Shown piece after piece: positions 1 through 64,000 of a stretch of DNA of 64,000 bases. The position numbers and the translations under genes are program-made. This DNA is from Candidatus Omnitrophota bacterium (lineage in GTDB: Bacteria; Omnitrophota; Gorgyraeia; Duberdicusellales; 4484-171), in the NCBI GenBank assembly GCA_041652815.1, contig JBAZGN010000001.1:637855-701854 (forward strand). The letters run 5' to 3'. Numbering within the stretch: position 1 is the first letter of the stretch; each line of letters opens with the position of its first letter. The notes beneath the pieces were generated by a model, which did no database searches, was not told the origin of the DNA, and saw only the letters and a list, made by a program, of their open reading frames with translations.

Positions 1-983
1 CAAAAGCCGTAATCAGCGCTAGCCCTAAAGACGAACGAACATTCGTTCTTACCTATGTGCTTAGCTGGATTAAGAAAGATTTAGAGAATCTAGGCATAAA
101 TTTCGATAACTGGGCCAGCCAGCAAAAAATTATCGATGATAAAAAAATAGAAAAAGTAATAGAAGTTCTTAAAGAAAAAGATTTAATTTACGATAAAGAA
201 GACGCCCTCTGGTTTTCTTCCACAAAATTCGGCGATGATAAGGACAGGGTTATTAAAAAAAGCGACGGAGAACTTACATATTTTGCTTCAGACATCGCTT
301 ATCATGAAGATAAGATAAAGCGCGGGGCGGACGAACTTGTAAATCTATGGGGCCCGGACCATCACGGCTATATTGAGCGGGTAAAATCTGCAATCAGTGC
401 TCTGGGTTATAACAGAGATATACTTAAAGTTATAATAATCCAGCTTGTAAGCCTAAAGACCAAGGAAAAGATGTCAAAAAGGAAAGGTACGGCAATACTT
501 CTTTCTGATTTGATAAAAGAAGTCGGGAAAGATACAACGAGGTTTTATTATCTTACAAGAAAAAATTCTTCACACCTTGATTTTGACATTGACCTCGCTA
601 AGGCAACTTCTTTCGAAAATCCTTTATATTATATCCAATATTGCTGCGCGCGTATTGAGAGTATTTTTGAAAAAGCCAAAGAGAAAAAGGTAAATATAAA
701 ATATAGCGTATTTTTACAAAGCGAAGAGGACCTATCGCTGACTAGGGCATTGTTGCAGTTTTCCTATATGCTTGAAAAAGCGTATTATGCTCTTGAGCCG
801 GTGTTTATTATCGAATACCTAAAAAGTATTGCTGCTTTGTTTCATAAGTTTTACGAAACAAACAGGGTGCTTGGTGAAGAAGAGAATATAGAAGGCGCCC
901 GGTTAAACCTATTGGCCGCAACAAGGATAGTTTTACATTGCGGATTGAATTTACTGGGGATAACTCCTGCGAAAAAGATGTGA
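1..983 (+). CDS. argS: Arginyl-tRNA synthetase, C-terminal approx. 327 aa; the 5' end lies upstream of the window. The frame is open from base 3 and the listed ORF starts at an internal GTG.
   Basis: A class I KMSK-type motif (EKMSKRKGTAI) and a DALR anticodon-binding-like C-terminus; no in-frame stop before position 57. Confidence 0.8.
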   Translation, partial: KAVISASPKDERTFVLTYVLSWIKKDLENLGINFDNWASQQKIIDDKKIEKVIEVLKEKDLIYDKEDALWFSSTKFGDDKDRVIKKSDGELTYFASDIAYHEDKIKRGADELVNLWGPDHHGYIERVKSAISALGYNRDILKVIIIQLVSLKTKEKMSKRKGTAILLSDLIKEVGKDTTRFYYLTRKNSSHLDFDIDLAKATSFENPLYYIQYCCARIESIFEKAKEKKVNIKYSVFLQSEEDLSLTRALLQFSYMLEKAYYALEPVFIIEYLKSIAALFHKFYETNRVLGEEENIEGARLNLLAATRIVLHCGLNLLGITPAKKM

Positions 984-1108
984 TACATAGATGATTGCAG
1001 ATGAAAAGCAGATAATCACAGATAGCAGGATTGTTGATTTTCTTTAAGAAGGCATTATAATGAAATTATCTGTGGTCATCTGTGATTCCTATCTGTGCTA
1101 ATTTGTGT
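984..1108. repeat. Family-1 element: heptamer iterons ATCTGTG/CACAGAT arranged as a large inverted repeat, directly upstream of recJ.
   Basis: The 19-mer TTATCTGTGGTCATCTGTG is identical at 1068-1086 and 3127-3145. The left arm carries reverse-oriented CAGAT(G/A)A units. The -10-like TGTTATAAA abuts the recJ ATG. Confidence 0.6.
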
Positions 1109-1116
1109 TATAAAAA

Positions 1117-2787
1117 ATGAAACGCAGGATTTGGAAAATAAAAGAATTTACCCCGCAAGTTAAAGATTTAAGCCAAAAGTATAATATATCCGTATATCTT
1201 GCCCAGATTCTACTCAATAGAGCGATTGACGAAAAACAATTCCCCGCCTTTTTAAACCATAGCATAGAGTTTTTGCATTCGTTTTCGCTTTTGCCTGATA
1301 TAAAAAAAGCCAGCCAGCGTGTGAAAAAAGCAATAGAGAAAAAAGAAAAGATTCTTATTGTCGGAGACTATGATGTTGATGGGGTTACTTCGCTTGCGAT
1401 TTTTAACGAATTTGTTAAAGAGCACCGGGAGTTGTTTTCTTTTTATATTCCGCACCGCGTCAACGATGGCTACGGCCTAAATACCGATGTGATAGAGCGC
1501 GCAAAAAAGGAAAATCAAACTTTAATTATTGCTTTTGATTGCGGCACGAATTCTTTAAAAGAAATAGAGTTGGCGTGCTCTTACGGTATTGACACAATAG
1601 TTATCGACCACCACCATCCCAGCAAAGATTTAAATAAAGCCTATGCATTTATAAACCCTAAACGGACAGATTCCGATTACCCCTTCAAAGATTTAAGTGC
1701 AGCTGCACTGGCATTTAAATTTCTACAGGCACTTACAAAAAAAGATTGTAAGGAAACGCTTGATTTGGTGGCATTGTCTTTAGTATGCGACGTAGTTCCG
1801 CTAAAAGGAGAAAACAGGGTGTTGTTAAAAGAAGGGCTTAAGATGCTACGTGTAAGCAGGCGGCCGGCGATTGAAGCACTATGCAAAGTAGCGAAAATAA
1901 AACAGGAAAATATAAATACTTTTCATATAGGTTATATCCTCGGCCCCCGCATTAATGCCTCCGGGAGAGTTGCCTCAGCGAATGATTCACTTGAAATGTT
2001 TTTAAGCAAAGACCTGGAAGAAGTTTTAAACATTGCTTCAAGGCTTCAGGAATATAATTTGAAGCGTAAAGCAATTGAAATGAATATTTTAAAAGAAGCT
2101 GAGCAAAAAATTGAGCAGGATAGCTCAAATGATTATGCAATAGTTGTGTCGGGAGAAAATTGGCATTCAGGAGTGCTTGGCATAGTTGCTTCCCGCCTGG
2201 TTGATAAATACTACAGGCCGTCTTTTGTAATTTCTTTTGATGATATTTTAGGCAGGGGTTCCGCGCGTTCGATACACAGCGTTCATCTAATGGAAGCCTT
2301 GGAAAACTGCGGCAGCACGCTTTGCGCTTACGGCGGGCACAAAAAAGCAGCGGGTTTAGAAATTTTCCGGGAAGGCCTGGAAGAGTTCAGACAACGAATA
2401 AATTTATATATTAAAAATAACACAAAGCCAACTGACCTTATTCCTATTCTTGATATAGATTTAAAATTAAATTTTAACGATGTAACTATAGAATTAATAG
2501 AAGAATTGAATAGATTAGAGCCCTTTGGAGAGGAAAATCCAAAACCAATGTTTGCAAGTTACTCTGTTTATAAAAAAAGTAAACCTAAGAAGATAAACAG
2601 CGGCTATACTGTATGGTTAAGCGATGGGGAGAAAACCCTGGAAGGGATAATCTACGATAGAGGGCTTCTTGAGATAATAGAGTATGCCGAGGAGTTCGAT
2701 ATGGCTTATTCTTTAGAAAAGAATGGCTTTCACAACGAGCCGCTACTAGTTATTAGGGACATTGCTCTTTCTGGCAGCAAAATTTAA
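1117..2787 (+). CDS. recJ: Single-stranded-DNA-specific exonuclease RecJ
   Basis: DHH phosphoesterase motifs (IVGDYDVDG, VIDHHH) and a DHHA1 GGH motif (GGHKKAAG); 556 aa. Confidence 0.85.
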   Translation: MKRRIWKIKEFTPQVKDLSQKYNISVYLAQILLNRAIDEKQFPAFLNHSIEFLHSFSLLPDIKKASQRVKKAIEKKEKILIVGDYDVDGVTSLAIFNEFVKEHRELFSFYIPHRVNDGYGLNTDVIERAKKENQTLIIAFDCGTNSLKEIELACSYGIDTIVIDHHHPSKDLNKAYAFINPKRTDSDYPFKDLSAAALAFKFLQALTKKDCKETLDLVALSLVCDVVPLKGENRVLLKEGLKMLRVSRRPAIEALCKVAKIKQENINTFHIGYILGPRINASGRVASANDSLEMFLSKDLEEVLNIASRLQEYNLKRKAIEMNILKEAEQKIEQDSSNDYAIVVSGENWHSGVLGIVASRLVDKYYRPSFVISFDDILGRGSARSIHSVHLMEALENCGSTLCAYGGHKKAAGLEIFREGLEEFRQRINLYIKNNTKPTDLIPILDIDLKLNFNDVTIELIEELNRLEPFGEENPKPMFASYSVYKKSKPKKINSGYTVWLSDGEKTLEGIIYDRGLLEIIEYAEEFDMAYSLEKNGFHNEPLLVIRDIALSGSKI

Positions 2788-3000
2788 TTTTCCGCTTTTT
2801 ATACACTTCGCGCAGACAAGGACTCTTTTTACCTTACCGTTTATAATGAGCCTTCTTTTTTGAAGGTTAGGCAAAAATCTCCTTTTTGTAATACCTGTGG
2901 TTTTCTTTCCTACGCCGCCTTCCCGTTTAGCTTTACCACGCCTGCGAATAGAATTTCCGCCTATAGCTTTTTTATCACAAATTACGCAACGTCTACTCAT
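2746..3000 (-). CDS. rpmB: 50S ribosomal protein L28
   Basis: N-terminal MSRRCVICDKK and KRRFLPNLQKRRL are typical of L28. The 3' end overlaps the recJ 3' end by 42 nt, convergent. Confidence 0.75.
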   Translation of the reverse strand: MSRRCVICDKKAIGGNSIRRRGKAKREGGVGKKTTGITKRRFLPNLQKRRLIINGKVKRVLVCAKCIKSGKLNFAARKSNVPNN

Positions 3001-3019
3001 TATTACAACTCCTTTTTTA

Positions 3020-3148
3020 ACACAGATGATCCCAGATTTGAAAGCAGATGATCACAGATGAATTCCAAAGTAATTGAAATACAATGGAAATACTGTATTT
3101 CTTATCTGTGATTATCTATGATTTTTTATCTGTGGTCATCTGTGTGTA
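3020..3148. repeat. Family-1 ATCTGTG-iteron element (inverted-repeat architecture) in the rpmB promoter region.
   Basis: CACAGATGATC, CAGATGATCACAGATG in one orientation and TTATCTGTGATTATCTATG, TTATCTGTGGTCATCTGTG in the other. Confidence 0.6.
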
Positions 3149-3299
3149 CAAAATTAGTATAACTATACTTATAAATTAACTATTGTCAAGCAAAATCTTA
3201 AGGTGTATTTTAAAAGCCATTGAAAATAAAGGGTTTTTACCGGTTTTCTTGTATTTTGCATAAAATTATGTTATATCGTAAATGAGCAAAAAGTTCTTT

Positions 3300-3524
3300 A
3301 AAACATGGAGAAATCTATATTGATAAGGGCAAACTATCCGAAAGGATAGGGCGCAACCCACGAACCAGAACGAAGTTCGGTTCGGGGTTGCCCGGAACCG
3401 AACTAGGTTCTGGTTCCGGGCAAAGCTCTAAGAGCCTAAAGCCGTAAGGCTATGGTAGTCAGCTGCCGATGTAGTAAAAAGAGTTTAAAACCCATAGTCA
3501 TTAATAAGGCTATGGGTTTTTTTA
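3300..3524 (+). ncRNA. Candidate structured non-coding RNA of unknown class, ending in an intrinsic terminator.
   Basis: A 10-bp perfect hairpin GCCCGGAACC...GGTTCCGGGC. Competing pairings CGAACCAGAAC/GTTCTGGTTCCG. Ends with the hairpin AAAACCCATAG...CTATGGGTTTTTTT. No ORF. Confidence 0.25.
3487..3524 (+). terminator. Rho-independent terminator (hairpin CCCATAG/CTATGGG followed by T7).
   Basis: Seen directly: aaaacccatagtcattaataaggctatgggttttttt. Confidence 0.6.
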
Positions 3525-3529
3525 TCAAA

Positions 3530-3773
3530 TGAGGCCAGCATTTTTCCAAGCCACGCCACCAAGGGTGGCAGGGCGCAGGGAAAATGTTAGGCCGAATTTG
3601 ACCCCGCCCTTTTGGCTGATTGGGTGGTGAGTTTTAATAAATTAAGCTTTAGCTAAACTATTGAATGTATTGTTCTATAATATTTATTGCCTCGCCAAAA
3701 GGGCGGGGTTCAATTCACAGACGGCTTACGCCTACGATTTACGTTCACTTCGTTGCCGTAAATCGTCTGCTCA
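3530..3773 (+). promoter_or_regulatory. Highly structured leader upstream of a small exported-protein gene. It carries a 16-bp perfect inverted repeat ACCCCGCCCTTTTGGC (3601-3616) / GCCAAAAGGGCGGGGT (3694-3709) that brackets a TATAAT.
   Basis: Nested hairpins GGCCAGCATTTTTCC...GGAAAATGTTAGGCC and GCCACCAAGGGTGGC. RBS GGAGG 7 nt before the ATG at 3789. Confidence 0.4.
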
Positions 3774-3788
3774 TTGAAGGAGGTGTCT

Positions 3789-4130
3789 ATGTTAAGGAAA
3801 ACCGTGGTTATGTTGCTTGTAAGTTTCATGGCAATATCCGTGGTGGCATTTGCTGAAGACCACAATGCACTTACCAAATTAGGCAGAGGCTTAGCTAACG
3901 CAGTTACCGGTATAGTAGAGGTTCCTAAGCAAATATACCTTGTTTCTAAGGAAAGAGAGCCTATTACAGGTATAACCTATGGTACGGCAAAAGGTATATG
4001 CTACGGGTTATTGCGTACAGGAGCAGGAGTTTACGACTCAGTAACATTCCCAATACCTCCTTACGATAAACCGATTATGGAACCTGAATATGCATTTGAA
4101 GGTTGGCAGCCTGAATCCGCAGAAAAATAA
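3789..4130 (+). CDS. Hypothetical small exported protein (signal peptide).
   Basis: N-terminal MLRKTVVMLLVSFMAISVVAFA signal-like segment. Start chosen at the ATG 7 nt after GGAGG; the ORF track starts at 3774. Confidence 0.5.
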   Translation: MLRKTVVMLLVSFMAISVVAFAEDHNALTKLGRGLANAVTGIVEVPKQIYLVSKEREPITGITYGTAKGICYGLLRTGAGVYDSVTFPIPPYDKPIMEPEYAFEGWQPESAEK

Positions 4131-4152
4131 TTAATCTCTGAGATTGTAGAAT

Positions 4153-4197
4153 AAAGGGTGTAAATTTTCGTAAAAGTTTACACCCTTTTATTTTTTC
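4153..4197 (+). terminator. Intrinsic terminator between convergent genes (hairpin AAAGGGTGTAAA/TTTACACCCTTT plus T-run).
   Basis: Seen directly: aaagggtgtaaattttcgtaaaagtttacaccctttattttttct. Confidence 0.6.
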
Positions 4198-4229
4198 TGC
4201 TTTAGCGAAAAATATTTCTTCGGGATTAA

Positions 4230-5309
4230 TTAAAGTGTTTTGTAAGCTTCGTCTATTCTTTGCAGCAGCCTGGGGTCTCGTTTCTTTGCAGCAAGTGCTT
4301 TTGCTTTTTTTAAATAAGAGGCAGCTTCTTTCTTATTTGCATTACTTATATGGACCATAGCGATGTTATAATAAATTTTTGGATTATTTTTTTCAAGATT
4401 TAACGCTTTATGCAAAGCGGAAAGGGCTTGGTCATATTTTTTAAGTTCCCCGAATATAGCACCCATATTCATATAAGCACTTACGTTTTCAGGGTTCAGT
4501 TTTATTGTTTTGCTAAAACAATCAAGAGCCTCGTCAAATTTTTTTGAATTCGTATACACAACCCCTAACCGGTAATAGCCTTCCTGATTGTCCGGCCCAA
4601 GTAAGATGCTTACTTTTAAAAGAGCTATTGCTTCCTCATTCCTTTTATTTTCAAAAGACAAAGAACCCTCCCTTAGAAGTTTTTCCGCCAGGTTTTTGTC
4701 TTCGGCATATTTTTTTGTAATCGGAAAAAGCATTTCATCGCAGCTACGTACAATATCTTTACGGCCCTGTTCCCTGAAAATTACTCTTGCCTTCAAAATA
4801 TCTATAAGAGCCAAATCTGTTTTATCATTTTTCAAATAGAGCATACCACGATTTAATAAAGCTTCGCCAAGAACAGGATTTATAGAAATAGCTTTGCTGT
4901 AATAATTAATAGCTTCAGGGTATTTTGATAGTTTCTGTAAGCACATGCCTAAATTGCAGAAGATAACATCTTGTTTTGTTTCATCCGGAAGTTTGCCCGC
5001 TTTTTCCAAAATAATTATTGCTTTCGCAAAATTTTTGCGTTTCATCGCAATTGCTGCCAGGTTTATATAGCTATCTGCTCTGTCCGGCATAAGCTCTTTA
5101 GCATTATAGAACAGATATTTTGCCTGGTTTAATTGATTTTTTTCAAAATAATACAAACCTTGCTCTATATAGTCTTTATACAATGTATCCGGGCTTATTC
5201 TCGAGGCGCCGCCAGCTGCGGGGTTGGTTTCCTCAATTTGTGTATTGGCAGTATTTATAAAAACAATATTTATAATAAAAATCAAAAAAAATAATTTTAC
5301 ATTTCTCAT
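4230..5309 (-). CDS. TPR-repeat protein with N-terminal signal peptide.
   Basis: Repeated TPR-like 34-aa units (AxxYYNLG..., A.ALxxNP); hydrophobic N-terminus MRNVKLFFLIFIINIVFINTANT. Confidence 0.65.
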   Translation of the reverse strand: MRNVKLFFLIFIINIVFINTANTQIEETNPAAGGASRISPDTLYKDYIEQGLYYFEKNQLNQAKYLFYNAKELMPDRADSYINLAAIAMKRKNFAKAIIILEKAGKLPDETKQDVIFCNLGMCLQKLSKYPEAINYYSKAISINPVLGEALLNRGMLYLKNDKTDLALIDILKARVIFREQGRKDIVRSCDEMLFPITKKYAEDKNLAEKLLREGSLSFENKRNEEAIALLKVSILLGPDNQEGYYRLGVVYTNSKKFDEALDCFSKTIKLNPENVSAYMNMGAIFGELKKYDQALSALHKALNLEKNNPKIYYNIAMVHISNANKKEAASYLKKAKALAAKKRDPRLLQRIDEAYKTL

Positions 5310-5371
5310 AAACGCATTAATTACAATCTATAGATAATTTATCAATTCGTTAATCATTTAATCGGCCAATA

Positions 5372-7312
5372 TTATATCTCTTGCCTTAACTGTTTTTCTG
5401 CATCTATCACATCGCGGTTTATCCTACTAAGACAATGAATGATTTTGATTTTTAGGTTTTCGCTGATAATTTTTGAAGAACGCATTTCTTTTAATACCTG
5501 AATACTCATTCTAAAATACCGTACAATCTCGCCTTCGTCTATTTCGCAAAATTTGTTCAACTTCGTAAAACTTGCCCCCTCTAACCAAGCTTGGGCAGCT
5601 TCGCTTAAATGGAAATAAAATTTTTTACTTAGTGGATAAACCCTAAATGACCTTTCCTGTTTATGGATGCCAGCAGTAAACCTATTCAATTCGTTTTTAA
5701 GCCGTTTTACTCTTTTGTTTAGTGTTGGTTTTTTTTCTCCTTTGCGCGGCTCATAAGTAAGGGCGTTGATTACTATAAATAAGCTTGCTTCGTCAAGTGA
5801 GTCAAGAAAACCCGTATCAAAAAGTTCGCCTATCTGCAGTTCAAAACTATAAACCTTGGATGCTAAATCCGCTTTCCAGCTTATTCCGCCTTCGATTATG
5901 TAGTTTAAACTTCTTAACAATGAAACTTTTCTTTTAAGTAAGCCCAGCACTTCTTTCTTTTCAAAAGAATCTGCCTGGCAGAAATGAAATGATTGAGGGT
6001 AAATATCAAAAATTTTATCCCCCATTATCTTGTATAAATTTAAAATTGTAGCATAACAAGAATTTAGCTGGCTTTCAATCGGCTCGTAATTGCCATAAAT
6101 TACATCAGATAGCGATGTGAGGTCTATGTGGCAGGGATTTATCTTCATAAGGACATTACCTTCTTTGTCTATACCGCGCCTTCCGGCGCGCCCGGCCATT
6201 TGATAAAAATCCCGTGTTTTTAAATAGCCATGATACCTTCCGTAAAATTTAGATAACGCGTCAAAAACAACGGTTCTCGCCGGCATATTTATTCCAAGGG
6301 CAAAAGTTTCTGTAGTAAAAATAAGTTTTATCAGGCCGGTTGTGAAAAGCTGTTCAATTATTTCTTTTAAAGTAGGAAGCAGCCCGGCATGGTGATAAGC
6401 AATGCCTTTCCTGATTAAAGGATATAAGAAGCTTACATGCGGAGAGGAGGAAATATCGAATTTCTCTACAAGCTCATTAAACAGTTTGGTCATTTTTGCT
6501 TGTTCATCTGGATTAAGAAAATTAAAATAGGCTACTTCCTGCGCCAAATCTTCGCAGCGCCTACGTGAGAAGGAAAAATACAAGCATGGCAAAGCATTAC
6601 TCTTCCTTAAATATTCAACAAGGGTATTCATTCTGTTTGCCCGCGCCTGGAGGTATTGATGGTGTGCGTAGCGGTCATTTATTTTTTCTTTAAGGTGGTT
6701 TGATTCTTTTAGAGCGTTTAAGCTCGGGAAAAATTCATTATTGCATTGGAAGAAAAAATGTAGCGGCACCGGACGGGTTTTTTCTTTAACCGCCATAAGC
6801 GGGAATTTATGGACTTTTTTAAACCATTCAACGAACTGGTCGATATTTGGTATGGTTGCGGAAAGCGCCAGCATTTTCATATGAGGCGGAAGCAAGATTA
6901 TTGCTTCTTCCCAAACAGTGCCTCTTTCTATGTCAGCAAGGTAATGTATTTCATCAAAAATAAGCCATTCTCGATGCTGAAATTCCTGGGGGTCAACCAA
7001 GATTGCGTTACGGAATATCTCAGTTGTCATAATTAAGATTGGTGCGTCCCGGTTAATGCTTACATCGCCGGTAAGAATTCCTACCTGATTTGGGTATTTT
7101 TTGGAGAAATCGCGGTATTTTTGGTTGGAAAGCGCTTTTATCGGAGCAGTATAGATTGCGCCTTTGTTGTTTTTTATACAGTCATTGATTATGTATTCGG
7201 CGATAAGAGTTTTACCCGCGCCGGTTGGCGCGCTCACAATTACGGAATTGCCGTCCTTTGCATAATCTATCGCTTCCTGCTGAAATTTGTCTAACTGAAA
7301 AGAATGTTCCAT
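5372..7312 (-). CDS. Superfamily-2 DEAD/DEAH-box helicase, Ski2/HelY-like.
   Basis: Motif I APTGAGKT, motif II DEIHYL, SAT, motif VI QMAGRAGRRG, and a C-terminal DSHCT-like segment (EIDEGEIVRYFR). Confidence 0.7.
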   Translation of the reverse strand: MEHSFQLDKFQQEAIDYAKDGNSVIVSAPTGAGKTLIAEYIINDCIKNNKGAIYTAPIKALSNQKYRDFSKKYPNQVGILTGDVSINRDAPILIMTTEIFRNAILVDPQEFQHREWLIFDEIHYLADIERGTVWEEAIILLPPHMKMLALSATIPNIDQFVEWFKKVHKFPLMAVKEKTRPVPLHFFFQCNNEFFPSLNALKESNHLKEKINDRYAHHQYLQARANRMNTLVEYLRKSNALPCLYFSFSRRRCEDLAQEVAYFNFLNPDEQAKMTKLFNELVEKFDISSSPHVSFLYPLIRKGIAYHHAGLLPTLKEIIEQLFTTGLIKLIFTTETFALGINMPARTVVFDALSKFYGRYHGYLKTRDFYQMAGRAGRRGIDKEGNVLMKINPCHIDLTSLSDVIYGNYEPIESQLNSCYATILNLYKIMGDKIFDIYPQSFHFCQADSFEKKEVLGLLKRKVSLLRSLNYIIEGGISWKADLASKVYSFELQIGELFDTGFLDSLDEASLFIVINALTYEPRKGEKKPTLNKRVKRLKNELNRFTAGIHKQERSFRVYPLSKKFYFHLSEAAQAWLEGASFTKLNKFCEIDEGEIVRYFRMSIQVLKEMRSSKIISENLKIKIIHCLSRINRDVIDAEKQLRQEI

Positions 7313-7321
7313 AAATAAAAT

Positions 7322-7398
7322 AGGTTAAGATCAAGGCTAAAGTTGAGGATATAAAAGGGAAAGATATTTTTACTTAACCTTAGCCTAAGCCTTAACCT
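7322..7398. repeat. Family-7 inverted-repeat element (GGTTAAG..AAGGCTAAAG / CTTAACCTTAGCCTAAGCCTTAACC).
   Basis: Related copy at 38634-38716 (AAGGCTAAGGCTGAGGTTAAG ... CCTAAACCTCAACCTAACC). Confidence 0.5.
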
Positions 7399-7461
7399 TT
7401 CTAAATATTATTATACCAGAAATTTTCAAATAATCTTAAGAAATGAATTGATGGTATAAGC

Positions 7462-8550
7462 TTATTTGTGGAATAAAACCGATATTATGTTTTTGATAAG
7501 CCTTATGCTGTGCTTAACAATTCTTTTGTTAGAGAGAATTGTTGGATGCCACCATTGAGGTTCATTGGTACAGAAGCAGTTATCAGATAAATCTTTCCTG
7601 ATTCTCTTCGCCTTGTCCGAATTCCATATTTTCTTAAAATCATAATTAGATTCTCTAAGGCTACCGAAAGGCATGGTATGTTCACAAGCCCCAACCAGGC
7701 CTTCGTTGTCAATAAACCCGCCCGCGATGCCGGCATAACAGGCGCCCTGTCGCTTATTCTGAGTTATGATTTTATATATATAGTCATACATCATAATTGT
7801 TCCGATTTTAATCGTAAGGTCAGTTTCAAATTTTCCTTTTAACATGTCCGCAACATAAATTTTAGTCCACTCTTTGTAAATATTTAATTTTAAATTACGC
7901 TTACAATTAGGATCTCTAGGTATGTCTCTTACCAAAAGCTGCGCCAAACAGTCGGGCCGCGGCTTTAGATTGTAAAAGTATTTATAAATCTCAAATATTT
8001 TATCCTGATTAAAAGCCGAAAATACAGTGTTAATTCCGACTTTAAGATTTTTGTATTTGTTTTTAAGGTTCATTAATAATTGGTAAGTTTCAATTGCCCT
8101 CAAGAATGCTCCGGGAGTGTCGCGGATTTTATCATGTTTATCCGAAATAGCATCAATTGAAACTTTAACAATTAAATGAACAGCTGGATGGTATTTTAAA
8201 AAATTATCTATCGTCGTAATTGTATTATCGATTAATTGCCCATTAGTAGAAATATTAAACGTTTTTGGCCTGGAGAATTCATAAATATTTTGCAATATTT
8301 CACAGAAATCTTTTCTAATAAAAGGTTCTCCCCCGGATAAATAGAGATAATCAATCGGGCCTAAACTATGGAAAATTTGTTTTATTTCCTCAGTAGTTAA
8401 GTCCAACTTTTTACTATTGCCTATTGCACCTTTCGGATTAGTATCGAACCAATTAAAACAATGTTTACAGCGGCAAACACATTGGTTAGTGACGAGGAAA
8501 GAAATTATTCGAGGAAGATTTTCTTTATGGGTATATTTTTTTATTTTCAC
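7462..8550 (-). CDS. Radical SAM enzyme with a C-terminal SPASM/twitch-like Cys cluster.
   Basis: CxxxCxxC (CVCRCKHC within NQCVCRCKHCF), GGEP SAM-binding motif, C-terminal C-x17-C (GxxxxC) ... CFC cysteines. Confidence 0.65.
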   Translation of the reverse strand: MKIKKYTHKENLPRIISFLVTNQCVCRCKHCFNWFDTNPKGAIGNSKKLDLTTEEIKQIFHSLGPIDYLYLSGGEPFIRKDFCEILQNIYEFSRPKTFNISTNGQLIDNTITTIDNFLKYHPAVHLIVKVSIDAISDKHDKIRDTPGAFLRAIETYQLLMNLKNKYKNLKVGINTVFSAFNQDKIFEIYKYFYNLKPRPDCLAQLLVRDIPRDPNCKRNLKLNIYKEWTKIYVADMLKGKFETDLTIKIGTIMMYDYIYKIITQNKRQGACYAGIAGGFIDNEGLVGACEHTMPFGSLRESNYDFKKIWNSDKAKRIRKDLSDNCFCTNEPQWWHPTILSNKRIVKHSIRLIKNIISVLFHK

Positions 8551-8585
8551 CTGAGGTTTAACATTGGGCGAATTCGGGCATACCG

Positions 8586-8963
8586 CTACTGATTTTCTTT
8601 TGAATATTGTTCAATAGCTTCAAGAACCTTCTGTGCATCTGCTTTTCCGGCATCGCTTGTTCCAACGCGCACAGATATTTTTGATTCGTTATCGCTAATT
8701 CTAAAAATCTCTATATACATAGTTTTTTCATTCGTGTATTTTCCTTTTACTACTGCAATATCCGGTTTGACGATTGCTTCTTCGAACTCCAGATTTAAGG
8801 AAATCAACGTTTTTTTTACAATTTCCAATGCTTTCGCATAAGGAACATTAAAATCTTGCTTTGCTTTCTGAGTTTCTCTCATGCTTGCGGCAACAAAGAT
8901 ACAGCCGGAAAAACTGATGATTATAGTTCCAAGGATAAAATTTATTAATAATTTTTTTAACAT
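8586..8963 (-). CDS. Hypothetical lipoprotein.
   Basis: Signal peptide with a lipobox-like FSGC. Confidence 0.45.
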   Translation of the reverse strand: MLKKLLINFILGTIIISFSGCIFVAASMRETQKAKQDFNVPYAKALEIVKKTLISLNLEFEEAIVKPDIAVVKGKYTNEKTMYIEIFRISDNESKISVRVGTSDAGKADAQKVLEAIEQYSKENQ

Positions 8964-9024
8964 AATAATTTATTTGAATGGTATATACATAGATAATAAA
9001 TATAAGGCTAATGAACGCATATGA

Positions 9025-9070
9025 TTTTATCTGTGATCATCTGTGTCTGTCTATCTGTGATTATCTGTGT
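9025..9070. repeat. Family-1 ATCTGTG iterons upstream of the lipoprotein/rSAM/helicase operon.
   Basis: ttatctgtgatcatctgtgtctgtctatctgtgattatctgtg. Confidence 0.55.
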
Positions 9071-9084
9071 AAAAAATAAAAACA

Positions 9085-9264
9085 TGCCGGAGGAGGCTTG
9101 TCCGCCGAAGCCCTACCAGCTATAGCAGAGTGAAGGGCGTAGGCGGAGAGTTGTATGTAGTGTTTGCCGTAAGGCAAACTTTCTTTTCACTACATCCAAC
9201 ATTGCCCATCAAACAACCCTAAATTATTCATTGGCGCTGAAAATGTCACAAAAAATATGAAAAC
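9085..9264 (-). other. tRNA-linked structured module D, downstream of tRNA-Leu(CAA) on the minus strand. It ends in a copy of the tRNA 3' terminal 12 nt (CCTCCTCCGGCA).
   Basis: Minus-strand core GGATGTAGTG-AAAAGAAAG-GTTTGCC-TTAC-GGCAAAC-CACTACATAC-AACTCTCC. TGCCGGAGGAGG recurs at 9085-9096 and at the tRNA 3' end. Confidence 0.55.
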
Positions 9265-9348
9265 TGCCGGAGGAGGGAGTTGAACCCACACCTCCTTGCG
9301 GAGACGGGATTTTGAGTCCCGCGCGTCTGCCAGTTTCACCACTCCGGC
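9265..9348 (-). tRNA. tRNA-Leu (anticodon CAA), type II with a long variable arm; CCA not encoded.
   Basis: Acceptor GCCGGAG/CTCCGGC, anticodon loop CUCAAAA, variable arm TCTCCGCAAGGAGGTG, T-loop GGTTCAACTCC. Confidence 0.88.
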
Positions 9349-9715
9349 TTTGTTAGCTTTTCATCGAGAACATTGTTAGAAATATAACCTTTGTCTTTTT
9401 CCCATACAGCTTAATGGTGGAAACGACTTTTGGAGAAACTTGCTTCGCAAGGTCGTTTACACCACTCCGGCTTTGTTAGCTTTTCATCGAGAACATTGTT
9501 AGAAATATAACCTTTGTCTTTTTCCCATACAGTGTAATGGTGGAAACGACTTTTGGAGAAACTTGCTTCGCAAGGTCGTTTACACCACTCCGGCTTTGTT
9601 AGCTTTTCATCGAGAACATTGTTAGAAATATAACCTTTGTCTTTTTCCCATACAGTGTAATGGTGGAAACGACTTTTGGAGAAACTTGCTTCGCAAGGTC
9701 GTTTACACCACTCCG
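9346..9715. repeat. Perfect tandem array, 3 x 123 bp, abutting the 5' end of tRNA-Leu(CAA). Each unit starts (tRNA sense) with the tRNA's first 12 nt, GCCGGAGTGGTG.
   Basis: Unit starts at 9352, 9475 and 9598. The only internal difference is CAGCTTAATGG vs CAGTGTAATGG. Each unit holds the hairpin GGTGTAAACGAC...GTCGTTTCCACC enclosing CTTGC-GAA-GCAAG. Confidence 0.8.
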
Positions 9716-9829
9716 ACATAATGGCAGAGAACAAACTATTAAGTAGGGTAAAATCTTAACATTACAGGATTTCTTTGTCAACCCATTCGAATTCTTCAAA
9801 GTTGGCAAAGAGCGAAGCCGAATGCGTCA

Positions 9830-9866
9830 ATTGACAATTTCCCTCTAGAATGATATGATTTTTCAC
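9830..9866 (+). promoter_or_regulatory. Sigma70-like promoter for tRNA-Ala (TTGACA-N17-TATGAT).
   Basis: ttgacaatttccctctagaatgatatgat, about 20 nt upstream of the tRNA 5' end. Confidence 0.5.
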
Positions 9867-9886
9867 ATTGTCGTGACTTAATTTTA

Positions 9887-9959
9887 GGGGCCGTAGTACA
9901 GTTGGGAGTACGCTTGCATGGCATGCAAGAGGTCGGGGGTTCAAATCCCCCCGGCTCCA
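9887..9959 (+). tRNA. tRNA-Ala (anticodon GGC).
   Basis: G3:U70 Ala identity pair, anticodon loop AUGGCAU, T-loop GGTTCAAATCC; CCA not encoded. Confidence 0.88.
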
Positions 9960-9971
9960 TTTATATTATAG

Positions 9972-10030
9972 GTTACGAAAGTTACGAAGGTTACATCTAA
10001 AACATTTGGATTTATTGTAACCTTCGTAAC
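9972..10030. repeat. Family-5 palindromic element, GTTACGAAAGTTACGAAGGTTACA ... TGTAACCTTCGTAAC, immediately upstream of thyX.
   Basis: Copies of the same architecture at 30989-31047 and 63631-63694, each ending 15-40 nt before a start codon. Confidence 0.65.
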
Positions 10031-10047
10031 ATTAATAAGTAAGATTT

Positions 10048-11562
10048 ATGAAAGTATATTTAGCTGGTTTTAATGTAGATACGGCAGTTTTAAAAGAGTT
10101 AGAGCAAACTGCAGGTAAACGAGAAGACTTAACTCCAGAAGTGCTATCTGCCGCTTACGCCCGCATCAGCCGCGACCCGCGGCCGATAAATGAAATCAGG
10201 AATGAAGCCAAAAAGGAAGTAGAGCGCAGCCGTAAATCCAATGAAACCATTATTTTTAAAATGGGGCATCATTCTGTGGCAGAGCACGCGGTATTTAATT
10301 TCGATATTTTAGGAGTATCGCGTTTTGCGATGGAGGAAGCCGAGAAATTCAGGCTTTGCTCATATACTGAAAAATCACAGCGTTATATTACTCTTGATAA
10401 GGATTTTGTAATTCCGCAGGAAATAAAAGGCACTCCGCTAGAAGGCCGTTTTGTAAAAATGGTGCAACTCCAGAATGAAGCATATTTTAAGCTTTTTGAA
10501 AAATTAAAAGATTATGTATTTAAGAAACATGAGAAATTAGCAGCTGATCCTAAAAAGCATAATTTACTTGAAGGCTTCGCAAAAGAAGACGCACGTTATA
10601 TTACTTCGTTAGCAACCGAGTCTCAAGTGGGCGTAACCGTTAATGCGCGTATTCTGGAGCTTATGTTACGAAGATTTGCTTCGCACCCTTTGGCCGAAGT
10701 AAAAAAACTGGGTAAATCTATCTATGAACAGGTTAATCCTATTGCGCCTTCAATTGTAATTTTTCGCGAAGCAAATGACCGCGACTTAAAAACCTATCCT
10801 GAATTAAAAGAAACCCTCAAAGAGTTTATCAAAAAAACCAAAAAACCAGCCTCAAAGAAAGGCATAAAAGAAGTAGAATTGGTTGAGTTTCCCAAGGAAG
10901 GCGACAAATTGATTTTAGCGGCACTTTTGCATACTTTTGATAATTTGTCCTATGAACAGTGTAAAAGTATCGCCGCCAGGTTGAATAAAGAGCAGAGCAA
11001 AAAGATATTTAAAACTTCCTGGCAAAACATGCAATTTTACGATTCGATGTTACGTGAATTTGAATATGTAAACTTAACTTTTAATATTATTTTATCTGCA
11101 GCCTGCTTTGGCCAGTTGAAGCGCCACCGTATGAGTACAATTACAACCCAAGCCTACGACCCTAATTTAGGCATTACAATTCCAGAATCTATCAAAGAAA
11201 CAGGAATGGAAAAATATTTCAAAGAAATTGTGGATAAGACCAATGAGGTTTATGCTGCTATTAATAAAGAAACTCCATTAGCCGCGCCTTATATTTTAAC
11301 TAATGCTCACAGGCGGCGGGTTTTAATGCGTCTTAATCTTCGCGAACTCTATCATATATCCAGGCTTCGTGAAGATGCGCACGCGCAGTGGGATATCCAG
11401 AACATTTCACATTTGATGAGCAAGGAAGTAAAGAGAATAATGCCGCTTGCGAGCAGCTTGCTTTGCGGGAAAGACAAATACAACGAAACTTATCAAAATA
11501 TATTCGGGCATCTGCCTAAAGTAGTGCAAGCAAGCTTACCTGGCGCACGCAGAATAAAATGA
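10048..11562 (+). CDS. thyX: FAD-dependent thymidylate synthase ThyX, long (tandem-domain) form.
   Basis: First half carries SxxxSQRY (SYTEKSQRY) with no RHR. Second half carries RHR (LKRHRMST) with no SQRY. The two ThyX signature halves are split across a duplicated fold. Confidence 0.5.
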   Translation: MKVYLAGFNVDTAVLKELEQTAGKREDLTPEVLSAAYARISRDPRPINEIRNEAKKEVERSRKSNETIIFKMGHHSVAEHAVFNFDILGVSRFAMEEAEKFRLCSYTEKSQRYITLDKDFVIPQEIKGTPLEGRFVKMVQLQNEAYFKLFEKLKDYVFKKHEKLAADPKKHNLLEGFAKEDARYITSLATESQVGVTVNARILELMLRRFASHPLAEVKKLGKSIYEQVNPIAPSIVIFREANDRDLKTYPELKETLKEFIKKTKKPASKKGIKEVELVEFPKEGDKLILAALLHTFDNLSYEQCKSIAARLNKEQSKKIFKTSWQNMQFYDSMLREFEYVNLTFNIILSAACFGQLKRHRMSTITTQAYDPNLGITIPESIKETGMEKYFKEIVDKTNEVYAAINKETPLAAPYILTNAHRRRVLMRLNLRELYHISRLREDAHAQWDIQNISHLMSKEVKRIMPLASSLLCGKDKYNETYQNIFGHLPKVVQASLPGARRIK

Positions 11563-11574
11563 TTACAGCGATTA

Positions 11575-11747
11575 AAATCCTAAACTCTAAACTCGAAACC
11601 CTAAACAAACTCGAAACTCAAAGGTTACAAATCCAAAACGTTTTGATTTTTCCGCCAGAGGCGGATCCGCCCACATATAAAAAATTATCCGTGGCGGAAG
11701 ATTTTTGTGTTTGTGGTTTGTTTAGGATTTAGGGTTTAGAGTTTAAA
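11575..11747. repeat. Family-2 MITE-like element with terminal inverted repeats (CCTAAACTCTAAACTCGAAACCCTAAAC / GTTTAGGATTTAGGGTTTAGAGTTTAAA) and an internal GGATCC-centred palindromic module.
   Basis: Module TTCCGCCAGAGGCGGATCCGCCCACATATAAAAAATTATCCGTGGCGGAAG at 11650-11700. Second copy at 24293-24468. Confidence 0.6.
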
Positions 11748-11760
11748 TTTCAGTTCTTTT

Positions 11761-12615
11761 ATGCTAAAACTAGGTTGTCAGGTATCTATTGCCGGTAAAA
11801 TTTATGAAGCAGTTGAGCGGGCTACTCGCTTAGGCTGTAATACTATGCAGATTTTTGCCCGCAACCCCCGTCAGTGGCGAAAGTCTTGTCTTTCTGATGA
11901 AGATATAAAGATATTTAAAGAAAAAGTAAAAGCCGCAGGCATTAAACCAGTAGTTATACATATTCCTTATACGCTTAATCTGGCCGCTGCTAAAGAGAAT
12001 TTTCATAAAATAACAATAAGAGAATTTACGCAGGACCTTCTTGAGGCAGATAAATTGGGGGTAGAGTATCTGGTTACCCATATGGGTTCCTATAAAGGTT
12101 CTACTGAAGAAAAAGGGCTTTTAAAAATAGTAAAAGCGCTTAAAAAAATTTTAAATGCAGCAAAAGATGTAAAAACAATGTTGCTTTTGGAAAATACTTC
12201 GGGAAGCGGTAGCTGGCTCGGGTATAAATTTTCACATCATAGATTTATCCTTGAGGAGCTTAATTGGCCACAAAATCTCGGGCTTTGCCTTGATACCGCG
12301 CATTGTTTTGCGGCAGGTTACAGCATAGACAGCCAAAGTGGAGTAGATGCATTAATAGCTGAAATAGATGAACAGGTAGGCATTGAACGCTTAAAAGTTA
12401 TACACTTAAATGACACCCAGGAAAAACTTGGCTCGTTAAAAGACAGGCATTGCGATATTGGCCAAGGTAATATCGGAAAAAAAGGCTTCTGTTCTATTGT
12501 TAATTGCCCTGCGCTTTACGATTTACCTTTTATTTTGGAAACACCCAAGGATAGCGAGGAAGATGATTTAAGAAATATAGCTGTAGTGAAGGAGCTTTAC
12601 GATGGAATACACTAA
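11761..12615 (+). CDS. nfo: Endonuclease IV (AP endonuclease, xylose-isomerase-like TIM barrel).
   Basis: Collinear with E. coli Nfo: IHIPYTLNLA, LLENTSGSGS, CLDTAHCFAAGY, IHLNDTQE, ETP. Confidence 0.8.
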   Translation: MLKLGCQVSIAGKIYEAVERATRLGCNTMQIFARNPRQWRKSCLSDEDIKIFKEKVKAAGIKPVVIHIPYTLNLAAAKENFHKITIREFTQDLLEADKLGVEYLVTHMGSYKGSTEEKGLLKIVKALKKILNAAKDVKTMLLLENTSGSGSWLGYKFSHHRFILEELNWPQNLGLCLDTAHCFAAGYSIDSQSGVDALIAEIDEQVGIERLKVIHLNDTQEKLGSLKDRHCDIGQGNIGKKGFCSIVNCPALYDLPFILETPKDSEEDDLRNIAVVKELYDGIH

Positions 12616-15055
12616 AGAGATAGATAAAAAATGGCAACAGTTCTGGGATAGGGAAGGCATATTTAAGACAGATGCTAACGAAACAAAAAATAAATATTAT
12701 TGCCTGGTAATGTTTCCTTATCCATCAGCTGCTTTGCATGTGGGGCACGCCCGTAACTACATTATCGGCGATAGTGTCAGCCGTTATAAACGTATGAAAG
12801 GGTTTAATGTACTTTCGCCAATGGGTTTTGACGCTTTTGGACTGCCGGCGGAAAATGCCGCGATAAAAGGCGGAATTCATCCAAAAACTTCTACGTTAAA
12901 TAATATAGCAACAATGAAAAAGCAATTAGACAGCTGGGGTATAGGTTATGATTGGGAAAGAGAAGTAATCTCCTGCCTTCCGGAATATTATAAATGGACA
13001 CAGTGGATTTTTACGAAACTTTACGAAAAAGGATTAGCTTATAAGAAAAAAGCCGCGGTTAACTGGTGCCCATCGTGTATGACTGTTCTTGCCAACGAGC
13101 AGGTTGTAAATGGTGCCTGTGAACGTTGCGACACAAAGGTGCACGAACGAGATTTATCCCAATGGTTTTTAAAAATAACCGATTATGCCGAGCGCCTGCT
13201 GAAAGATATTTCTCTGCTCAACTGCTGGCCGGAACGCGTAAAAACCATGCAGATTAACTGGATAGGCAAAAGCACGGGAGTAAATATTGACTTTCGGCTG
13301 GATGGCGAAGATAAAATAATTAGCTGCTATACAACGCGCGTTGATACAATTTTCGGCGTAACCTATATGGTGCTTGCTCCCGAGCACCCATTAATTTCTG
13401 ATTTGATTAAAAATAATCCTGATAAACAGAAAATTTATGATTTTACAGAAAGAGTGCGCGTGCAGGACAAAGCTGACCGCGCTTCAGCTTCAATTGAAAA
13501 AGAGGGAATATCTACCGGCAGGTTTGTCGTAAATCCCGTGAATGGAAAACGTATACCTCTCTGGATAGCAAATTATGTTTTAATGGAGTATGGAACCGGC
13601 GCAGTAATGGCGGTACCGACACACGATAGCCGCGATTTTGAGTTTGCCAAAAAATACGGGCTCGGATTGGAAGTTGTCATAGACAATCCAAAAGAACATT
13701 TAAATGCAACCAAAATGAGTTGTGCCTATGTTGAGGACGGCATAATGGTTAACTCCGCACAATTTGACGGTTTATCTAACCGTGATGCCATGGAAAAAAT
13801 TGCCGATTGGATGGAAAGCAAAAAAATAGGCAAACGTTCAACGCATTTTCGGCTGCGTGACTGGCTTATTTCGCGCCAGCGTTACTGGGGCGCTCCAATC
13901 CCGGTTATTTATTGCGAAAAATGCGGAGAGGTAATCGTGCCTGAGAAAGATTTGCCGGTGCTGCTCCCCGAGAATGTCGCTTTTAAGCCAACCGGCCAAT
14001 CTCCGCTGGTTGATTGCAAGGAGTTTCTAAATACGACTTGCCCAAAATGCGGCGGCCCCGCCAAGCGCGAGACCGACACAATGGATACTTTTGTTGATTC
14101 AAGCTGGTATTTCTTGCGTTACATTTCGCCAAAAGAAAAAGACAAAGCATTCGATGCAAATTTAGTAAATAAGTGGCTTCCGGTTGACCAATATATCGGT
14201 GGCGTGGAACACGCGATACTTCATCTTTTATATTCAAGGTTTATCGTCAAAGTTTTATACGATTTAAAGTTTATTGATTTCAAAGAGCCGTTTAAATCGC
14301 TTTTTACCCAGGGCATGATTGTTAAAAACGGCGCAAAAATGTCAAAATCAAAAGGTAACACCGTAGCCCCCGACTATATTATTGAAAAATATGGCGCGGA
14401 TGTGATGAGGCTTTACATTCTTTTTATGGGGCCACCGGAAAAAGACGCGGAATGGCAGGACGAAGGCCTTCAGGGTGCCTGGCGTTTTATCCAAAGGGCG
14501 CTGCGCTTAGTCGATATGCTTAAAGATTACAGAGAGACGAAGGAAGAAGGGGAATTAAATAATTACGAAAAAGGCCTGCTTCGTAAAATCCACTCCAGCA
14601 TCAAAGAAGTGACCCAGGATTTGGAAGGCGATTTCCAGTTTAATACCGCCATCTCACGGATTATGGAGCTGGTCAATCAGACTTATAAAAGTATAAATGA
14701 AGGAGAACTACGCAAGGAAATTTTTAAACAGGCAATAGATACTATTTTCATTTTACTTTCGCCATTTACTCCGCATGTGAGCGAGGAAGTAAATAGTGTA
14801 CTTGGGTTTAAAGGCTCAATTCTTAAAAGAAACTGGCCGCAATTTAACGAAGAATATATAAAGACGGAAGAAATAGAAATTGCAATTTCCGTAAACGGAA
14901 AACTACGCGATAAATTAACCATTAACGTTAACTGGAGCAAAGAAGAAATAGAGAAAAAAGCGCTTTCTTTGGAAAAAATCGTAAACATCCTTGCCGGCAA
15001 GCCTCCCAAAAAAATCATCTACGTTGAGAAGCGGATGGTTAATATAGTTATCTGA
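12602..15055 (+). CDS. leuS: Leucyl-tRNA synthetase.
   Basis: HIGH-type HVGH, KMSKS, CP1 editing region; 817 aa; overlaps the nfo stop by 14 nt. Confidence 0.9.
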   Translation: MEYTKEIDKKWQQFWDREGIFKTDANETKNKYYCLVMFPYPSAALHVGHARNYIIGDSVSRYKRMKGFNVLSPMGFDAFGLPAENAAIKGGIHPKTSTLNNIATMKKQLDSWGIGYDWEREVISCLPEYYKWTQWIFTKLYEKGLAYKKKAAVNWCPSCMTVLANEQVVNGACERCDTKVHERDLSQWFLKITDYAERLLKDISLLNCWPERVKTMQINWIGKSTGVNIDFRLDGEDKIISCYTTRVDTIFGVTYMVLAPEHPLISDLIKNNPDKQKIYDFTERVRVQDKADRASASIEKEGISTGRFVVNPVNGKRIPLWIANYVLMEYGTGAVMAVPTHDSRDFEFAKKYGLGLEVVIDNPKEHLNATKMSCAYVEDGIMVNSAQFDGLSNRDAMEKIADWMESKKIGKRSTHFRLRDWLISRQRYWGAPIPVIYCEKCGEVIVPEKDLPVLLPENVAFKPTGQSPLVDCKEFLNTTCPKCGGPAKRETDTMDTFVDSSWYFLRYISPKEKDKAFDANLVNKWLPVDQYIGGVEHAILHLLYSRFIVKVLYDLKFIDFKEPFKSLFTQGMIVKNGAKMSKSKGNTVAPDYIIEKYGADVMRLYILFMGPPEKDAEWQDEGLQGAWRFIQRALRLVDMLKDYRETKEEGELNNYEKGLLRKIHSSIKEVTQDLEGDFQFNTAISRIMELVNQTYKSINEGELRKEIFKQAIDTIFILLSPFTPHVSEEVNSVLGFKGSILKRNWPQFNEEYIKTEEIEIAISVNGKLRDKLTINVNWSKEEIEKKALSLEKIVNILAGKPPKKIIYVEKRMVNIVI

Positions 15056-15067
15056 TATGTTAATTAG

Positions 15068-15182
15068 TATCAGGTAACACGCTGTACGTAACAAGTTTTA
15101 AAAAGGTGATACCTGTGACGTCCACTCCAAGTGGGCTCGCCTAAATATTTTTATATGGTGGCGAGGATACGTGTTACGTTTA
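15068..15182. repeat. Family-4 element of about 115-130 nt with the hairpins CCACTCCAAGTGG and CTCGCC-TAAATATTTTTATATGGT-GGCGAG.
   Basis: A near-identical 65-nt core recurs at 23098-23165. Flanking GGTAACACG/ CGTGTTAC partial inverted repeats. Confidence 0.6.
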
Positions 15183-15193
15183 ACTAAATAAAT

Positions 15194-15565
15194 ATGTTTT
15201 CCTTAACCCCCCGTGAACGCAAAGTCCTTGTTTTTTTAGGTATTTTGATTTTTTGCGGAGCAGTTTTGCGTTTTTTAAACGTAAAAATAAATGAGCAGTC
15301 GAATAATCCTTCTGCAATATCGACTGCTCATCCTGAAGCCCAGAGGGCTGAAGGATCTAAAGCCTTTCCGATAAACATCAATACCGCAAATTTAACAGAT
15401 TTGGAAAAAATACCCGGCATAGGGCCAGCAATTGCAAACCGCATAATTGAATACCGTAAAACCTATGGAAATTTTTCTTCTCTTGATGATTTAAGGAAAG
15501 TTAAAGGAATAGGGGACAAGAAGCTTAAGATGATGAAGAATTGCATAGTATTAGATAATAAATAA
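15194..15565 (+). CDS. comEA: Competence protein ComEA (helix-hairpin-helix DNA binding).
   Basis: N-terminal TM segment, then tandem HhH (LEKIPGIGPAIANRIIEYR ... LRKVKGIGDKKL). Confidence 0.7.
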   Translation: MFSLTPRERKVLVFLGILIFCGAVLRFLNVKINEQSNNPSAISTAHPEAQRAEGSKAFPININTANLTDLEKIPGIGPAIANRIIEYRKTYGNFSSLDDLRKVKGIGDKKLKMMKNCIVLDNK

Positions 15566-15712
15566 CCAAGCTCCAATTTCCAATAACCAAATAATGACCA
15601 AGAACCAAATTCCAATAGCCAAAGAAGAAATCAACAGAATTGTTTGATGATTGGTTATTGGGTATTGGAATTTGCTTGGAGCTTGTATCTTGGTTATTGG
15701 TTATTTTATGTT
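15566..15712. repeat. Family-8 palindrome (CCAAGCTCCAATTTCCAATAACCAA ... TTGGTTATTGGGTATTGGAATTTGCTTGGAGCTTG) between comEA and comEC.
   Basis: Arms of about 35 nt with an approx. 50-nt spacer; the right arm overlaps the annotated comEC start. Confidence 0.5.
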
Positions 15713-17147
15713 TAGAAAAATATTTTCTCCCGCCTTGTTCAACTTCTGGCTGTTTATAGCTTTTGCTCTGGGAATAATAACCGGGTTTTATTTTCCTTCT
15801 TTTTTGGTATTTGCGCTGCTATTTATTTTTTCTGTAAGCCTAATCTTTATTTTTTCCCACCGCCAGAAATTTTTGTTTTCAGATATTTTTATAATGATTT
15901 TGTTTTTATCTTTAGGTGCATTATGGTACTTGCCATTTAGCTGCCAGAATATAGATAACTTTTTAGGAAAAGGAGAGACTTTTGTTTTAAAAGTATCTTC
16001 CCTGCCGAAAGAAAATATTTCCAGGAATACTTTTCTTGCTGATATAAAAAAGATTAATGATAATCGTATAACTCAAAGAGCCAGGGTCATTGATTACTCA
16101 AAAGAGATGGCCTATTTAAATGATTATGAGGCTAAAGCTCGGCTTTCCAAAGTAACAATCAGAAATATGGATTTTTATACACTTTGGGTAAAATCAAATC
16201 CCGTTCCAAAAAAATTATCTATTAGCCTATTGGATAAATTTAACCGCAAAATGACTTACCGGCTTTTAAGTATTTTAAAAACTAATCTTACTGATGAAAG
16301 TTACAGATTTATTGCTTCGGTATTTCTGGGCAGGCGTGAACTGTTAAGTAAAGAAGAGAAGGATGCTTTTACTAATGCCGGAATTTCTCATTTACTTGCG
16401 ATAAGTGGTTCAAACATAGGTTTAACTGCTTTAGTTTTGTTTTTTATCTTTAAGCTGTTTAATATTAAATTCAGAATATGCCTGATCCTGTCAGTATTCT
16501 TTCTATTTGTTTATACATTGATAACCGGAGCAAATCCGCCTACACTGCGGGCAGTGATTATGTATACTGCATTTTCCCTAAGTTTTTTTGTGAAAAGAAA
16601 ATTAAATCCGTTTAATTCACTTGGTTCGGCTGGCCTTGTTTGTTTGGTTGTAAACCCTTTATGGCTATTTGATGTAGGCTTCCAGTTGTCTTTTCTTTCC
16701 ATATTTTCTCTCATTCTGGGGTTTAAAATGTTTCCCATAAAACAATCCAATGCAGGATTCTTCAACCAGCTGCAATATCTTTTCTTTTCTTCGCTATATG
16801 TAACATTGCTGATTACGCCGCTGGTTTCCTATTATTTTGGAAGGGTGTACATATTAAGTGTTTTGAACAATATAATACTCATCCCGTTTTTTACGCTCAT
16901 TCTCATTGTTAATTTTACACTGCTTGTTTTTTCTCCTTTAAAATTTATAGCCCAACCGATAGCTGCGGCACTGTCTACGCTTATTCCTTTATTTTATAAA
17001 GTTTCCCAGCTGCTAGGCTCAATTAAGTTTTCATTTATAACCTATAAATTTTCCATAGAAGTTGCCTTTATCTATTACATTGCAATTGCCGGTTTTATTA
17101 TTTTATTGAAGATATTGCCGCAAAAACGCACCCTGCAAATGGTTTGA
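15651..17147 (+). CDS. comEC: ComEC/Rec2-family competence membrane protein, short form without a metallo-beta-lactamase domain. The true start may be the internal ATG near 15708.
   Basis: Polytopic membrane protein with a competence-domain motif (ISHLLAISGSNIG). Confidence 0.55.
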   Translation: MVIGYWNLLGACILVIGYFMFRKIFSPALFNFWLFIAFALGIITGFYFPSFLVFALLFIFSVSLIFIFSHRQKFLFSDIFIMILFLSLGALWYLPFSCQNIDNFLGKGETFVLKVSSLPKENISRNTFLADIKKINDNRITQRARVIDYSKEMAYLNDYEAKARLSKVTIRNMDFYTLWVKSNPVPKKLSISLLDKFNRKMTYRLLSILKTNLTDESYRFIASVFLGRRELLSKEEKDAFTNAGISHLLAISGSNIGLTALVLFFIFKLFNIKFRICLILSVFFLFVYTLITGANPPTLRAVIMYTAFSLSFFVKRKLNPFNSLGSAGLVCLVVNPLWLFDVGFQLSFLSIFSLILGFKMFPIKQSNAGFFNQLQYLFFSSLYVTLLITPLVSYYFGRVYILSVLNNIILIPFFTLILIVNFTLLVFSPLKFIAQPIAAALSTLIPLFYKVSQLLGSIKFSFITYKFSIEVAFIYYIAIAGFIILLKILPQKRTLQMV

Positions 17148-17229
17148 CAAAATCAGGGGCTTTTGATATAGTCTTAACGCTCCCGTCTTCGCTAAAGTTA
17201 TGGCGGCCAGGGATTGGAAGGATTAAAAA

Positions 17230-18186
17230 ATGACTGCGCAGATTAAGAAAATTATCATCTTTTGTATCGTAGCGATAATGCCGTTTGAGGCTTATTCTTT
17301 CTGGATTTGGTCGCCGAAAACACAGAAATGGAAAGATCCAAAATATTCCGCACTGGCCACCCCATTTTTACAGTTTAAAGAAGCAGAAAAATTCTTTAAC
17401 GAGAAGAAATATAAAGAAGCGCTTCAGGAATTCAAGAAGCTTATCATCCATTATCCTGACTCCAAAGAAGCCGCAGATGCGCAATATTATATAGGCAGGT
17501 GTTTTGAAGAGCTTAGCCAGCCCTATCAGGCATTTCTAGAATATCAAAAAGTTATAGAAAGTTACCCCAACAGCCAGCGTATAAATGAGATAATTGAGCG
17601 TGAATATAATATAGGAGAATATTTTCTAAACCGAGAGCCAAAAAAATGGCTTGGTGTTTCTGTCTATGATTTTGTTGATCATCCGGCGATTGAAATTTTC
17701 AAGAAGATAATAGATAAAGTGCCTTATTCTCCGTATGCTGCAAAAGCACAGTATAAAATGGGAATGTTATTACTTAAGCTAGGCCGTTATGAAGAGGCAA
17801 TGGATTCATTCCAGAAGGTCGGCGATAATTACCCGGATAGTGAATGGGCTTCCCCGGCAAAATATCAATTAGCTATTGCAACCGCAAAGGCAAGCGGAGG
17901 AGCAGACTATGATTCAACCGCGATTGAAGAGGCGACAAGAAAACTCGATGAATTTATAAAAACCCATCCGGAAGCAGATATTTCTCCCCAGGCAACGGCA
18001 CAGTTAAAGGAATTACGTAATCGTGAGGCAAAGAAAAATTTTGATATCGCGCAATTTTACGAAATACAAAGGCAATATAAGGCAGCTAAAGTTTACTATG
18101 ATATAGTTATCGACAGGTATTCAGACACGGATTATGTAGGTAAGACTGAAGAAGCCCTAAGGAAGCTTAAGGAAAAAATGAAATGA
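17230..18186 (+). CDS. BamD-like TPR outer-membrane assembly factor (tentative).
   Basis: Signal peptide, TPR-like repeats, YPDS/YPNS motifs typical of BamD/YfiO-like proteins. Confidence 0.4.
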   Translation: MTAQIKKIIIFCIVAIMPFEAYSFWIWSPKTQKWKDPKYSALATPFLQFKEAEKFFNEKKYKEALQEFKKLIIHYPDSKEAADAQYYIGRCFEELSQPYQAFLEYQKVIESYPNSQRINEIIEREYNIGEYFLNREPKKWLGVSVYDFVDHPAIEIFKKIIDKVPYSPYAAKAQYKMGMLLLKLGRYEEAMDSFQKVGDNYPDSEWASPAKYQLAIATAKASGGADYDSTAIEEATRKLDEFIKTHPEADISPQATAQLKELRNREAKKNFDIAQFYEIQRQYKAAKVYYDIVIDRYSDTDYVGKTEEALRKLKEKMK

Positions 18187-18701
18187 AAAAACTTTTAATT
18201 TTTGCCTTCATTTTGCTTTGCGGCTGCGGATATACAACCAGGGGTTTTGTCTATAGCAGCAATAAAATATACATAGCGCCTGCAGTCAATAAAATAAATA
18301 TAACAAGCGAAGACAGGCGGTATTCGACGTTTACCGCTTACCCGGTATTACTTGAGCAGCGCCTTACAAATAAAATAATAAATAAATTTAATATAGACGG
18401 CCATCTTAAGGTTGTAAGTGAAGAAGGGGATAATCTTAAATTATTCTCTGAAGTTACGGAATACCTGAAAGAAACAATGCGTTACAACGATAGCGAAGAC
18501 GTAAAAGAGCAGAGATTGCGCCTGCATGTTAAAATGAAACTTCTAGGCCCGGACGGTAACGTAATAAAAGAAAGAGAGATTGTTGGAGAGACCAGTTTCT
18601 TTCTTACAGGCCCTAATAGTATAAGCGAAACCACCGCACAAGAAAAACTTATAGATGATACTTCCAGAAGGATTTTAGAGGTTGTTGTTGAAGAATGGTA
18701 A
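18183..18701 (+). CDS. lptE: LPS-assembly lipoprotein LptE-like.
   Basis: Lipobox LLCGCG; about 170 aa; the order leuS ... lptE-holA matches E. coli leuS-lptE-holA. Confidence 0.5.
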   Translation: MKKLLIFAFILLCGCGYTTRGFVYSSNKIYIAPAVNKINITSEDRRYSTFTAYPVLLEQRLTNKIINKFNIDGHLKVVSEEGDNLKLFSEVTEYLKETMRYNDSEDVKEQRLRLHVKMKLLGPDGNVIKEREIVGETSFFLTGPNSISETTAQEKLIDDTSRRILEVVVEEW

Positions 18702-19384
18702 CTACAAATACAAGGGTTTTTTTTATTTCCGGCACGGATTTTACGGCTCGACGGCTCATAATAGAGAATATCAAGAAGAAAATACTTCAAGGAAGCGCAA
18801 GCCTTTTAAGTGTCCTCAATTTCTATCCTAAAGAAATAAATATAAAAGATTTACAGGAAAAAATTTTACTTTCGTCTTTCGATGAAAAGAAAATACTTAT
18901 TTTTAAAGACGTTTATAATTTATCAAAAGAGGCGAAAGATTTTTTTTACAACAATCTAAGTAAAATAATTTCCAATAATTACGTAATTTTTGAAGCAGAG
19001 GCCGATTCTTTAAGAAATAAAAAAATATCGACGGATAAATTCTTTAGTTTTATTCTTGCGAAAGCGGCATGCTATAAAGCAGGCTCAAGTCCATACACAG
19101 TAAACTTTGATGATTTTAAAAAAAGTATAAGGCAGAATAATATAACGCAGGCAATATATGTTTTGGATAAATTGTTTGAAGAAAAATCCAGCGATAATGA
19201 GAAAAAAACACTAGGACTTCAGCTTTTTGGTATTTTGGTCAGCGAATCTTCCTACCTTAGAAACGATACATTAAGAAAAAAATACCTCAATTATCTGTGG
19301 GAAGCAGACAGGGCAATAAAGGAAAGAGGATTTGACCCGAGGTTTGCTATTGAACTTTTTCTTTCCAGGAGCCTTGCAGCGTAA
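18695..19384 (+). CDS. DNA polymerase III delta subunit (HolA)-like, short.
   Basis: Position after lptE and a weak N-terminal match to the HolA pattern (FFISGTD ...); 229 aa. Confidence 0.35.
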   Translation: MVTTNTRVFFISGTDFTARRLIIENIKKKILQGSASLLSVLNFYPKEINIKDLQEKILLSSFDEKKILIFKDVYNLSKEAKDFFYNNLSKIISNNYVIFEAEADSLRNKKISTDKFFSFILAKAACYKAGSSPYTVNFDDFKKSIRQNNITQAIYVLDKLFEEKSSDNEKKTLGLQLFGILVSESSYLRNDTLRKKYLNYLWEADRAIKERGFDPRFAIELFLSRSLAA

Positions 19385-19399
19385 TATTTTTAAAGTATC

Positions 19400-19669
19400 T
19401 TAAGACTTCGCCGGAGCGTTGATTAATCTTGCTAGCTGGCTTTTCTTCCTGGATGCTTTTTTGGGATGAATTATGTTTTTGGAGGCGGCTTTATCGATTA
19501 TTTTATAAACCAAGCTTAATGCTTCTTTATTCTTTGCGGCATCCTTTTCTTCCAAGGTTTTTTTAAACTTTTTTAAAGCTGTTTTAAGTTGCTTGCTTAA
19601 GTTTAAGTTTCTTTCGCGGTTCTTCGCGTTTTGTCTTAGATCCTTTTTTGCGGCTCTTCTTTGTGGCAT
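19400..19669 (-). CDS. rpsT: 30S ribosomal protein S20.
   Basis: Basic N-terminus MPQRRAAKKDLRQNAKNRERN and the typical S20 length. Confidence 0.8.
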   Translation of the reverse strand: MPQRRAAKKDLRQNAKNRERNLNLSKQLKTALKKFKKTLEEKDAAKNKEALSLVYKIIDKAASKNIIHPKKASRKKSQLARLINAPAKS

Positions 19670-19754
19670 AAAAAATCTCCTTTTATTATTTCATTTATAT
19701 TATAATAGTTTAAGAATTCTATAAGAATATGCTAAATGTGTCAAGGGCTTTTTA

Positions 19755-19890
19755 TATACGCGAATATTCGCGTATATAACGCGAATGGCCGCGGACAAGA
19801 AATGTTAATTCGTACTAATAATTTATTCGCGTACATTAGCGTTTATACCTTTATAGCCCATAAAGATAGGAATTCGCGATAATTAGCGTT
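19755..19890. repeat. Family-6 element built from (A/T)CGCGAAT / ATTCGCG repeats, with a palindromic core ATACGCGAATATTCGCGTAT, upstream of murJ.
   Basis: A homologous element with CG-to-CA substitutions lies at 61722-61840 (ACACGAATATACACGAAT ... ACGAATGGCCACG vs ACGCGAATGGCCGCGG). Confidence 0.55.
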
Positions 19891-19895
19891 TAAAT

Positions 19896-21431
19896 ATGTT
19901 TAAAAAAATCATAAAACACACATCAATAATGACCATGGGCACGCTCCTTTCGCGTATTTTAGGCTTTATACGCGATATTTTGATGGCAAAGTTTTTCGGT
20001 ACTTCTGACGTGTTTGAAGCTTTTTTAGTAGCATTCAGGCTTCCGAATATCTTCCGTAGCATTTTTGCCGAAGGATTTACCGATAGCGTGGCGACACCGG
20101 TTATGTCTGAATATCACGGTGAAAAAGAGAAAATTTTTGAAATTGGGCAACGCCTGCTTTGTGTATTCTTCATTATTCTTTCCTTATTTACCCTTCTTGG
20201 GGTTATATTCAGCAAACAGCTGGTTATGCTTACCGCGCCTGGATATATACCCAATCTTTATAAATTTAATCTCGCGGTATCGTTTACTCGCATAACCTTT
20301 TTTTATCTCTTATTGATAGGGCTTTCTTCGGTTATGATTTCCGTGCTGTATTCTTTAAAAAAATTTTTCGTTCCCGCATTTAATCCAATTTTTTTAAACA
20401 TAACTTTTATCCCGGGCATATTATTTTTCAGTGGTTATTTTAAAAATTATATACTTGTTGTTTGTGTTATTGTCGCGGGTATTTTGGAATTGTTGTTTCC
20501 GTTATTCGCGCTTAAAAAAAATGGGTTCATTTTTAAATTCAATATCAAAGCTTCGCTAAATGACTCAGTGCTAAGAAAAATGTTTAAATTGTTTCTGCCA
20601 AGAATCTGGTCGAGCGTAGTCTATCAGCTTAATGTTTTTGTTGATACTATTTTTGCATCTTTCTCGCAAATTACAGGCATAGGTGCACTGGCTGCTGTAA
20701 ATTATGCTAATAGATTGATACAGCTGCCATTTGCTTTGATTGTCCTTTCTATTACCCCGGTTATAGTGGTTGACCTTTCAAAACACCATAAAGATGGCAA
20801 TCTCGAAGATTTCAAAAAACTTCTGGTTTTTTCTTTTCAGAATGTAATATTTTTTGTCGTGCCGATTGCGTTATTATTTATATTTTTACCAAAGGCCTTG
20901 ATAGACGTTTTATTCAAAAGAGGAGAGTTCGGTATTTCTTCTTTGAATATCACTTCTTCCGTACTTTTTTTCTATGCTTTTGGCGTGTTTTTCTTTTGCG
21001 TAAATCGCCTGTTGGTTACTTCATTCTATGCCTTTAAGGATACCCGTACCCCGGCAAAAATAGCTACAATTGCGCTTTTGATAAATGCCAGCCTAAGCGC
21101 CATCTTGATGTTTCCTTTAAAAATAGGCGGAGTTGCGCTTGCAACATCTATCTCGGCAGGGGTAAGCTGCATTTTACTTTATGTGTCTCTTGTGAAAAGA
21201 ATCGGAAAAATTAATTGGGACAACACAAAAGAGCAGGCCCGCAAAGTAATTTTACTTAGCTTTTTTGTTGTTTTGTTGTGTAGTTTGCTTTGGGCTAATT
21301 TGCCGTACAATAAGTACCTTAAAACTTTGATGATTTCAGGCTTGTCATTAGTAATATTCCTGGGCCTAGGTTTTGTCCTTAAGCTTAAACAGGTTATATA
21401 TTTAAAACAATGGATATTAAAGAAAAGATAA
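19896..21431 (+). CDS. murJ: Lipid II flippase MurJ.
   Basis: N-terminal GTLLSRILGFIRD and a polytopic membrane protein of about 510 aa. Confidence 0.85.
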   Translation: MFKKIIKHTSIMTMGTLLSRILGFIRDILMAKFFGTSDVFEAFLVAFRLPNIFRSIFAEGFTDSVATPVMSEYHGEKEKIFEIGQRLLCVFFIILSLFTLLGVIFSKQLVMLTAPGYIPNLYKFNLAVSFTRITFFYLLLIGLSSVMISVLYSLKKFFVPAFNPIFLNITFIPGILFFSGYFKNYILVVCVIVAGILELLFPLFALKKNGFIFKFNIKASLNDSVLRKMFKLFLPRIWSSVVYQLNVFVDTIFASFSQITGIGALAAVNYANRLIQLPFALIVLSITPVIVVDLSKHHKDGNLEDFKKLLVFSFQNVIFFVVPIALLFIFLPKALIDVLFKRGEFGISSLNITSSVLFFYAFGVFFFCVNRLLVTSFYAFKDTRTPAKIATIALLINASLSAILMFPLKIGGVALATSISAGVSCILLYVSLVKRIGKINWDNTKEQARKVILLSFFVVLLCSLLWANLPYNKYLKTLMISGLSLVIFLGLGFVLKLKQVIYLKQWILKKR

Positions 21432-22627
21432 AAAGTTTACCGCTAAGTTGCGGCGTCTACATAATGAAATCTAAAAAAGGCGAAGTGCTTTATGTTGGTA
21501 AAGCATCTTCTTTGAAGCGCCGCGTTGCCAGTTACTTTTTAAAAAATGTTTCTCTCAAGACTGGCTTTCTTATGGCAAGAGTTTGCGATATTAATTATAT
21601 AGAGTGTGACAGTGAAGAGCAGGCTTTGGTTTTGGAGGCAGCTTTGATAAAGGAAAAAAAGCCAAAGTACAATATTGCTCTTCGTGATGATAAAAGTTAT
21701 CCGTTTGTTGAGATAACCCAGGAACAATTTCCGCGCGTTTTTATAACCAGGAAAAGAACGAATAAAAAAAGCCTTTATTTCGGGCCATATCCGGATGTAG
21801 GCACTTTAAAATCAGTGCTTAACATGATAAGGAGAATTTTTTCTTATTGTTCCTGCAAGTGTTTTAAGAATACAGAGTGCCTTTTTGCTCACATTAAACT
21901 TTGCCCGGCACCTTGCGTGGGTAAGATATCGCAAGCTCTGTACAAAGAGAATATCGAAGGCATAAAAAGAGTGCTTAAGGGAGAAAGAGAAGAGCTTATG
22001 AGCGCTTTGCGTGTAAAGATGCGAAAACTATCGCAGAGGAAAAGGTACGAAGAAGCTGCAGCCGCGCGGGATAAAATAATTGCTTTAGAAAACCTTTATA
22101 AAGGAAAAAATCTTACGCATGAGTTAATTGCCCTTAGGGAAGCATTAAATCTTTCTTCTTTGCCGCTTCAGATAGAAGCAATAGATATTTCATCCTTAAG
22201 CGGTACAAATGCAACAGGCTCGGTAGTTGTTTTTAAAAATGCGGTAGCAGATAAAAATTCATATCGCCGCTATAGGATAAAAGAAGTATTTTCTACGGAT
22301 GATTATGCAATGATAGCTGAGGTTGTCCGAAGAAGATATCGCAGGCTATTAGATGAGAAAAGAAATCTTCCGGAGCTTATTGTCATAGACGGCGGCCTTG
22401 GCCATGTTCAGGCGGCAAAAATGGAATTGGATAAATTGCAGCTTAAAACGCCTGTTATAAGTATAGCTAAAAGAAATGAAGAAATATGGTTTGCCGGCAA
22501 ATCTAAGCCATTAGTTATACCAAAAGATAGTGCGGCTTTACATTTAATCCAGCGTTTACGCGATGAAGCGCACAGATTTGCGCGTAAGTATCATTTATTG
22601 TTGAGGAAAAAGAAAACAATAAATTAG
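21410..22627 (+). CDS. uvrC: Excinuclease ABC subunit C (UvrC), lacking the C-terminal (HhH)2 domain.
   Basis: GIY-YIG (GVYIMKSKKGEVLYVGKASSLKRR), a UVR domain, and LRDEAHRFARKYH near the C-terminus; 405 aa. Confidence 0.7.
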   Translation: MDIKEKIKSLPLSCGVYIMKSKKGEVLYVGKASSLKRRVASYFLKNVSLKTGFLMARVCDINYIECDSEEQALVLEAALIKEKKPKYNIALRDDKSYPFVEITQEQFPRVFITRKRTNKKSLYFGPYPDVGTLKSVLNMIRRIFSYCSCKCFKNTECLFAHIKLCPAPCVGKISQALYKENIEGIKRVLKGEREELMSALRVKMRKLSQRKRYEEAAAARDKIIALENLYKGKNLTHELIALREALNLSSLPLQIEAIDISSLSGTNATGSVVVFKNAVADKNSYRRYRIKEVFSTDDYAMIAEVVRRRYRRLLDEKRNLPELIVIDGGLGHVQAAKMELDKLQLKTPVISIAKRNEEIWFAGKSKPLVIPKDSAALHLIQRLRDEAHRFARKYHLLLRKKKTIN

Positions 22628-22718
22628 CTTTCAGCCTTCAGTCGTCAGCCTTCAGCCCCCCCAAGGGGTGCCCTTGAAGGGCAGCTGACAGCTGAGAGCT
22701 GACAGCTGAGAGCTGAAA
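22628..22718. repeat. Family-3 palindromic element, (CAGCCTTCAG)n - CCCCCCCAAGGGGTGCCCTTGAAGGGC - (AGCTGACAGCTGAG)n.
   Basis: Second copy in the opposite orientation at 42961-43050. Confidence 0.6.
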
Positions 22719-22988
22719 ATGACTGATTTCGAAAAAAAAGTTTTAAGAATAGTTTCAAAAATACCTTTAGGCGAGGTGCGTAGTTACAAATGGGTAGCAA
22801 TAAAGGTAGGTAAGCCTTACGCTTATCGGGCAGTTGCCAACGCGCTGCATAAAAATCCTTTCCCAATGTTCATTCCCTGCCACCGGGTTATAAAATCATC
22901 TAAAAATACAGGTGGTTACGCCTTAGGCCAAAGGCTTAAGAAAGATTTAATAAAATTAGAGAAAAAGATAAAAGATGTGATAGAATAA
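22719..22988 (+). CDS. Small MGMT-family protein (O6-alkylguanine-DNA alkyltransferase DNA-binding domain with the active-site PCHRV).
   Basis: IPCHRVI motif; 89 aa. Confidence 0.6.
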   Translation: MTDFEKKVLRIVSKIPLGEVRSYKWVAIKVGKPYAYRAVANALHKNPFPMFIPCHRVIKSSKNTGGYALGQRLKKDLIKLEKKIKDVIE

Positions 22989-23037
22989 TACACAGATTGG
23001 CGCAGATTTGTAAGCGGATAGCCACAGACTTGAGAAA

Positions 23038-23168
23038 GTATCAGGTAACAGGCATCACGTAACACGTCATTGAATAAACAGAGAATTTAAAAAGCCGTGG
23101 TACGTCCACTCCAAGTGGACTCGCCTAAATATTTTTATATGGTGGCGAGGTTACGTGTGACGTGATAC
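23038..23168. repeat. Family-4 element, second copy, upstream of pilT.
   Basis: GTACGTCCACTCCAAGTGGACTCGCCTAAATATTTTTATATGGTGGCGAGGTTACGTGTGACGT, about 95% identical to 15116-15180. Confidence 0.6.
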
Positions 23169-23220
23169 ACAATCTATCTGCGATCATTTGCGATTATCTG
23201 TGTACTGAAGGAGGTTCAAA

Positions 23221-24291
23221 ATGCACTTTACGCAAATTCTGGATGCAATGATAGAAAAAGACGTTTCCGATATGTTTATAAGGGCAAATAGTAATTTAAG
23301 AGGAAGGTTGCATTCGCTGGTAGAGGTTATAAATGAAAATGTATTTAGCGTCGAGGATGTAGATAATATCGTAAAAGCTATAACCAGCGATAGGGACAAA
23401 GCGATGTTAAAGCAGCATAAAGGCTGCGAATTTACTTATTGGTATAAAGAGAATTGGCGTTTCCGCGTAAGCATATTTTATCAGAGAAACACGCTTTCTT
23501 TGGTAATGAGAAAGATTGATTTACGCATACCTACATTTGAACAGCTTAATTTGCCTGCCGGAGTTTTACAAAAATTTTCCGCACAACGTAGAGGCATGAT
23601 CCTTTTGACGGGCATAACTGGCAGCGGCAAGTCAACCACGATTGCAAGTATCATAGAATGCATGAACCAGAACTTTAAACGCCACATTTTAACCGTAGAA
23701 GAGCCTATAGAATTTACTTTTGTCGACAAGAAATCAATTATAAACCAAAGGGAAATAGGCACTGATGTTGAAACCTATGCTGATGCACTCAGGCAATTTA
23801 CGCTTCATTCCCCGGATGTAATTTACATAGGAAATATCCGCGACGAAGATACCTGCCGCGCAGCCCTGACGGCTGCGGAAACAGGAGTACTTGTTTTATC
23901 CACACTTCACACCGTTAATGCATCATCGACGATAGATAGATTAATAAATTTCTTTCCACCCCATCAGCACCACTTAGTCCTTGAGCAGCTGTCGTTTCTT
24001 TTAAAGGGAGTATTTTCACAAAGGTTATTGCCGCGGCAAGATATACCCGGCCTTATCCCCGCATACGAATCCATGGTGCTTAGCCCTTCTGTTTCCCGTC
24101 TCCTCATAGAAAATAAGGTGTGGGAAATTCCAAAGTATATCTCATCAGGTGATATCTATGGCATGAAGAGTTTTCATCAGTGTTTGCTTGAGCTTGTAAC
24201 AACGAAAAAGATTACTTCGGAAGTCGCCCTTGAATATGCTGACAAGAAAGAAGAACTTGAGATGGAGCTACGCAACAAAGGGTTAATGTGA
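23221..24291 (+). CDS. pilT: Type IV pilus retraction ATPase PilT-like.
   Basis: Walker A GITGSGKSTT, Asp box, His box. Confidence 0.8.
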   Translation: MHFTQILDAMIEKDVSDMFIRANSNLRGRLHSLVEVINENVFSVEDVDNIVKAITSDRDKAMLKQHKGCEFTYWYKENWRFRVSIFYQRNTLSLVMRKIDLRIPTFEQLNLPAGVLQKFSAQRRGMILLTGITGSGKSTTIASIIECMNQNFKRHILTVEEPIEFTFVDKKSIINQREIGTDVETYADALRQFTLHSPDVIYIGNIRDEDTCRAALTAAETGVLVLSTLHTVNASSTIDRLINFFPPHQHHLVLEQLSFLLKGVFSQRLLPRQDIPGLIPAYESMVLSPSVSRLLIENKVWEIPKYISSGDIYGMKSFHQCLLELVTTKKITSEVALEYADKKEELEMELRNKGLM

Positions 24292-24292
24292 A

Positions 24293-24468
24293 AAACCCTA
24301 AATCTTAAACCCTAAATCCAAAACAAATTCAAGTATCCAAAAGTTAGAATTAAAAATGGTTTTAGGTTTTGGGGAAGTTTGCGCTATAGGTTTCTTTAGA
24401 GTTTGGCGTTTTCCGCCTGAGGCGGATCCGCCCATATAAAAATATTAAGCTGGCGGAAGAGTTTAAAC
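24293..24468. repeat. Family-2 MITE-like element, second copy, with the GGATCC-palindrome module at 24411-24459.
   Basis: AAACCCTAAATCTTAAACCCTAAATCC ... GGTTTTAGGTTTTGG inverted ends; TTCCGCCTGAGGCGGATCCGCCCATATAAAAATATTAAGCTGGCGGAAG. Confidence 0.6.
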
Positions 24469-24471
24469 AAT

Positions 24472-25554
24472 ATGCAGGATATTAAAGGTAAAATAGAAAA
24501 TTTGGAAGAAGAATTACTGGCGCTTAAAGAGCTTTTAAAAATAGATTTAAAGAAAAAAGACATTGATGGTTTGCAATCAAAAATGTCTGAGCCCAATTTC
24601 TGGCAGAATCAAAAGGAAGCTTCCGGCATAATAGAAGAGCTTAAAAGAATAAAAGGCGACGTTGATGATTGGGACATACTTTATAACAAGCTTCGTGAGC
24701 TTAAAGAGTTTATACAAATAGCAGATACTTCTTATGAAAGCGAAATGGAGAAGGAAACAAAAAAATTTGAGGAAAACCTTGAAAGGTTAAAGCTTAAAGT
24801 TCTTTTTTGTGAGAAGCTCGATGATTCAAACGCAATAGTTGAAATTAATTCCGGAGCAGGCGGCACTGAAGCCTGTGATTGGGCGAGCATGCTTTTTAGA
24901 ATGTATTTCAGGTGGGCGGAAGATAAAAAATTTAAGTTTAGCGTCCTGGATGAAGTAAAAGGCGAAGAAGCGGGAATAAAGAATATCACATTTCTCATCG
25001 AGGGGCTGCGTGCCTATGGCATGCTTAAATCAGAACGGGGAGTGCACAGGCTAGTAAGAATTTCTCCTTTTGATGCAAATAAAAGAAGGCATACTTCTTT
25101 TGCTTCCGTTGACGTGCTTCCCGAAATAAAAGACGACATAGACATTGAAATAAAACCGGAAGAATTAGAAGTTATAACCTGCCGCGCTTCCGGTGCCGGC
25201 GGCCAGCATGTGAATAAGACCGATAGTGCGGTGCGCATCACGCATTTGCCTACAGGTATAGTCGTAGGCTGCCGGAATGAACGTTCGCAGCATCAGAATA
25301 AAGCTGTTGCTTTGAGGGTTTTAAAAGCGAAACTTTACGAATTAAGAGAAGATGCTAAGAAAAAAAATCTGGAAAAAATTGCCGGAACTAAGCAAAAAAT
25401 TGAATGGGGTTCGCAGATTCGTTCTTACGTATTGTACCCCTACCTGCTAGTTAAAGATCATCGCACGGATTTCGAAGCTCATGACGCCTGGGGCGTCTTG
25501 GATGGTAAAATAGACGACTTTATTTATGCTTACCTAAAGAGGCCGAGATGTTAA
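24472..25554 (+). CDS. prfB: Peptide chain release factor 2; one uninterrupted ORF with no programmed +1 frameshift.
   Basis: SPF tripeptide (RISPFD) and GGQ (GGQHVNKTDSAVR). Confidence 0.85.
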   Translation: MQDIKGKIENLEEELLALKELLKIDLKKKDIDGLQSKMSEPNFWQNQKEASGIIEELKRIKGDVDDWDILYNKLRELKEFIQIADTSYESEMEKETKKFEENLERLKLKVLFCEKLDDSNAIVEINSGAGGTEACDWASMLFRMYFRWAEDKKFKFSVLDEVKGEEAGIKNITFLIEGLRAYGMLKSERGVHRLVRISPFDANKRRHTSFASVDVLPEIKDDIDIEIKPEELEVITCRASGAGGQHVNKTDSAVRITHLPTGIVVGCRNERSQHQNKAVALRVLKAKLYELREDAKKKNLEKIAGTKQKIEWGSQIRSYVLYPYLLVKDHRTDFEAHDAWGVLDGKIDDFIYAYLKRPRC

Positions 25555-28409
25555 AAAATTTTATACTAAATGATTGCCAAAGGAAAATAAATTCATTAAA
25601 TCCCAAGGTAAATATTTTACTGCATAAGGAAATTCCTACACCTTCCCTTAAGGAGGTAGCCTCTTTTTCTTCTGTCGTAAGCCAGGCAAATTTTTTCGAA
25701 GCAGAAGTAAAACAAAAACCGGATAGTTTCTTCAAAGAAAAAACAAAAGAGTTCAGGGCGAGGTTCGATAGAATTAAAAATCTCGCTTCTGATGAATTTG
25801 CGCAGGCCGCAGAAAAAATCCTAGATGAGATACTCCCATTTTATTTCGCCATGGTAAGAGAGGCGGCAGTTAGAACTGTCAGGATGCGCCATTTTGATTC
25901 GCAGTTTTTAGGAGGATTTGTTTTACACAAGAATAAGATTGCTGAAATGGCAACAGGTGAAGGAAAAACGCTGGTTGCAACCCTTGCAGTTTCGCTCAAC
26001 GCTCTCACCGGACGCGGTGTGCATGTTGTAACTGTTAATGATTATCTTGCCAGGCGTGACCGCGAATGGATGGGGCCAATATATGAATTCTTAGGTTTTT
26101 CCGTGGGAGTCATTCAGCAGGAAATGGATAATAGCCAACGTAGAATTGCTTATGCTTGCGATATAACCTACGGCACAAATAACGAATTCGGCTTTGATTA
26201 TCTTCGAGATAACATGGTAGGAAGCCTAAATGAAATGGTCCAGCGCGGCCACTTCTATGCGATAGTTGACGAAGTAGATTCTATCCTTGTAGATGAAGCA
26301 AGGACGCCGCTTATAATTTCAGGCCCAGCCGAACTGTCTACCGACAAATATTACAAAGCCGATAAAGCCATAAAGCAGCTTAAGGTAAAATTTGTCATAC
26401 AGAGTTTTGACGCAAAAGACGGAACTATTGTCATGAAAAATGCCGACGGCACCGAAGTAAGAATGCAACCGGAGGAGCTTGAGGCTAATTTCGATGCGGT
26501 TGTCGAAGAAAAAAGCAACAACGCTTATATACTTTCTAACGGCGAAAGAAAATGCGAAAGAACATTGGGTGTTAATAGCCTCGAAGAGACCCCGGATAAG
26601 TTTTCAAATCCCTGGACGCATTATTTAACTCAGAGCTTACGCGCGCATTACCTTTTTGAAAGCGACCAGGAATATATCATAAAAGACGGGAAAATTCTTA
26701 TAGTCGATGAATTTACCGGCCGTCTTATGCCGGGCAGGCGCTGGTCAGACGGCCTGCATCAGGCGATAGAAGCAAAAGAGAATTTAAAAATTCAGGAAGA
26801 ATCTCAAACCCTCGCGACTGTTACTTTGCAGAATTATTTCAGGATGTATAAAAAGCTTGCTGGCATGACCGGAACAGCCTACACCGAAGCGAATGAATTC
26901 AGGCATATCTATAAGCTTGATACAGTAGTTATTCCTACGAATAAACATCTCATAAGAGAAAATTGCCCTGACAGGATTTATAAAACAAAGAAAGGAAAGT
27001 TTGAAGCTGTAATAAAGGAAATAGAGGAATGTTATAAATCAAAGCAGCCTGTGCTTGTTGGAACCACTTCAATTGAAGACTCAGAGGTTTTGTCATTTCT
27101 TTTGAACAAAAAAGGAATAAACCATAACGTGCTTAATGCAAAATATCATGAAAGGGAAGCTCATATCGTAGCCCAGGCAGGCCGTCTTGCACAGGTAACC
27201 ATTGCAACCAATATGGCAGGCCGCGGTACAGATATAATACTTGGCGGTAACATTGATTACTTCATAAAAGACCTTTTGAAAAAGAACGAAATTCCTCCGG
27301 AAGACCCTCGTTATAAGGAAGAATATGAAAAACTTTATCAAAATAATAAAAATAAGTTTGACGAAGAGCACAAACAGGTTGTTTCCATCGGCGGTTTGCA
27401 TGTTATAGGAACGCAACGCCACGAGGCCCGCCGTATTGATAATCAGCTGCGCGGAAGATCGGGACGCCAGGGTGACCCAGGGTCTTCACGTTTTTACGTT
27501 TCGCTGGAAGATGATTTAATGAGGCTTTTTGGCTCTGAGAGAATATACTTTCTTATGGATAAACTGGGTTTCCCGGAGGATGAGCCTATTGAGCATCCGC
27601 TTGTAAACAGTTCTTTGGAAATAGCCCAAAAGAAAGTTGAAAGCCACAACTTTGAGATTCGCAAGCAGTTGCTTGAGTACGATAACGTTATGAATAAACA
27701 ACGAGAGGTAATTTATGAACAACGCAGGCAGATTCTTGAAAGGCCAAGTATAAGTGATGAAATATTTGCAATGATTGATGAAGTTGTAGAAAAAAATATA
27801 CCGGTTTATTATTCCGAAGAAAAAAACACGCTTGGCTTAACTCATTGGGTTAAGCTTAAATTCGACGTAGAGCTAATGGCCAAAAATTTAGGCAATTTAA
27901 GCCTGGAAGAAATGATTGAATTTATAAAAAAGACAGTGCGGGACGCTTATTATAAAAAACAACAGGCAGTGGGCGCCGACAAAATGTTTTCTATGGAAAG
28001 GGCAGTAGCTCTCTGGATTCTGGATTCACGCTGGAAGGAGCATTTGCTGATTATGGATTCATTAAAAGAAGGTATACATTTAAGAGGTTATGGCCAGACT
28101 GACCCTCTTGTTGAATATCAAAAAGAGTCATATTCTGCCTTTAACGAAACGATATCTTCAATTAAGGAAGACATCGTAGATTTGATTTTTAAAACAAAAA
28201 TATCTTTGCCTGAAGAAGCAGTAAGCGTTTTTGAGGAGTCACCGAAAAATTATGTCCACTCAGAATATTCATCTCTGCAGAAAGAGGAAGAAAAACCTGC
28301 TAAAGAGGAACAACTGCAAACACAAAAGGCTTCAGGGCCAAAGGTAGGTAGGAATGACCCTTGTCCCTGCGGAAGCGGAAAAAAATACAAAAAGTGCTGC
28401 GGAAAATGA
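25548..28409 (+). CDS. secA: Preprotein translocase ATPase SecA.
   Basis: DEAD-motor motifs and a C-terminal zinc-binding tail CPCGSGKKYKKCCG; 953 aa. Confidence 0.9.
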   Translation: MLKNFILNDCQRKINSLNPKVNILLHKEIPTPSLKEVASFSSVVSQANFFEAEVKQKPDSFFKEKTKEFRARFDRIKNLASDEFAQAAEKILDEILPFYFAMVREAAVRTVRMRHFDSQFLGGFVLHKNKIAEMATGEGKTLVATLAVSLNALTGRGVHVVTVNDYLARRDREWMGPIYEFLGFSVGVIQQEMDNSQRRIAYACDITYGTNNEFGFDYLRDNMVGSLNEMVQRGHFYAIVDEVDSILVDEARTPLIISGPAELSTDKYYKADKAIKQLKVKFVIQSFDAKDGTIVMKNADGTEVRMQPEELEANFDAVVEEKSNNAYILSNGERKCERTLGVNSLEETPDKFSNPWTHYLTQSLRAHYLFESDQEYIIKDGKILIVDEFTGRLMPGRRWSDGLHQAIEAKENLKIQEESQTLATVTLQNYFRMYKKLAGMTGTAYTEANEFRHIYKLDTVVIPTNKHLIRENCPDRIYKTKKGKFEAVIKEIEECYKSKQPVLVGTTSIEDSEVLSFLLNKKGINHNVLNAKYHEREAHIVAQAGRLAQVTIATNMAGRGTDIILGGNIDYFIKDLLKKNEIPPEDPRYKEEYEKLYQNNKNKFDEEHKQVVSIGGLHVIGTQRHEARRIDNQLRGRSGRQGDPGSSRFYVSLEDDLMRLFGSERIYFLMDKLGFPEDEPIEHPLVNSSLEIAQKKVESHNFEIRKQLLEYDNVMNKQREVIYEQRRQILERPSISDEIFAMIDEVVEKNIPVYYSEEKNTLGLTHWVKLKFDVELMAKNLGNLSLEEMIEFIKKTVRDAYYKKQQAVGADKMFSMERAVALWILDSRWKEHLLIMDSLKEGIHLRGYGQTDPLVEYQKESYSAFNETISSIKEDIVDLIFKTKISLPEEAVSVFEESPKNYVHSEYSSLQKEEEKPAKEEQLQTQKASGPKVGRNDPCPCGSGKKYKKCCGK

Positions 28410-28430
28410 TTCCAACAAGCCGATATTTAA

Positions 28431-29861
28431 ATGATTAACCTGCTACTTTCGGCAACAGCCGGGATTTTTACTGGCTTAAGTTTTAATTTTAGTCTTTGTG
28501 CATTTTTGGTTTGGTTTTCGCTCCTTCCATTTTTATATATCATAAATAAAAACAATTCCCGGCAAGTATTATTTTCCGGGTTCATTTTCGGCCTGGCATA
28601 TTATTTAACTGCAATTTTCTGGATAGGAAATGTTACAAAGTTGGGCCTTGGTTTACTTATATGTTACCTTTGCTTATATACTATTATATTTTCGCAAATC
28701 GCGCGTTATTTTTTAAGGAAAAGTTTTGCAATAATTACTATTGCCTCCTTATGGGTTTTGCTTGAGTTTATCAAGGAAAATATCTGGTGCGGTTTTGGCT
28801 GGGCTAATTTAGGCTATTCCCAGTACAAAAATTTATATCTTATCCAGGCAGCGGATTTATTTGGGGTAAAATTAATATCTTTTTTAATCGTAATGGTCAA
28901 TGTCCTGCTGTGGGAGTTTATTTCAAAAAGAAAATTTCTGTTACGTAAATTTATTTTTGTTGCCATAATTTTATCCGCGAGCTTAGCTTATTCTTTTTTC
29001 AAACTCGGAAATTTAAAGGAAAATTCTTCGATAAACTTGTCGCTTATCCAGCCTAATGTGCCTCAGGAATTAAAATGGGAAGAATCATCGCAACCCGACA
29101 TAATTGAAAAACTAGAAAACCTTATTTTAAAGACAGATAAAAATTCACTGGTTATCTTTCCGGAAGCTTCCTGGCCGCTTATGCTTTGCGATTTGAATGT
29201 ATCGATTTTGGATGATTTTATAAAGAGCTCAAAAAGAGATATTTTAATTGGAGCAATTACCTCAGAAAAAGGTAATTTCTATAATGCAGCTTTATTGTTT
29301 GAAAAGAGTGGGGCATTGCAGGGTATTTACCGAAAAATGCGGCTTGTTCCTTTCGGTGAATACGTACCACTACGAAATTTCTTAAAGTTCGTCAGTGTCA
29401 TTAATTCCATAGGAGACACAAGCCGCGGCAATGAACCTACAGTTTTTTCTTATGAAAATAAAAACTTTTGCGTCCTTATATGTTTTGAAGATATATTTCC
29501 TTTATTTGTTGCTAATTTCTCCAGGAAAGCAGATTTTCTTATAAATATAACCAATGACGCTTGGTTTTCCGGCGAACCCGAAGCCAGCCAGCATTTTGGT
29601 ATTATGGTTTTTAGGGCTATCGAGAACAGGATTTCTATTGCGCGCTGCGCTAACACCGGCATAAGCGGGTGGGTTTCCTATAAGGGTGATATACACAGCT
29701 TAAAGTCCGACAATGAGGAGGTTGATGTTTCCGGTGTATTAAATTTTAATTTGCCTTTAAATGGAAAAAGAAGCTTGTATAATAAATGGAAAGATGTCTT
29801 TGTATTATTTTGTGCCTTGGTTTTACTATTGCCATTAATACCCAGTAAAAACAATGGATAA
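28431..29861 (+). CDS. lnt: Apolipoprotein N-acyltransferase.
   Basis: N-terminal membrane domain plus a CN-hydrolase domain (VLICFEDIFP, NITNDAWF). Confidence 0.8.
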   Translation: MINLLLSATAGIFTGLSFNFSLCAFLVWFSLLPFLYIINKNNSRQVLFSGFIFGLAYYLTAIFWIGNVTKLGLGLLICYLCLYTIIFSQIARYFLRKSFAIITIASLWVLLEFIKENIWCGFGWANLGYSQYKNLYLIQAADLFGVKLISFLIVMVNVLLWEFISKRKFLLRKFIFVAIILSASLAYSFFKLGNLKENSSINLSLIQPNVPQELKWEESSQPDIIEKLENLILKTDKNSLVIFPEASWPLMLCDLNVSILDDFIKSSKRDILIGAITSEKGNFYNAALLFEKSGALQGIYRKMRLVPFGEYVPLRNFLKFVSVINSIGDTSRGNEPTVFSYENKNFCVLICFEDIFPLFVANFSRKADFLINITNDAWFSGEPEASQHFGIMVFRAIENRISIARCANTGISGWVSYKGDIHSLKSDNEEVDVSGVLNFNLPLNGKRSLYNKWKDVFVLFCALVLLLPLIPSKNNG

Positions 29862-30987
29862 ATATCAGTCACTTTCAATTAAAGTAAGCTGGCTGAGCAT
29901 TGGGGTAAATCTTCTTATCTCGATAGCACAGTTTATTATAGGAATAAATTCAAAAAGTATTTCTATAATGACGGATGCTGCAGACAGCCTGCGTGATATT
30001 GTTGCAACCGGTGTAGTCATCCTTAGCCTTAATATTAGCAAAAAACCTGCCGATAAAGAACATCCCTTTGGCCACGGAAGGATAGAAGATGTGGGAGGGG
30101 TAATCGTCGCTTTATTTTTACTTTTAATGGGTTTGACCTTTCTAAAAGAATCTTTCCTGAGATTTATCCACCCGCAGCCTTTAACTATCAATTTCTACAT
30201 AATATCCATTATGGCTGTTGCTTCAGTAATAAAGTTTTTGCTTGGATTCATAACCCAGTTTGTTTCTAAAAAAGCTACCTCTGCCATATTGGAAGCAGAC
30301 GCTTTCCATCATTACACAGACTGTATAACCACGATTATAGTTGCCGTTGGTTTGGTATTCGTAAGATTCGGGTTTACCTTTGTCGATGCGGTATTAGGTT
30401 TTATAATAGCATTTCTTATTATATGGTGGTCGTTTAAAATGCTTCGTGAATTTGTGGACAACCTTCTCGGCAGGTGCCCGCCAGTTGAACTTTGTGAAAA
30501 AATAAAAAACATCGCTTTGTCCTTTAAATCCGTGGCCGGGGCACACGATATAGAGGTTCATTCTTATGGCAAAAATAAGGTTATATCTTTGCATATAGAA
30601 TTAAGCCCGGAACTTAGCTTGCTCTCCGCACATAGTATTGCCGACAGTATTGAAAAAAAGATTCATAGCGACGGACTTGGCAGGTGCGTAGTGCATGTTG
30701 ATTTAAAAGGAAAAGCAAAAGCAATTGAAAAAGAAATGGTTGAAAAAGCTATCAGTAAATTTATATCAAGGAATAGAGAGATTAAGGATTTCCATGGTAT
30801 AGAAATCATAACCAGCGAAACTACAAACATTGTTGATTTCCATCTTTGTTTTTCAAAGAATACTTCTCTGGATGAAAGCCATAGGTTGTCGCACAGATTG
30901 TCTGATTTTCTCAAAAAGCGATTCGGTTATACAAAAATAAACATTCACGTTGAGCCTTATAAGAGCATAGGAGAAAGCAGCGAGTAG
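29854..30987 (+). CDS. Cation diffusion facilitator family metal efflux transporter.
   Basis: A TM domain with a DxxxD/HxxxD signature (DAADSLRD, HHYTDCITT) and a cytoplasmic C-terminal domain. Confidence 0.7.
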   Translation: MDKYQSLSIKVSWLSIGVNLLISIAQFIIGINSKSISIMTDAADSLRDIVATGVVILSLNISKKPADKEHPFGHGRIEDVGGVIVALFLLLMGLTFLKESFLRFIHPQPLTINFYIISIMAVASVIKFLLGFITQFVSKKATSAILEADAFHHYTDCITTIIVAVGLVFVRFGFTFVDAVLGFIIAFLIIWWSFKMLREFVDNLLGRCPPVELCEKIKNIALSFKSVAGAHDIEVHSYGKNKVISLHIELSPELSLLSAHSIADSIEKKIHSDGLGRCVVHVDLKGKAKAIEKEMVEKAISKFISRNREIKDFHGIEIITSETTNIVDFHLCFSKNTSLDESHRLSHRLSDFLKKRFGYTKINIHVEPYKSIGESSE

Positions 30988-30988
30988 A

Positions 30989-31047
30989 GTTTACGAAAGT
31001 TACGCAGGTTACAACGAAACAGTTGATTTAAATGTAACTTTCGTAAT
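30989..31047. repeat. Family-5 palindromic element, copy 2 (GTTTACGAAAGTTACGCAGGTTACA ... TGTAACTTTCGTAA).
   Basis: Lies upstream of the 31084 gene. Confidence 0.6.
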
Positions 31048-31083
31048 CTATAGAAACTTATAGTTAAGAGGGGGGCGGTCATA

Positions 31084-31566
31084 ATGGAATTAGAAGTAGT
31101 AAAGGTTAATAAACCACAAGACTTAAACATTATTATCGGGCAATCGCATTTCATAAAAACAGTTGAAGATATATACGAGACGATTATTTCAAGCGTGCCC
31201 AATGTAAAATTTGGCCTTGCTTTTTGCGAATCTTCGGGTAAATGCCTGGTAAGAGTTGATGGTAACGATGAAGAGCTAAAGAAAATTGCAGCTGATAATG
31301 CTTTTGCGATAGGTTGCGGACATTCTTTTTTTATTATTCTAAAAGACGCTTATCCTATAAATATTTTGAATCAGATAAAAAATATTCCCGAGGTCTGCCG
31401 CATATTTTGCGCGACCGCTAATTCAGTTGAAGTTATAGTTGCGAAAACTTCCCAGGGCAGAGGAGTTTTAGGCGTGATTGACGGTTTCGCGCCTAAAGGC
31501 GTTGAAGCAGCCGAAGATGTAACTTGGAGAAAAGAATTCCTAAGAAAGATTGGGTATAAATTTTAG
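31084..31566 (+). CDS. Adenosine-specific-kinase-family-like protein (tentative); otherwise a conserved hypothetical of about 160 aa.
   Basis: Weak recognition only; no diagnostic motif beyond size and pattern. Confidence 0.3.
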   Translation: MELEVVKVNKPQDLNIIIGQSHFIKTVEDIYETIISSVPNVKFGLAFCESSGKCLVRVDGNDEELKKIAADNAFAIGCGHSFFIILKDAYPINILNQIKNIPEVCRIFCATANSVEVIVAKTSQGRGVLGVIDGFAPKGVEAAEDVTWRKEFLRKIGYKF

Positions 31567-31673
31567 GAAGAAACCAGAAGAGGCAAGTATGAATAAGATT
31601 GTGAAATTTATCAAACTATATTTTATAATCTGTACTCTGGTTTCTATGATAGATTGAGTAGCAGCGAGGTTAA

Positions 31674-32612
31674 ATGAACAGAGAAATAAAAAAAACTTTA
31701 GCCAGGCGCATAGGTTGGTTTTTCCTTAGAATATTTACCGTGATAAACGGTTCATTTTCCCTTAAGTGGAGTTACGCGCTTGGAAATTGTTTAGGACGCT
31801 TCGCGTGTGCAGTTATCCCCCAGCAAAGAAAAATTTCCATTGATAGCCTTGCCATTGCTTTTCCTGGCATGACGCTAAAAGAAAGAAAAAAAATCACGCG
31901 TGACTTTTTTGTATTTATGGCTCAAAGCGCATTCGAGTTGCTTTACTTTTTAAGGCATCTCGATAGGATGCAGGGTATTAAGATCGAAGGAAGGCAGAAT
32001 CTGGATGAGGCACTAAAGGCAGGAACCGGTATTATTCTGGTTGCGGCACATATGGGAAATTTTCCGCTTATGAGTTTAAAGTTAGCAAGGGAAGGGTATA
32101 AGATAAATTTTGTAACCCGGCCGATGCGCGATGAAAAAGCCGGGGACTACCTGTTTAATTTAAGAGAAAATGCGGGCGTTAAGAGTATTTTTTCATATCC
32201 CAGAAAAGAATGTATAGGAGGGATACTAAAAGCTTTACGGAATAATGAAATAGTGATAATGCAGATGGACCAGAATTTTGGTTCAGGCGGCGTATGGGTG
32301 AAATTCTTTGGAAAGCTTGCAGCTACTCCTGTTGGGCCTATTACCCTTGGCATGCGAACACACGCCAAGCTTGTGCCTGCATATATATATAGGGAAGGTT
32401 TTAACCGGCATTGCATAAAAATCCTTTCCGTTGAGCCGATTATTGAAGCAGAAAATAGGGATGAAGCGGTTTTAAAAAACGCGGCTAAGTTCAGCCATAT
32501 CATTGAAAGCTGGGTAAAAGAATATCCCGAACAGTGGGGCTGGATTCATCGCCGCTGGAAATCACAGCCTCCAAAAGACTTGGAAGCTACGCAGTTTAAA
32601 GTAGAATTGTAA
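31674..32612 (+). CDS. Lipid A biosynthesis (Kdo)2-lipid IVA acyltransferase, LpxL/HtrB family.
   Basis: Lysophospholipid acyltransferase fold with a conserved HMGNFP-like motif (AAHMGNF). Confidence 0.65.
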   Translation: MNREIKKTLARRIGWFFLRIFTVINGSFSLKWSYALGNCLGRFACAVIPQQRKISIDSLAIAFPGMTLKERKKITRDFFVFMAQSAFELLYFLRHLDRMQGIKIEGRQNLDEALKAGTGIILVAAHMGNFPLMSLKLAREGYKINFVTRPMRDEKAGDYLFNLRENAGVKSIFSYPRKECIGGILKALRNNEIVIMQMDQNFGSGGVWVKFFGKLAATPVGPITLGMRTHAKLVPAYIYREGFNRHCIKILSVEPIIEAENRDEAVLKNAAKFSHIIESWVKEYPEQWGWIHRRWKSQPPKDLEATQFKVEL

Positions 32613-32619
32613 CTGCCGA

Positions 32620-32800
32620 GTTTATTCTCCTTCGCCGAAAACCCCGGACTTTAGTCCGGGGACGAAGGCGAAGGAGCTCCTGCGAAGCCCCACCAGAACT
32701 TGCTCGCAAGGGGCGAAGCAGAGTTTGGCTTCGGAGGAATGAACCTTTGCCAAATTTTTAGAAACCCCGCCATTTATGACGGGGAGGTTCATTTCTAAAA
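32620..32800 (+). other. Structured intergenic segment after the lpxL-like gene, carrying the long nested hairpin CTCCTTCGCC-GAAAA-CCCCGGAC-TTTA-GTCCGGGG-ACGAA-GGCGAAGGAG and further stems.
   Basis: Seen directly; no T-run, so not a classic intrinsic terminator. Confidence 0.4.
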
Positions 32801-32936
32801 AAAAGATTGTAAAAGTCCCATAATTTGATAGAATTTTTTAATAAGCCTATCATTCTTTTAAACGCGCAATTTAATGAAAGTAGCGTTCGCTAAGAAATGA
32901 TGGGGCAAATCCCAAAATTATATTTATAAAGCTTAA

Positions 32937-33884
32937 ATGAAAAAGAAATATTCTATAGGTATAGGGCTTAATTTGTTTGACGCGCGGGCTATTCTGCTTG
33001 GTTCGGACAAAAAAGTTATTCTTGAAATAGAAAAACCGAGAAAGAACATAAGCGCTAATGAAACCATCAAGGTTTTGCTTGAATTGTTTGAAGAAATAAT
33101 TTCAAAAGCTAAGAATTATAAAAAAGAAGAGATAGAAGGTGTCGGCCTTGCCTTGGGTGGTATTGTAAATACAAAAAAAGGCAAGGTATATTGGCCGCAG
33201 AAACAATATTCTTCTTACGCATATATTTCTCTTCCCTTAAAAGAATATCTTGAGAAAAAATTTAACTTCCCGGTAACGATTGAAAATGATGCTAATAGTT
33301 GTGTGCTGGCAGAATACATATTGAATTTCTCTGAATATAAAGATGTGATATATATGTTTTCAGGCGTAGGCTGTGGCATAATTGTTGATGGAAAGCTTTA
33401 TAGAGGTAAAGACGGCGGAGCCGGAGAACTATTTTTGAATTCCACTAAGCGCATGGAATCTGAACTCGGAGACTTTTCTTTCTTCAGGCAATGGCCTGTA
33501 GATTTGGGGATAGTAAAAAAGGCTAAAGAAGTTATTTCTTTGGGCAAAGATACTTCTTTGATAAAAAGAATAACCCCTACAGGGGAATTGCATCTTAAAG
33601 ATATATTTGAGGAGGCCAAGAGAAAAGATAAAGTAGCTAGAGAGGTTCTTAAGGAGGCGGCTTTTTCTTTGGGTGTAAAAATATCTTTTCTTTTGAACTT
33701 ACTTAATCCGGAAGTCGTAATCATTGGCGGCGGGCTTGAAGAAGCAGGTGAGTTTTTCCTTGATGAATGCATAGATACAACAAAAGAATTTTCTTTCAGC
33801 GAAATGAGAAAAGGTTGCAGGATAGTTTTTTCGCAGCTTGGTAAATCTGCAACGTCCCTGGGTGCCGCTTTGGCGATTATTTAA
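32937..33884 (+). CDS. ROK-family sugar kinase (glucokinase-like), with no HTH domain.
   Basis: ROK signatures (GIGL, ENDANSCVLAEY, GxGxG) and a C-terminal Cys/His-poor variant. Confidence 0.65.
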   Translation: MKKKYSIGIGLNLFDARAILLGSDKKVILEIEKPRKNISANETIKVLLELFEEIISKAKNYKKEEIEGVGLALGGIVNTKKGKVYWPQKQYSSYAYISLPLKEYLEKKFNFPVTIENDANSCVLAEYILNFSEYKDVIYMFSGVGCGIIVDGKLYRGKDGGAGELFLNSTKRMESELGDFSFFRQWPVDLGIVKKAKEVISLGKDTSLIKRITPTGELHLKDIFEEAKRKDKVAREVLKEAAFSLGVKISFLLNLLNPEVVIIGGGLEEAGEFFLDECIDTTKEFSFSEMRKGCRIVFSQLGKSATSLGAALAII

Positions 33885-33944
33885 AAAAGATTCTTTACAC
33901 CGATAGTTTGTATGTTATAATATTAATGGAATAGGAGGTGGTTA

Positions 33945-35114
33945 ATGGACAAGACAAAACTTATACCTGTAATTTTTCTTATTCTTGTTTTACTTTTAGG
34001 CGGCGCAGCCATAATGCTTTATACCGAAAAGGGTAAACTTGCCGAAGATAACAAAATATTAGCCAAGGATAAAGGCATTTTGACGGAAGAAAGGGATAAC
34101 TTGCGTGATAGCAACAATAAGCTTGAGAGAGATAAACAAAGCTACGAGGAAAGGATACAGAGCATAACTTCCAAACTGACAGATATCGAAAAAGAACGTG
34201 ATGATTGGAAAAAGAAGTTTGAAGACACTTCAAGCGAAAGAGACGCGTTAGTAGAAAAACTTAAAGAAAAGCCCAAAGTAGAAGTAGCGCAATCCGCAAC
34301 AGCCGGCACTACAAGCGCACAAACGCCCATTTCAGAGGAATATTGGGCTGATTTTGTTAAGGTTAAAGCTGCTCTTGAAGTAAAGGTTGAAGATCTAAAT
34401 AAGCAATTAAACGAGGCAAAGCTTAAGCTTTCCGAGCTGGATAGAAGCAATAAAGAGCTTTCTTCAAAACTTGATGAACTTTCCAAAGAAAAAGAAAGAG
34501 TTGAGAATGAGATGGAAATAAAAGAACGCACCATGCGCATAGTAAGCAGGGATTTGGTCAGCGAACGGGAGGCAAGAAAAATAGCAATGGAGGAACTAAA
34601 TAAGCTACGAGGAGAAAATGTTAACCTAAGAAGAGAACTCGTGGTTCTTAATAAAGAGAAGGTTCAACTACAAACTAATATAATGGATGTATCAGAGAAG
34701 AAGGGCGTGCTTGAAGATAAGATTTCAGGTGTTGAAAATGTAATGAAGGAAAAATCGCTTGAGCTCGAAGAGTTGCAGAAAGAACTTACCACTACAATTA
34801 AAGGAGATGGCAAAGTTGCCTCCAGAGAAACAGCTTCTGTTGAACTTCCTCCAATAGTAGTTAAATCAGGCGCAGGCCCCAGAGGCTTAAAGGGTGAAAT
34901 TTTAGCGGTTAATCCCGAAGAAAGATTTGTGGTAGTAAATATGGGAGAAACTTCAGGCGTCGGCCCTGGCAATGAATTAAAAGTGTTAAGGAAAAATAAA
35001 GAAATAGGCCGTATACAGATTATTGAAACAAGAAAAGATATTTCAGCTGCAGATATTAAAGACGTTGCTCCAGGCGTAAATATTCAGGAAGGCGATATAG
35101 TAATAACCAGATAA
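33945..35114 (+). CDS. Hypothetical membrane-anchored coiled-coil protein with a small C-terminal beta-rich domain.
   Basis: N-terminal TM helix, about 250 aa of heptad-rich K/E sequence, and a C-terminal approx. 90-aa globular segment. Confidence 0.4.
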   Translation: MDKTKLIPVIFLILVLLLGGAAIMLYTEKGKLAEDNKILAKDKGILTEERDNLRDSNNKLERDKQSYEERIQSITSKLTDIEKERDDWKKKFEDTSSERDALVEKLKEKPKVEVAQSATAGTTSAQTPISEEYWADFVKVKAALEVKVEDLNKQLNEAKLKLSELDRSNKELSSKLDELSKEKERVENEMEIKERTMRIVSRDLVSEREARKIAMEELNKLRGENVNLRRELVVLNKEKVQLQTNIMDVSEKKGVLEDKISGVENVMKEKSLELEELQKELTTTIKGDGKVASRETASVELPPIVVKSGAGPRGLKGEILAVNPEERFVVVNMGETSGVGPGNELKVLRKNKEIGRIQIIETRKDISAADIKDVAPGVNIQEGDIVITR

Positions 35115-35195
35115 TTAACACGCTCTCAGATAGCCACAGGTGGGAATAGTTTTTATCTGCACCAATCTGTAAGAGTTGAGAAAGTAGAGGCACTT

Positions 35196-36188
35196 GTGTC
35201 TTCTTCTATCACCATAAAAGAAGTTGCTAAGAAAGCAGGCGTTTCTATTGCAACTGTTTCACGTTACCTCACCAATCCTGCCTCAATCAAAGGTGAAAAC
35301 CGTAAAAATGTTCAGCAAGCTATTCAGGAACTAGGTTACCAGCCATTTCTTTACGCACGAAAACTCGCCGGAGGAAAACTTAATACTTTTGGCCTTATTA
35401 TTCCTGGCTATGAAGGCATTTTCTATTCTTTTTATGCAATTGAAACTATTCGAAATGTTGCCTTGGCCTTGGACAAAAAGGGAACAGACTTGCATTTACA
35501 TATTTTTTGGAATAAGGATAATTTTAGAACCTCTCTGGTTGATGGGGTCATATTTGCCGATGTTATTGATAACGAAGGCCAGTTAAAAAGGTTGATCAAA
35601 GAAAAATTTCCTCTTGTTGTGATAAACAAAAAGATAGATGACCCTTCAGTAAGCTATGTTGCTATAGATAATTTTAAAGGAGCATTCAACGCGACAGAGT
35701 TTCTAGCTCATCATGGGCATCGTTTTATAGCTCATCTTGCAGGAGACCTGCGTGTTCAATGTGCGCAGGAACGTTTAGATGGATATAAAAGCGCCCTAGA
35801 AAAGAATAAAATCAAAGTGCGGGAAGATTATATAAAAATTACCAATTTCTCAACTAAAGATGCAAGAGATAAGCTGGAAGAGTTGTTTTCTTTAAAAGAG
35901 CCGCCAACGGCTATATTCTGTAGTAGTGATGACATTGCCGTTGAAGTTTTAAATTTTGCGGAAGAAAAAAAGATAAAGGTACCAAAGGCTCTAAGTGTGG
36001 TAGGATTCGACGATAACATCCGTCAATTCCATGCAAATTTAGGCCTTACAACAGTAAGGCAGCCTATAGACAAAATGGCTTTTACGGCCGTTGAAATACT
36101 TAATGAAATAGTAGCAAAAAAGACAACAACTAAAAGAGTTGTCCTGGATGCTGAGTTAATTGTAAGGGATACGGTAGATTTTATATAA
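35196..36188 (+). CDS. LacI-family transcriptional regulator.
   Basis: N-terminal HTH IKEVAKKAGVSIATVSRYL and a periplasmic-binding-protein-like effector domain. Confidence 0.8.
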   Translation: MSSSITIKEVAKKAGVSIATVSRYLTNPASIKGENRKNVQQAIQELGYQPFLYARKLAGGKLNTFGLIIPGYEGIFYSFYAIETIRNVALALDKKGTDLHLHIFWNKDNFRTSLVDGVIFADVIDNEGQLKRLIKEKFPLVVINKKIDDPSVSYVAIDNFKGAFNATEFLAHHGHRFIAHLAGDLRVQCAQERLDGYKSALEKNKIKVREDYIKITNFSTKDARDKLEELFSLKEPPTAIFCSSDDIAVEVLNFAEEKKIKVPKALSVVGFDDNIRQFHANLGLTTVRQPIDKMAFTAVEILNEIVAKKTTTKRVVLDAELIVRDTVDFI

Positions 36189-36233
36189 CAATATATAGTA
36201 TTTAAAAAACAGTTAACTACTATATATAGTATT
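36188..36233 (+). promoter_or_regulatory. Tandem NrdR-box-like palindromes, ACAATATATAGT (36188-36199) and ACTATATATAGT (36219-36230), centres 31 bp apart, just upstream of the nrdJ promoter.
   Basis: They match the NrdR box pattern acaCwAtATaTwGtgt and the typical spacing of about 3 helical turns. Confidence 0.5.
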
Positions 36234-36238
36234 TTTTC

Positions 36239-36267
36239 TTGACATTCCCTACAAAGCGTGATATAAA
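36239..36267 (+). promoter_or_regulatory. Sigma70-like promoter of nrdJ (TTGACA-N17-TATAAA).
   Basis: ttgacattccctacaaagcgtgatataaa. Confidence 0.5.
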
Positions 36268-36339
36268 GATAGTCATTCCAGTTAAGTGGGTAGTTTTTTT
36301 AAAAAAAATCTAAGTTTTCTTTTAAAATGAGGAGTAATC

Positions 36340-38625
36340 ATGGAAGAAAAATTGAATTTTTCTCCCAATGCTTTAGTTGTTCTCAAAAAACGTTATCTTA
36401 AGAAAAATGAAAAAGGCCAGATTATAGAAACTCCGCTTGAGTTAGTTGAGCGAGTTTCTAGTGCTATCGCATCAATAGAGAAAAGGTACGGTGCGACTAA
36501 AGAAAAAGCCGAAGAAATAAAAAAGAAATTCTTCAAAATAATAGCCAGCCTTGAATTTGTTCCAAATTCCCCTACCTTAATGAATGCAGGAAAAGACTTG
36601 GGTCAGCTTTCTGCTTGTTTTGTCGTTCCCGTTGAAGACTCAATGGATTCTATTTTTGATGCGATAAAAGCAACAGCATTAATCCATAAAACAGGCGGCG
36701 GAACCGGTTTTAGCTTCTCGCGCCTGCGCCATAAAAATAGTGTTGTAAAATCTACCGGAGGCGTTGCATCCGGTCCTGTATCTTTTATGAAAGTTTTTGA
36801 TGCAGCAACTCAAGCAGTTAAACAGGGCGGAACCCGCCGCGGCGCAAATATGGGAATGCTGCGGATAGATCATCCGGATGTTTTAGAATTTATAAAATGC
36901 AAAGAAAAAGAAGGGGATATTTCAAATTTTAATATCTCAGTTGCGCTTACGGATGATTTTATGGAAAAAGTTTTGAAGGAAGAGGATTATAATTTAATTG
37001 ACCCTCATTCCGGAGAAACAGTAAACAGAATTAACGCGCATGATACATTTAATACTATTGCGGATTATGCTTATAAAAACGGAGAACCCGGTATTATATT
37101 TATTGATAGAATGAATGAAGGCAATCCCTCCCCTCATTTAGGAGTGATTGAAAGCACAAATCCTTGCGGAGAGCAACCGCTATTGCCTTATGAATCCTGC
37201 AACCTTGGTTCAATAAATCTTTCTAAATTTTTACGGGAGATAAATGGTGAATTTGAAATTGATTGGGAGCGCCTGAGAGATGTTACGTCTTCATCGGTAA
37301 GATTTCTTGATAATGTTATAGAGGCAAATAAATTTCCTTTACCCCAGATTAAAGAAAATACTCTAAAGACCAGAAAAATAGGTTTAGGCATTATGGGATG
37401 GGCAACTATGCTTGGATTTTTAGGTATAGCTTATGATAGCGACGAAGCAATTGATCTTGCAAAAAGGATAATGGATTTTATATATAAAAACGCTAAAGAA
37501 GAATCAATGAAGCTTGCAAAGGAGCGGGGAGTTTTCCCTGCCTGGAAGGGTAGTATTTGGGATAAAAAATCTATAAGGATAAGAAACGCAACGCTTACGA
37601 CAGTTGCTCCAACAGGGACCATAAGTATAATAGCAGGTCCTACATCAAGCGGCATAGAGCCTAATTTTTCTTTATGTTATTCCAGGAATGTTTTGGAAGG
37701 AGAGAAGCTTTTAGAAATTGATCCCGCGTTTGAATATATAGCTAAAAAAGAAGGTTTCTATAGTGAAGAGTTAATGAAGAAAATCGCCTCAGGAGAAAGC
37801 ATACAAAATATGGAGGAAGTGCCTGATGAATTTAAGAAAATATTTAAAACAGCCCTTGAAATCTCCCCGCTTTGGCATATTAAAATGCAGGCAGCCTTTC
37901 AGGAATTTACCGATAACGCCGTATCAAAAACTATAAATTTACCCAACAATGCAACAGTTGAGGATGTAAAAGAAGCTTACCTTCTTTCTTATAAATTACG
38001 TTGCAAAGGCGTTACCGTTTATAGAGACGGAAGCAGGAGCGTTCAGGTTTTAACTGTTGATAAGAAGAAAGAAGAGAAAAAACATGAGGCAGCAGAAGAA
38101 AAACAATCTGTATTTTCTTATCCTAAGCCGCGGCCAGAAGTCATAATGGGCACAACCACAAAAGTTACAACGGGCTGCGGTAATTTATATATAACTATTA
38201 ACCAGGCTGAAAGCGGAGATTTTTTTGAAGTTTTTACTCAAATGGGTAAAGCAGGAGGCTGTGCTGGCAGCCAGCTTGAGGCTGTAGGCAGGCTTATCTC
38301 TCTAGCGCTTCGTGGTGGAGTGGACATAAAAGTTGTTACGGAGCAGCTTAAAGGAATAAGATGCCCGTCTCCGAGCTGGGTAAATGGAAAAAAGATTTTT
38401 TCCTGTGCAGATGCGGTTGCCAGGGTTTTAGAAAAGAGAGCAATGGATCAAAAAGAAATTGTCAAAGTAGAGGTACCTGTTTTAGAAAAGCAGGAAGCCT
38501 CGGTTTTGGTAAAAAAAGCTAATAGTTTCAGCAATATAGTTGGTGTTTGCCCGGATTGTGGTTTTGCCCTCAGGCATCAGGAAGGCTGTCTGCTTTGTGA
38601 TGCGTGCGGGTATTCTAAGTGTTGA
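36340..38625 (+). CDS. nrdJ: Class II (adenosylcobalamin-dependent) ribonucleotide reductase.
   Basis: NrdJ-type N-terminus, active-site Cys/Asn/Glu region (NPCGEQPL), and a C-terminal Cys-rich tail CPDCG...CDACG. Confidence 0.85.
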   Translation: MEEKLNFSPNALVVLKKRYLKKNEKGQIIETPLELVERVSSAIASIEKRYGATKEKAEEIKKKFFKIIASLEFVPNSPTLMNAGKDLGQLSACFVVPVEDSMDSIFDAIKATALIHKTGGGTGFSFSRLRHKNSVVKSTGGVASGPVSFMKVFDAATQAVKQGGTRRGANMGMLRIDHPDVLEFIKCKEKEGDISNFNISVALTDDFMEKVLKEEDYNLIDPHSGETVNRINAHDTFNTIADYAYKNGEPGIIFIDRMNEGNPSPHLGVIESTNPCGEQPLLPYESCNLGSINLSKFLREINGEFEIDWERLRDVTSSSVRFLDNVIEANKFPLPQIKENTLKTRKIGLGIMGWATMLGFLGIAYDSDEAIDLAKRIMDFIYKNAKEESMKLAKERGVFPAWKGSIWDKKSIRIRNATLTTVAPTGTISIIAGPTSSGIEPNFSLCYSRNVLEGEKLLEIDPAFEYIAKKEGFYSEELMKKIASGESIQNMEEVPDEFKKIFKTALEISPLWHIKMQAAFQEFTDNAVSKTINLPNNATVEDVKEAYLLSYKLRCKGVTVYRDGSRSVQVLTVDKKKEEKKHEAAEEKQSVFSYPKPRPEVIMGTTTKVTTGCGNLYITINQAESGDFFEVFTQMGKAGGCAGSQLEAVGRLISLALRGGVDIKVVTEQLKGIRCPSPSWVNGKKIFSCADAVARVLEKRAMDQKEIVKVEVPVLEKQEASVLVKKANSFSNIVGVCPDCGFALRHQEGCLLCDACGYSKC

Positions 38626-38633
38626 TGATAAAA

Positions 38634-38716
38634 AAGGCTAAGGCTGAGGTTAAGAAAAAAGAAGTTTAAAATAGATAATAAATCCCCAACTTGGCCTAAA
38701 CCTCAACCTAACCCTC
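38634..38716. repeat. Family-7 inverted-repeat element, copy 2.
   Basis: AAGGCTAAGGCTGAGGTTAAG ... CCTAAACCTCAACCTAACC. Confidence 0.5.
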
Positions 38717-38745
38717 TATTAAGTTATTCAAAAAAGGATAAAAGC

Positions 38746-39489
38746 ATGATCAAATTAGTTTTACTGCGGCATGGTGAAAGCGCTTGGAATTTAGAAAATA
38801 GATTTACCGGCTGGACTGATGTGGGGCTTTCGGAAAAAGGCGTCAAGGAAGCGCATTTGTCAGCAGAGTGGTTAAAAAAAGAAGGGTTTGTTTTTGATAT
38901 AGCATATACGTCGGTTCTAAAGAGGGCAATTAAAACTCTTTGGATAGCTTTGGAGGATATGGATTTAATGTGGATTCCTGTTTACAATTCCTGGCGGCTT
39001 AATGAACGCCACTATGGTAGTTTGCAGGGCTTAAACAAAATAGAAATGGTTGAAAAATTCGGAGAAAAGCAGGTACTTATATGGAGAAGAAGCTATGATG
39101 TCCAGCCGCCTGCCTTAACCAAAGACGATACGCGTTTCCCCGGCAACGACCCCAGATATAAAAATCTTAAAAAAGAAGAATTACCTCTAACTGAATGTCT
39201 CAAAGATACAGTAAATAGATTCTTGCCTTATTGGCATAATACAATTGCTCCAAGCCTTAAAGAAGGTAAACGCGTAATTATAGCAGCTCACGGAAATAGC
39301 CTGCGGGCCCTGGTTAAATATCTGGATGACGTTTCTGATAACGAGATTGTCAGTTTAAATATTCCTACAGGAATTCCTCTGGTTTATGAATTGGACGACA
39401 ATCTAAGGCCGCTTAAGCACTATTATCTTGCTCCGCCAGATGTCCTTGCCAAAGCGATAGATTCGGTAGTTAAGCAAACAAAGAAATAG
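38746..39489 (+). CDS. gpmA: 2,3-bisphosphoglycerate-dependent phosphoglycerate mutase.
   Basis: [10 protein letters not shown] catalytic His motif; 247 aa. Confidence 0.9.
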
Positions 39490-39637
39490 TTTTAAATCCA
39501 TATCGACACCGCGAAAGCGCAAAAATTCCGCAAAAACGCAAAAAAATAAATATTAAAATAATCTATGTTTTTGGTATAATTTTCGTATCTTTTTTTTGCG
39601 ATTTTACGGCTCTTTTGCGGCTTTGCGGTGTAAATTT
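39490..39637. repeat. Imperfect inverted-repeat element (CACCGCGAAAGCGCAAAA ... TTTTGCGGCTTTGCGGTG) that contains the extended -10 TGGTATAAT for mnmG.
   Basis: Seen directly. Confidence 0.4.
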
Positions 39638-41551
39638 ATGAAAAAATATGATTGCATAGTTATCGGCGCAGGCCACGCAGGTATTGAGGCGGCGTATTCT
39701 GCTTCAACGCTTGGTTTAAACACCCTTCTTTTAACTCTTTCGCTGGATACTATAGGAAAATTATCCTGTAATCCTGCCGTCGGAGGCGTTGCTAAGGGCA
39801 ATCTCGTAAGAGAGATAGATGCCCTTGGCGGCTTAATTGGCAAAATTGCCGATAAATGTGCTTTAAACTACCGAATATTGAATAAAAGTAAAGGTAAAGC
39901 GGTCTGGGCAACAAGGGCGCAAGTGGATATGTTTGAATATCCGGTTGTTGCAAGAAAGTATCTGGAGGCTTGCCCAAATCTGACAATCCTGCAGGCAAAA
40001 GTAAAAAATATTCTTGTAAAAAATAAAAAAATATATGGTGCCGAGGTTAACTTCGGAGAAATTTTTCAGGCAAAAACAATAATTATCTGTGCGGGGACGT
40101 TTCTTAAAAGCAAAATACATATCGGCTTACAAAGTTTTTCCGGCGGAAGGCTTTGCGAAGAATCCAGTGATGAATTATTCGATAGCATACGAAAACTTGG
40201 GATTACCACAAAGCATTTTAAGACAGGTACTTGTGCCAGGCTTGATGCAAGGAGCCTTAATTTTTCAAAAATGACTGAACAACTGCCGGACATGGAAGCT
40301 GTACCTTTTTCTTGCACAAATACTGCTCTTTTGGAAAATCAATTAAGCTGTTATATAACCTATACCAATAAAAAAACCCATAGCATTATTTTAAAAAATC
40401 TCAACCGCTCGCCGCTTTACACAGGAAAAATCAAAGCAAGGGGTGTTAGGTATTGCCCGTCTCTTGAGGATAAAATCGTCAAATTCAAAGACCACCCGCG
40501 CCATCAGATTTTTATTGAACCGGAAGGAAGAAATACGGTTGAAGTTTATCCAAACGGTATTTCTACATCTCTGCCTTTCGATGTTCAGCTTAAATTCATT
40601 CATACCATAGAAGGTTTGGAAGATGCTATTATGTTGCGGCCAGGTTACGGTATCGAACACGGGTTAATAGATGCAAGAGAGCTGGATAGTACATTGGAAT
40701 CAAAAAAAATATCCGGACTTTATTTTGCCGGCCAGGTTAATGGAACAACCGGCTACGAAGAAGCAGCTGCGCAAGGGTTAATTGCCGGGATAAATGCCGC
40801 TCTTTTAGTAAAAAATAAAAAACCCTTTATTCTAAGAAGAGAAGAGGCATTTTTGGGAGTTTTAATTGATGATTTAACGGAAAAAGGAACGGATGAGCCA
40901 TACAGAATGTTTACTTCGCGCTCGGAATTTCGGTTGAGTTTACGCGAAAGCAATGCGGATATAAGGTTAAGCAGCCTTGGCTGTGATTTAGGTTTGCTTA
41001 ACCGTGAGCAGTACCAGCAGGTTGTTTCAAAGAAACAAAAAATAGAAGAGCAAATAAAGAAAATGAAAACCATAAAAGTTATCTTTGAAAAACAAAAATT
41101 ATCTGTTTTCGATATTTTAAAACGGCCTAAAATTACATACGAGGAAATAGAAAAATATATGGATGACAAAGGCGTTACAAACCAGGTAAACCCCGTTAGA
41201 AAGGATGGGGCTCTAAACCCCAATATTTCTGAAAATAATGAGATGGGAATATATTCAGCTCCACCCTTACGAACGAGGCTTTCTAACGGGGTAAAATGGG
41301 AAACAGAAATAAACATAAAATATGAAGGTTTTATCAAGCGTGAGCAGGTGTGGCTTCGTGAACTTAAAAATCTTGACCGGATAAAAATGCCAAAAATTAA
41401 TTTTTCCAAAATACCTTCATTATCAAAAGAGGTAGTGGAAAAGTTGAATAAGTTTAAACCGGATACTTTGGGTGAAGCCCTAAGAATAAGCGGGATTACT
41501 CCGGCAGCGATACTTACGGTTTATAATTTTATTAAGAAAAGTAGGAGATAG
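39638..41551 (+). CDS. mnmG: tRNA uridine-5-carboxymethylaminomethyl modification enzyme MnmG (GidA). The start is chosen at [10 protein letters not shown]; the ORF track begins 42 nt earlier.
   Basis: FAD motif [16 protein letters not shown] and a GidA C-terminal domain. Confidence 0.9.
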
Positions 41552-41562
41552 GGGGGGGCAGA

Positions 41563-41835
41563 ATGGATTTTAAAATCTTTTTTACGGCATTTACCACAAT
41601 ATTCTTAGCTGAATTGTTTGATAAAACGGAATTAGCCGTATTTTCACTTTCTGCTAAAGGAAACAGTAAAATGCCAGTATTCTTAGGTGCAATGGCTGCT
41701 TTCTTCCTCGCAACGCTATTAGCAGTTATTTTCGGCAGTGTGCTTTCGAAATTTGTTGACCCTAAAATTATGCGTTATGTAAGCGCGTCGGTATTTTTTG
41801 CGGCTGGTTTCCTTATACTTATGGGAAAGTTATAA
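41563..41835 (+). CDS. UPF0016 (GDT1/TMEM165) family membrane protein, single half-repeat of about 90 aa.
   Basis: E-x-G-D-K-T-like signature ELFDKTE in the first TM helix. Confidence 0.5.
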   Translation: MDFKIFFTAFTTIFLAELFDKTELAVFSLSAKGNSKMPVFLGAMAAFFLATLLAVIFGSVLSKFVDPKIMRYVSASVFFAAGFLILMGKL

Positions 41836-41866
41836 TTAAGCCAAGAGGGCCGGGCAGGCTTTGATC

Positions 41867-42958
41867 CTATTCGATTTTTGTAAGGCTAAGATATTTTGCA
41901 ATTGAATTCGCAAAATTAGCTGTTGCACCGCGCGGCGAGAGTATATCTTTAATTTTGCTTAGTTCTTTTTTAAGATTATTGTATTCAGCTTCATCTTTGA
42001 GGTAGCGCAGGGTAACCTGCGCTATTTTTCCCGGATTTGCTTTGTCCTGAAGAAGTTCTTCAACAATTTTCCTTGAAGCCAGAATATTTGTCATAGCTAT
42101 AAATCTTAATTTCACGAGTTTCCTCAGTAAATGCCAGCTGAAAAGGTTAAGTTTGTATATAACTATAAAGGGAACTTCCAGGATAGAAATTTCAATAGTT
42201 GCAGTCCCTGACGAAGTAATGATAAAAGCAGATTCTTCTATCATCTCATAACTATGGTCTACAATTTCAATATTAGGAGCCATCTTCGTATAAAATTGTA
42301 ATGGTATGTTTTCGGGGCGTATTATTCTGAATTGATAACCCGGTAATTGCTTTTCGATAAGCTCTTTGGATTTGACCATCGCAGGAAGATGATTTCTTAT
42401 TTCGTTTTTACGCGATCCGGGCATAAAGGAAATTATCTTTTTAGGTTCGATATTTTTTTTCGTAATTACTTCAAGAAGCGGATGGCCAAAATAATAAACT
42501 TCCATTTTTTCTTTTCTGTAAAAATCTTCCTCAAACCTAAAGATAACAATCATCCGGTTAACATATCTTTTTATTGATTCTATTCGCCTTTTACGCCACG
42601 CCCAGACTTGCGGGCTTACGTAGTAAAAGATATGGTATTTGTTGTTCAGATTTTTTGCAAGCTGCAGGTTAAAATCAGGGAAATCTATTAATATGATAAG
42701 GTCAGGGTTTATGCTTTCTATTTCGTGCAGAGCCTGGGAATAGGTTTCAAGCAAGTCTTTAAGGCAAAGTAGCACTTCGAAAATGCCGGAAACCGAATGT
42801 GATAAAAGGTCAATGCGCTGGGTCGAATATCTTGCTAAGTGCTCACCGCCAAAAGAAAATATTTCAACTCCCAAATATTGTTCTTTAAGCGTTTTACATA
42901 GCATTGCGCCGTATAAATCTCCTGATTTATCACCGGCGATAATTATTATTCTTTTCAT
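41867..42958 (-). CDS. lpxB: Lipid-A-disaccharide synthase.
   Basis: N-terminal IAGDKSGDLYGA and a GT-B fold of about 360 aa. Confidence 0.8.
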   Translation of the reverse strand: MKRIIIIAGDKSGDLYGAMLCKTLKEQYLGVEIFSFGGEHLARYSTQRIDLLSHSVSGIFEVLLCLKDLLETYSQALHEIESINPDLIILIDFPDFNLQLAKNLNNKYHIFYYVSPQVWAWRKRRIESIKRYVNRMIVIFRFEEDFYRKEKMEVYYFGHPLLEVITKKNIEPKKIISFMPGSRKNEIRNHLPAMVKSKELIEKQLPGYQFRIIRPENIPLQFYTKMAPNIEIVDHSYEMIEESAFIITSSGTATIEISILEVPFIVIYKLNLFSWHLLRKLVKLRFIAMTNILASRKIVEELLQDKANPGKIAQVTLRYLKDEAEYNNLKKELSKIKDILSPRGATANFANSIAKYLSLTKIE

Positions 42959-42960
42959 TT

Positions 42961-43050
42961 TTTAGCTCTTAGTTTTCAGCTCTCAATTGTCAGCCGCCCT
43001 TCAAAAGCGCCCCTTAGGGGGGGCTGAAAGCTGACAGCTGATAGCTTTTA
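42961..43050. repeat. Family-3 palindromic element, copy 2, inverted relative to copy 1.
   Basis: Reverse complement reads AGCTTTCAGCCCCCCCCTAAGGGGCGCTTTTGAAGGGCGGCTGACAATTGAGAGCTGAAAA. Confidence 0.6.
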
Positions 43051-43052
43051 TG

Positions 43053-43949
43053 TTATGCCGACATAATCTTTTCGATATCCAAGGCAAGCTTAAGGGCATT
43101 TTTTGCTCTTATGGAGTCGGCAATATCGAATTTATTATTCTTTACCAGGCTAACGAAGTCAAGGATTTCTTTTTTTAACGGTTCTTCTTTGTCTATAGCC
43201 AAAGATTGTTTGGTTATCTGGTTTTTTATTTTTTGATATATTTCAGCATGCTGCTCGGCGAAATCCAGCGAAATATAGCAGTGTGATAGAAATATCCTTA
43301 TCTTTCTTTCTTTTTTAGCGGATATGCGTGAAGCTGTAATATTCGCAACGCACCCGTTTTCAAAGGTGATACGCGCATTTGCTATGTCTTCTTTCTCCGA
43401 AAGTACCTTAACCCCCTTTGCTTCGACTTTTTTCACTTCTGCTCTTACCAAATCAAGAATGATATCGAGGTCATGAATCATTAAATCCAATACTACACTT
43501 ATATCAAGGCTTCTGTTGGGGTATTGGCTTAAGCGGTGGCATTCTATGAAAAGCGGTTTTTTAACTTGTTTTTTTATGGCAAGATAGGCATTATTGTAAC
43601 GCTCGACATGCCCGACAAAAAGAATAGTTTTATTGCCCTTAGCTGTTTTTATCAATTTTTCTGCTTCGGATAATTTTTGGGTGATTGGCTTTTCTACCAG
43701 AACAGGAACATGATTTTTTAAGAAAAACTGGGCAATTTCAAAGTGGTTTATGGTTGGTGCAGCAATGCTTACCAGTCCGACTTTTCCAAGCAAACGCCGA
43801 TAGTCGGTAAAAGATTCTATATCGGGATGCGCTGCTAATTTAGCCGGGTCACAATCAACGATACATATATGTTTTACGTCGCTTATCTCTTTGTAAATAC
43901 GTAAATGTATGCTTCCTAATTTTCCTATGCCGATTACGCCTATTCTCAT
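43053..43949 (-). CDS. Gfo/Idh/MocA-family NAD(P)-dependent oxidoreductase (possible GnnA-like UDP-GlcNAc 3-dehydrogenase, given the lpxB neighbour).
   Basis: Rossmann N-terminus MRIGVIGIGKLG and family-typical length. Confidence 0.65.
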   Translation of the reverse strand: MRIGVIGIGKLGSIHLRIYKEISDVKHICIVDCDPAKLAAHPDIESFTDYRRLLGKVGLVSIAAPTINHFEIAQFFLKNHVPVLVEKPITQKLSEAEKLIKTAKGNKTILFVGHVERYNNAYLAIKKQVKKPLFIECHRLSQYPNRSLDISVVLDLMIHDLDIILDLVRAEVKKVEAKGVKVLSEKEDIANARITFENGCVANITASRISAKKERKIRIFLSHCYISLDFAEQHAEIYQKIKNQITKQSLAIDKEEPLKKEILDFVSLVKNNKFDIADSIRAKNALKLALDIEKIMSA

Positions 43950-44075
43950 ATTTTACGCAGATGATCACGGATTGTTTAAAAGTAGCACGTATCAAGTGTC
44001 ACGTTTAAAAACTTGTTACCTGTTACGTGTTACCTGCTACGTTTAGATAATCTGTGCTAATCTGTGTATAATATC
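43950..44075. repeat. Composite spacer with degenerate family-1 (CAGATGATCACGG; GATAATCTGTGCTAATCTGTG) and family-4-like (CACGT/GTTACCTG) repeats upstream of msbA.
   Basis: Seen directly. Confidence 0.4.
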
Positions 44076-44165
44076 AAATACCTTGAGGAAAGTCAATTGA
44101 TGTGGTAGAATGCACCTCAAATCTAATGGCAAAATTACTCTTGCCTACACGTAATTATAATAACT

Positions 44166-45986
44166 ATGATTGAATATTTAAGAGAATATTTTAAATTGTT
44201 AAAGCTGGCTAAGCCTTACAAAGGGCTGTTTTTTTCAGCCTTTGTCTGTATAGGAATTTCCAGCATATTTAACGGAGTTACTCTGGGAATGATTGTTCCT
44301 CTCGTAGACAGGATAATGAACAATAAGCCCATAGTTATACCCCAGGCGATTAAATTGCCCCACCTTTTGTCAGCCGTTGTCGACAAGCTCAACTCCATAG
44401 AACCCATGACGCTTCTTATGGTGCTACCTATATTTGCCGTTTGTCTCTTTACGCTAAAAGGCGTTTCTACTTTTTTCCAAAGTTATCTTATGAATAAGAT
44501 TGCGCAGAGCGTGGTAAAAGATGTAAAAGATAAACTATATGCCAAGTTTCAGGACTTATCCCTCGATTTTTATGCAAAGAAGAGGACCGGGGAATTGATT
44601 TCGCGCATAACCAATGATGTCGGTTGTATATCAAACGCGCTTTCCTATGCGCTTACCGATTTGATATTCGAAAGCATGCAAATAGTAGTTTTTGGATTGG
44701 TTGCATTGCCGCTTGGGTTTGCTATATCCTGGAAATTATATGCAGTATTTTTAATATTTCCCGCGGTATTTATTCCGGTAAGCAAAATAGGAAAACGCAT
44801 AAAGAAATTTTCCCGCGAAGTGCAGAATAAAATGGCTGATTTAAACTCGCTGCTTACAGAAACCATACAAGGTGCTTATATCGTGAAAGTTTTTTGCCGT
44901 GAAAATTACGAAATTAAGCGTTTTAAAGAAATCAACCAGCAGTACTACAGGTTTACGATGAAGAGCGTAAAAAGAATTATTATGGTAACCCCTGTAACTG
45001 AATTGATATGCGTTGTAGCTGCAATGATAATACTTTCCATAGCCGGGCGTGAGGTTATTCTAGGCAAAGTTTCTTTTGGTGTTTTTGGCTTGTTTATGGC
45101 TTCCCTTATGTCTATGATTAGCCCCTTTAAAAAATTAGCTAATGTTCACGCAATAAATCAACAGGCAATTCCTGCTTCCGAGCGTATTTATGATATTCTA
45201 GATGAAGAGCCTAAGGTAAGAGATAACATTGACGCCAAAGAGATAACGGGATTTAACGATTCTATAGAATATAGAGATATTTGGTTTAAATATAACGAAG
45301 TAGATGATTATGTTTTAAAAGAAATAAATCTAACCGCTAAAAAAGGAGCAATTACTGCATTGGTAGGGCACTCCGGCGCAGGAAAGTCTACTTTAGTAAG
45401 TTTGCTGCCAAGGTTGTACGATTGTCAAAAAGGGGTAGTTTATGTTGACGGCAAAGATATAAGAGAATTAAAAGTATGTTCTTTAAGGTCGCTCATATCC
45501 GTAGTTTCCCAGGAGATGGTTCTTTTTAACGCTACGGTGCGGGATAATATTGCCTATGGAAGACTTGATGCAACAGAAGAAGAAATAGTCAGCGCAGCAA
45601 AAAAAGCTTACGCTTACGATTTTATATCAAACTTTCCAAAAAAATTTGATACTATCATAGGCGACAGGGGTTTCAGGCTTTCCGGCGGAGAGAAGCAGAG
45701 GATAGCTATAGCCAGGGCAATATTAAAAAATGCGCCGATATTAATACTTGATGAGGCAACTAGCCAGCTGGATTCGCAATCGGAAAAACTGGTGAAAGAC
45801 GCATTTTATAATCTTATGGAGGGCAAAACCGTCTTTGTTATTGCCCACAGGCTTTCTACCGTCCAGAAAGCAGATATTATAATTGTTATGGAAAAAGGGG
45901 CCATCGTTGAAAGAGGTAGCCACAATGAGCTTCTTTCTCGCGACACTTTGTATAAAAAGTTATATGAGTTGCAATTTAACGTATAA
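44166..45986 (+). CDS. msbA: ABC transporter permease/ATPase, MsbA-like lipid A exporter.
   Basis: Six-TM domain plus NBD with Walker A GHSGAGKST, signature LSGGEKQR, Walker B ILILDEATS. Confidence 0.75.
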   Translation: MIEYLREYFKLLKLAKPYKGLFFSAFVCIGISSIFNGVTLGMIVPLVDRIMNNKPIVIPQAIKLPHLLSAVVDKLNSIEPMTLLMVLPIFAVCLFTLKGVSTFFQSYLMNKIAQSVVKDVKDKLYAKFQDLSLDFYAKKRTGELISRITNDVGCISNALSYALTDLIFESMQIVVFGLVALPLGFAISWKLYAVFLIFPAVFIPVSKIGKRIKKFSREVQNKMADLNSLLTETIQGAYIVKVFCRENYEIKRFKEINQQYYRFTMKSVKRIIMVTPVTELICVVAAMIILSIAGREVILGKVSFGVFGLFMASLMSMISPFKKLANVHAINQQAIPASERIYDILDEEPKVRDNIDAKEITGFNDSIEYRDIWFKYNEVDDYVLKEINLTAKKGAITALVGHSGAGKSTLVSLLPRLYDCQKGVVYVDGKDIRELKVCSLRSLISVVSQEMVLFNATVRDNIAYGRLDATEEEIVSAAKKAYAYDFISNFPKKFDTIIGDRGFRLSGGEKQRIAIARAILKNAPILILDEATSQLDSQSEKLVKDAFYNLMEGKTVFVIAHRLSTVQKADIIIVMEKGAIVERGSHNELLSRDTLYKKLYELQFNV

Positions 45987-46017
45987 TATGATAAAAATAA
46001 TACAAAATAAGCACTCA

Positions 46018-46043
46018 GCAAATTTGCACAATTTGCCTTTTTT
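46018..46043 (+). terminator. Intrinsic terminator after msbA (GCAAATT-TGCAC-AATTTGC plus T6).
   Basis: gcaaatttgcacaatttgccttttttac. Confidence 0.55.
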
Positions 46044-46202
46044 ACGTGCTCAGATAGCGCATCCTGCTTAAAAGCTTAATCCATCAAACGCTATAAATAT
46101 TATTGAAAATATAATGAAATATGGTATACTTTTTCTTTGCAAGCAAGGGTTTGCTTACAAGCGAAATAGCCGAGTAGCACATTAAAAGGAGGATTTTTGG
46201 TT

Positions 46203-47051
46203 ATGGCTTTAACAGAAGTTATTAAAGAATTATTAGAAAGCGGGGTCCATTTTGGGCATTTAAGCAAGCATTGGAACCCTAAAATGAAAAAATTTATTTT
46301 TGGCAAGAAAAAAAATATATATATAATAGATCTTGAAAAAACAGCCGAAAAGCTGGAAGAAGCTAAAGAATTTGCCAAAAAGATAGTTCAACGAAGCGAA
46401 AAGGTTCTTTTTGTGGCCACAAAAAAGCAGTTGCGTGATCTTATAAGAGAGCAAGCAAGTAGCTGCAATATGCCTTATGTGGTTGAAAGATGGGTAGGGG
46501 GGTTGCTTACGAATTACTCAACAATACGCACAAGGATTAAAAGGTATGTAACGCTTCTTGAGAAAAGGGATAATGGTGAATTTGATAAGATGCCACGCAA
46601 GGAAGTTACTAAGTTAAACAGAGAAATAGAGAGAATGGAAAAGATTTATAGCGGTTTAAAATCATTCGATAAACTTCCCGCCTGCGTTTATGTGGTTGAC
46701 CCTAAAAGAGAAACGGCATGCGTGAAAGAAGCAAACAGGTTGTCAATTCCCATTATTTCGTTGATTGATACCGATGCAGATCCTGAAGTTATAGATTATC
46801 CTATTCCCGGTAACGACGATGCAATAAAATCAGTCCGGTACGTAACTTCTTTGTTGGTTGAAGCGATAAAAGAGGAAGCCAAGAAGGCAGCAGATTTAAT
46901 TAGAGAAGCAGCAGAAGCCAAAGCCGCCGAAGAAGAAAATGACGAACCCGATGTAGAAAAATATGAAACGTTAGAAGACACCATAGTGGCCGATAAAGAT
47001 AAGAAGATACTTCCCAAAAAACGTCAATCACCTAAGGAGGCCCAAAAATGA
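46203..47051 (+). CDS. rpsB: 30S ribosomal protein S2.
   Basis: LLESGVHFGH; RBS AAAGGAGG 9 nt upstream; the hairpin-containing leader after the TGGTATACT promoter may be an autoregulatory S2 leader. Confidence 0.9.
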   Translation: MALTEVIKELLESGVHFGHLSKHWNPKMKKFIFGKKKNIYIIDLEKTAEKLEEAKEFAKKIVQRSEKVLFVATKKQLRDLIREQASSCNMPYVVERWVGGLLTNYSTIRTRIKRYVTLLEKRDNGEFDKMPRKEVTKLNREIERMEKIYSGLKSFDKLPACVYVVDPKRETACVKEANRLSIPIISLIDTDADPEVIDYPIPGNDDAIKSVRYVTSLLVEAIKEEAKKAADLIREAAEAKAAEEENDEPDVEKYETLEDTIVADKDKKILPKKRQSPKEAQK

Positions 47052-47566
47052 GCTTAGCCGAGATTAAAAAACTGAGAGAAATGACTTCTCTCGGAATAAA
47101 TGAATGTAAAAAAGCCCTAGAGGAAACAAAGGGAGATTTCAATAAGGCCCTTGTGATTTTAAAGGAAAAAGGCGCCAGCATAATGGAGAAGAAAAAAGAC
47201 AGGCGCACTTCTCAGGGTTTAATTGAATCTTACGTCCACTTTGGAGGGAATTTAGGCTCATTGGTTGAGATTAATTGCGAGACCGATTTTGTTGCCCGCA
47301 CGGAAGTTTTTAAAAAATTTGCAAAAGACATAGCTATGCAGGTTGCAGCGATTAATCCTAAGTATTTAAACAGGGAAAATATACCTGCTGAAGAGCTTTC
47401 TAAAATTGACGATATTGAGCTGTATGCAAAGGAGCATTGTCTCGTCGAGCAGCTTTTTGTAAAAGATAATAGCTTAACAGTAGAACAATACTTAAAGCAA
47501 GTTGTTTCGCAAACCGGAGAAAATGTTATCATTAAAAGGTTTGCCAGGTTTTCTTTAGAAGGATAA
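47048..47566 (+). CDS. tsf: Elongation factor Ts (short form).
   Basis: UBA-like N-terminus (EIKKLREMTSLGINECKKAL) and position after rpsB. Confidence 0.85.
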   Translation: MSLAEIKKLREMTSLGINECKKALEETKGDFNKALVILKEKGASIMEKKKDRRTSQGLIESYVHFGGNLGSLVEINCETDFVARTEVFKKFAKDIAMQVAAINPKYLNRENIPAEELSKIDDIELYAKEHCLVEQLFVKDNSLTVEQYLKQVVSQTGENVIIKRFARFSLEG

Positions 47567-48280
47567 ATGAAGTCAAAATATAAAAGAATTCTTCTTAAAC
47601 TAAGCGGGGAAGCTTTCCTTGGAAAACAACCTCATGGCATAGATACCTCAGTTTGTGCCCACCTTGCAAAGCAGATAAAAGAAGTTGCAGCTTCCGGTGT
47701 TGAGATTGCCGTTGTGCTTGGCGGCGGAAATATATTTAGGGGTGCTATGCGCTCCAAGGAGTTTGAGATGGAGCGTACTGTTGCCGATTATATGGGAATG
47801 CTTGCGACAGTTTTAAACGGCCTTGCTCTTCAGAACGCATTGGAAAATCAAGGTGTACCTACAAGGGTAATGACGGCTATAGAAATGCAAAGAATAGCAG
47901 AGCCATACATAAGAAGAAGGGCTATGAGGCACTTGGAAAAGAAACGAGTAGTAATATTCGTCGCAGGCACAGGCAATCCTTATTTTACAACAGATACAGC
48001 TGCGGCTCTTCGGAGTGTTGAAATTGATGTTGATGTTTTGCTTAAAGCCACAAAAGTCAATGGTGTGTATTCATCTGATCCGTTTAAAGATAAGAATGCA
48101 ATATTTTTTAAAAAATTAAGCTATATGGATGTTATAAGCAAAGGGCTTAAAATTATGGATTCTACAGCTATAACTTTATGTATGGAAAATAAATTGCCGA
48201 TAATAGTTTTTAATTTCATCAAAGAAGGAAACCTCAAAGATATTGTCGCAGGTCGTGACATCGGTACCTTAATTAAGTAA
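47567..48280 (+). CDS. pyrH: Uridylate kinase.
   Basis: [19 protein letters not shown]. Confidence 0.9.
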
Positions 48281-48289
48281 GGGGGCTTT

Positions 48290-48850
48290 ATGGTTGCAAG
48301 ACAGATTTTAAAAGAAACAGAAGATGAAATGAAAAAAGCAATAGAAGCTACAAAGAGAGAATTTTCTGAACTTCGTAGTGGGCGTGCAAACCCCAAAATG
48401 GTTGAGGGCGTGCGCGTTAATTATTACGGAGCCCCTACGCTTCTTAAGGAAATTGCAACAATTGGTGTTCCGGAAGCAAGGCTTGTTGTAATAAGCCCGT
48501 GGGACCCGTCAGCGCTTAAAGAAATAGAGAAAGCGATACTACAGTCAGATTTAGGCATAACTCCGGTTAATGATGGAAAAATTATACGGTTGATTGTCCC
48601 TGCTTTGTCCGAAGAAAGAAGGCAGGAGCTTATCAAGATAGTAAAGAAAGTTTCGGAAGAAGGGAAAGTCTCTGTAAGGACCATAAGGCAGAATACGAAA
48701 GATAAAATAAAAACATTCGAAAAAGAAAAGAAAATTTCTGAAGATGACCGTTTCAATGCAGAAGAAGAATTGCAGCGCCTTACCGATAAATATATAACGG
48801 ATATAGATAAGCTTCTTGGGGAAAAAGAAAAAGAGCTCAAAGAATTCTAA
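48290..48850 (+). CDS. frr: Ribosome recycling factor.
   Basis: RRF pattern (RSGRANP, VNYYG); 186 aa. Confidence 0.9.
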   Translation: MVARQILKETEDEMKKAIEATKREFSELRSGRANPKMVEGVRVNYYGAPTLLKEIATIGVPEARLVVISPWDPSALKEIEKAILQSDLGITPVNDGKIIRLIVPALSEERRQELIKIVKKVSEEGKVSVRTIRQNTKDKIKTFEKEKKISEDDRFNAEEELQRLTDKYITDIDKLLGEKEKELKEF

Positions 48851-48958
48851 AACGCTAATTCCCGCTAATCTGTAATGCCAATATTTTATCAGGTACCTAG
48901 GCAATCTCGCCGAAGTACCGCGAAAAGATAAAGAATAATCCTGTATAATTGTTTTCGC

Positions 48959-49031
48959 GGGCCGCTAGCTCAGTTGGTAGAGCACCGCCCTTTTAAGGCG
49001 GGTGTGCCGAGTTCGACCCTCGGGCGGCTCA
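48959..49031 (+). tRNA. tRNA-Lys (anticodon UUU).
   Basis: Acceptor GGGCCGC/GCGGCTC, anticodon stem-loop CCGCC-CTTTTAA-GGCGG, T-arm CCGAG-TTCGACC-CTCGG; preceded by a TATAAT at 48938. Confidence 0.85.
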
Positions 49032-49095
49032 TAGATTTCAGGTTCTTTGAAAGTTTTGTCAGCAAAGAGACTTAGAGCTTTGTCTTAACATAATG

Positions 49096-49169
49096 GTCGG
49101 ATGCAATGGTGAAAAAAGCTCCGACTACCGTCGGAGATTGCATACGACCCTCGGGCGGCTCATAGATTT
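49096..49169 (+). other. tRNA-linked structured module A, downstream of tRNA-Lys. It ends with a 25-nt copy of the tRNA 3' end plus trailer (CGACCCTCGGGCGGCTCATAGATTT).
   Basis: GGATGCAAT-GGTGAAAAAAG-CTCCGAC-TACC-GTCGGAG-ATTGCATAC. Confidence 0.55.
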
Positions 49170-49223
49170 AAGTGTATTCGGAAATTTTGATAGAAAGGAG
49201 CTTGTTAGTAAGTGATTTCCGCC

Positions 49224-49304
49224 GCCGCGGTGGCGGAATTGGCATACGCGCATGGCTTAGGACCATGTCCCTTTGGGATGGGAGTTCAACTCTCCCCCGC
49301 GGCA
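49224..49304 (+). tRNA. tRNA-Leu (anticodon UAG), type II.
   Basis: Acceptor GCCGCGG/CCGCGGC, anticodon loop CUUAGGA, long variable arm, T-loop GGAGTTCAACTCTCC. Confidence 0.88.
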
Positions 49305-49365
49305 GTTTTTGCTTGTTCGAAAGGCTTTTTTAGCCTTTGATAATTCAGTTTTGTGCGGTAGCAGC

Positions 49366-49449
49366 GTTGGATGTAGTATAAGAAAGCTTCGCCTTGCGGC
49401 GAAGGCTACATACAATCTCTCCCGCGGCAGTTTTTGCTTGTTCGAAAGG
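49366..49449 (+). other. tRNA-linked structured module B, downstream of tRNA-Leu(UAG). It ends with a copy of the tRNA 3' end plus 20 nt of trailer (CTCTCCCGCGGCAGTTTTTGCTTGTTCGAAAGG).
   Basis: GTTGGATGTAGT-ATAAGAAAG-CTTCGCC-TTGC-GGCGAAG-GCTACATAC-AATCTCTCC. Confidence 0.55.
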
Positions 49450-49546
49450 AATAACCTTGTATAAGTGCTTTTTTTGCTCGTCTCGGATCTGTATCCTCGA
49501 CGCGCTGAAAAAACAAGGAAATAACCCTTTATAAATGCTTTTTTCA

Positions 49547-49620
49547 GCGGGTGTAGCTCAACCGGCTAGAGCGTCACGTTGCCAACGTGAAGGTTGTGGG
49601 TTCAATTCCCATCGCCCGCT
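49547..49620 (+). tRNA. tRNA-Gly (anticodon GCC).
   Basis: Acceptor GCGGGTG/CGCCCGC, anticodon stem-loop CACGT-TGCCAAC-ACGTG, T-arm TGGG-TTCAATT-CCCA. Confidence 0.88.
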
Positions 49621-49683
49621 TATATCTATCGTGGTTGTTTGATAGCTTTGCGCTACGCACAATATGTTTTTTAGTATGATGCA

Positions 49684-49771
49684 GGTTGGGGAACAACTGG
49701 TTAAGAAGCTTTGCCTTCGGCAAAGAGTTGCTACCCATCGCCCGTTCCAAATTTCTGTGGCTACTTTGATA
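49684..49771 (+). other. tRNA-linked structured module C, downstream of tRNA-Gly. It ends with a copy of the tRNA 3' end and trailer (CCCATCGCCCG-TT ... TCTGTGGCTACTTTGATAG).
   Basis: GGTTGGGGAACAACTGG-TTAAGAAG-CTTTGCC-TTCG-GGCAAAG-AGTTGCTAC. Confidence 0.5.
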
Positions 49772-49852
49772 GTTATATATTAGGCAGAAAATGTTTCCTA
49801 TCCAGCATCTACTGGCAGCAAAGAGAAGAAACAATAACAAAGGATTTGAAAT

Positions 49853-50329
49853 ATGGACATAAATATTCTTGATTACCTCGATAAAGACAGCATCATAATT
49901 GGGCTAAAGCAAAAAAGTAAAAAGAAAATTTTAGCTGCAATTTTAAAACATCTCATAGATAAAAAGAAAATAAGCAAAGATAGCGAAAAAGAAATTCTAA
50001 AGAATCTGTTTCAGAGAGAAGAAATGGGTTCAACGGCTATAGGCGGTTACATCGCCCTTCCTCATGCAAGGATAAGTTCCATAAAAGATATAGTGCTTTG
50101 CTTTGTTGTTTCCCAGGAAGGAATAGAGTTTGACTCTCTGGACCAAGAACCAGTGAATATTATAGCGCTTCTTCTTTCTAATCAAAAAGAAGCAGGTTTG
50201 CATTTGAAAATGCTTGCTTTTTTAGCAAGAATGTTACGCGAAAAATATTTTGTACAGCAACTAAAGAGCGCTACAACTAGCGAAGATGTTCTCGCCCTCG
50301 TAAATAAGCAGCAGCAATTAATCAGGTAA
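49853..50329 (+). CDS. ptsN: PTS EIIA-Ntr (nitrogen regulatory IIA, PtsN).
   Basis: EIIA type-2 fold with the phosphorylatable His in GGYIALPHAR. Confidence 0.8.
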   Translation: MDINILDYLDKDSIIIGLKQKSKKKILAAILKHLIDKKKISKDSEKEILKNLFQREEMGSTAIGGYIALPHARISSIKDIVLCFVVSQEGIEFDSLDQEPVNIIALLLSNQKEAGLHLKMLAFLARMLREKYFVQQLKSATTSEDVLALVNKQQQLIR

Positions 50330-50349
50330 TTGCCGTTAGCCTTTATTTT

Positions 50350-51618
50350 ATGAAAAAATTTATAAAAATAATAAGATGGTTTTATCCCGGGCTTAAAATA
50401 AAAAGATGGATTATCCTGCTTTTATTGGGTGTATTTTTGATATTTATTTCATCTCACCTGATCTCGCGGGAAAAATCTTTGATGGCACTCATTATATACC
50501 GGGCGCTTTATACTGCAGGTATAGGGTTATTTATTTTCGGTACAGCGTACCTTATCAAAAGTTTTTTTGAGGCGATATATCCGTACGATGAAAAAAATTT
50601 GTTGGATGTAATTTATGAAAAACGATTTCTGTCTAAAGGGCCAAAGATTGTTGCTATAGGCGGTGGCACCGGTTTATCTACAATATTGGAAGGATTAAAA
50701 GACTACACTTCAAACATAACTGCTATTGTTACTGTTGCTGATGAAGGTGGTTCATCTGGCAGGCTTCGCGAAGAACTTGGCATGCTTCCGCCGGGCGATA
50801 TACGTAACTGCCTGGTTTCCTTGGCTGAAGCGTCAAAGCTTATGCGAGATCTTTTTCAGTATCGTTTTACAGAAGGAGACGGAATTAAAGGGCATAGTTT
50901 TGGCAATCTTTTTATTGCAGCGATGACTCAGGTTACAGGCAGCTTCGAAGACGCAATTAAAGCTTCGAGTAAGGTTTTAGCCATAAGAGGAAGAGTTATT
51001 CCTTCGAGTCTTGAAAAAATACGCATTAAAGCGGAATACACAGATGGAAGCATAAAAGAAGGGGAAGATAAAATCTCTGAAGGGACAAAGCCCGTGAAAA
51101 AGCTTTATCTAACGCCGCCAAATGCGTGTGCAAATCCTGAGGTTATAGAGGCGATACGCGAGGCCAATATGATTATTCTCGGTCCGGGAAGTTTATTCAC
51201 CAGCATAATACCAAACTTACTTATAAAGCAAATAACAGAAGAAATTTCTAAACGTAACGTCTTAAAACTTTTTATATGTAATGTTATGACGCAGCCCGGA
51301 GAAACTGACGGCTTTACTGCTGCGGACCACTTAGAGGCACTGCTTACACATTCTAAAAAAAATATCATGAACTATTGCCTGGTAAATTCAGGCCGTCTCG
51401 ATTATAACCTGCTTCTTAGGTATTCACAGGATAAATCTTTTCCTGTAATTTTTGACAGGGAACGTCTACGTAAACTGGGCGCTGTAGTCTTTGAGGGAGA
51501 TGTTGTAAGCAGGAGCAACTATCTCCATCATGATTTTGAGAAGGCTGCAAAAATTATTATGGACATATATAATTATGATAAAAGAAAATGGAAAGGATTG
51601 AAGAGGAAATTATCGTAA
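50350..51618 (+). CDS. YvcK/CofD-like (UPF0052, gluconeogenesis factor) protein with an N-terminal two-TM extension.
   Basis: KIVAIGGGTGLSTILEGLK ... VADEGGSSGRLR core motifs, preceded by about 80 hydrophobic residues. Confidence 0.7.
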   Translation: MKKFIKIIRWFYPGLKIKRWIILLLLGVFLIFISSHLISREKSLMALIIYRALYTAGIGLFIFGTAYLIKSFFEAIYPYDEKNLLDVIYEKRFLSKGPKIVAIGGGTGLSTILEGLKDYTSNITAIVTVADEGGSSGRLREELGMLPPGDIRNCLVSLAEASKLMRDLFQYRFTEGDGIKGHSFGNLFIAAMTQVTGSFEDAIKASSKVLAIRGRVIPSSLEKIRIKAEYTDGSIKEGEDKISEGTKPVKKLYLTPPNACANPEVIEAIREANMIILGPGSLFTSIIPNLLIKQITEEISKRNVLKLFICNVMTQPGETDGFTAADHLEALLTHSKKNIMNYCLVNSGRLDYNLLLRYSQDKSFPVIFDRERLRKLGAVVFEGDVVSRSNYLHHDFEKAAKIIMDIYNYDKRKWKGLKRKLS

Positions 51619-51854
51619 ATAATCCGCATGGTTTGCATGCGCGTCCAGCCGCGTTACTCGTACAAATTGCGAATAAGTTCGATTCAAGAATTATGCTGGA
51701 AAAAGACGGAGAAACCGTCGATGGAAAATCAATAATTGCGATTTTAAGCTTGGGTGTTAATTGTGGAGCAGCTCTTAAGCTTATTATCGAGGGGATAGAT
51801 GCGAAAGAGGCATTTGAAGAAATAAAAGAATTTTTAAGGAGAGAAAGTGAATAG
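51588..51854 (+). CDS. HPr/NPr phosphocarrier protein.
   Basis: Active-site GLHARPA; 88 aa. Confidence 0.8.
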   Translation: MERIEEEIIVNNPHGLHARPAALLVQIANKFDSRIMLEKDGETVDGKSIIAILSLGVNCGAALKLIIEGIDAKEAFEEIKEFLRRESE

Positions 51855-53601
51855 ATTAAAAGGAATTGCTGCTTCCGGTGGAATAGGAATAGGCAAAGCT
51901 TTTGTGCTTGGCAAGGAAGATCTTTCTGCGCCTAAGATAAAAATATCTCATGAGGATATATCAAAGGAAATTTATCGCCTTGAAGAGGCTCTTATTGAGA
52001 CCCGTAAAGAGATATCTAATTTGCAAAAAAAGATTCTGCATGATTTGGGGTTTGACCATGCAAAGGTATTTGAAGCCCACTTACTTGTTTTAGAGGACAG
52101 AGTTCTGATAGAGGATATTATTCAGCAGATAAAAACAAAGAAAGTAAATGTAGAATATGCCTTTTCCCAGAGTATAAAAAAATATGTCGATACTTTGCTT
52201 CGATTAGAAGATGAGTATCTGCGGGAAAGAGTAATAGATATCGAAGATGTTTCGAGAAGAGTTTTAAGGAAGCTTCTTAAAAAAGAAGGCACAAACCTTG
52301 CAGGCTTGAAGGAAAAGGTAATTATTGTATCTCACGACCTTTCTCCATCTCAAACCGCAAGCCTTCCTAAAGAAAATATTTTAGGGTTTGTAACTGACGT
52401 AGGCGGAAGGACATCGCATACTACAATAATTGCAAGAAGCCTGGGGATACCCGCTGTTGTCGGTTTAGAAGTCGCTACAAAAAATATAAAATCAGGAGAG
52501 AGACTCATAGTTGATGGTTCCGAAGGCGTGGTTTTAATAAATCCTGCAGAAAAAATTGTAAAAGAATATCAGAAGAAACTTACCAAGATAACAAAAGATA
52601 TAAAAACGATACATGTCTCCAAGTTAAAGGCTTCAACTCAAGATAGAAAAGAAGTTATAGTTTCCGCTAACATAGAACTTCCGGAAGAACTTTCCTTGGT
52701 GCATGAATACGGGGCAGAGGGTGTAGGGCTTTACCGTACAGAATATATATTCTTAGGCAGGCGCGACCTACCAACAGAAGAAGAACAATTTAAAGCATAC
52801 TTGAATGTTGCAAAAAAAATGAAACCATATTCCGCAATCATAAGAACAATCGACATAGGGGGGGACAAATTTCTTTCGCAACCCCAGGTTCCTCTTGAAA
52901 TGAGCCCATTTTTGGGTTGGCGTGCCATAAGATTTTGTTTGGCGCGCCCGGATGTTTTTAAAACGCAACTTAGGGCCATACTTCGCGCCTCAGTTGAAGG
53001 TAATGTTAAAGTGATGTTTCCGATGATTTCCGGAATTGGAGAGCTAAGAGAAGCTAAAAGACTTCTGGAAGAGTGCAAGAAGGAATTAAAACACGAAAGT
53101 ATCTCTTTTGATGAGAATATATCTATTGGAACAATGATTGAAGTTCCTTCCGCGGCCTTAACGGCGGACACCTTGGCGAAAGAGAGTGATTTTTTTAGCA
53201 TTGGCACGAATGATTTGATACAGTATTCATTAGCCGTAGATAGGGCAAATGAAAAAGTCGCATATCTTTATGAGCCCGGGCATCCGGCAGTTCTTCGGCT
53301 GATAAAGAGCGTAATAGACGTAGCACACGAGAATAATATCTGGGTTGGAATGTGCGGAGAAATGTCAGGAGAGCCTCTTTTTGCTTTTCTTACTCTTGGG
53401 CTTGAGATCGATGAATTCAGCATGCCGCCTCCGCGAGTGCCTCGAATAAAAGAACTGATAAGAAATGTTAGATTTGAAGACGCGAAGGCAATCGCTGAAA
53501 AAGCAGTGAAGCTTCCTACCGCTAAGGAAGTAGAAAAGTATATTCAGGATGAATTAAAAAAAATACTGCAGGATGATTTTGATAGAATACTTCTGGTTTA
53601 A
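51847..53601 (+). CDS. ptsI: Phosphoenolpyruvate-protein phosphotransferase (PTS enzyme I, PtsI/PtsP type without a GAF domain).
   Basis: GGRTSHTTIIARSLGIPAVVG phospho-His region and a PEP-utilising C-terminal domain (the Cys within MCGEM). Confidence 0.85.
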   Translation: MNRLKGIAASGGIGIGKAFVLGKEDLSAPKIKISHEDISKEIYRLEEALIETRKEISNLQKKILHDLGFDHAKVFEAHLLVLEDRVLIEDIIQQIKTKKVNVEYAFSQSIKKYVDTLLRLEDEYLRERVIDIEDVSRRVLRKLLKKEGTNLAGLKEKVIIVSHDLSPSQTASLPKENILGFVTDVGGRTSHTTIIARSLGIPAVVGLEVATKNIKSGERLIVDGSEGVVLINPAEKIVKEYQKKLTKITKDIKTIHVSKLKASTQDRKEVIVSANIELPEELSLVHEYGAEGVGLYRTEYIFLGRRDLPTEEEQFKAYLNVAKKMKPYSAIIRTIDIGGDKFLSQPQVPLEMSPFLGWRAIRFCLARPDVFKTQLRAILRASVEGNVKVMFPMISGIGELREAKRLLEECKKELKHESISFDENISIGTMIEVPSAALTADTLAKESDFFSIGTNDLIQYSLAVDRANEKVAYLYEPGHPAVLRLIKSVIDVAHENNIWVGMCGEMSGEPLFAFLTLGLEIDEFSMPPPRVPRIKELIRNVRFEDAKAIAEKAVKLPTAKEVEKYIQDELKKILQDDFDRILLV

Positions 53602-53740
53602 TCGACCCTCAGAAACCAGACACTCAAATAATTTGAGCGCTAGGTTTCTGAGGGGCGATTAACCCCGCCGGAGTCATGGTAAATTTGCTTACCCGCGGAG
53701 CGGGTGAGGAAATTTACCATGTATATAGCGAAGGCGGGGA
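53602..53740. repeat. Nested palindromic spacer: 12-bp stem CCCTCAGAAACC/GGTTTCTGAGGG, then CCCCGCC ... GGCGGGG enclosing a perfect 12-bp inverted repeat CATGGTAAATTT/AAATTTACCATG.
   Basis: Seen directly; probably a ptsI terminator plus a further element. Confidence 0.5.
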
Positions 53741-53794
53741 GAATATAGAGAATTTCAGGCTTTAGTTTGAGAAGATTCATTTAAAAAAAGTAAT

Positions 53795-54547
53795 ATGCGT
53801 ATACTCGTCTTAGCCGCCGGTTATGGTACAAGATTATATCCCCTAACCTTAAATTTGCCAAAATCATTGGTGCCTGTGTGCAATAAGCCGTTGATGAATT
53901 TTCTCACAGAGAAAATAGGCATCTTAAAGAAAAAGTTTCCGGTTAAGAATGTAGTAGTTGTATCCAATAATAAATTTTATAAAGATTTTCTTAGTTGGAA
54001 GAAAAAATATAAAATAGACCTTGATATCATAAATGATGGTTCAAACACCCCCGAAGACAGGTTGGGAGCCGTAAAAGATATTAATTTTGCCATAGCTGGT
54101 AAACAGGATGATTGGCTTATCCTAGGCGGGGATAATTTATTTGATGATAATCTCACTGGTTTTGTCAGTTTTGCCTATAAAAAGAGTAGCCCTTGTGTCG
54201 GAATATATGACGTAAAAGATAAAAAAAACGCTTCGCGGTATGGGATTGTCGAGATAGATAAAAATAAAAAAATAATAAAGCTTGAAGAAAAACCTAAAAA
54301 GCCATTTTCGACTCTCGCGGCAACCTGTATTTATTTTTTCCCCAAAAAATCACTTAGATTTTTAGATATGTTTTTAAAAAGAGAAAAGACTACCGATGCG
54401 GCAGGAAAATATATAAAATGGCTTACAACCAAGACAGAAGTCTATGGGTATGTACTTAACGGAAGCTGGACAGATATAGGCCATATCGATTCTTTAATGA
54501 TCGCAGAAAAAAAGTACAGGCAATTGAAGGAGGGAAAATGCAATTAG
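53795..54547 (+). CDS. Sugar-phosphate nucleotidyltransferase (NTP_transferase family).
   Basis: N-terminal LAAGYGTRLYPLT signature (G-x-G-T-R-x-x-P). Confidence 0.65.
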   Translation: MRILVLAAGYGTRLYPLTLNLPKSLVPVCNKPLMNFLTEKIGILKKKFPVKNVVVVSNNKFYKDFLSWKKKYKIDLDIINDGSNTPEDRLGAVKDINFAIAGKQDDWLILGGDNLFDDNLTGFVSFAYKKSSPCVGIYDVKDKKNASRYGIVEIDKNKKIIKLEEKPKKPFSTLAATCIYFFPKKSLRFLDMFLKREKTTDAAGKYIKWLTTKTEVYGYVLNGSWTDIGHIDSLMIAEKKYRQLKEGKCN

Positions 54548-55605
54548 AAAAGGTTAGAAAAAAAATAGACAATATAGATACCCAAATAGTTAAACTTCTT
54601 AATAGGCGGGCGCAAGAGGTTATTGAAATCAATAAGATTAAAACAAAAAATAAATTAAGTAATTATGCCGCCGAAAGGGAAACAAATATATTAAGGCGGC
54701 TGAAAGATTTAGGGAAAGGCCCGCTTGCCTCGGTTGACCTGGAAAATATTTTTCGAGAAGTACTTTCTTCCTGTCGTTCCCTAAAATCGGTTTTAAGAGT
54801 AGCTTATCTTGGGCCACAGGGTACATTTACTCATCTTGCCGCTATAAGAAATTTCGGCAAAAAAGCGCAATATATTTCTGCTGAAAGTATAAGTGATTGC
54901 TTCGATAAAGTGGAAAGGCAAGAAGCAGATTACGCAGTTGTGCCTATAGAAAACTCAACAGAAGGAGTAATAAATTATACTCTGGATATGTTCGTTGACT
55001 CTAACTTAAAAATATGTTCGGAAGCAACTCTAAGTATTTCTCATTACCTTTTAGCCGCATCCGGTATTACCTTAAATAAGATAAAAAAGGTATACTCGAA
55101 TCCTCAGGTATTTCCGCAATGCCGCATCTGGCTTAGCCGCCACCTGCCGGGCGTTGAATTCATACCTACAACTTCAACGGCAAAAGCAGCGATAGCGGCA
55201 AAGAAAGACAGGCACGGAGCATGCATAGGTAATAGAATTCTTGCTGAAACTTATGGCCTGAACGTAGTAGCTTCTTCAATTGAAGATTCTTCATCAAATA
55301 TTACGCGTTTTTTGATAATAGCTAATTATGACAGCGGAGTTTCCGGAAAAGATAAAACTTCTATTTTATTTTCCGTAAAAGACAGAATAGGAGTATTGCA
55401 TGATGTTTTGTATAGTTTCAAGAAATATGGTATCAACCTTACTAAAATAGAATCACGCCCTTCAAAGAAAAAACCCTGGGAGTATTACTTTTTTATTGAT
55501 TTTGAAGGCCACAGAAATTCAACGAATGTGCAAAAAGCACTCATCCAGTTAGAACAGCAGTGTGTTTTCGTTAAGATTCTTGGGTCATATCCGAAAGAAA
55601 GTTAA
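54538..55605 (+). CDS. pheA: Bifunctional chorismate mutase / prephenate dehydratase.
   Basis: CM helix (KIDNIDTQIVKLLNRRAQ), PDT domain (VAYLGPQGTFTH, ESRPS) and a C-terminal ACT domain. Confidence 0.85.
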   Translation: MQLEKVRKKIDNIDTQIVKLLNRRAQEVIEINKIKTKNKLSNYAAERETNILRRLKDLGKGPLASVDLENIFREVLSSCRSLKSVLRVAYLGPQGTFTHLAAIRNFGKKAQYISAESISDCFDKVERQEADYAVVPIENSTEGVINYTLDMFVDSNLKICSEATLSISHYLLAASGITLNKIKKVYSNPQVFPQCRIWLSRHLPGVEFIPTTSTAKAAIAAKKDRHGACIGNRILAETYGLNVVASSIEDSSSNITRFLIIANYDSGVSGKDKTSILFSVKDRIGVLHDVLYSFKKYGINLTKIESRPSKKKPWEYYFFIDFEGHRNSTNVQKALIQLEQQCVFVKILGSYPKES

Positions 55606-55662
55606 ACGTTGATTACGAAAATTTAAATTAGTCCAACCAGAGATTTATTCAAAAGGAGCAAA

Positions 55663-56748
55663 ATGCTTTTTAGAAAAGGATTAAATAAAATTAAGCCTTA
55701 CGAACCAGGAAAGCCTATTGAAGAGGTTAAAAGGGCGCTGGGGTTAAAAGAAGTCTATAAGCTTGCTTCCAATGAAATTCCTTTTGTGCCGGTTTATATC
55801 AGAAAAGCAATTTATGAAGAAATAAACAATATAAACCGTTATCCCGAAGGAAGCTCGTTCTATCTAAGAAGGAGCCTGGCATCAAAGCTGAAAGTCAAGG
55901 AATCGCAGATTGTTTTCGGAAATGGTTCCGATGAGCTTATTACCCTTGCTTTGCGCGCAACTATCGAGAATAAAGATGAAGTAATTATAGGCTATCCGAC
56001 TTTTCTTGTTTATGAAATACAATCCGCTGTTTTTGGGGCGAAAATAATAAGAGTGCCGCTTAGTAACTTGCGTTACGATTTGGAGGCAATGGCAAGCAAG
56101 GTTACCAAAAAAACCAAGATTATTTTTGTAGCCAATCCGGATAATCCGACAGGAACATATGTTGCTCAAAAAGAAGTTGAAGAGTTTCTTAAAAGCATAC
56201 CCAAAACTATATTGGTTGTTTTTGATGAGGCTTATTTTGAGTTCGCTCCTTCGGATTTTCCCAATACCTTTGATTTTTTAAAGAAGAGAGGCAACATCAT
56301 AATAACACGCACATTTTCCAAGGTTTATGGTTTGGCTGGGCTAAGAATCGGTTATGCGATAACCACGGAAGCAATTGCCAATGTGCTTAATAAAATAAGA
56401 GAGCCGTTTAATATAAACAGGTTTGCCCAGGTGGCAGCTTTAGCTGCAATAAAAAATGACAAGTTTCTGAAAAATACCCGTTCGTATATTCTTAACGAAA
56501 AAAAATACCTATATAAGGAATTGCGCAGGCTAAATGTATCTTTTAAAGAAAGCGCAACTAATTTTGTGCTTATTGATTTTAAGAAAGATGCAAATAAGTT
56601 TAATTCTTATCTTCTTAAAAAAGGCATAATCGTCAGGCCACTTTCCGGCTGGGGGCTTAAGAATTATTTTCGCGTAACAGTGGGCCTGCATAAGGAAAAT
56701 GAAAAATTTATACGTTGTTTCGAAAATTACCTGAATACGGAGGATTGA
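55663..56748 (+). CDS. hisC: Histidinol-phosphate / aromatic aminotransferase (class II, HisC family).
   Basis: PLP Lys motif (TFSKVYGLAGLRIGY) and KPYEPG N-terminus. Confidence 0.75.
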   Translation: MLFRKGLNKIKPYEPGKPIEEVKRALGLKEVYKLASNEIPFVPVYIRKAIYEEINNINRYPEGSSFYLRRSLASKLKVKESQIVFGNGSDELITLALRATIENKDEVIIGYPTFLVYEIQSAVFGAKIIRVPLSNLRYDLEAMASKVTKKTKIIFVANPDNPTGTYVAQKEVEEFLKSIPKTILVVFDEAYFEFAPSDFPNTFDFLKKRGNIIITRTFSKVYGLAGLRIGYAITTEAIANVLNKIREPFNINRFAQVAALAAIKNDKFLKNTRSYILNEKKYLYKELRRLNVSFKESATNFVLIDFKKDANKFNSYLLKKGIIVRPLSGWGLKNYFRVTVGLHKENEKFIRCFENYLNTED

Positions 56749-56749
56749 G

Positions 56750-57766
56750 ATGATTGTTGTTTTTAAAAAAGAAGCTACGCAGAAAGAAATAGACCATGTG
56801 ATAGAGCGCGTCGAAAAATTAGGGTTAAAGGCGCTTGTCTCCCGGGGCACGGAAAGAACAATTATGGGCATTATCGGCCCGGAAGATGCAATAAGGGTGC
56901 AGCCTCTGGAAGCTTTCTCAGGGGTTGAAAGGGTCATGCCGGTTTTGGCACCCTATAAACTAGTATCTCGAGAATTTAAAAAAGAAAACAGCGTAATAAA
57001 AATAAGAGAAGGTGTTGAGATAGGCGGAAAAAAACTCGTTGTTATAGCCGGGCCTTGCTCGATAGAATCCCGCGATTTACTGCATGAAGTTGCTGTTAAA
57101 GTAAAAAAATCAGGAGCTCTTATTTTACGTGGAGGCGCGTTTAAGCCGCGTACATCCCCGTATACATTTCAGGGCCTCGGTGAGGAAGGCCTGAAGATTT
57201 TAAAAGATGTATCAAACGAATTAAACATTCCAACAGTTACAGAAGTAATGGACACTAAAGACGTCGAATTGGTTGCGCGATATGCGGATATCTTACAGAT
57301 AGGCGCGCGCAATATGCAAAATTTTAATCTATTAAAGGAAGTCGGACAAACCCAAAAGCCGGTTATTTTAAAAAGAGGATTAAGTGCCACCATAAAAGAA
57401 TTATTAATGAGTGCTGAGTATATAATGGCAGGAGGAAATTTCAATGTTATTTTATGCGAAAGGGGAATAAGGACTTTCGAAGATTTTACGCGTAATACGC
57501 TTGACCTATCCGCGGTTCCTTGCGTAAAACAACTTTCTCATCTTCCTATATTAGTAGACCCTTCTCATGCAACCGGAAAATGGGGTTTGGTTGCACCACT
57601 TAGCAAAGCTGCCTTGGCTTGCGGTGCAGATGGTTTACTTATTGAAGTGCATCCAAAACCGGAAGAAGCTTTAAGCGATGGGCCACAGCAGCTTATTCCA
57701 GAAAATTTCACTCAACTGATGAAAGAATTAGAGTCAATTGCAGTTGCCTGTGGCAGGCAACTATAA
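56750..57766 (+). CDS. 3-deoxy-D-arabino-heptulosonate-7-phosphate synthase, type I-beta, with an N-terminal ferredoxin-like regulatory domain.
   Basis: KDO8PS-like core (LVVIAGPCSIES, GARNMQN, KRG) preceded by an approx. 70-aa extension. Confidence 0.8.
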   Translation: MIVVFKKEATQKEIDHVIERVEKLGLKALVSRGTERTIMGIIGPEDAIRVQPLEAFSGVERVMPVLAPYKLVSREFKKENSVIKIREGVEIGGKKLVVIAGPCSIESRDLLHEVAVKVKKSGALILRGGAFKPRTSPYTFQGLGEEGLKILKDVSNELNIPTVTEVMDTKDVELVARYADILQIGARNMQNFNLLKEVGQTQKPVILKRGLSATIKELLMSAEYIMAGGNFNVILCERGIRTFEDFTRNTLDLSAVPCVKQLSHLPILVDPSHATGKWGLVAPLSKAALACGADGLLIEVHPKPEEALSDGPQQLIPENFTQLMKELESIAVACGRQL

Positions 57767-57770
57767 ATTT

Positions 57771-58616
57771 ATGAAATCTATAAAAAGAATTGCAATTCTT
57801 GGCGTAGGATTTATGGGAGGCTCTTTAGCCCTTGCCATAAAGAAAAACTTTTCCGGTATTTTTATTGTAGGTTATGCAAGGAGTAAATCTACTTATAAAA
57901 GGCTTTCGAAATTAAATATTGTTGATAAGGTTGAAAAAGATTTAGGTAAAGCTGTCTGTGGCAGCGACATAGTAGTGTTAGCTGCACCCATATATTCCAT
58001 AATCGATTATTTTAAAAAAATTACTCCTTTTCTTAAACAAGGAGCAATTGTTATTGATCTAGGCTCAACCAAAGAACTTATTGAAAATAAAGCCCATAAA
58101 TATTTACCCAAGAATACTTATTTTGTCGGTTGTCACCCGCTTTGCGGCAGTGACAAAAGTGGTGCGCAATTTTCAACGCCGAAACTTTATAAAGGAGCGA
58201 TTTGTCTTGTATCGCCTGCCAAGAATAAAACAGCACTGCGAAAAGTAAACTCTTTATGGATGAGATTGGGTTGCAAGGTAATTTTAGTAAATGCAAAAAC
58301 CCACGACAAGATACTTTCTTCAATTTCTCATCTCGTGCACGTTATTTCTTTTTCTCTTACGGGATTTGTGCCAAAAGCCTATCTTAAATTTGCCGCAACA
58401 AGTTTGCGGGATTTAACCCGTGTGTCAAATTCTCCAGCTGCTGTATGGGCGGATATTTTGATTTCAAATAAAAAGAATGTAACACGAGATACCGAAAAAT
58501 TCATAAAAGGTTTAGAAAAATTCAAAGAACTTATAAAAAAAGATAAAAAAGAAGAAATTTTAAAACTTATAAAGAATATAAACAAAAAGCAAAAAACTAT
58601 CTCTGCTTTGCATTAA
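57771..58616 (+). CDS. tyrA: Prephenate/arogenate dehydrogenase. The start is chosen at the ATG 5 nt after the DAHP synthase stop; the ORF track begins earlier in an overlapping frame.
   Basis: Rossmann IAILGVGFMGGSLA and a TyrA fold. Confidence 0.8.
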   Translation: MKSIKRIAILGVGFMGGSLALAIKKNFSGIFIVGYARSKSTYKRLSKLNIVDKVEKDLGKAVCGSDIVVLAAPIYSIIDYFKKITPFLKQGAIVIDLGSTKELIENKAHKYLPKNTYFVGCHPLCGSDKSGAQFSTPKLYKGAICLVSPAKNKTALRKVNSLWMRLGCKVILVNAKTHDKILSSISHLVHVISFSLTGFVPKAYLKFAATSLRDLTRVSNSPAAVWADILISNKKNVTRDTEKFIKGLEKFKELIKKDKKEEILKLIKNINKKQKTISALH

Positions 58617-58620
58617 AATC

Positions 58621-59277
58621 ATGATTGTCGCTATAGATGGTCCTGCCGGTAGCGGAAAAACAACAATTGCAAAACTCTTAAGCAAAAAGCTTAATATTTC
58701 CTACCTTGATACAGGGGCAACTTACCGCGCCCTTACTCTAAAAGCTTTGGAGGGGGGAATTGATTTAAAAGATGCTTCGCTCCTCGCACAATTGGCCGCA
58801 AACCTTAATCTAAAGCTTGATGGGCAAAAAACATATCTTGATGGTAAAGATGTGAGCGAAGAAATCCGCACCCCGCTCATAGATAAAAATATTTCAATTA
58901 TAGTAGCGCATCCTAAGGTGCGAAGCGTAATGGTATCTTTACAGAGGGCAGTTGCAAAGGGTAAGGATTTTGTCGTAGAAGGAAGAGATATTACAACGGT
59001 AGTTTTTCCTAATGCAGAATTTAAATTTTATCTTGATGCAGATAGCGCTATACGGGCAGAGAGAAGGTTTAGGGAATTAGAAGCAAAAGGAATGAAAATA
59101 GATTTTACCGAAACGGAAAAAGATCTGCGTAAAAGAGATGATGCTGATAAAAAAAGAGAGGTTGGAGCACTTACCTTAAGCTCAGATGCTACTTATATAG
59201 ATACGACTAAAATGAGTATAGAAGAAGTAATCAATACAATGGTTGCTTACATAGAAAATAGAAAAAATAACAAATGA
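58621..59277 (+). CDS. cmk: Cytidylate kinase.
   Basis: IVAIDGPAGSGKTT P-loop. Confidence 0.9.
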   Translation: MIVAIDGPAGSGKTTIAKLLSKKLNISYLDTGATYRALTLKALEGGIDLKDASLLAQLAANLNLKLDGQKTYLDGKDVSEEIRTPLIDKNISIIVAHPKVRSVMVSLQRAVAKGKDFVVEGRDITTVVFPNAEFKFYLDADSAIRAERRFRELEAKGMKIDFTETEKDLRKRDDADKKREVGALTLSSDATYIDTTKMSIEEVINTMVAYIENRKNNK

Positions 59278-61067
59278 GCGAAATAGAAAGAATAAGAAAT
59301 TTTTGTATTATAGCGCATATAGACCATGGTAAATCTACGCTTGCCGATAGATTTCTGGAAATAACCGGTGCCATAGATAAACGTAAATTCGAGAATCAAA
59401 TGTTAGATAGCATGGAGCTCGAGAGAGAAAGGGGTATTACAATTAAAGCTAAGGCGGTAAGGCTCAAATTTACATATAAAGAAAACGACTATATTTTAAA
59501 CCTTATTGATACGCCTGGCCACGTTGATTTTACTTATGAGGTTGCAAAATCTCTTAAGGCCTGTGAAGGAGCTATACTCTTGGTTGATGCTTCCCAGGGC
59601 GTAGAAGCCCAGACTGTTGCCAATTTTTATCTTGCGCTTGAGGCAAACCTTAAGATAATTCCGGTTGTAAACAAAATAGATCTACCCAATGCCGACGTTG
59701 GCCGCACATTAGGGCAACTTAACGATATTTTTGGGTTTAAAAGAGAAGAGGTTTCCCTTGTATCGGCGAAGGCAGGTGATGGAATAAATGAGGTATTGGC
59801 TAGAGTAATTGAAGAATTTTCTGCGCCGCAGGCAGTTAAGGAAGCGCCCCTTAAGGCAATACTTTTTGATTCAAGCTTTGATATTTACAGGGGGGTTATA
59901 TTGTTTGTAAGAGTATTTGACGGCCGTCTCGCCGCCGGCGACAATATTTTACTTATGCGGGCAAAGAAAACCTATAAAGTAGAAGAAGTAGGGATATTTT
60001 TACCCAGTATGGAGAAAAAAGAATCTTTGACAAGCGGAGAGGTCGGTTATATTTGTTGTGGCATAAGAGACCCGCATGAAGTAGAAATGGGGGACACTGT
60101 AACTAACCCCGATAATCCTACGCCTGCGCCTTTCGAAGGATATAAAAAAATCCCGCCCATGGTTTTCTGCGGTATATTTCCTTCGCAACCCAAGAGTTAC
60201 CCGCTTTTAAGAGAGGCTATTGAGAGATTACGCCTGTCAGACCCGTCATTTGTTTATGAGCCGGATAATCTTGGAAGTTTAGGCTACGGTTTTCGATGCG
60301 GATTTTTAGGCCTGCTTCATATAGAAATAATCCAGGAACGCCTTGAAAGAGAATATAACCTTGACCTTATCCTTACTTCTCCAAGCGTAATGTATAAAGT
60401 GAAAAAGACTACGAAAGATTTAGTAGATGTGCAAAGCCCTCATCAACTTCCAGATCCTTCTTCAATTGACGAGGCGTATGAGCCGTTTGTTAAAGCAAGT
60501 ATAATTTCTCCGATTGACGAGATGGATGCAATATGTGATTTGGCAAAATCCCGGCGCGGCGTGTTCGTTAAAATGGACTATTTGGGTAAAGACCGCTTAA
60601 ATATAGCGTTTGAACTTCCGCTTAGCGAAATCATCATAGATTTTTATGATAAGATAAAATCAATTACCAAAGGATACGCTTCGTTGGATTATGAATTTAT
60701 CGAATACCGGAAAACAGAGATAGTCAAAATTGATATACTTTTTAACAAAAAACAGGTAGAAGCCTTTTCTATACTGGTTCATAAAGAAAAATCAGAAGCC
60801 CGCGCACGGATGGTAGTTGAAAAATTAAAAGAACTTATCCCGCGGCAGATGTTTGAGATAAGCATCCAGGCAGCCGTAGGCTCAAAGATTATAGCTTCAG
60901 AGAGAGTATCTGCTCTTAAGAAGAACGTAACTGCTAAATGCTACGGAGGAGATATTACGCGTAAGCGTAAGCTTTGGGAGCGGCAAAAAGAAGGCAAGAA
61001 GAAACTTAAACAAATGGGTAATATCAATGTTCCTCAAGAGGCATTTTTAGAAGTGCTTAAAATGTAA
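59274..61067 (+). CDS. lepA: Elongation factor 4 (LepA).
   Basis: GTPase motifs AHIDHGKST, DTPGH, NKID and the LepA C-terminal domain. Confidence 0.9.
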   Translation: MSEIERIRNFCIIAHIDHGKSTLADRFLEITGAIDKRKFENQMLDSMELERERGITIKAKAVRLKFTYKENDYILNLIDTPGHVDFTYEVAKSLKACEGAILLVDASQGVEAQTVANFYLALEANLKIIPVVNKIDLPNADVGRTLGQLNDIFGFKREEVSLVSAKAGDGINEVLARVIEEFSAPQAVKEAPLKAILFDSSFDIYRGVILFVRVFDGRLAAGDNILLMRAKKTYKVEEVGIFLPSMEKKESLTSGEVGYICCGIRDPHEVEMGDTVTNPDNPTPAPFEGYKKIPPMVFCGIFPSQPKSYPLLREAIERLRLSDPSFVYEPDNLGSLGYGFRCGFLGLLHIEIIQERLEREYNLDLILTSPSVMYKVKKTTKDLVDVQSPHQLPDPSSIDEAYEPFVKASIISPIDEMDAICDLAKSRRGVFVKMDYLGKDRLNIAFELPLSEIIIDFYDKIKSITKGYASLDYEFIEYRKTEIVKIDILFNKKQVEAFSILVHKEKSEARARMVVEKLKELIPRQMFEISIQAAVGSKIIASERVSALKKNVTAKCYGGDITRKRKLWERQKEGKKKLKQMGNINVPQEAFLEVLKM

Positions 61068-61113
61068 CTTGGCATTGGTTTTGTCGAGAAATCTGTTATA
61101 ATGAATTTAATTC

Positions 61114-61713
61114 ATGGAAAATAAAGTTAAACAAAAAAGTATATGGCGGGAGTGGGGCGAGGCCTTTGTTGTTGCTTTTCTACTTGCGGTTTTTGTAAGG
61201 ACTTTCTTTTTTCAGATATATCAGATTCCTACGACTTCAATGGTGCCGACTTTGATGCCGGGTGACAAAATTTTTGCAAATAGAATTACCTATGGCCCAA
61301 AGATTCCTTTTACTTCTTTGCATCTGCCTGTATTCAAAAATCCCGAGAGGCTTGATGTGGTGGTTTTTGTTCCTCCTGATGAAAAAATAAGGCCCTGGCT
61401 AGGCAGGAAACAGTTCATTAAAAGATTAATCGGCCTTCCCGGAGAGCGCGTTCTAATAAAAGCCGGCAATATTTATATTAACGGAGAAAAATTAGTTGAT
61501 TCAAGGATTGATTGGATTAAGTATTCCAATGCCGGGGAGTACGGACAAAAAAATGAAGAGATAACTGTGCCCGAAGGTAAATATTTTTTCCTGGGAGATA
61601 ATACCGATAATTCACAGGATAGCAGGTTTTGGGGATATGCCGACAGAAGCGACATTATGGGCAAGGCGATTTTTATCTGGTGGCCGCCCAAAAGAATAGC
61701 AGTAATAAAATAG
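61114..61713 (+). CDS. lepB: Signal peptidase I.
   Basis: Catalytic-Ser box IPTTSMVPTLMPGD, Lys box, GDNTDNSQDSR. Confidence 0.85.
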   Translation: MENKVKQKSIWREWGEAFVVAFLLAVFVRTFFFQIYQIPTTSMVPTLMPGDKIFANRITYGPKIPFTSLHLPVFKNPERLDVVVFVPPDEKIRPWLGRKQFIKRLIGLPGERVLIKAGNIYINGEKLVDSRIDWIKYSNAGEYGQKNEEITVPEGKYFFLGDNTDNSQDSRFWGYADRSDIMGKAIFIWWPPKRIAVIK

Positions 61714-61721
61714 TTCTTTAA

Positions 61722-61840
61722 AACACGAATATACACGAATTGTATACGAATGGCCACGAATGAGAAGAAAAATTGTATATAAAATTTGAGTATTTTAATT
61801 CGTGAATATTCGTGTGTAATTAGTGGCCAGGCGTGTATGA
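61722..61840. repeat. Family-6 element, CA-variant copy (ACACGAATATACACGAATTGTATACGAATGGCCACGAATG ... ATTCGTGAATATTCGTGTG), between the two lepB paralogs.
   Basis: Same architecture as 19755-19890. Confidence 0.55.
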
Positions 61841-62420
61841 AAAAAATTCCACCAGAATGCGTAGGATTTTAGTCTTAATTTCAATTTCAGTTTTAATTTT
61901 GTTTGCTGTTTTTGTTTTTGTCAGCATATTTTTTATGCAAACATACAAAATTCCTACGACTTCAATGGTGCCGACTTTGATGCCGGGGGATAAGATTGCT
62001 GTAAACAAAATTGTTTATGGCCCGAGAATTCCTTTTGTATCGGTGAGGCTGCCTGGTTTTAAAAAACCCGCAAAAGGAGAGGTTGTAGTATTCATCTCGC
62101 CGGCTGACAGGAGCAAGGCATATGTAAAAAGGCTTATTGCAGTTTCTGGAGAGCGCCTTAGCATAAAAGATGGAAACATCTATATTAATGGAAAAATAAT
62201 GGTTGACCCGCGTATCGCAAGGAATTATTATTATAACCAAGGAGATTACGCTAAAGGCAATAAAGAGATAATTGTGCCTGAAGGCAAGTATTTCTTTATG
62301 GGCGACAATAGCATTTCTTCTTTAGATAGCAGGTTTTGGGGCTTTGTTGATGGGCGAGACATCGTGGGTAAGGCTATTTTTATCTGGTGGCCGCCCAAAA
62401 GAATAGGAATGATTGAGTAA
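61833..62420 (+). CDS. lepB: Signal peptidase I, tandem paralog. An alternative start at 61857 (MRRIL...) is plausible.
   Basis: IPTTSMVPTLMPGD and GDNSISSLDSR; about 55% identical to the upstream copy by eye. Confidence 0.85.
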   Translation: MYEKNSTRMRRILVLISISVLILFAVFVFVSIFFMQTYKIPTTSMVPTLMPGDKIAVNKIVYGPRIPFVSVRLPGFKKPAKGEVVVFISPADRSKAYVKRLIAVSGERLSIKDGNIYINGKIMVDPRIARNYYYNQGDYAKGNKEIIVPEGKYFFMGDNSISSLDSRFWGFVDGRDIVGKAIFIWWPPKRIGMIE

Positions 62421-62436
62421 AACCAAATTTTGATAT

Positions 62437-63003
62437 ATGAGCTTTGCAGATAAATTAAGTATCCTACGAATACTTCTCATACCTGTTTTTGTTTCTCTTC
62501 TTTTTTATTTTAATGAAACCAGGCTTTACCTAAGATATGTTTTGCTTACGGTATTTGGCATAGCCGTGCTTACTGATTTTTTTGACGGCTTGGTTGCGCG
62601 TATTAAAAAAGAAAAGTCAGAGATAGGCCAGGTTATTGACCCTCTTGCGGATAAATTACTTTTACTTACGGCTTTTATTTCTCTTTATGCATTGCGTAAT
62701 TCACTTCCTTTAAATCATCAAATCCCGTTATGGGTCGTTTTGGTTATAGTAAGCCGGGATCTCATCATACTCCTCGGTGTCATAATACTTTATTTTTTGA
62801 AAATAGAAATTCCTATTGCACCATCTATGTGGGGTAAATTTACCACTTTCTTTCAGATGATTACTATCCTAAGTGTTATTATGGATTTACCTTTTTCTAA
62901 TTTTATCTGGATTTTTGCAGTCATTTTTACTTTAATCTCCGGCATCGGATATTTTTCAAGAGGAGTAAAATCTATAAGCGCCAAAACATCCGCTAATGGA
63001 TAG
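62437..63003 (+). CDS. pgsA: CDP-diacylglycerol--glycerol-3-phosphate 3-phosphatidyltransferase.
   Basis: CDP-alcohol phosphatidyltransferase motif DFFDGLVAR ... G ... DPLADKLL. Confidence 0.85.
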
Positions 63004-63020
63004 TCGACTACAGGCAAGCC

Positions 63021-63620
63021 ATGCGAGAAATAATTTTTCTTATTTTTACGTATCTTATTGGAAGCATACCCTTCGGGTTTGTTATAGCTTATCTTGTAAA
63101 AGGTATAGACATAAGGAAGTTCGGTTCCGGTAACATAGGCGCAACTAATGTTGTGAGGGTAGTTGGGAAGAAATGGGGGATTCTAGTTTTTGTTCTTGAT
63201 TTTTTAAAAGGTTTTTTCCCGCTGTTTCTTGCTAAATTTGTCCTTAACCCAACTAATTCCATATATATAGTTTCTGCTATATTATGCATCTGCGGACATA
63301 ACTGGCCAATATTTTTAAAGTTTAAGGGGGGTAAGGGTGTTGCAACCTCAATTGGCGCTGCTTGCGGCTTAAGCATTATTTTTCCTAATTTGTGGTTTGT
63401 GCTTTTGATTTCGTTATGCGTTTGGCTATTGTTCTTTTTTGTCTTCAGGTTCGTTTCTATTGCTTCACTTTTATTGGGTTTATCTTTCTTTGTTTCTTCC
63501 CTGATATTTCCGTTGCCTAAAGAAATAAGGATATTTGCTTTAATCCTATGTTTATTCATTTTTATTCGCCATAAAAAGAATATAAAAAACATTTTTGCAA
63601 AACAGGAACACCGGTTCTAA
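63021..63620 (+). CDS. plsY: Glycerol-3-phosphate acyltransferase PlsY.
   Basis: GSGNIGATN motif; about 200-aa membrane protein. Confidence 0.85.
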
Positions 63621-63630
63621 AAAAGTAGAA

Positions 63631-63694
63631 GTTACAAATGTTACGAAAGTTACGTAGGTTACGAATGTCACAATTTAAATGTAACCTTCGTAAC
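63631..63694. repeat. Family-5 palindromic element, copy 3 (GTTACAAATGTTACGAAAGTTACGTAGGTTACGAATGTCACA ... TGTAACCTTCGTAAC), 20 nt upstream of recA.
   Basis: Seen directly. Confidence 0.6.
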
Positions 63695-63714
63695 ATAAAA
63701 AATAAGGAGGAGCC

Positions 63715-64000
63715 ATGACAAAAGAAAAAACTATTATGGATGGGAAAAAAAAAGCGCTTGAGTTGGCACTTTCGCAGATAGAAAAACAATTTGGAAAGGG
63801 TGCAATAATGCGCCTTGGCGAAGGCGTAAAATTGGATGTTGAAATTATACCGACAGGCATAATTTCGTTAGATAAGGCTCTTGGCGTAGGCGGGCTTCCA
63901 AAGGGCAGGGTAATTGAAATATTTGGCCCTGAAGCATCCGGGAAAACCACTCTTACCTTAAGCATAATCGCGCAAGCTCAAGGCGCAGGCGGTACTGCGG
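63715..64000 (+). CDS. recA: Recombinase RecA, N-terminal 95 aa; continues beyond the window.
   Basis: [29 protein letters not shown] (Walker A); RBS AAGGAGG 5 nt upstream. Confidence 0.85.

Follow-up and report, generated by a model that had tools for sequence, protein, structure and literature searches.

A tandem array of tRNA-end hairpin modules upstream of an Omnitrophota tRNA-Leu(CAA) gene

What has placed three nearly identical copies of a 123-nt sequence, each opening with the first bases of the adjoining tRNA, directly in front of a tRNA-Leu(CAA) gene, and are these units a feature of this uncultured Omnitrophota lineage or an accident of one genome? The locus lies in a 64,000-nt stretch of a Candidatus Omnitrophota bacterium (assembly GCA_041652815.1, contig JBAZGN010000001.1, positions 637,855–701,854), hereafter the window.

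The array at tRNA-Leu(CAA)

Tandem Repeats Finder reports the array at 9333–9715, with a period of 123, 3.1 copies, 98% matches, no indels and a score of 745, and a separate repeat search of the window returns three 136-nt copies with 98–100% identity. A repeat of such length and identity cannot have arisen by chance. Since ARAGORN and Rfam place the tRNA-Leu(CAA) gene at 9265–9348 on the minus strand, the array is directly 5′ of the gene in the tRNA sense. The initial annotation had described a perfect array of three 123-bp units abutting this gene; the array is confirmed, with the 98% matches given above. The features of the locus are as follows.

9265–9348, minus strand: tRNA-Leu(CAA) gene, found by ARAGORN and the Rfam tRNA model (48.6 bits); CCA is not encoded.
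9349–9471, minus strand: unit 3, gene-proximal, 123 nt, starting with GCCGGAGTGGTG at 9471.
9472–9594, minus strand: unit 2, 123 nt, starting with GCCGGAGTGGTG at 9594; ACACTG variant.
9595–9717, minus strand: unit 1, promoter-proximal, 123 nt, starting with GTCGGAGTGGTG at 9717.
9416–9463, minus strand: hairpin of unit 3, from MFE folds and covariation, with equivalents at 9539–9586 and 9662–9709.
9718–9746, minus strand: putative ancestral 5′ leader of ~30 nt, from the promoter to the first tRNA-end copy, which abuts the tRNA in L007 and L121.
9753–9781, minus strand: sigma-70-like promoter TTGACA-17-TAAGAT, upstream of the array, from a consensus scan.
9411–9734, minus strand: 107-aa repeat ORF, an artefact of the 41-codon period and not a gene.

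Each unit comprises a copy of tRNA-Leu(CAA) nt 1–12/13, a hairpin, and a poorly conserved, fast-evolving and A/T-rich tail of ~65 nt, and is bounded by a 12–16-nt direct repeat. The claim that every unit begins with the first 12 nt of the tRNA is exact for the two gene-proximal units, in which GCCGGAGTGGTG equals tRNA nt 1–12, whereas the GTCGGAGTGGTG of the promoter-proximal unit agrees at 11 of 12 positions. This promoter-proximal unit sits where unit-free relatives have the tRNA 5′ end. The copies had further been said to differ by one dinucleotide. Direct comparison recovers it as the sole difference between the copies starting at 9352 and 9475 (CT at 9410–9411, on the plus strand of unit 3, the AAGCTG variant, against TG at 9533–9534), but the copies starting at 9475 and 9598 also differ, only at 9716, 9718 and 9720, three of the last five bases at the array end.

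Several familiar identities were considered for the units and rejected. The 107-aa ORF had been called an artefact, and comparison with relatives agrees: its frame contains stops in all five other species with units (L009, L120, L124, L130 and L132) and unit lengths of 121–125 nt are mostly not multiples of three, so that a coding repeat gene can be set aside; no Shine-Dalgarno sequence is seen by eye before the ATG. In a CRISPR array the 111-nt “spacers” would be unique, and here they are nearly identical to each other. Neither a tRNA nor a tRNA pseudogene fits, as ARAGORN and the Rfam tRNA model match the true gene only and the units stay blank even at E up to 10. Rfam 15 returns no family at gathering score in the window and only chance-level matches at E up to 10 (8900–10100) and up to 5 (48900–49850); with no match there, permissive thresholds included, a known RNA family or ribozyme is rejected. 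What the units do display is both hallmarks of a tandem repeat or VNTR, namely head-to-tail copies of high identity and a copy number that varies among related genomes.

The sequence following the hairpin had been described as AT-rich and promoter-like. It is A/T-rich, but a consensus scan of the tRNA strand (-35 and -10 hexamers spaced by 16–18 nt) finds no promoter-like site at 9/12 or better within the window's units; near the array, the sole sigma-70-like site on that strand is at 9781–9753, upstream of the units. This TTGACA-17-TAAGAT promoter is conserved with and without units in a by-eye alignment of L006, L007, L120, L121, L124, L126 and L130, and in unit-free relatives it lies directly in front of the tRNA.

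The hairpin and its history in Omnitrophota

The imperfect hairpin enclosing CTTGC-GAA-GCAAG that the initial annotation had picked out is present in the units, with GGTGTAAACGAC and GTCGTTTCCACC around the nested stem. From the outside inwards it consists of an outer helix GGUG/CACC, a U.C mismatch, a 7-bp inner helix, the nested CUUGC-GAA-GCAAG hairpin and a UUUCUCCAAAA linker. The outer helix is formed by the last 4–5 nt of the tRNA copy paired with a downstream “anti-copy”; across units the inner helix measures 7–8 bp and is variable in sequence, and the linker is pyrimidine-rich. Independent MFE folds of nine units give the same fold for nearly all. In the covariation alignment, which was fitted to the model and with which the independent MFE folds agree, pairing holds in 99.5% of cells and 11 of 16 pairs show changes in both partners; none of 500 shuffles reaches the observed covariation, and slid controls are 24–47% paired. 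These sequence comparisons support base pairs kept by compensatory substitutions and a hairpin under selection. G.U pairs outnumber A.C pairs by 8 to 2, a weak lean towards the strand read towards the gene in a small sample biased by the model-fitted alignment.

Tail identity between clades is at shuffle level, and the tail motifs CTGACAA and AAGACAAAG, common to modules, are not significant once multiple testing is allowed for. Folded as a whole, the unit is no stabler than its shuffles (z=-1.6). When precursors with 0, 1 and 3 units are folded, the units form their structure locally, and precursors with 1 or 3 units retain the tRNA acceptor stem. A terminator scan, looking for a G+C-rich stem of 5 bp or more with a T run behind it on the transcribed strand, leaves the nested hairpin of the units unflagged.

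The tRNA copy and its pairing partner vary in step with the tRNA sequence. The tRNA of L132 starts with GCCGAAGTGGCGG, and both diverged units of that locus hold exactly this copy, with 3′ arms of CCCGC and CCCGCC against CCACC elsewhere; in each, nt 1–8 of the copy, which stay unpaired, are perfectly kept. From a reading of the sequences, the stub GGAG/GAAG is able to pair with the linker CUCC/CUUC in the window and in L132.

A search of the lineage for the 123-bp unit, as had been proposed, recovers homologous units of 121–125 nt from five other Omnitrophota species, all in the same position: at least two in L009, one in L130, one in L120/L123, one in L124, and two diverged copies in L132/L135. 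At the unit-free sites (L121/L122, L126, L006, L007 and L008) the leader meets the tRNA exactly. In total, six Omnitrophota species carry the module between promoter and gene, five show a precise absence, and eleven related loci hold 0, 1, 2 or at least 2 copies. A ThyX tree gives presence as the ancestral state, with scattered absences, among them the unit-free L121, which is 98% identical to the unit-bearing L120. Judged from these alignments, what is recent is the amplification alone; the single unit itself is old and conserved. In L130 the tRNA-Leu(CAA) is genuinely interrupted, and the start of an apparent integrase gene follows by eye. One Elusimicrobiota tRNA carries a simpler 5′ stub-plus-hairpin, which is possibly unrelated.

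Three assemblies of the window's own species carry 1, 2 and 3 units. The one- and two-unit versions (L001 and L002) are k141 short-read contigs, contigs L003 and L005 break within a unit, and units 1 and 2 of the window form a 246-nt near-perfect repeat with one mismatch. As the remaining genome is identical between assemblies, bubble-popping and collapse could yield the same copy-number picture, and the within-species difference could be either real variation or assembly collapse. The L001 junction, an ACACTG-type unit adjoining the tRNA, has no equivalent in the window's arrangement. The recent amplification suggested at the outset fits the near-identity of the units, the counts in other species, and those in the window's own species, where collapse is possible.

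One element family at both ends of tRNA genes

An inverted version of the same architecture lies directly downstream of many tRNA genes, including the following in the window.

9085–9264, minus strand: 3′ module of tRNA-Leu(CAA), with tail, hairpin at 9150–9200 and 3′ stub CCTCCTCCGGCA at 9085–9096.
49032–49162, plus strand: 3′ module of tRNA-Lys(TTT), with a tRNA 3′-end copy of 18/18 at 49145–49162.
49305–49429, plus strand: 3′ module of tRNA-Leu(TAG), with a tRNA 3′-end copy of 13/14 and 20 nt of repeated trailer.
49622–49744, plus strand: 3′ module of tRNA-Gly(GCC), with a tRNA 3′-end copy of 11/11.

The extra tRNA 5′-end stubs and the 3′-end stub reported initially are real copies, and the suggestion that the units are the 5′ counterpart of 3′-end mimics is upheld by covariance models. 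Model R1, trained on 5′ units alone, finds the 3′ modules of tRNA-Leu(CAA) (9142–9207, plus strand, 32.5 bits, E=4e-4) and tRNA-Lys (49088–49156, minus strand, E=2e-3) on the strand opposite the tRNA. The first of these is the same element type as the units, inverted, its 3′ stub interrupted by an extra ~50-nt hairpin (about 9097–9146). The subsequent model R2 finds 3′ modules outside its training set at tRNA-Leu(TAG) (49359–49425, minus strand, E=3.5e-5), tRNA-Gly (49688–49736, minus strand, E=5e-3), Arg and Ala, plus those of L120 and L126; all R2-found modules adjoin a tRNA and point towards it. In the array itself, covariance-model matches fall at 9409–9471 in unit 3 (84–88 bits), 9532–9594 in unit 2 (86–91 bits) and 9655–9717 in unit 1. 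A filter-free scan of the 64-kb window yields 7 copies, tRNA-adjacent only, and one covariance model recognises these 7 and more in ten related loci. The order in every member is tRNA-end copy, hairpin, tail, then gene. By these model matches, the 5′ units and 3′ modules are one element family that always points towards the tRNA gene. The flipped modules downstream of most other tRNA genes in the lineage make the units a real, conserved feature.

The copies are specific to the side of the gene on which they lie: across 38 distinct tRNA contexts, same-side tRNA-end copies occur five times at the 5′ side and nine times at the 3′ side, and wrong-side controls give 0 and 0. The 3′ repeats begin at T-loop position 55/56 and run 7–20 nt past the gene, and the 5′ repeats stop at nt 12/13; direct repeats in the family vary in length from 11 to 34 nt, with inserts of 105–125 nt between them. 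Neighbouring genes encode DUF3568, radical SAM, ThyX and PTS EIIA proteins, no integrase or element genes occur beside or between the repeats of any module, and no terminal inverted repeat is apparent by eye between the two ends of the element. In the 3′ modules the terminator scan does flag the nested hairpins, on the tRNA-antisense strand, and convergent genes are absent from the vicinity. The idea of a long-range processing stalk joining 5′ unit and 3′ module was also considered and, from a reading of the sequences, rejected: their inner helices are unrelated, so that complementarity is limited to the 7-nt acceptor strands, and most tRNAs have a 3′ module and no 5′ unit.

Searches further afield returned little. 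BLAST of the whole locus against phages and plasmids matches the tRNA gene alone. The pattern CCACCATTAN{25,50}AATGTTCTCGA, which requires two exact blocks and is too strict, gives 32 matches in metagenomes, all chance by BLAST, and 2 in viral contigs, where BLAST of the fetched loci finds no unit-like sequence. A limited literature search on Omnitrophica tRNA-flanking repeats and on partial tRNA copies with hairpins found nothing specific.

Explanations for the array

The favoured explanation, which has about an even chance of being correct, is that the array is a copy-number-variable amplification of an old, conserved ~123-nt “tRNA-end hairpin module” that is co-transcribed as leader. The identical tRNA-end copies would serve as short direct repeats, between which slipped-strand mispairing or unequal recombination would add units (from 1 to 2 to 3) or delete them precisely (to 0). 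The single upstream promoter would transcribe all units as a long structured 5′ leader, and RNase P would cut this off at the true tRNA 5′ end. As part of a leader that RNase P removes, extra copies would have as their immediate effect a longer, more structured leader, which may reduce or buffer the output of tRNA-Leu(CAA). The family would be a REP/MITE-like structured repeat bound to tRNA gene ends, with a hairpin selected on the strand read towards the gene (as single-stranded DNA or RNA), and would be neither promoter nor coding sequence nor a signal dedicated to pre-tRNA. Amplification of this kind requires at least five independent precise losses, to which repeated insertion is the alternative. 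For a selfish or neutral repeat, the kept unpaired nt 1–8 of L132 and the co-evolution of copy, anti-copy and tRNA are unexpected, and they hint at a function that needs tRNA-end mimicry.

Two known classes of repeat come close to such a module. VNTRs, which change by slipped-strand mispairing or unequal crossing-over, likewise have head-to-tail near-identical units, variable copy number and contigs that break in the repeat. Unlike VNTRs, the unit repeated here appears to be an old, structured and conserved module and not anonymous sequence, and its precise loss restores an intact leader-tRNA junction. REPINs were reportedly described by Bertels and Rainey in 2011. With REP, REPIN and BIME sequences the modules share a size of ~100 nt, a location in transcribed intergenic DNA, the lack of coding capacity, hairpin formation with a conserved stem mismatch, presence/absence polymorphism in close relatives and several diverged copies per genome. 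They differ in that all the module copies found lie at tRNA gene ends, pointing to the gene and copying the end of that very tRNA. REP repeats are accompanied by REP-associated tyrosine transposases (PMC2817692); unlike REP, REPIN and MITE sequences, the modules are not dispersed, have direct repeats of variable length (11–34 nt), and come with no transposase identified in the 64 kb.

A possible but more tentative alternative is that the units are functional cis-acting RNA in the pre-tRNA-Leu leader, mimicking the tRNA 5′ end, with copy number as the dose. The hairpin would present nt 1–8 free and nt 9–13 paired and could tune maturation or yield, whether by competition for the 3′ acceptor strand or RNase P, by weak attenuation through the nested hairpin and U/C-rich tract, or through a released small RNA. 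Such a role accords with the position of the units, always inside the leader and downstream of a conserved promoter, and with the strong covariation, the co-evolution of stub, anti-stub and tRNA with nt 1–8 intact in the diverged L132 units, the potential stub-linker pairing in the window and L132, and the G.U pairs tolerated on the sense strand (L124). However, the module is dispensable, being absent from at least five related species. The inverted 3′ modules would also give the complementary motif in tRNA-sense RNA (G.A for U.C, and a purine tract for the pyrimidine tract), a difficulty for any single mechanism at the RNA level. Moreover, the whole-unit fold is no stabler than shuffles, Rfam has no match even at E up to 10, and the terminator scan passes over the units' nested hairpin as too weak. 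Plant mitochondrial t-elements and the E. coli 3′ETS-leuZ sponge RNA are precedents for tRNA-like processing signals and spacer-derived RNAs. Like these, the units are structured leader or trailer sequence that borrows tRNA features and would be released by tRNA-processing enzymes; unlike them, the units form no tRNA-like cloverleaf, and the Rfam tRNA model gives them no score.

Rather doubtful, though worth stating, is the idea that the units and 3′ modules belong to an undescribed family of small, non-autonomous mobile elements with tRNA gene ends as their insertion target. Recognition would depend on the 3′ arm of the outer helix, pairing with the bases that immediately precede a conserved G|AA step; this step would lie in the D-loop or, for the opposite strand, in the T-loop. 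A putative hairpin-recognising enzyme would mobilise the elements, insertion would regenerate the tRNA end so that the gene survives, and repeated insertion or recombination would build arrays. In L132 the nested hairpin of the second unit is by eye closer to the tRNA-Lys 3′ module than to the neighbouring unit, and this diverged unit may be a second independent insertion at the same site. The ends of IS200/IS605-type elements, and of the non-autonomous elements derived from them, carry a subterminal imperfect hairpin and a short guide that pairs with the flanking target. The modules similarly combine an imperfect hairpin with a conserved mismatch, a fixed junction dinucleotide (G|TA) and flanking target-derived bases (such as GGUG, GUUG, GUCG and GCGG) complementary to an internal segment that changes with the target. 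Unlike IS200/IS605 elements, they would duplicate 12–30 nt of target and have one hairpin per element, and no Y1 transposase is seen.

It is quite unlikely that the array is merely a recent neutral tandem duplication, or a repeat expanded or collapsed in assembly, built from a unit that is itself insignificant. Units 1 and 2 are the same but for one stub base and unit 3 differs from unit 2 at two bases, short-read contigs of the same species have one or two copies or break in the repeat, and the flanking 12–16-nt direct repeat would promote slippage. Against this, the single unit has been conserved at this site across five other species, the hairpin has been kept by compensatory changes while the tail drifted to random-level identity, the two diverged L132 copies cannot come from assembly, and the L001 junction is missing from the window's arrangement. 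Cross-species conservation and covariation argue strongly against a unit of no significance.

Highly improbable, too, is that the units are scars of tyrosine-integrase integration into the tRNA, on the D-loop side for 5′ units and the T-loop side for 3′ modules, where an element brought a replacement tRNA end and was later deleted, leaving ~110 nt between attL-like and attR-like direct repeats. To our knowledge, no integrase class has a 5′-end (D-loop) sublocation. Integrase insertion does leave tRNA fragments as attL/attR repeats (PMC9897764), and T-loop-type att sites such as that of mycobacteriophage Ms6 show the same loop-to-outside repeat pattern (PMC1762012). As in att remnants, a direct repeat of the tRNA end starts at a fixed loop point, extends outwards and can pass the gene end, and the gene is left intact; the interrupted tRNA of L130, with its putative integrase gene start by eye, points the same way. 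Unlike att remnants, the modules enclose an insert of only about 105–125 nt without integrase or cargo, lie at the 5′ as well as the 3′ end, form tandem arrays and contain a conserved hairpin that covaries and into which the end of the tRNA copy is built. Neither an integrase nor another element gene is found beside any module, phage and plasmid matches are restricted to the tRNA gene, and the scenario needs about 12 independent deletions, all ending in the same 105–125-nt hairpin architecture. The helices vary in sequence with compensatory changes, which indicates nucleic-acid pairing and not protein-binding arm sites.

Scarcely credible is the tandem promoter duplication first proposed, with its own tRNA-Leu promoter and transcription start in every unit: despite the A/T-rich tails and the TGGTATAAT of L132 unit 1 (extended -10-like, 23 nt before the next stub), the scan is blank in the window's units and the conserved promoter lies upstream of the array instead, the tails are unconserved between clades, and inverted 3′ members would drive antisense transcription into tRNA genes.

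In practical terms, the modules break short-read contigs and create spurious repeat ORFs and partial-tRNA matches, and even a merely drifting repeat would supply a useful annotation rule for these genomes. The tRNA-end hairpin module is absent from Rfam, and database and limited literature searches gave no precedent for it. The co-evolution of tRNA, copy and anti-copy demands explanation, and the modules may represent a new mode in which small elements exploit tRNA genes as safe harbours. If the amplification of a conserved module is the correct reading, the array provides a naturally occurring set of leaders with variable copy number on a tRNA that decodes UUG alone, and tRNA genes across the whole candidate phylum Omnitrophota would as a rule have at their flank a conserved hairpin module with a copy of their own tRNA's end.

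The array upstream of tRNA-Leu(CAA)

Tandem Repeats Finder reports a single strong tandem array in the window, at 9333-9715 (period 123, 3.1 copies, 98% matches, no indels, score 745), and a separate repeat search of the window returns three 136-nt copies of 98-100% identity. By ARAGORN and Rfam, tRNA-Leu(CAA) occupies 9265-9348 of the minus strand; in tRNA sense the array is thus immediately 5' of the gene. These searches confirm the period, copies, tRNA 5'-end copies (stubs) and position described in the initial annotation; its proposal of promoter-like sequence in the A/T-rich portion of each unit is not borne out by a consensus scan. Both gene-proximal units start with GCCGGAGTGGTG, identical to tRNA nt 1-12, and the promoter-proximal unit starts with GTCGGAGTGGTG; apart from the stub start, direct comparison finds that the window units differ by one dinucleotide only. 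In tRNA sense the region reads as follows.

9781..9753, minus (tRNA) strand: sigma-70-like promoter TTGACA-17-TAAGAT, from the consensus scan
Between this promoter and the first unit, tRNA sense: leader, ~30 nt
9595-9717, tRNA sense: first 123-nt unit, promoter-proximal
9472-9594, tRNA sense: second 123-nt unit
9349-9471, tRNA sense: third 123-nt unit, adjoining the gene

The 107-aa repeat ORF exists only because 123 nt equals 41 codons, and in all other species its frame is broken; it is an artefact, as had been suggested.

Several other features lie in the window. A c-di-GMP-I riboswitch aptamer occupies 3318-3402 on the plus strand (40.8 bits, gathering score 35). At 9024-9070, in the stretch separating the 3' stub from the DUF3568 gene, are direct repeats TATCTGTGAT(C/T)ATCTGTGT, 24 nt apart; a promoter-like sequence on the minus strand, TAGACA-18-TAAAAT, overlaps them. 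A short repeat of the GTTACGAAGGTTAC type forms a hairpin with 23-nt arms directly past tRNA-Ala (9972-10038) and recurs as an 18-nt tandem repeat close to the window end (63629-63673); with akin GTTACTTAAGGTTACTT-like runs upstream of the thymidylate synthase gene ThyX in the related locus L132, it appears to be a lineage-specific motif.

Copy number within and between species

The window is assigned to Candidatus Omnitrophota by its flanking ThyX. Same-species assemblies, found through exact-protein look-ups and 100% identical in their flanks, carry one unit (L001, ACACTG type) or two (L002, ACACTG then AAGCTG), and the window carries three (ACACTG, ACACTG, AAGCTG); contigs L003 and L005 end within a unit. 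Unit copy number therefore likely varies within the species. The shorter arrays come from k141 short-read contigs, and window units 1 and 2 form a 246-nt repeat whose sole mismatch lies in the stub; the one- and two-unit forms could be assembly products in which a two-base bubble was popped and the repeat then collapsed. At the Lys-Leu-Gly tRNA cluster, 40 kb away, the window is identical to the one-unit assembly.

Eleven related loci were compared over the syntenic region, which comprises tRNA-Ala, divergent promoters and tRNA-Leu(CAA). The 123-bp unit, which was to be sought in other genomes of the lineage, has homologs of 121-125 nt there, at exactly the same position as in the window.

Units upstream of tRNA-Leu(CAA) in related loci
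L120/L123: 1 unit
L124: 1 unit
L130: 1 unit
L009: at least 2 units; contig stops in the second
L132/L135: 2 units, diverged from one another
L121/L122, L126, L006, L007, L008: no unit; the same conserved promoter and leader abut the tRNA

The filled locus L120 and the empty locus L121, whose ThyX proteins are 98% identical, differ by a one-unit indel bounded by the direct repeat GCCGGAGTGGTG. In a ThyX neighbour-joining tree, the unit occurs in the outgroup and all main branches, and absences are scattered. Most simply, the unit would have been ancestral, lost precisely five times or more and amplified now and then; alternatively, it was gained repeatedly.

Individual loci show further peculiarities. 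The tail of L132 unit 1 contains, ~30 nt before unit 2 in tRNA sense, TGGTATAAT, a good extended -10 sequence; the window's units have no equivalent. In L130 (reverse complement) the tRNA-Leu(CAA) gene is interrupted past the anticodon loop, after ...GGGACTCAAAATC, and the break runs into G+C-rich DNA resembling, by eye, the beginning of an integrase gene; either an element has integrated here or the contig is chimeric. In L008 tRNA-Leu(CAA) is followed not by a 3' module but by an ORF resembling, by eye, a LAGLIDADG-type homing endonuclease.

A structured module at both ends of tRNA genes

Folded individually, nearly all units share a common shape in their first ~57 nt. Nucleotides 1-8 are unpaired; the end of the tRNA copy then pairs with a downstream segment (the anti-copy) in an outer helix, GGUG/CACC, followed by a conserved U.C mismatch and an inner helix of 7-8 bp whose sequence varies by species and whose pairing is always kept (AAACGAC/GUCGUUU, AAAUGAUU/AAUCAUUU, AAGCGGC/GUCGCUU, AUGGACU/AGUCCAU, AACAACU/AGUUGUU). 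A nested hairpin of 5-7 bp lies immediately 3' of the inner helix's 5' arm, and the 3'-side linker is 9-11 nt of pyrimidines, then A. In a model-guided alignment of 13 sequences, standard pairs fill 99.5% of cells and 11 of 16 pairs have changes on both sides, values reached by 0 of 500 shuffles; sliding the partners lowers pairing to 24-47%. Fitting the alignment to the structure somewhat inflates these figures; the independent single-sequence folds agree with the alignment. The L132 tRNA begins with GCCGAAGTGGCGG, which its two diverged units repeat exactly at their starts, with CCCGC and CCCGCC in their 3' arms in place of CCACC; thus tRNA, copy and anti-copy have changed together. The ~65-nt tail falls to shuffle-level identity between clades, at a unit length still of 121-125 nt, and whole-unit fold stability is ordinary (z=-1.6). 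As a module the unit is old and conserved, and selection acts on its hairpin.

Related modules lie downstream of tRNA genes. Four of the five window tRNAs have a copy of their own 3' end 110-180 nt downstream (Lys 18/18 nt; Gly 11/11; Leu(CAA) 12/12; Leu(TAG) 13/14, plus 20 nt of repeated trailer); the fifth, tRNA-Ala(GGC), lacks a module of this kind. The 3' modules, 123-180 nt long, are these.

49032-49162: 3' module of tRNA-Lys
49305-49429: 3' module of tRNA-Leu(TAG)
49622-49744: 3' module of tRNA-Gly
9085-9264: 3' module of tRNA-Leu(CAA)

All four have a long hairpin in which a G.A mismatch is conserved (GGAUG...CAUAC, tRNA sense), and each terminates in its own tRNA's 3'-end copy, from T-loop position 55/56. 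Across 38 distinct tRNA contexts, from the 64-kb window and about 1 Mb of related loci, a 5'-end copy lies upstream in 5 and a 3'-end copy downstream in 9; wrong-side control copies number 0 and 0.

The suggestion that the units are the 5' counterpart of the 3'-end mimics is upheld by covariance models. R1, built from 5' units alone, matches two 3' modules on the strand opposite the tRNA, that of tRNA-Leu(CAA) at E=4e-4 and that of tRNA-Lys at E=2e-3. R2, to which these matches were added, recovers untrained modules downstream of Leu(TAG), Gly, tRNA-Arg (L028) and tRNA-Ala (L009), as well as modules of L120, L126 and L007, each adjoining a tRNA on the antisense strand; a filter-free scan of the whole window returns only seven module copies, all tRNA-adjacent. 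E-values from home-made models are rough; the coincidence of every match with a tRNA, in position and orientation, is the stronger argument. Read towards the gene, 5' units and 3' modules follow one order: the tRNA-end copy and outer helix, then a U.C mismatch between G-C and A-U pairs (GUA/UCC), the variable inner helix, a nested hairpin rich in G+C, a linker of the CUUUCUU type and a tail of ~60-65 nt. They also share total size (121-137 nt) and junction (gene side ...G|AA, element side ...G|TA). The two kinds of stub look alike because the acceptor stem is an inverted repeat: when reverse-complemented, the tRNA 3' end (TGCCGGAGGAGG...) resembles the 5' end (GCCGGAGTGGTG...). The unit is one member of a family that is linked to the ends of tRNA genes and keeps a fixed orientation. 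Amplification in tandem is seen on the 3' side too: in L006 (~3383-3519 and upstream), two perfect tandem 137-nt 3' modules of tRNA-Leu(CAA), each beginning with the tRNA's final 18 nt, mirror the window's 5' array.

Other observations concern tRNA ends. The tRNA-Leu(CAA) 3' stub is split in the window (about 9097-9146) and in L120 by an extra ~50-nt hairpin, UCCGCC...GGCGGA around GCCCU...AGGGC, which L006 lacks and which looks like a nested secondary insertion. After tRNA-Arg(ACG) in L033 (8139-8300), a ~115-nt tandem duplication begins with the tRNA's last 10 nt and repeats ~60 nt of trailer; neither R1 nor R2 matches it. In an Elusimicrobiota single-cell genome (L051, 7740-8010), a 20-nt copy of the tRNA-Ala(CGC) 5' end lies 99 nt upstream, its end CAGTTGG pairing with CCAACTG, so the stub-plus-hairpin theme, in a simpler and possibly unrelated form, reaches beyond Omnitrophota; farther upstream is a degenerate tRNA-Ala-like sequence that includes a near-copy of the anticodon arm.

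Mechanism and possible function

The module is bounded by tRNA-end direct repeats and forms arrays; some relatives carry it, and from others it is precisely missing. Direct repeats of identical bases around a hairpin are classic substrates for slippage or unequal recombination. Such events between the 12-13-nt tRNA-end repeats would add and remove units, which would explain both the near-identical extra window copies and the repeated clean losses. Since the only promoter-like site lies upstream and is conserved in unit-free species, the units should be transcribed as a long leader, which RNase P would discard by cutting at the true 5' end. Judged from sequence, it is an even call that the units are structured tRNA-end repeats whose copy number is driven by recombination and which are transcribed with the gene as its leader.

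A genuine cis-acting RNA role is doubtful. On the strand read towards the gene, non-Watson-Crick pairs are G.U in 8 vs 2, a weak and biased count. The inverted 3' modules would present the complementary motif in tRNA-sense RNA (G.A mismatch, purine tract), and their nested hairpins are terminator-like on the antisense strand only, although all neighbouring genes are co-directional with the tRNAs. These features favour a DNA-level or strand-symmetric element over an RNA signal dedicated to the pre-tRNA.

The small probability that is left is divided among integration scars, a neutral duplication or artefact, and tandem promoters. Integrase att remnants have a similar direct-repeat geometry; T-loop crossover is documented, e.g. 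in phage Ms6 (PMC1762012), and tRNA fragments left by integrated elements have been discussed (PMC9897764). Unlike such remnants, the module lacks element genes, the inserted stretch is very small and structured, with helices that covary instead of keeping a set sequence, and its 5'-end location is atypical. L130 shows how a real interruption of tRNA-Leu(CAA) would look. REP, REPIN and MITE repeats (PMC2817692) share the module's size, hairpin and polymorphism, but the module is confined to tRNA ends and copies its target. Rfam holds nothing resembling it, phage and plasmid collections match only the tRNA gene of the locus, and a limited literature search found no description; we file it among small structured repeats and VNTRs. 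That the family is a target-pairing mobile element is rather improbable. Both diverged L132 units retain the unpaired first eight bases of the stub without any change, and together with the co-evolution of tRNA, copy and anti-copy this is evidence for a function that requires mimicry of the tRNA end.

Follow-up and report, generated by a model that had tools for sequence, protein, structure and literature searches.

Among the closest described counterparts of the DNA units analysed here are integrative elements that target tRNA genes, which reportedly recombine attP with attB by a tyrosine integrase through a T-loop crossover and are said to be covered by the classification of Williams (2002). 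Such elements insert into a tRNA gene, preferably at the T-loop, supply a replacement gene end, so that the old one persists as a direct repeat, and can stack in tandem. Elements of the IS200/IS605 family and its non-autonomous derivatives (PATE, REP/RAYT) are small, hairpin-bearing and devoid of inverted terminal repeats. They are handled as single-stranded DNA, and their site is read by a short internal guide at the foot of a hairpin; each element family inserts 3' of a fixed target of 4-5 nt, which is not duplicated, and carries no gene end. Integron cassettes terminate in attC, an imperfect hairpin recognised as a folded single strand by structure over sequence, with a basal helix completed by the first nucleotides after the junction, a conserved R box (RYYYAAC/GTTRRRY), a crossover at G|TT and a partner site, attI, beside intI. 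Finally, Cas12 and TnpB guide RNAs, including the tRNA-homing type V-K, place a structured module before target-identical sequence, while the bridge (seek) RNAs of IS110/IS1111 (about 150-250 nt, beside the recombinase gene) read target and donor, which share a core dinucleotide, through two internal loops.

In this study we analysed a window of 64,000 nt from a Candidatus Omnitrophota bacterium (GCA_041652815.1, contig JBAZGN010000001.1, positions 637,855 to 701,854) together with related contigs. In the window, four of five tRNA genes carry insertions of 122-132 nt, each of which reconstitutes the interrupted tRNA end. These insertions look like small mobile DNA of a kind not yet described, guided by base pairing. 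None of the definitions of Rfam families, IS200/IS605, integron attC, integrase att or CRISPR/TnpB fits them fully. The sample comprises 16 elements, measuring 122-132 nt, at six insertion sites with five guide/target pairs, all from metagenome assemblies of one Omnitrophota clade.

The window contains seven copies of a hairpin module, every one at a tRNA gene (Table 1). Four lie on the 3' side of tRNA-Lys, tRNA-Leu(UAG), tRNA-Gly and tRNA-Leu(CAA), and three more stand in tandem and in opposite orientation on the 5' side of tRNA-Leu(CAA); tRNA-Ala, the fifth tRNA gene, has no module. A preliminary description of this DNA had given the positions and the inner and outer stems of the four 3' modules as we find them. 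The inner hairpin of the Gly module, however, has a loop of 3 nt and not a tetraloop, and the "AC" described as the end of the module combines a spacer A with the initial C of the tRNA-end copy. The GTTGG upstream, conserved at first sight, is not so and forms a third helix pairing with the start of that copy.

Table 1. Coordinates of tRNA targets, inserted units, hairpin modules and displaced gene ends in the window.
Feature	Position	Strand	Details
tRNA-Leu(CAA), target on both sides	9265..9348	-	
Leu-CAA T-loop unit, 129 nt	9154..9282	-	
Leu-CAA T-loop module	9149..9201	-	GTTG-G-ATGTAGT..GTTTGCC ttac GGCAAAC-ACTACAT-A-CAAC
Displaced tRNA-Leu-CAA 3' part	9085..9153	-	two pieces, 9145-9153 and 9085-9096, around unrelated insert
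Unrelated palindromic insert, ~48 nt	about 9097-9144		nested within displaced tRNA-Leu-CAA 3' part
Three tandem 123-nt units, antisense to tRNA-Leu-CAA	9337..9705	+	9337-9459, 9460-9582, 9583-9705
Antisense Leu-CAA modules	9415-9464, 9538-9587, 9661-9710	+	TGGTG-G-AAACGAC..CTTGC ttc GCAAG-GTCGTTT-A-CACCA
Displaced original tRNA-Leu-CAA 5' end	9706..9717	+	antisense: CACCACTCCGAC; then unrelated DNA
tRNA-Lys(UUU), target gene	48959..49031	+	insertion between T55 and C56, T-loop (..GAGTT|CGACC..)
Lys unit, 131 nt	49014..49144	+	18-nt replacement tRNA 3' part, trailer-like DNA, short linker, guide, hairpin
Lys hairpin module	49095..49149	+	ssDNA MFE -17.4 kcal/mol, z -7.5
Lys P1	GGTCG 49095-49099 / CGACC 49145-49149	+	
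Lys spacers	G 49100; A 49144	+	
Lys P2	49101-49107 / 49137-49143	+	ATGCAAT
Lys purine-rich linker	49108-49118	+	
Lys P3	49119-49125 / 49130-49136	+	CTCCGAC
Displaced original tRNA-Lys 3' part and trailer	49145..49200	+	family D1; 49145-49169 exact (25 nt), then about 74% identity; 80% over 56 nt
tRNA-Leu(UAG), target gene	49224..49304	+	..GGAGTT|CAACTC..
Leu-UAG T-loop unit, 126 nt	49287..49412	+	
Leu-UAG module	49365..49417	+	P3 CTTCGCC/GGCGAAG; P2 from 49371; spacer G 49370
Leu-UAG P1	GTTG 49366-49369 / CAAT 49413-49416	+	one G.T
Displaced tRNA-Leu-UAG 3' part and 20-nt trailer	49413..49449	+	family D2; 34 nt at 97% (49416-49449)
tRNA-Gly(GCC), target gene	49546..49621	+	insertion after second T-loop TT (..TTCAATT|CCCATCG..)
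Gly unit, 126 nt	49608..49733	+	
Gly module	49685..49739	+	P3 CTTTGCC/GGCAAAG; P2 AACAACT/AGTTGCT, one A.C; spacer G 49691
Gly P1	TGGG 49687-49690 / CCCA 49734-49737	+	
Displaced tRNA-Gly 3' part and diverged trailer	49734..49796	+	families D7, D4; 49734-49744 exact (11 nt)

Each unit starts with a replacement tRNA segment that runs from the insertion point outward into flanking DNA (the tRNA 3' end and trailer or, in antisense insertions, the 5' end and leader) and ends with a hairpin of 52-57 nt built from three helices. The copies of the tRNA end are identical over 11-38 nt before the identity fades, and a unit carries 18-60 nt of target-homologous DNA. In the Lys unit, the left part matches the natural Lys trailer of the relative L059 at 33 of 45 positions. 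Hairpins in the left parts are weak and differ between elements, in contrast to the strong composite hairpin at the right end. Unlike MITEs, the units have neither terminal inverted repeats nor a short fixed target-site duplication; their direct repeats are long, vary in identity and come with the element. Some copies (Lys, Gly and the Leu-UAG of the window) also agree with another phase, in which a core of ~65 nt is inserted and ~60 nt are duplicated. As a general rule, in-situ duplication of ~36-60 nt of target was rejected, since unrelated trailers flank several elements.

The displaced tRNA ends that follow the modules had been described before, and the Lys, Leu-UAG and Gly copies are confirmed (Table 1). 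At tRNA-Leu(CAA), the 12 nt reported earlier are present and yet not contiguous with the module: it is followed by 9 nt (CAACTCTCC), the palindromic insert, which also occurs in the relative L105, and only then CCTCCTCCGGCA at 9085-9096. On the other side of this gene, the antisense region amounts to 3.1 tandem repeats of 123 nt, with module copies at 9415-9710. Their insertion point is GTTT|CACCAC in the D-arm, and every unit brings along the 5' part of the tRNA with its leader. At antisense units, the old 5' end is reduced to 12-13 nt.

Related Omnitrophota contigs show the same sites empty, occupied or with multiple copies, in part between near-identical strains, and the modules are therefore insertions. 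The loci from frr through tRNA(Lys, Leu, Gly) to ptsN are empty in L031-L035 and L061-63 (with 46 nt between tRNAs in the empty locus of L031) and occupied in the window, L052, L054, L059 and L064/66. While L064 and L066 are identical at 1673 of 1673 positions, they have at least two Lys units and one, respectively, and L059 and L060, 99.8% identical over 2.37 kb, differ completely at tRNA-Leu. In L052, the Leu trailer on the element side is unrelated to the displaced trailer beyond the tRNA. A Gly unit precedes an older, different insert in L054, and newer units invariably adjoin the tRNA body. Every insertion would restore the target within the tRNA, and later units would then enter beside the tRNA body, build tandem arrays and push older copies outward. 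Orthologous empty sites and a copy number that varies between sequences of 100% identity thus support the earlier suggestion of small non-autonomous tRNA-targeting mobile elements, and the earlier rejection of a single segmental duplication holds as well. In the relatives L056 and L029/L054/L060, these tRNA sites contain small inserts of other, unrelated kinds, with repeats of 41 nt.

The hairpin is under selection, judging from its pattern of base changes. A covariance model built from 14 variants, of the kind that the preliminary description had proposed, gave matches of 36-62 bits in ~210 kb of Omnitrophota DNA (the window and about 146 kb of related loci), all of them next to tRNA genes, and no match in 659 kb of unrelated DNA. 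Paired cells amount to 84% against 67% in shuffles; 14 of 19 pairs vary on both sides, a covariation reached by none of 500 shuffles, in agreement with the compensatory changes already described. Between orthologous elements, too, the changes are compensatory. P2 and P3 are Watson-Crick paired in 94 and 96 of 98 cells, respectively, with 2-4 pair types per position. The hairpin has a one-sided loop of 9-13 nt: the purine-rich linker, its sole internal loop, is conserved. The three-helix fold is also the minimum-energy structure of the single-stranded DNA for all five window variants (z = -3.2 to -7.5). The antisense modules of the window and L105 are identical at 46 of 50 positions, and thyX is 81% identical at the nucleotide level.

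P1, the outermost helix, was overlooked in the preliminary description. Through it, 4-5 nt upstream of the hairpin, here termed the guide, pair with the nucleotides that begin the displaced tRNA segment, and in the integrated state P1 closes the hairpin across the junction, which reads (A/G)|C. P1 varies with the target: the five guide/target pairs at the six insertion sites are GTCG/CGAC (Lys), GTTG/CAAC (both Leu T-loops) and TGGG/CCCA (Gly), as well as GGTG/CACC (Leu-CAA) and GCGG/CCGC (Leu-UAG) in antisense. All 20 positions are Watson-Crick paired, which was equalled in just 1 of 120 permutations of guides and targets. The unpaired spacer after the guide is G in 14 of 14 variants, and TT|C is the target at each of the six sites, among them Gly, where another TT of the T-loop is used, and two antisense sites in the D-arm.

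On balance, we favour, with moderate confidence, the view that the units are non-autonomous, site-specific mobile DNA of 122-132 nt, which resides in tRNA-gene loops and leaves the genes active. These target-restoring units probably choose their site by base pairing, as folded single-stranded DNA. According to the mechanism we infer, a unit would be processed in the folded single-stranded state, where a hairpin-binding enzyme supplied in trans would cut and join at the P1/P2 boundary, the guide would pick the target through base pairing and, in a unit that is joined up or circular, P1 would close the hairpin over the junction. Candidate enzymes would be an HUH/Y1-type transposase or an integron-like tyrosine recombinase. 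The architecture on either strand of tRNA genes, the near-absence of G.T pairs (2 G.T against 3 A.C among 252 pair cells) and the lack of an Rfam family point to DNA rather than RNA. With the plus strand taken as the lagging-strand template, four window loci fit; the Leu-CAA T-loop unit and the antisense Leu-UAG unit of L059 break this pattern, and there is no clean strand bias. We count the uniform length of the units as a point against the mobile-DNA reading. Regarding the partner enzyme, a Pfam analysis of 20 window ORFs (1-30 kb) found housekeeping proteins only, no candidate was among the annotated genes of the syntenic loci, which likewise are housekeeping, and neither set included a Y1 HUH transposase of the TnpA/RAYT type.

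Compared with tRNA-targeting integrative elements, the units share the insertion into the tRNA gene, the preference for the T-loop, the tandem stacking and the attL/attR-type direct repeats of the tRNA end with the gene restored. They differ by being gene-free, 122-132 nt leaving no room for a recombinase gene, by a covarying three-helix hairpin with a target-complementary guide, and by occurring also antisense at the D-arm, where they replace the 5' end and leader. The units might instead be miniature, att-only derivatives of such elements, mobilised by a classical double-strand tyrosine integrase, encoded elsewhere, as an attP-like circle of ~125 bp, where the hairpin would represent protein-binding palindromes and P1 the symmetry of a core site. 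The restored gene end, the direct repeats starting in the T-loop, the tandem arrays and the variable length of the identity block are expected from this explanation, the unrelated small inserts with 41-nt repeats at the same tRNA sites of relatives accord with it, and a report describes tyrosine recombinases as common among Omnitrophota (10.64898/2026.06.07.730766). Yet, we consider it rather unlikely: there is no integrase near any copy, and the junctions lack inverted recombinase-binding arms around the crossover. Unlike a core-type site, the sequence left of the junction (..ATTGCATA) contains no inverted copy of the T-stem, and ..CTACATA at another junction likewise has no T-stem mirror. 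Moreover, arm and core sites evolve otherwise than nested helices with free sequence, strict complementarity and a one-sided loop, and integrases of this type do not typically insert in antisense and replace a 5' end with its promoter. The preliminary argument against an att duplication thus stands insofar as an ordinary integrase site leaves the covarying hairpin and the guide unexplained, but not regarding the duplication, whose att-like nature follows from the replacement gene end that the element supplies.

The units resemble IS200/IS605, PATE and REP/RAYT elements in their small size, their hairpin, the lack of inverted terminal repeats and the short internal guide at the hairpin foot. 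However, the guide differs for each target and a long target-homologous left part is carried along; a second hairpin at the left end is at best inconsistent. Whereas contacts between the IS608 guide and its cleavage site are partly non-canonical, with a simple hairpin at each end, the units combine a single composite hairpin with a canonical helix that runs across the junction. With attC they share a terminal imperfect hairpin, the completion of the basal helix by the first nucleotides after the junction, the arrangement in arrays and, as proposed here, recognition by structure and a folded single-stranded substrate. In contrast to attC, their basal helix varies freely and matches tRNA loops; there is no ORF, and no integrase or intI/attI/Pc platform near any studied locus. 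Programmable recognition through short, element-borne paired segments recalls bridge RNAs, and IS110-family transposases are reported in Omnitrophota (10.64898/2026.06.07.730766). Yet, the units have one internal loop instead of two, and no recombinase gene adjoins any copy.

Similar to Cas12 and TnpB guide RNAs, the module is followed by target-identical sequence, a T-rich motif lies 5' of the target and the targets are tRNA genes. The units could accordingly be guide-RNA genes, with the module as scaffold, the tRNA-derived 3' sequence as guide and TT as adjacent motif, used by an RNA-guided protein that probably would be nuclease-dead or coupled to a recombinase. The order of scaffold and guide suits this proposal, and TT precedes the target, while TA, TG or GG precedes the element's own copy in 15 of 16 cases. 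The three Lys-Leu-Gly elements would be co-transcribed with the tRNAs, and the best Rfam match, although very weak, is CRISPR-DR57 (E = 5.8; 14.7 bits, threshold 39 bits). We nevertheless regard the proposal as improbable. Resemblance to the target declines over 36-60 nt and defines no fixed spacer length, the would-be seed (the first 4-5 nt) is sequestered in P1, the stems are DNA-like with wobble pairs nearly absent, and the antisense copies would need promoters of their own. No effector gene is nearby, and no Rfam family reaches threshold; what would be the guide in the Cas12/TnpB sense is here merely the displaced gene end.

The occurrence of elements at orthologous sites in genomes diverged by ~12-19% could alternatively mean that a host function is retained. 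If so, the module would be a host-selected structure of tRNA loci (a one-directional terminator, an insulator or a processing signal) that spread by tandem duplication and unequal crossing-over instead of transposition. Besides this conservation, the unit length is near the tRNA gene spacing of empty clusters (119-134 nt), and on the opposite strand P3 and the complement of the purine linker score as an intrinsic terminator in three of the seven window copies, but many of the T-tracts are poor. Such a structure would not explain the covariation of P1 with six insertion sites, the TT|C rule, the insertion in either orientation or the difference in lineage between the trailers flanking one element in L052, and the cores have no similarity to their cognate tRNAs (z about 0); we assign it little probability. 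The unit length, a similarity of linker and D-loop by eye and the GG before P2 gave rise to the idea of a degenerate tandem tRNA copy, which was rejected, as cognate alignments scored at the level of shuffles and of non-cognate tRNAs (z about 0).

The preliminary description had also regarded the modules as mimics of tRNA 3' halves, and transcribed mimics or minihelices might serve as decoys or processing substrates. Four window copies indeed end in a sense tRNA 3' end, and three lie inside a tRNA operon. The antisense modules at tRNA-Leu(CAA) and tRNA-Leu(UAG), however, precede a reverse-complemented tRNA 5' end with its leader, a finding which contradicts the mimic; the rule thus concerns the DNA target and not the tRNA as RNA. 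G.T pairs, moreover, are scarce in the stems. Furthermore, partner strands for an acceptor/T minihelix are absent, and neither a tRNA covariance model nor ARAGORN detects the modules. Taken together, the mimic has only a marginal probability. Ribozymes, retroviral-type primer-binding sites, split tRNAs, integron R boxes, dif and IHF sites were dropped, because no motif fits and because the copy has the trailer of a gene rather than CCA.

Searches for described relatives of the module returned little. Rfam gave no family at gathering thresholds in the whole window or at E values up to 10 in the locus. Pattern scans yielded three matches in a genome collection, all by chance, one true relative among 17 matches in a metagenome collection and nothing real in a viral collection; BLAST of the core against plasmids and phages found no match. 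A full-text literature search retrieved no description of such elements, which is weak negative evidence only. It is a possibility, put forward tentatively, that the units represent a new class of nucleic-acid-guided recombination, in which a cargo-free unit of ~125 nt with its own 4-5-nt guide and hairpin is inserted at TT|C plus the guide complement by a putative trans-acting enzyme and may be retargeted by altering its guide together with the gene end it carries. Such a system would be natural, minimal and programmable, and distinct from IS200/IS605, integrons, bridge-RNA IS110 and CRISPR transposons.

If the guide truly selects the site, the units would rank with the smallest known mobile units that are site-specific, with the choice of target written in 4-5 nt of the element itself. 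They would then belong to the same conceptual space as guide resetting in IS608, bridge RNAs and attC folding, and a change of the guide is predicted to change the target. The units also illustrate a parasite's life inside essential single-copy genes, free of cost, since the replaced gene end and even the promoter are supplied, and they help to account for the rapid turnover of alleles and the scars at the tRNA loci of Omnitrophota.

The window stems from a Candidatus Omnitrophota genome, and the ribosome recycling factor that it encodes shares 100% identity with a protein of a MAG. Five tRNA genes lie in the window. The modules that the preliminary description placed 3' of tRNA-Lys, tRNA-Leu(UAG) and tRNA-Gly (plus strand) and of tRNA-Leu(CAA) (minus strand) have the stems given there, and behind each lies a copy of its tRNA that starts inside the T-loop and continues to the 3' end and further. 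Overlooked at that stage was a 123-nt unit, repeated 3.1 times in tandem on the plus strand, antisense to tRNA-Leu(CAA). Each repeat ends in a module of the same type, which precedes the tRNA 5' end (CACCACTCCGGC) and leader in reverse complement, and the array is closed by 12 nt left over from the old tRNA 5' end, beyond which lies unrelated DNA. The antisense copies contradict the initial interpretation as a tRNA 3'-half mimic, and tRNA-Ala lacks a module. A loose descriptor scan of the window recovered seven module copies, all at tRNA genes; its other 13 matches lack the flanking GG..AC context, and shuffles are expected to give 3-13.

With 14 distinct module variants as its basis, a covariance model found 22 sites (18, plus two in each of the related contigs L105 and L106) at 36-62 bits in approximately 210 kb of Omnitrophota DNA, i.e., the window and about 146 kb of related loci. 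All of these sites adjoin tRNA genes, and 659 kb of unrelated contigs yielded no match. The module is asymmetric, since the opposite strand of the same sites scores at most 20 bits. Watson-Crick pairs occupy 94/98 cells in the outer helix P2 and 96/98 in the inner helix P3, with 2-4 pair types per position. In the model-based alignment 84.4% of the cells are paired compared to 66.7% in shuffles, and thus the compensatory changes noted previously exceed chance; 14 of 19 pairs are altered on both sides, and pairing falls to 32-47% if the partners are slid out of register. Folded as single-stranded DNA, all five window variants have the three-helix form as their minimum-energy structure (z -3.2 to -7.5).

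When whole units were folded, their first bases repeatedly paired with a seemingly conserved GTTGG ahead of the module. Parsing of the 14 variants explains this pairing as a third helix, P1, formed by a guide and the start of the target. The module thus reads: guide (4-5 nt), G, P2 (7 bp), purine-rich linker (9-13 nt), P3 (5-7 bp, loop of 3-4), P2', spacer (A in 11/14 variants, otherwise G or T) and the start of the displaced gene end. The guide varies with the target: GTCG faces CGAC in the Lys T-loop, GTTG faces CAAC in both Leu T-loops, TGGG faces CCCA in the Gly T-loop and, antisense, GGTG faces CACC in the Leu(CAA) D-arm and GCGG faces CCGC in the Leu(UAG) D-arm. Over these five guide/target pairs from one clade, 20/20 positions are Watson-Crick pairs, a score reached by the true assignment alone among 120 permutations. 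All six sites have TT|C as the target, which in the Gly T-loop is formed by the second TT and which holds for both antisense sites as well.

The gene order frr, tRNA-Lys, tRNA-Leu, tRNA-Gly, ptsN is kept in relatives, and comparison of these loci identifies the modules as insertions. L031-L035 and L061-63 are without inserts, the three tRNAs of L031 being spaced by 46 nt. The Lys, Leu and Gly elements are all present in L052, the sole true match from a metagenome pattern scan; L054 harbours the Gly element alone. In L059 both the Leu and the Gly elements are present, and the tRNA-Leu(UAG) D-arm bears a reversed one; in L066 the reversed Leu(UAG) element is accompanied by the Lys element. L064 carries at least two tandem Lys units. 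At the other locus, L105 (ThyX protein 88% identical) shares both Leu(CAA) elements; its antisense unit is single, versus three in the window. All sequences are metagenome assemblies, and tandem copy numbers in particular may be under-assembled. The same structures recur across independent JGI, ENA and NCBI assemblies. L064 and L066 are identical at 1673/1673 aligned positions with unequal copy number, and L060, 99.8% identical to L059 across 2.37 kb upstream, differs from it in tRNA-Leu allele and small insert and retains old-gene remnants. Turnover of this locus thus occurs at the level of strains.

From tRNA junction to module end the units measure 122-132 nt (16 elements, six insertion sites), which is about twelve helical turns and also near the natural spacing of tRNA genes. 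Their left part shares homology with the natural ends and trailers of tRNA genes: the window Lys unit matches the trailer of the element-free L059 Lys gene at 33/45 positions, a better match than that of the window's own displaced Lys trailer (28/43). The left part is imported by the unit and not made through duplication in place, because the two Leu trailers of L052 share nothing beyond the tRNA, the Gly unit of L054 precedes an older insert of another kind, and the old gene end is reduced to 12-13 nt at the antisense units. Newer units always adjoin the tRNA body, as expected if every insertion recreates the target. A terminator or processing signal of the host that had multiplied through slippage would leave P1, the TT|C rule and trailers from different lineages unexplained. 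On the opposite strand, P3 with the complement of the linker does resemble an intrinsic terminator in 3/7 window copies; T-tracts are poor in many other variants, and such a role is silent on P1 and P2. A degenerate tandem tRNA copy was tested twice and found no support.

The same loci harbour further small repeats and inserts (see table). A second palindromic family (CCGCCTWCGCC..loop..GGCTTCGGCGGACAAGCC) is nested in the displaced tRNA-Leu(CAA) 3' fragment in the window and L105 alike, and occurs within a pyrH-frr insertion in L064-66; in L060, a related GCCTGCCGGCAGGC palindrome splits the old tRNA-Leu remnant. Inverted repeats (CGCTGAAAAAA...TTTTTTCAGCG; CCGCGAAAA...TTTTCGCGG) enclose the promoter-like regions that precede tRNA-Gly and tRNA-Lys, the 3' arm of each extending into the first tRNA bases. 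This cassette, part of which is duplicated, precedes different tRNAs depending on the relative. Unrelated inserts at the same T-loop sites of relatives include a Leu insert with two CCGCC/GGCGG hairpins and AGTT/AACT closing over the junction, and a 236-nt Lys insert with 41-nt direct repeats. In L029, L054 and L060 the entire tRNA-Leu(UAG) allele is replaced, leaving the old 3' end and, in L060, also the old 5' end.

Positions of features in the window and in related Omnitrophota contigs
Feature	Sequence	Positions	Strand
Antisense tandem array	window	9337-9705	+
Remnant of old tRNA 5' end	window	9706-9717	
Palindromic repeat	window	~9097-9144	-
Palindromic repeat	L105	~9352-9400	
Palindromic repeat	L064	~1455-1500	
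Promoter-like regions with inverted repeats	window	49508-49544, 48917-48961	
Promoter-like region with inverted repeats	L059/L060	2254-2290	
Duplicated cassette part	window	49445-49474, 49515-49544	
Unrelated T-loop-site inserts	L029	10929-11010, 11189-11290	
Unrelated T-loop-site insert	L054	3865-3945	
Unrelated T-loop-site insert	L060	2562-2632	
Unrelated T-loop-site insert	L056	3789-4005	
Two 19-nt direct repeats (TATCTGTGATCATCTGTGT, 95% identical), just past displaced tRNA-Leu(CAA) 3' end	window	9028-9070	+
LAGLIDADG-like ORF	L107	8208-8860	-
c-di-GMP-I riboswitch aptamer	window	3318-3402	+
ORF without Pfam match, downstream of the aptamer	window	3774-4130	
CAGCTGA x5 tandem repeat	window	22682-22716	
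ComEA-like (HHH_3) and ComEC (Competence) genes	window	15194-17147	

Several features point to the module acting as DNA and not as RNA. Either strand of tRNA genes is used, which ties the architecture to the DNA that is targeted rather than to the transcribed tRNA. Selected RNA is normally rich in G.U and poor in A.C; the mispairs among 252 pair cells, two G.T and three A.C, are unlike this pattern and favour DNA, as does the finding that no RNA family matches the module. A guide RNA of the Cas12/TnpB style would fit the order of module and target copy and the TT motif, yet the “guide” fades without a fixed length, its seed is paired, the stems are DNA-like and none of the window ORFs examined is an effector.

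The units most likely represent a non-autonomous mobile element targeting tRNA genes, one of the functions suggested at the outset and the reading we favour; mobility is deduced from the comparative data. In the joined form of the unit, P1 would be closed across the unit's own junction, and cutting and joining would take place at the P1/P2 boundary through a trans-acting, hairpin-binding enzyme. By its complementarity the guide would then capture a TT|C site, most readily where the DNA is single-stranded. The essential gene would survive, and insertion would be harmless because the unit supplies the replaced gene end, either a trailer or a leader and presumably a promoter. According to GC skew in the window, the plus strand is the lagging-strand template, which carries the hairpin strand at four of five window loci; this support is weak because the Leu(CAA) T-loop unit, like the antisense unit of L059, deviates. 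The window ORFs examined were housekeeping and included no enzyme candidate, and no recombinase was found near the element copies in the relatives' loci. Miniature att sites of an ordinary double-strand integrase would account for gene restoration as well as for the repeats and arrays, and would leave the covarying nested hairpin and the guide unexplained.

The units share themes with gene-restoring integration at tRNA genes, with IS200/IS605 elements, where an internal guide at the hairpin foot reads the site, and with integron attC sites, where the basal helix of the folded site is completed over the junction, yet they fully match the definition of none of these families. Text searches of the literature found no description of such elements, and two recent Omnitrophota preprints (one: 10.64898/2026.06.07.730766) cover IS110, tyrosine recombinases and other mobile DNA and contain nothing resembling these units. 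We file the units within site-specific, target-restoring mobile DNA, as a new form of it; that they constitute a new guided-recombination class is less likely than not, yet a serious possibility.

In L107 a free-standing LAGLIDADG homing-endonuclease-like ORF with two motifs (Pfam LAGLIDADG_3, E = 4e-8) lies 19 nt downstream of a different allele of tRNA-Leu(CAA). The ORF occupies the place where the window has its T-loop unit, and L107 lacks the radical-SAM and DUF3568 genes that the window has 3' of this unit. The arrangement gives a hint that an endonuclease drives the replacement of alleles at tRNA loci of this clade. Elsewhere in the window, a c-di-GMP-I aptamer scores 40.8 bits, above the Rfam gathering threshold, and the CAGCTGA repeat follows a GC-rich hairpin downstream of a uvrC-like ORF. 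The ComEA-like and ComEC genes make natural DNA uptake plausible in this organism, which is relevant to the exchange of tRNA-locus alleles between strains.
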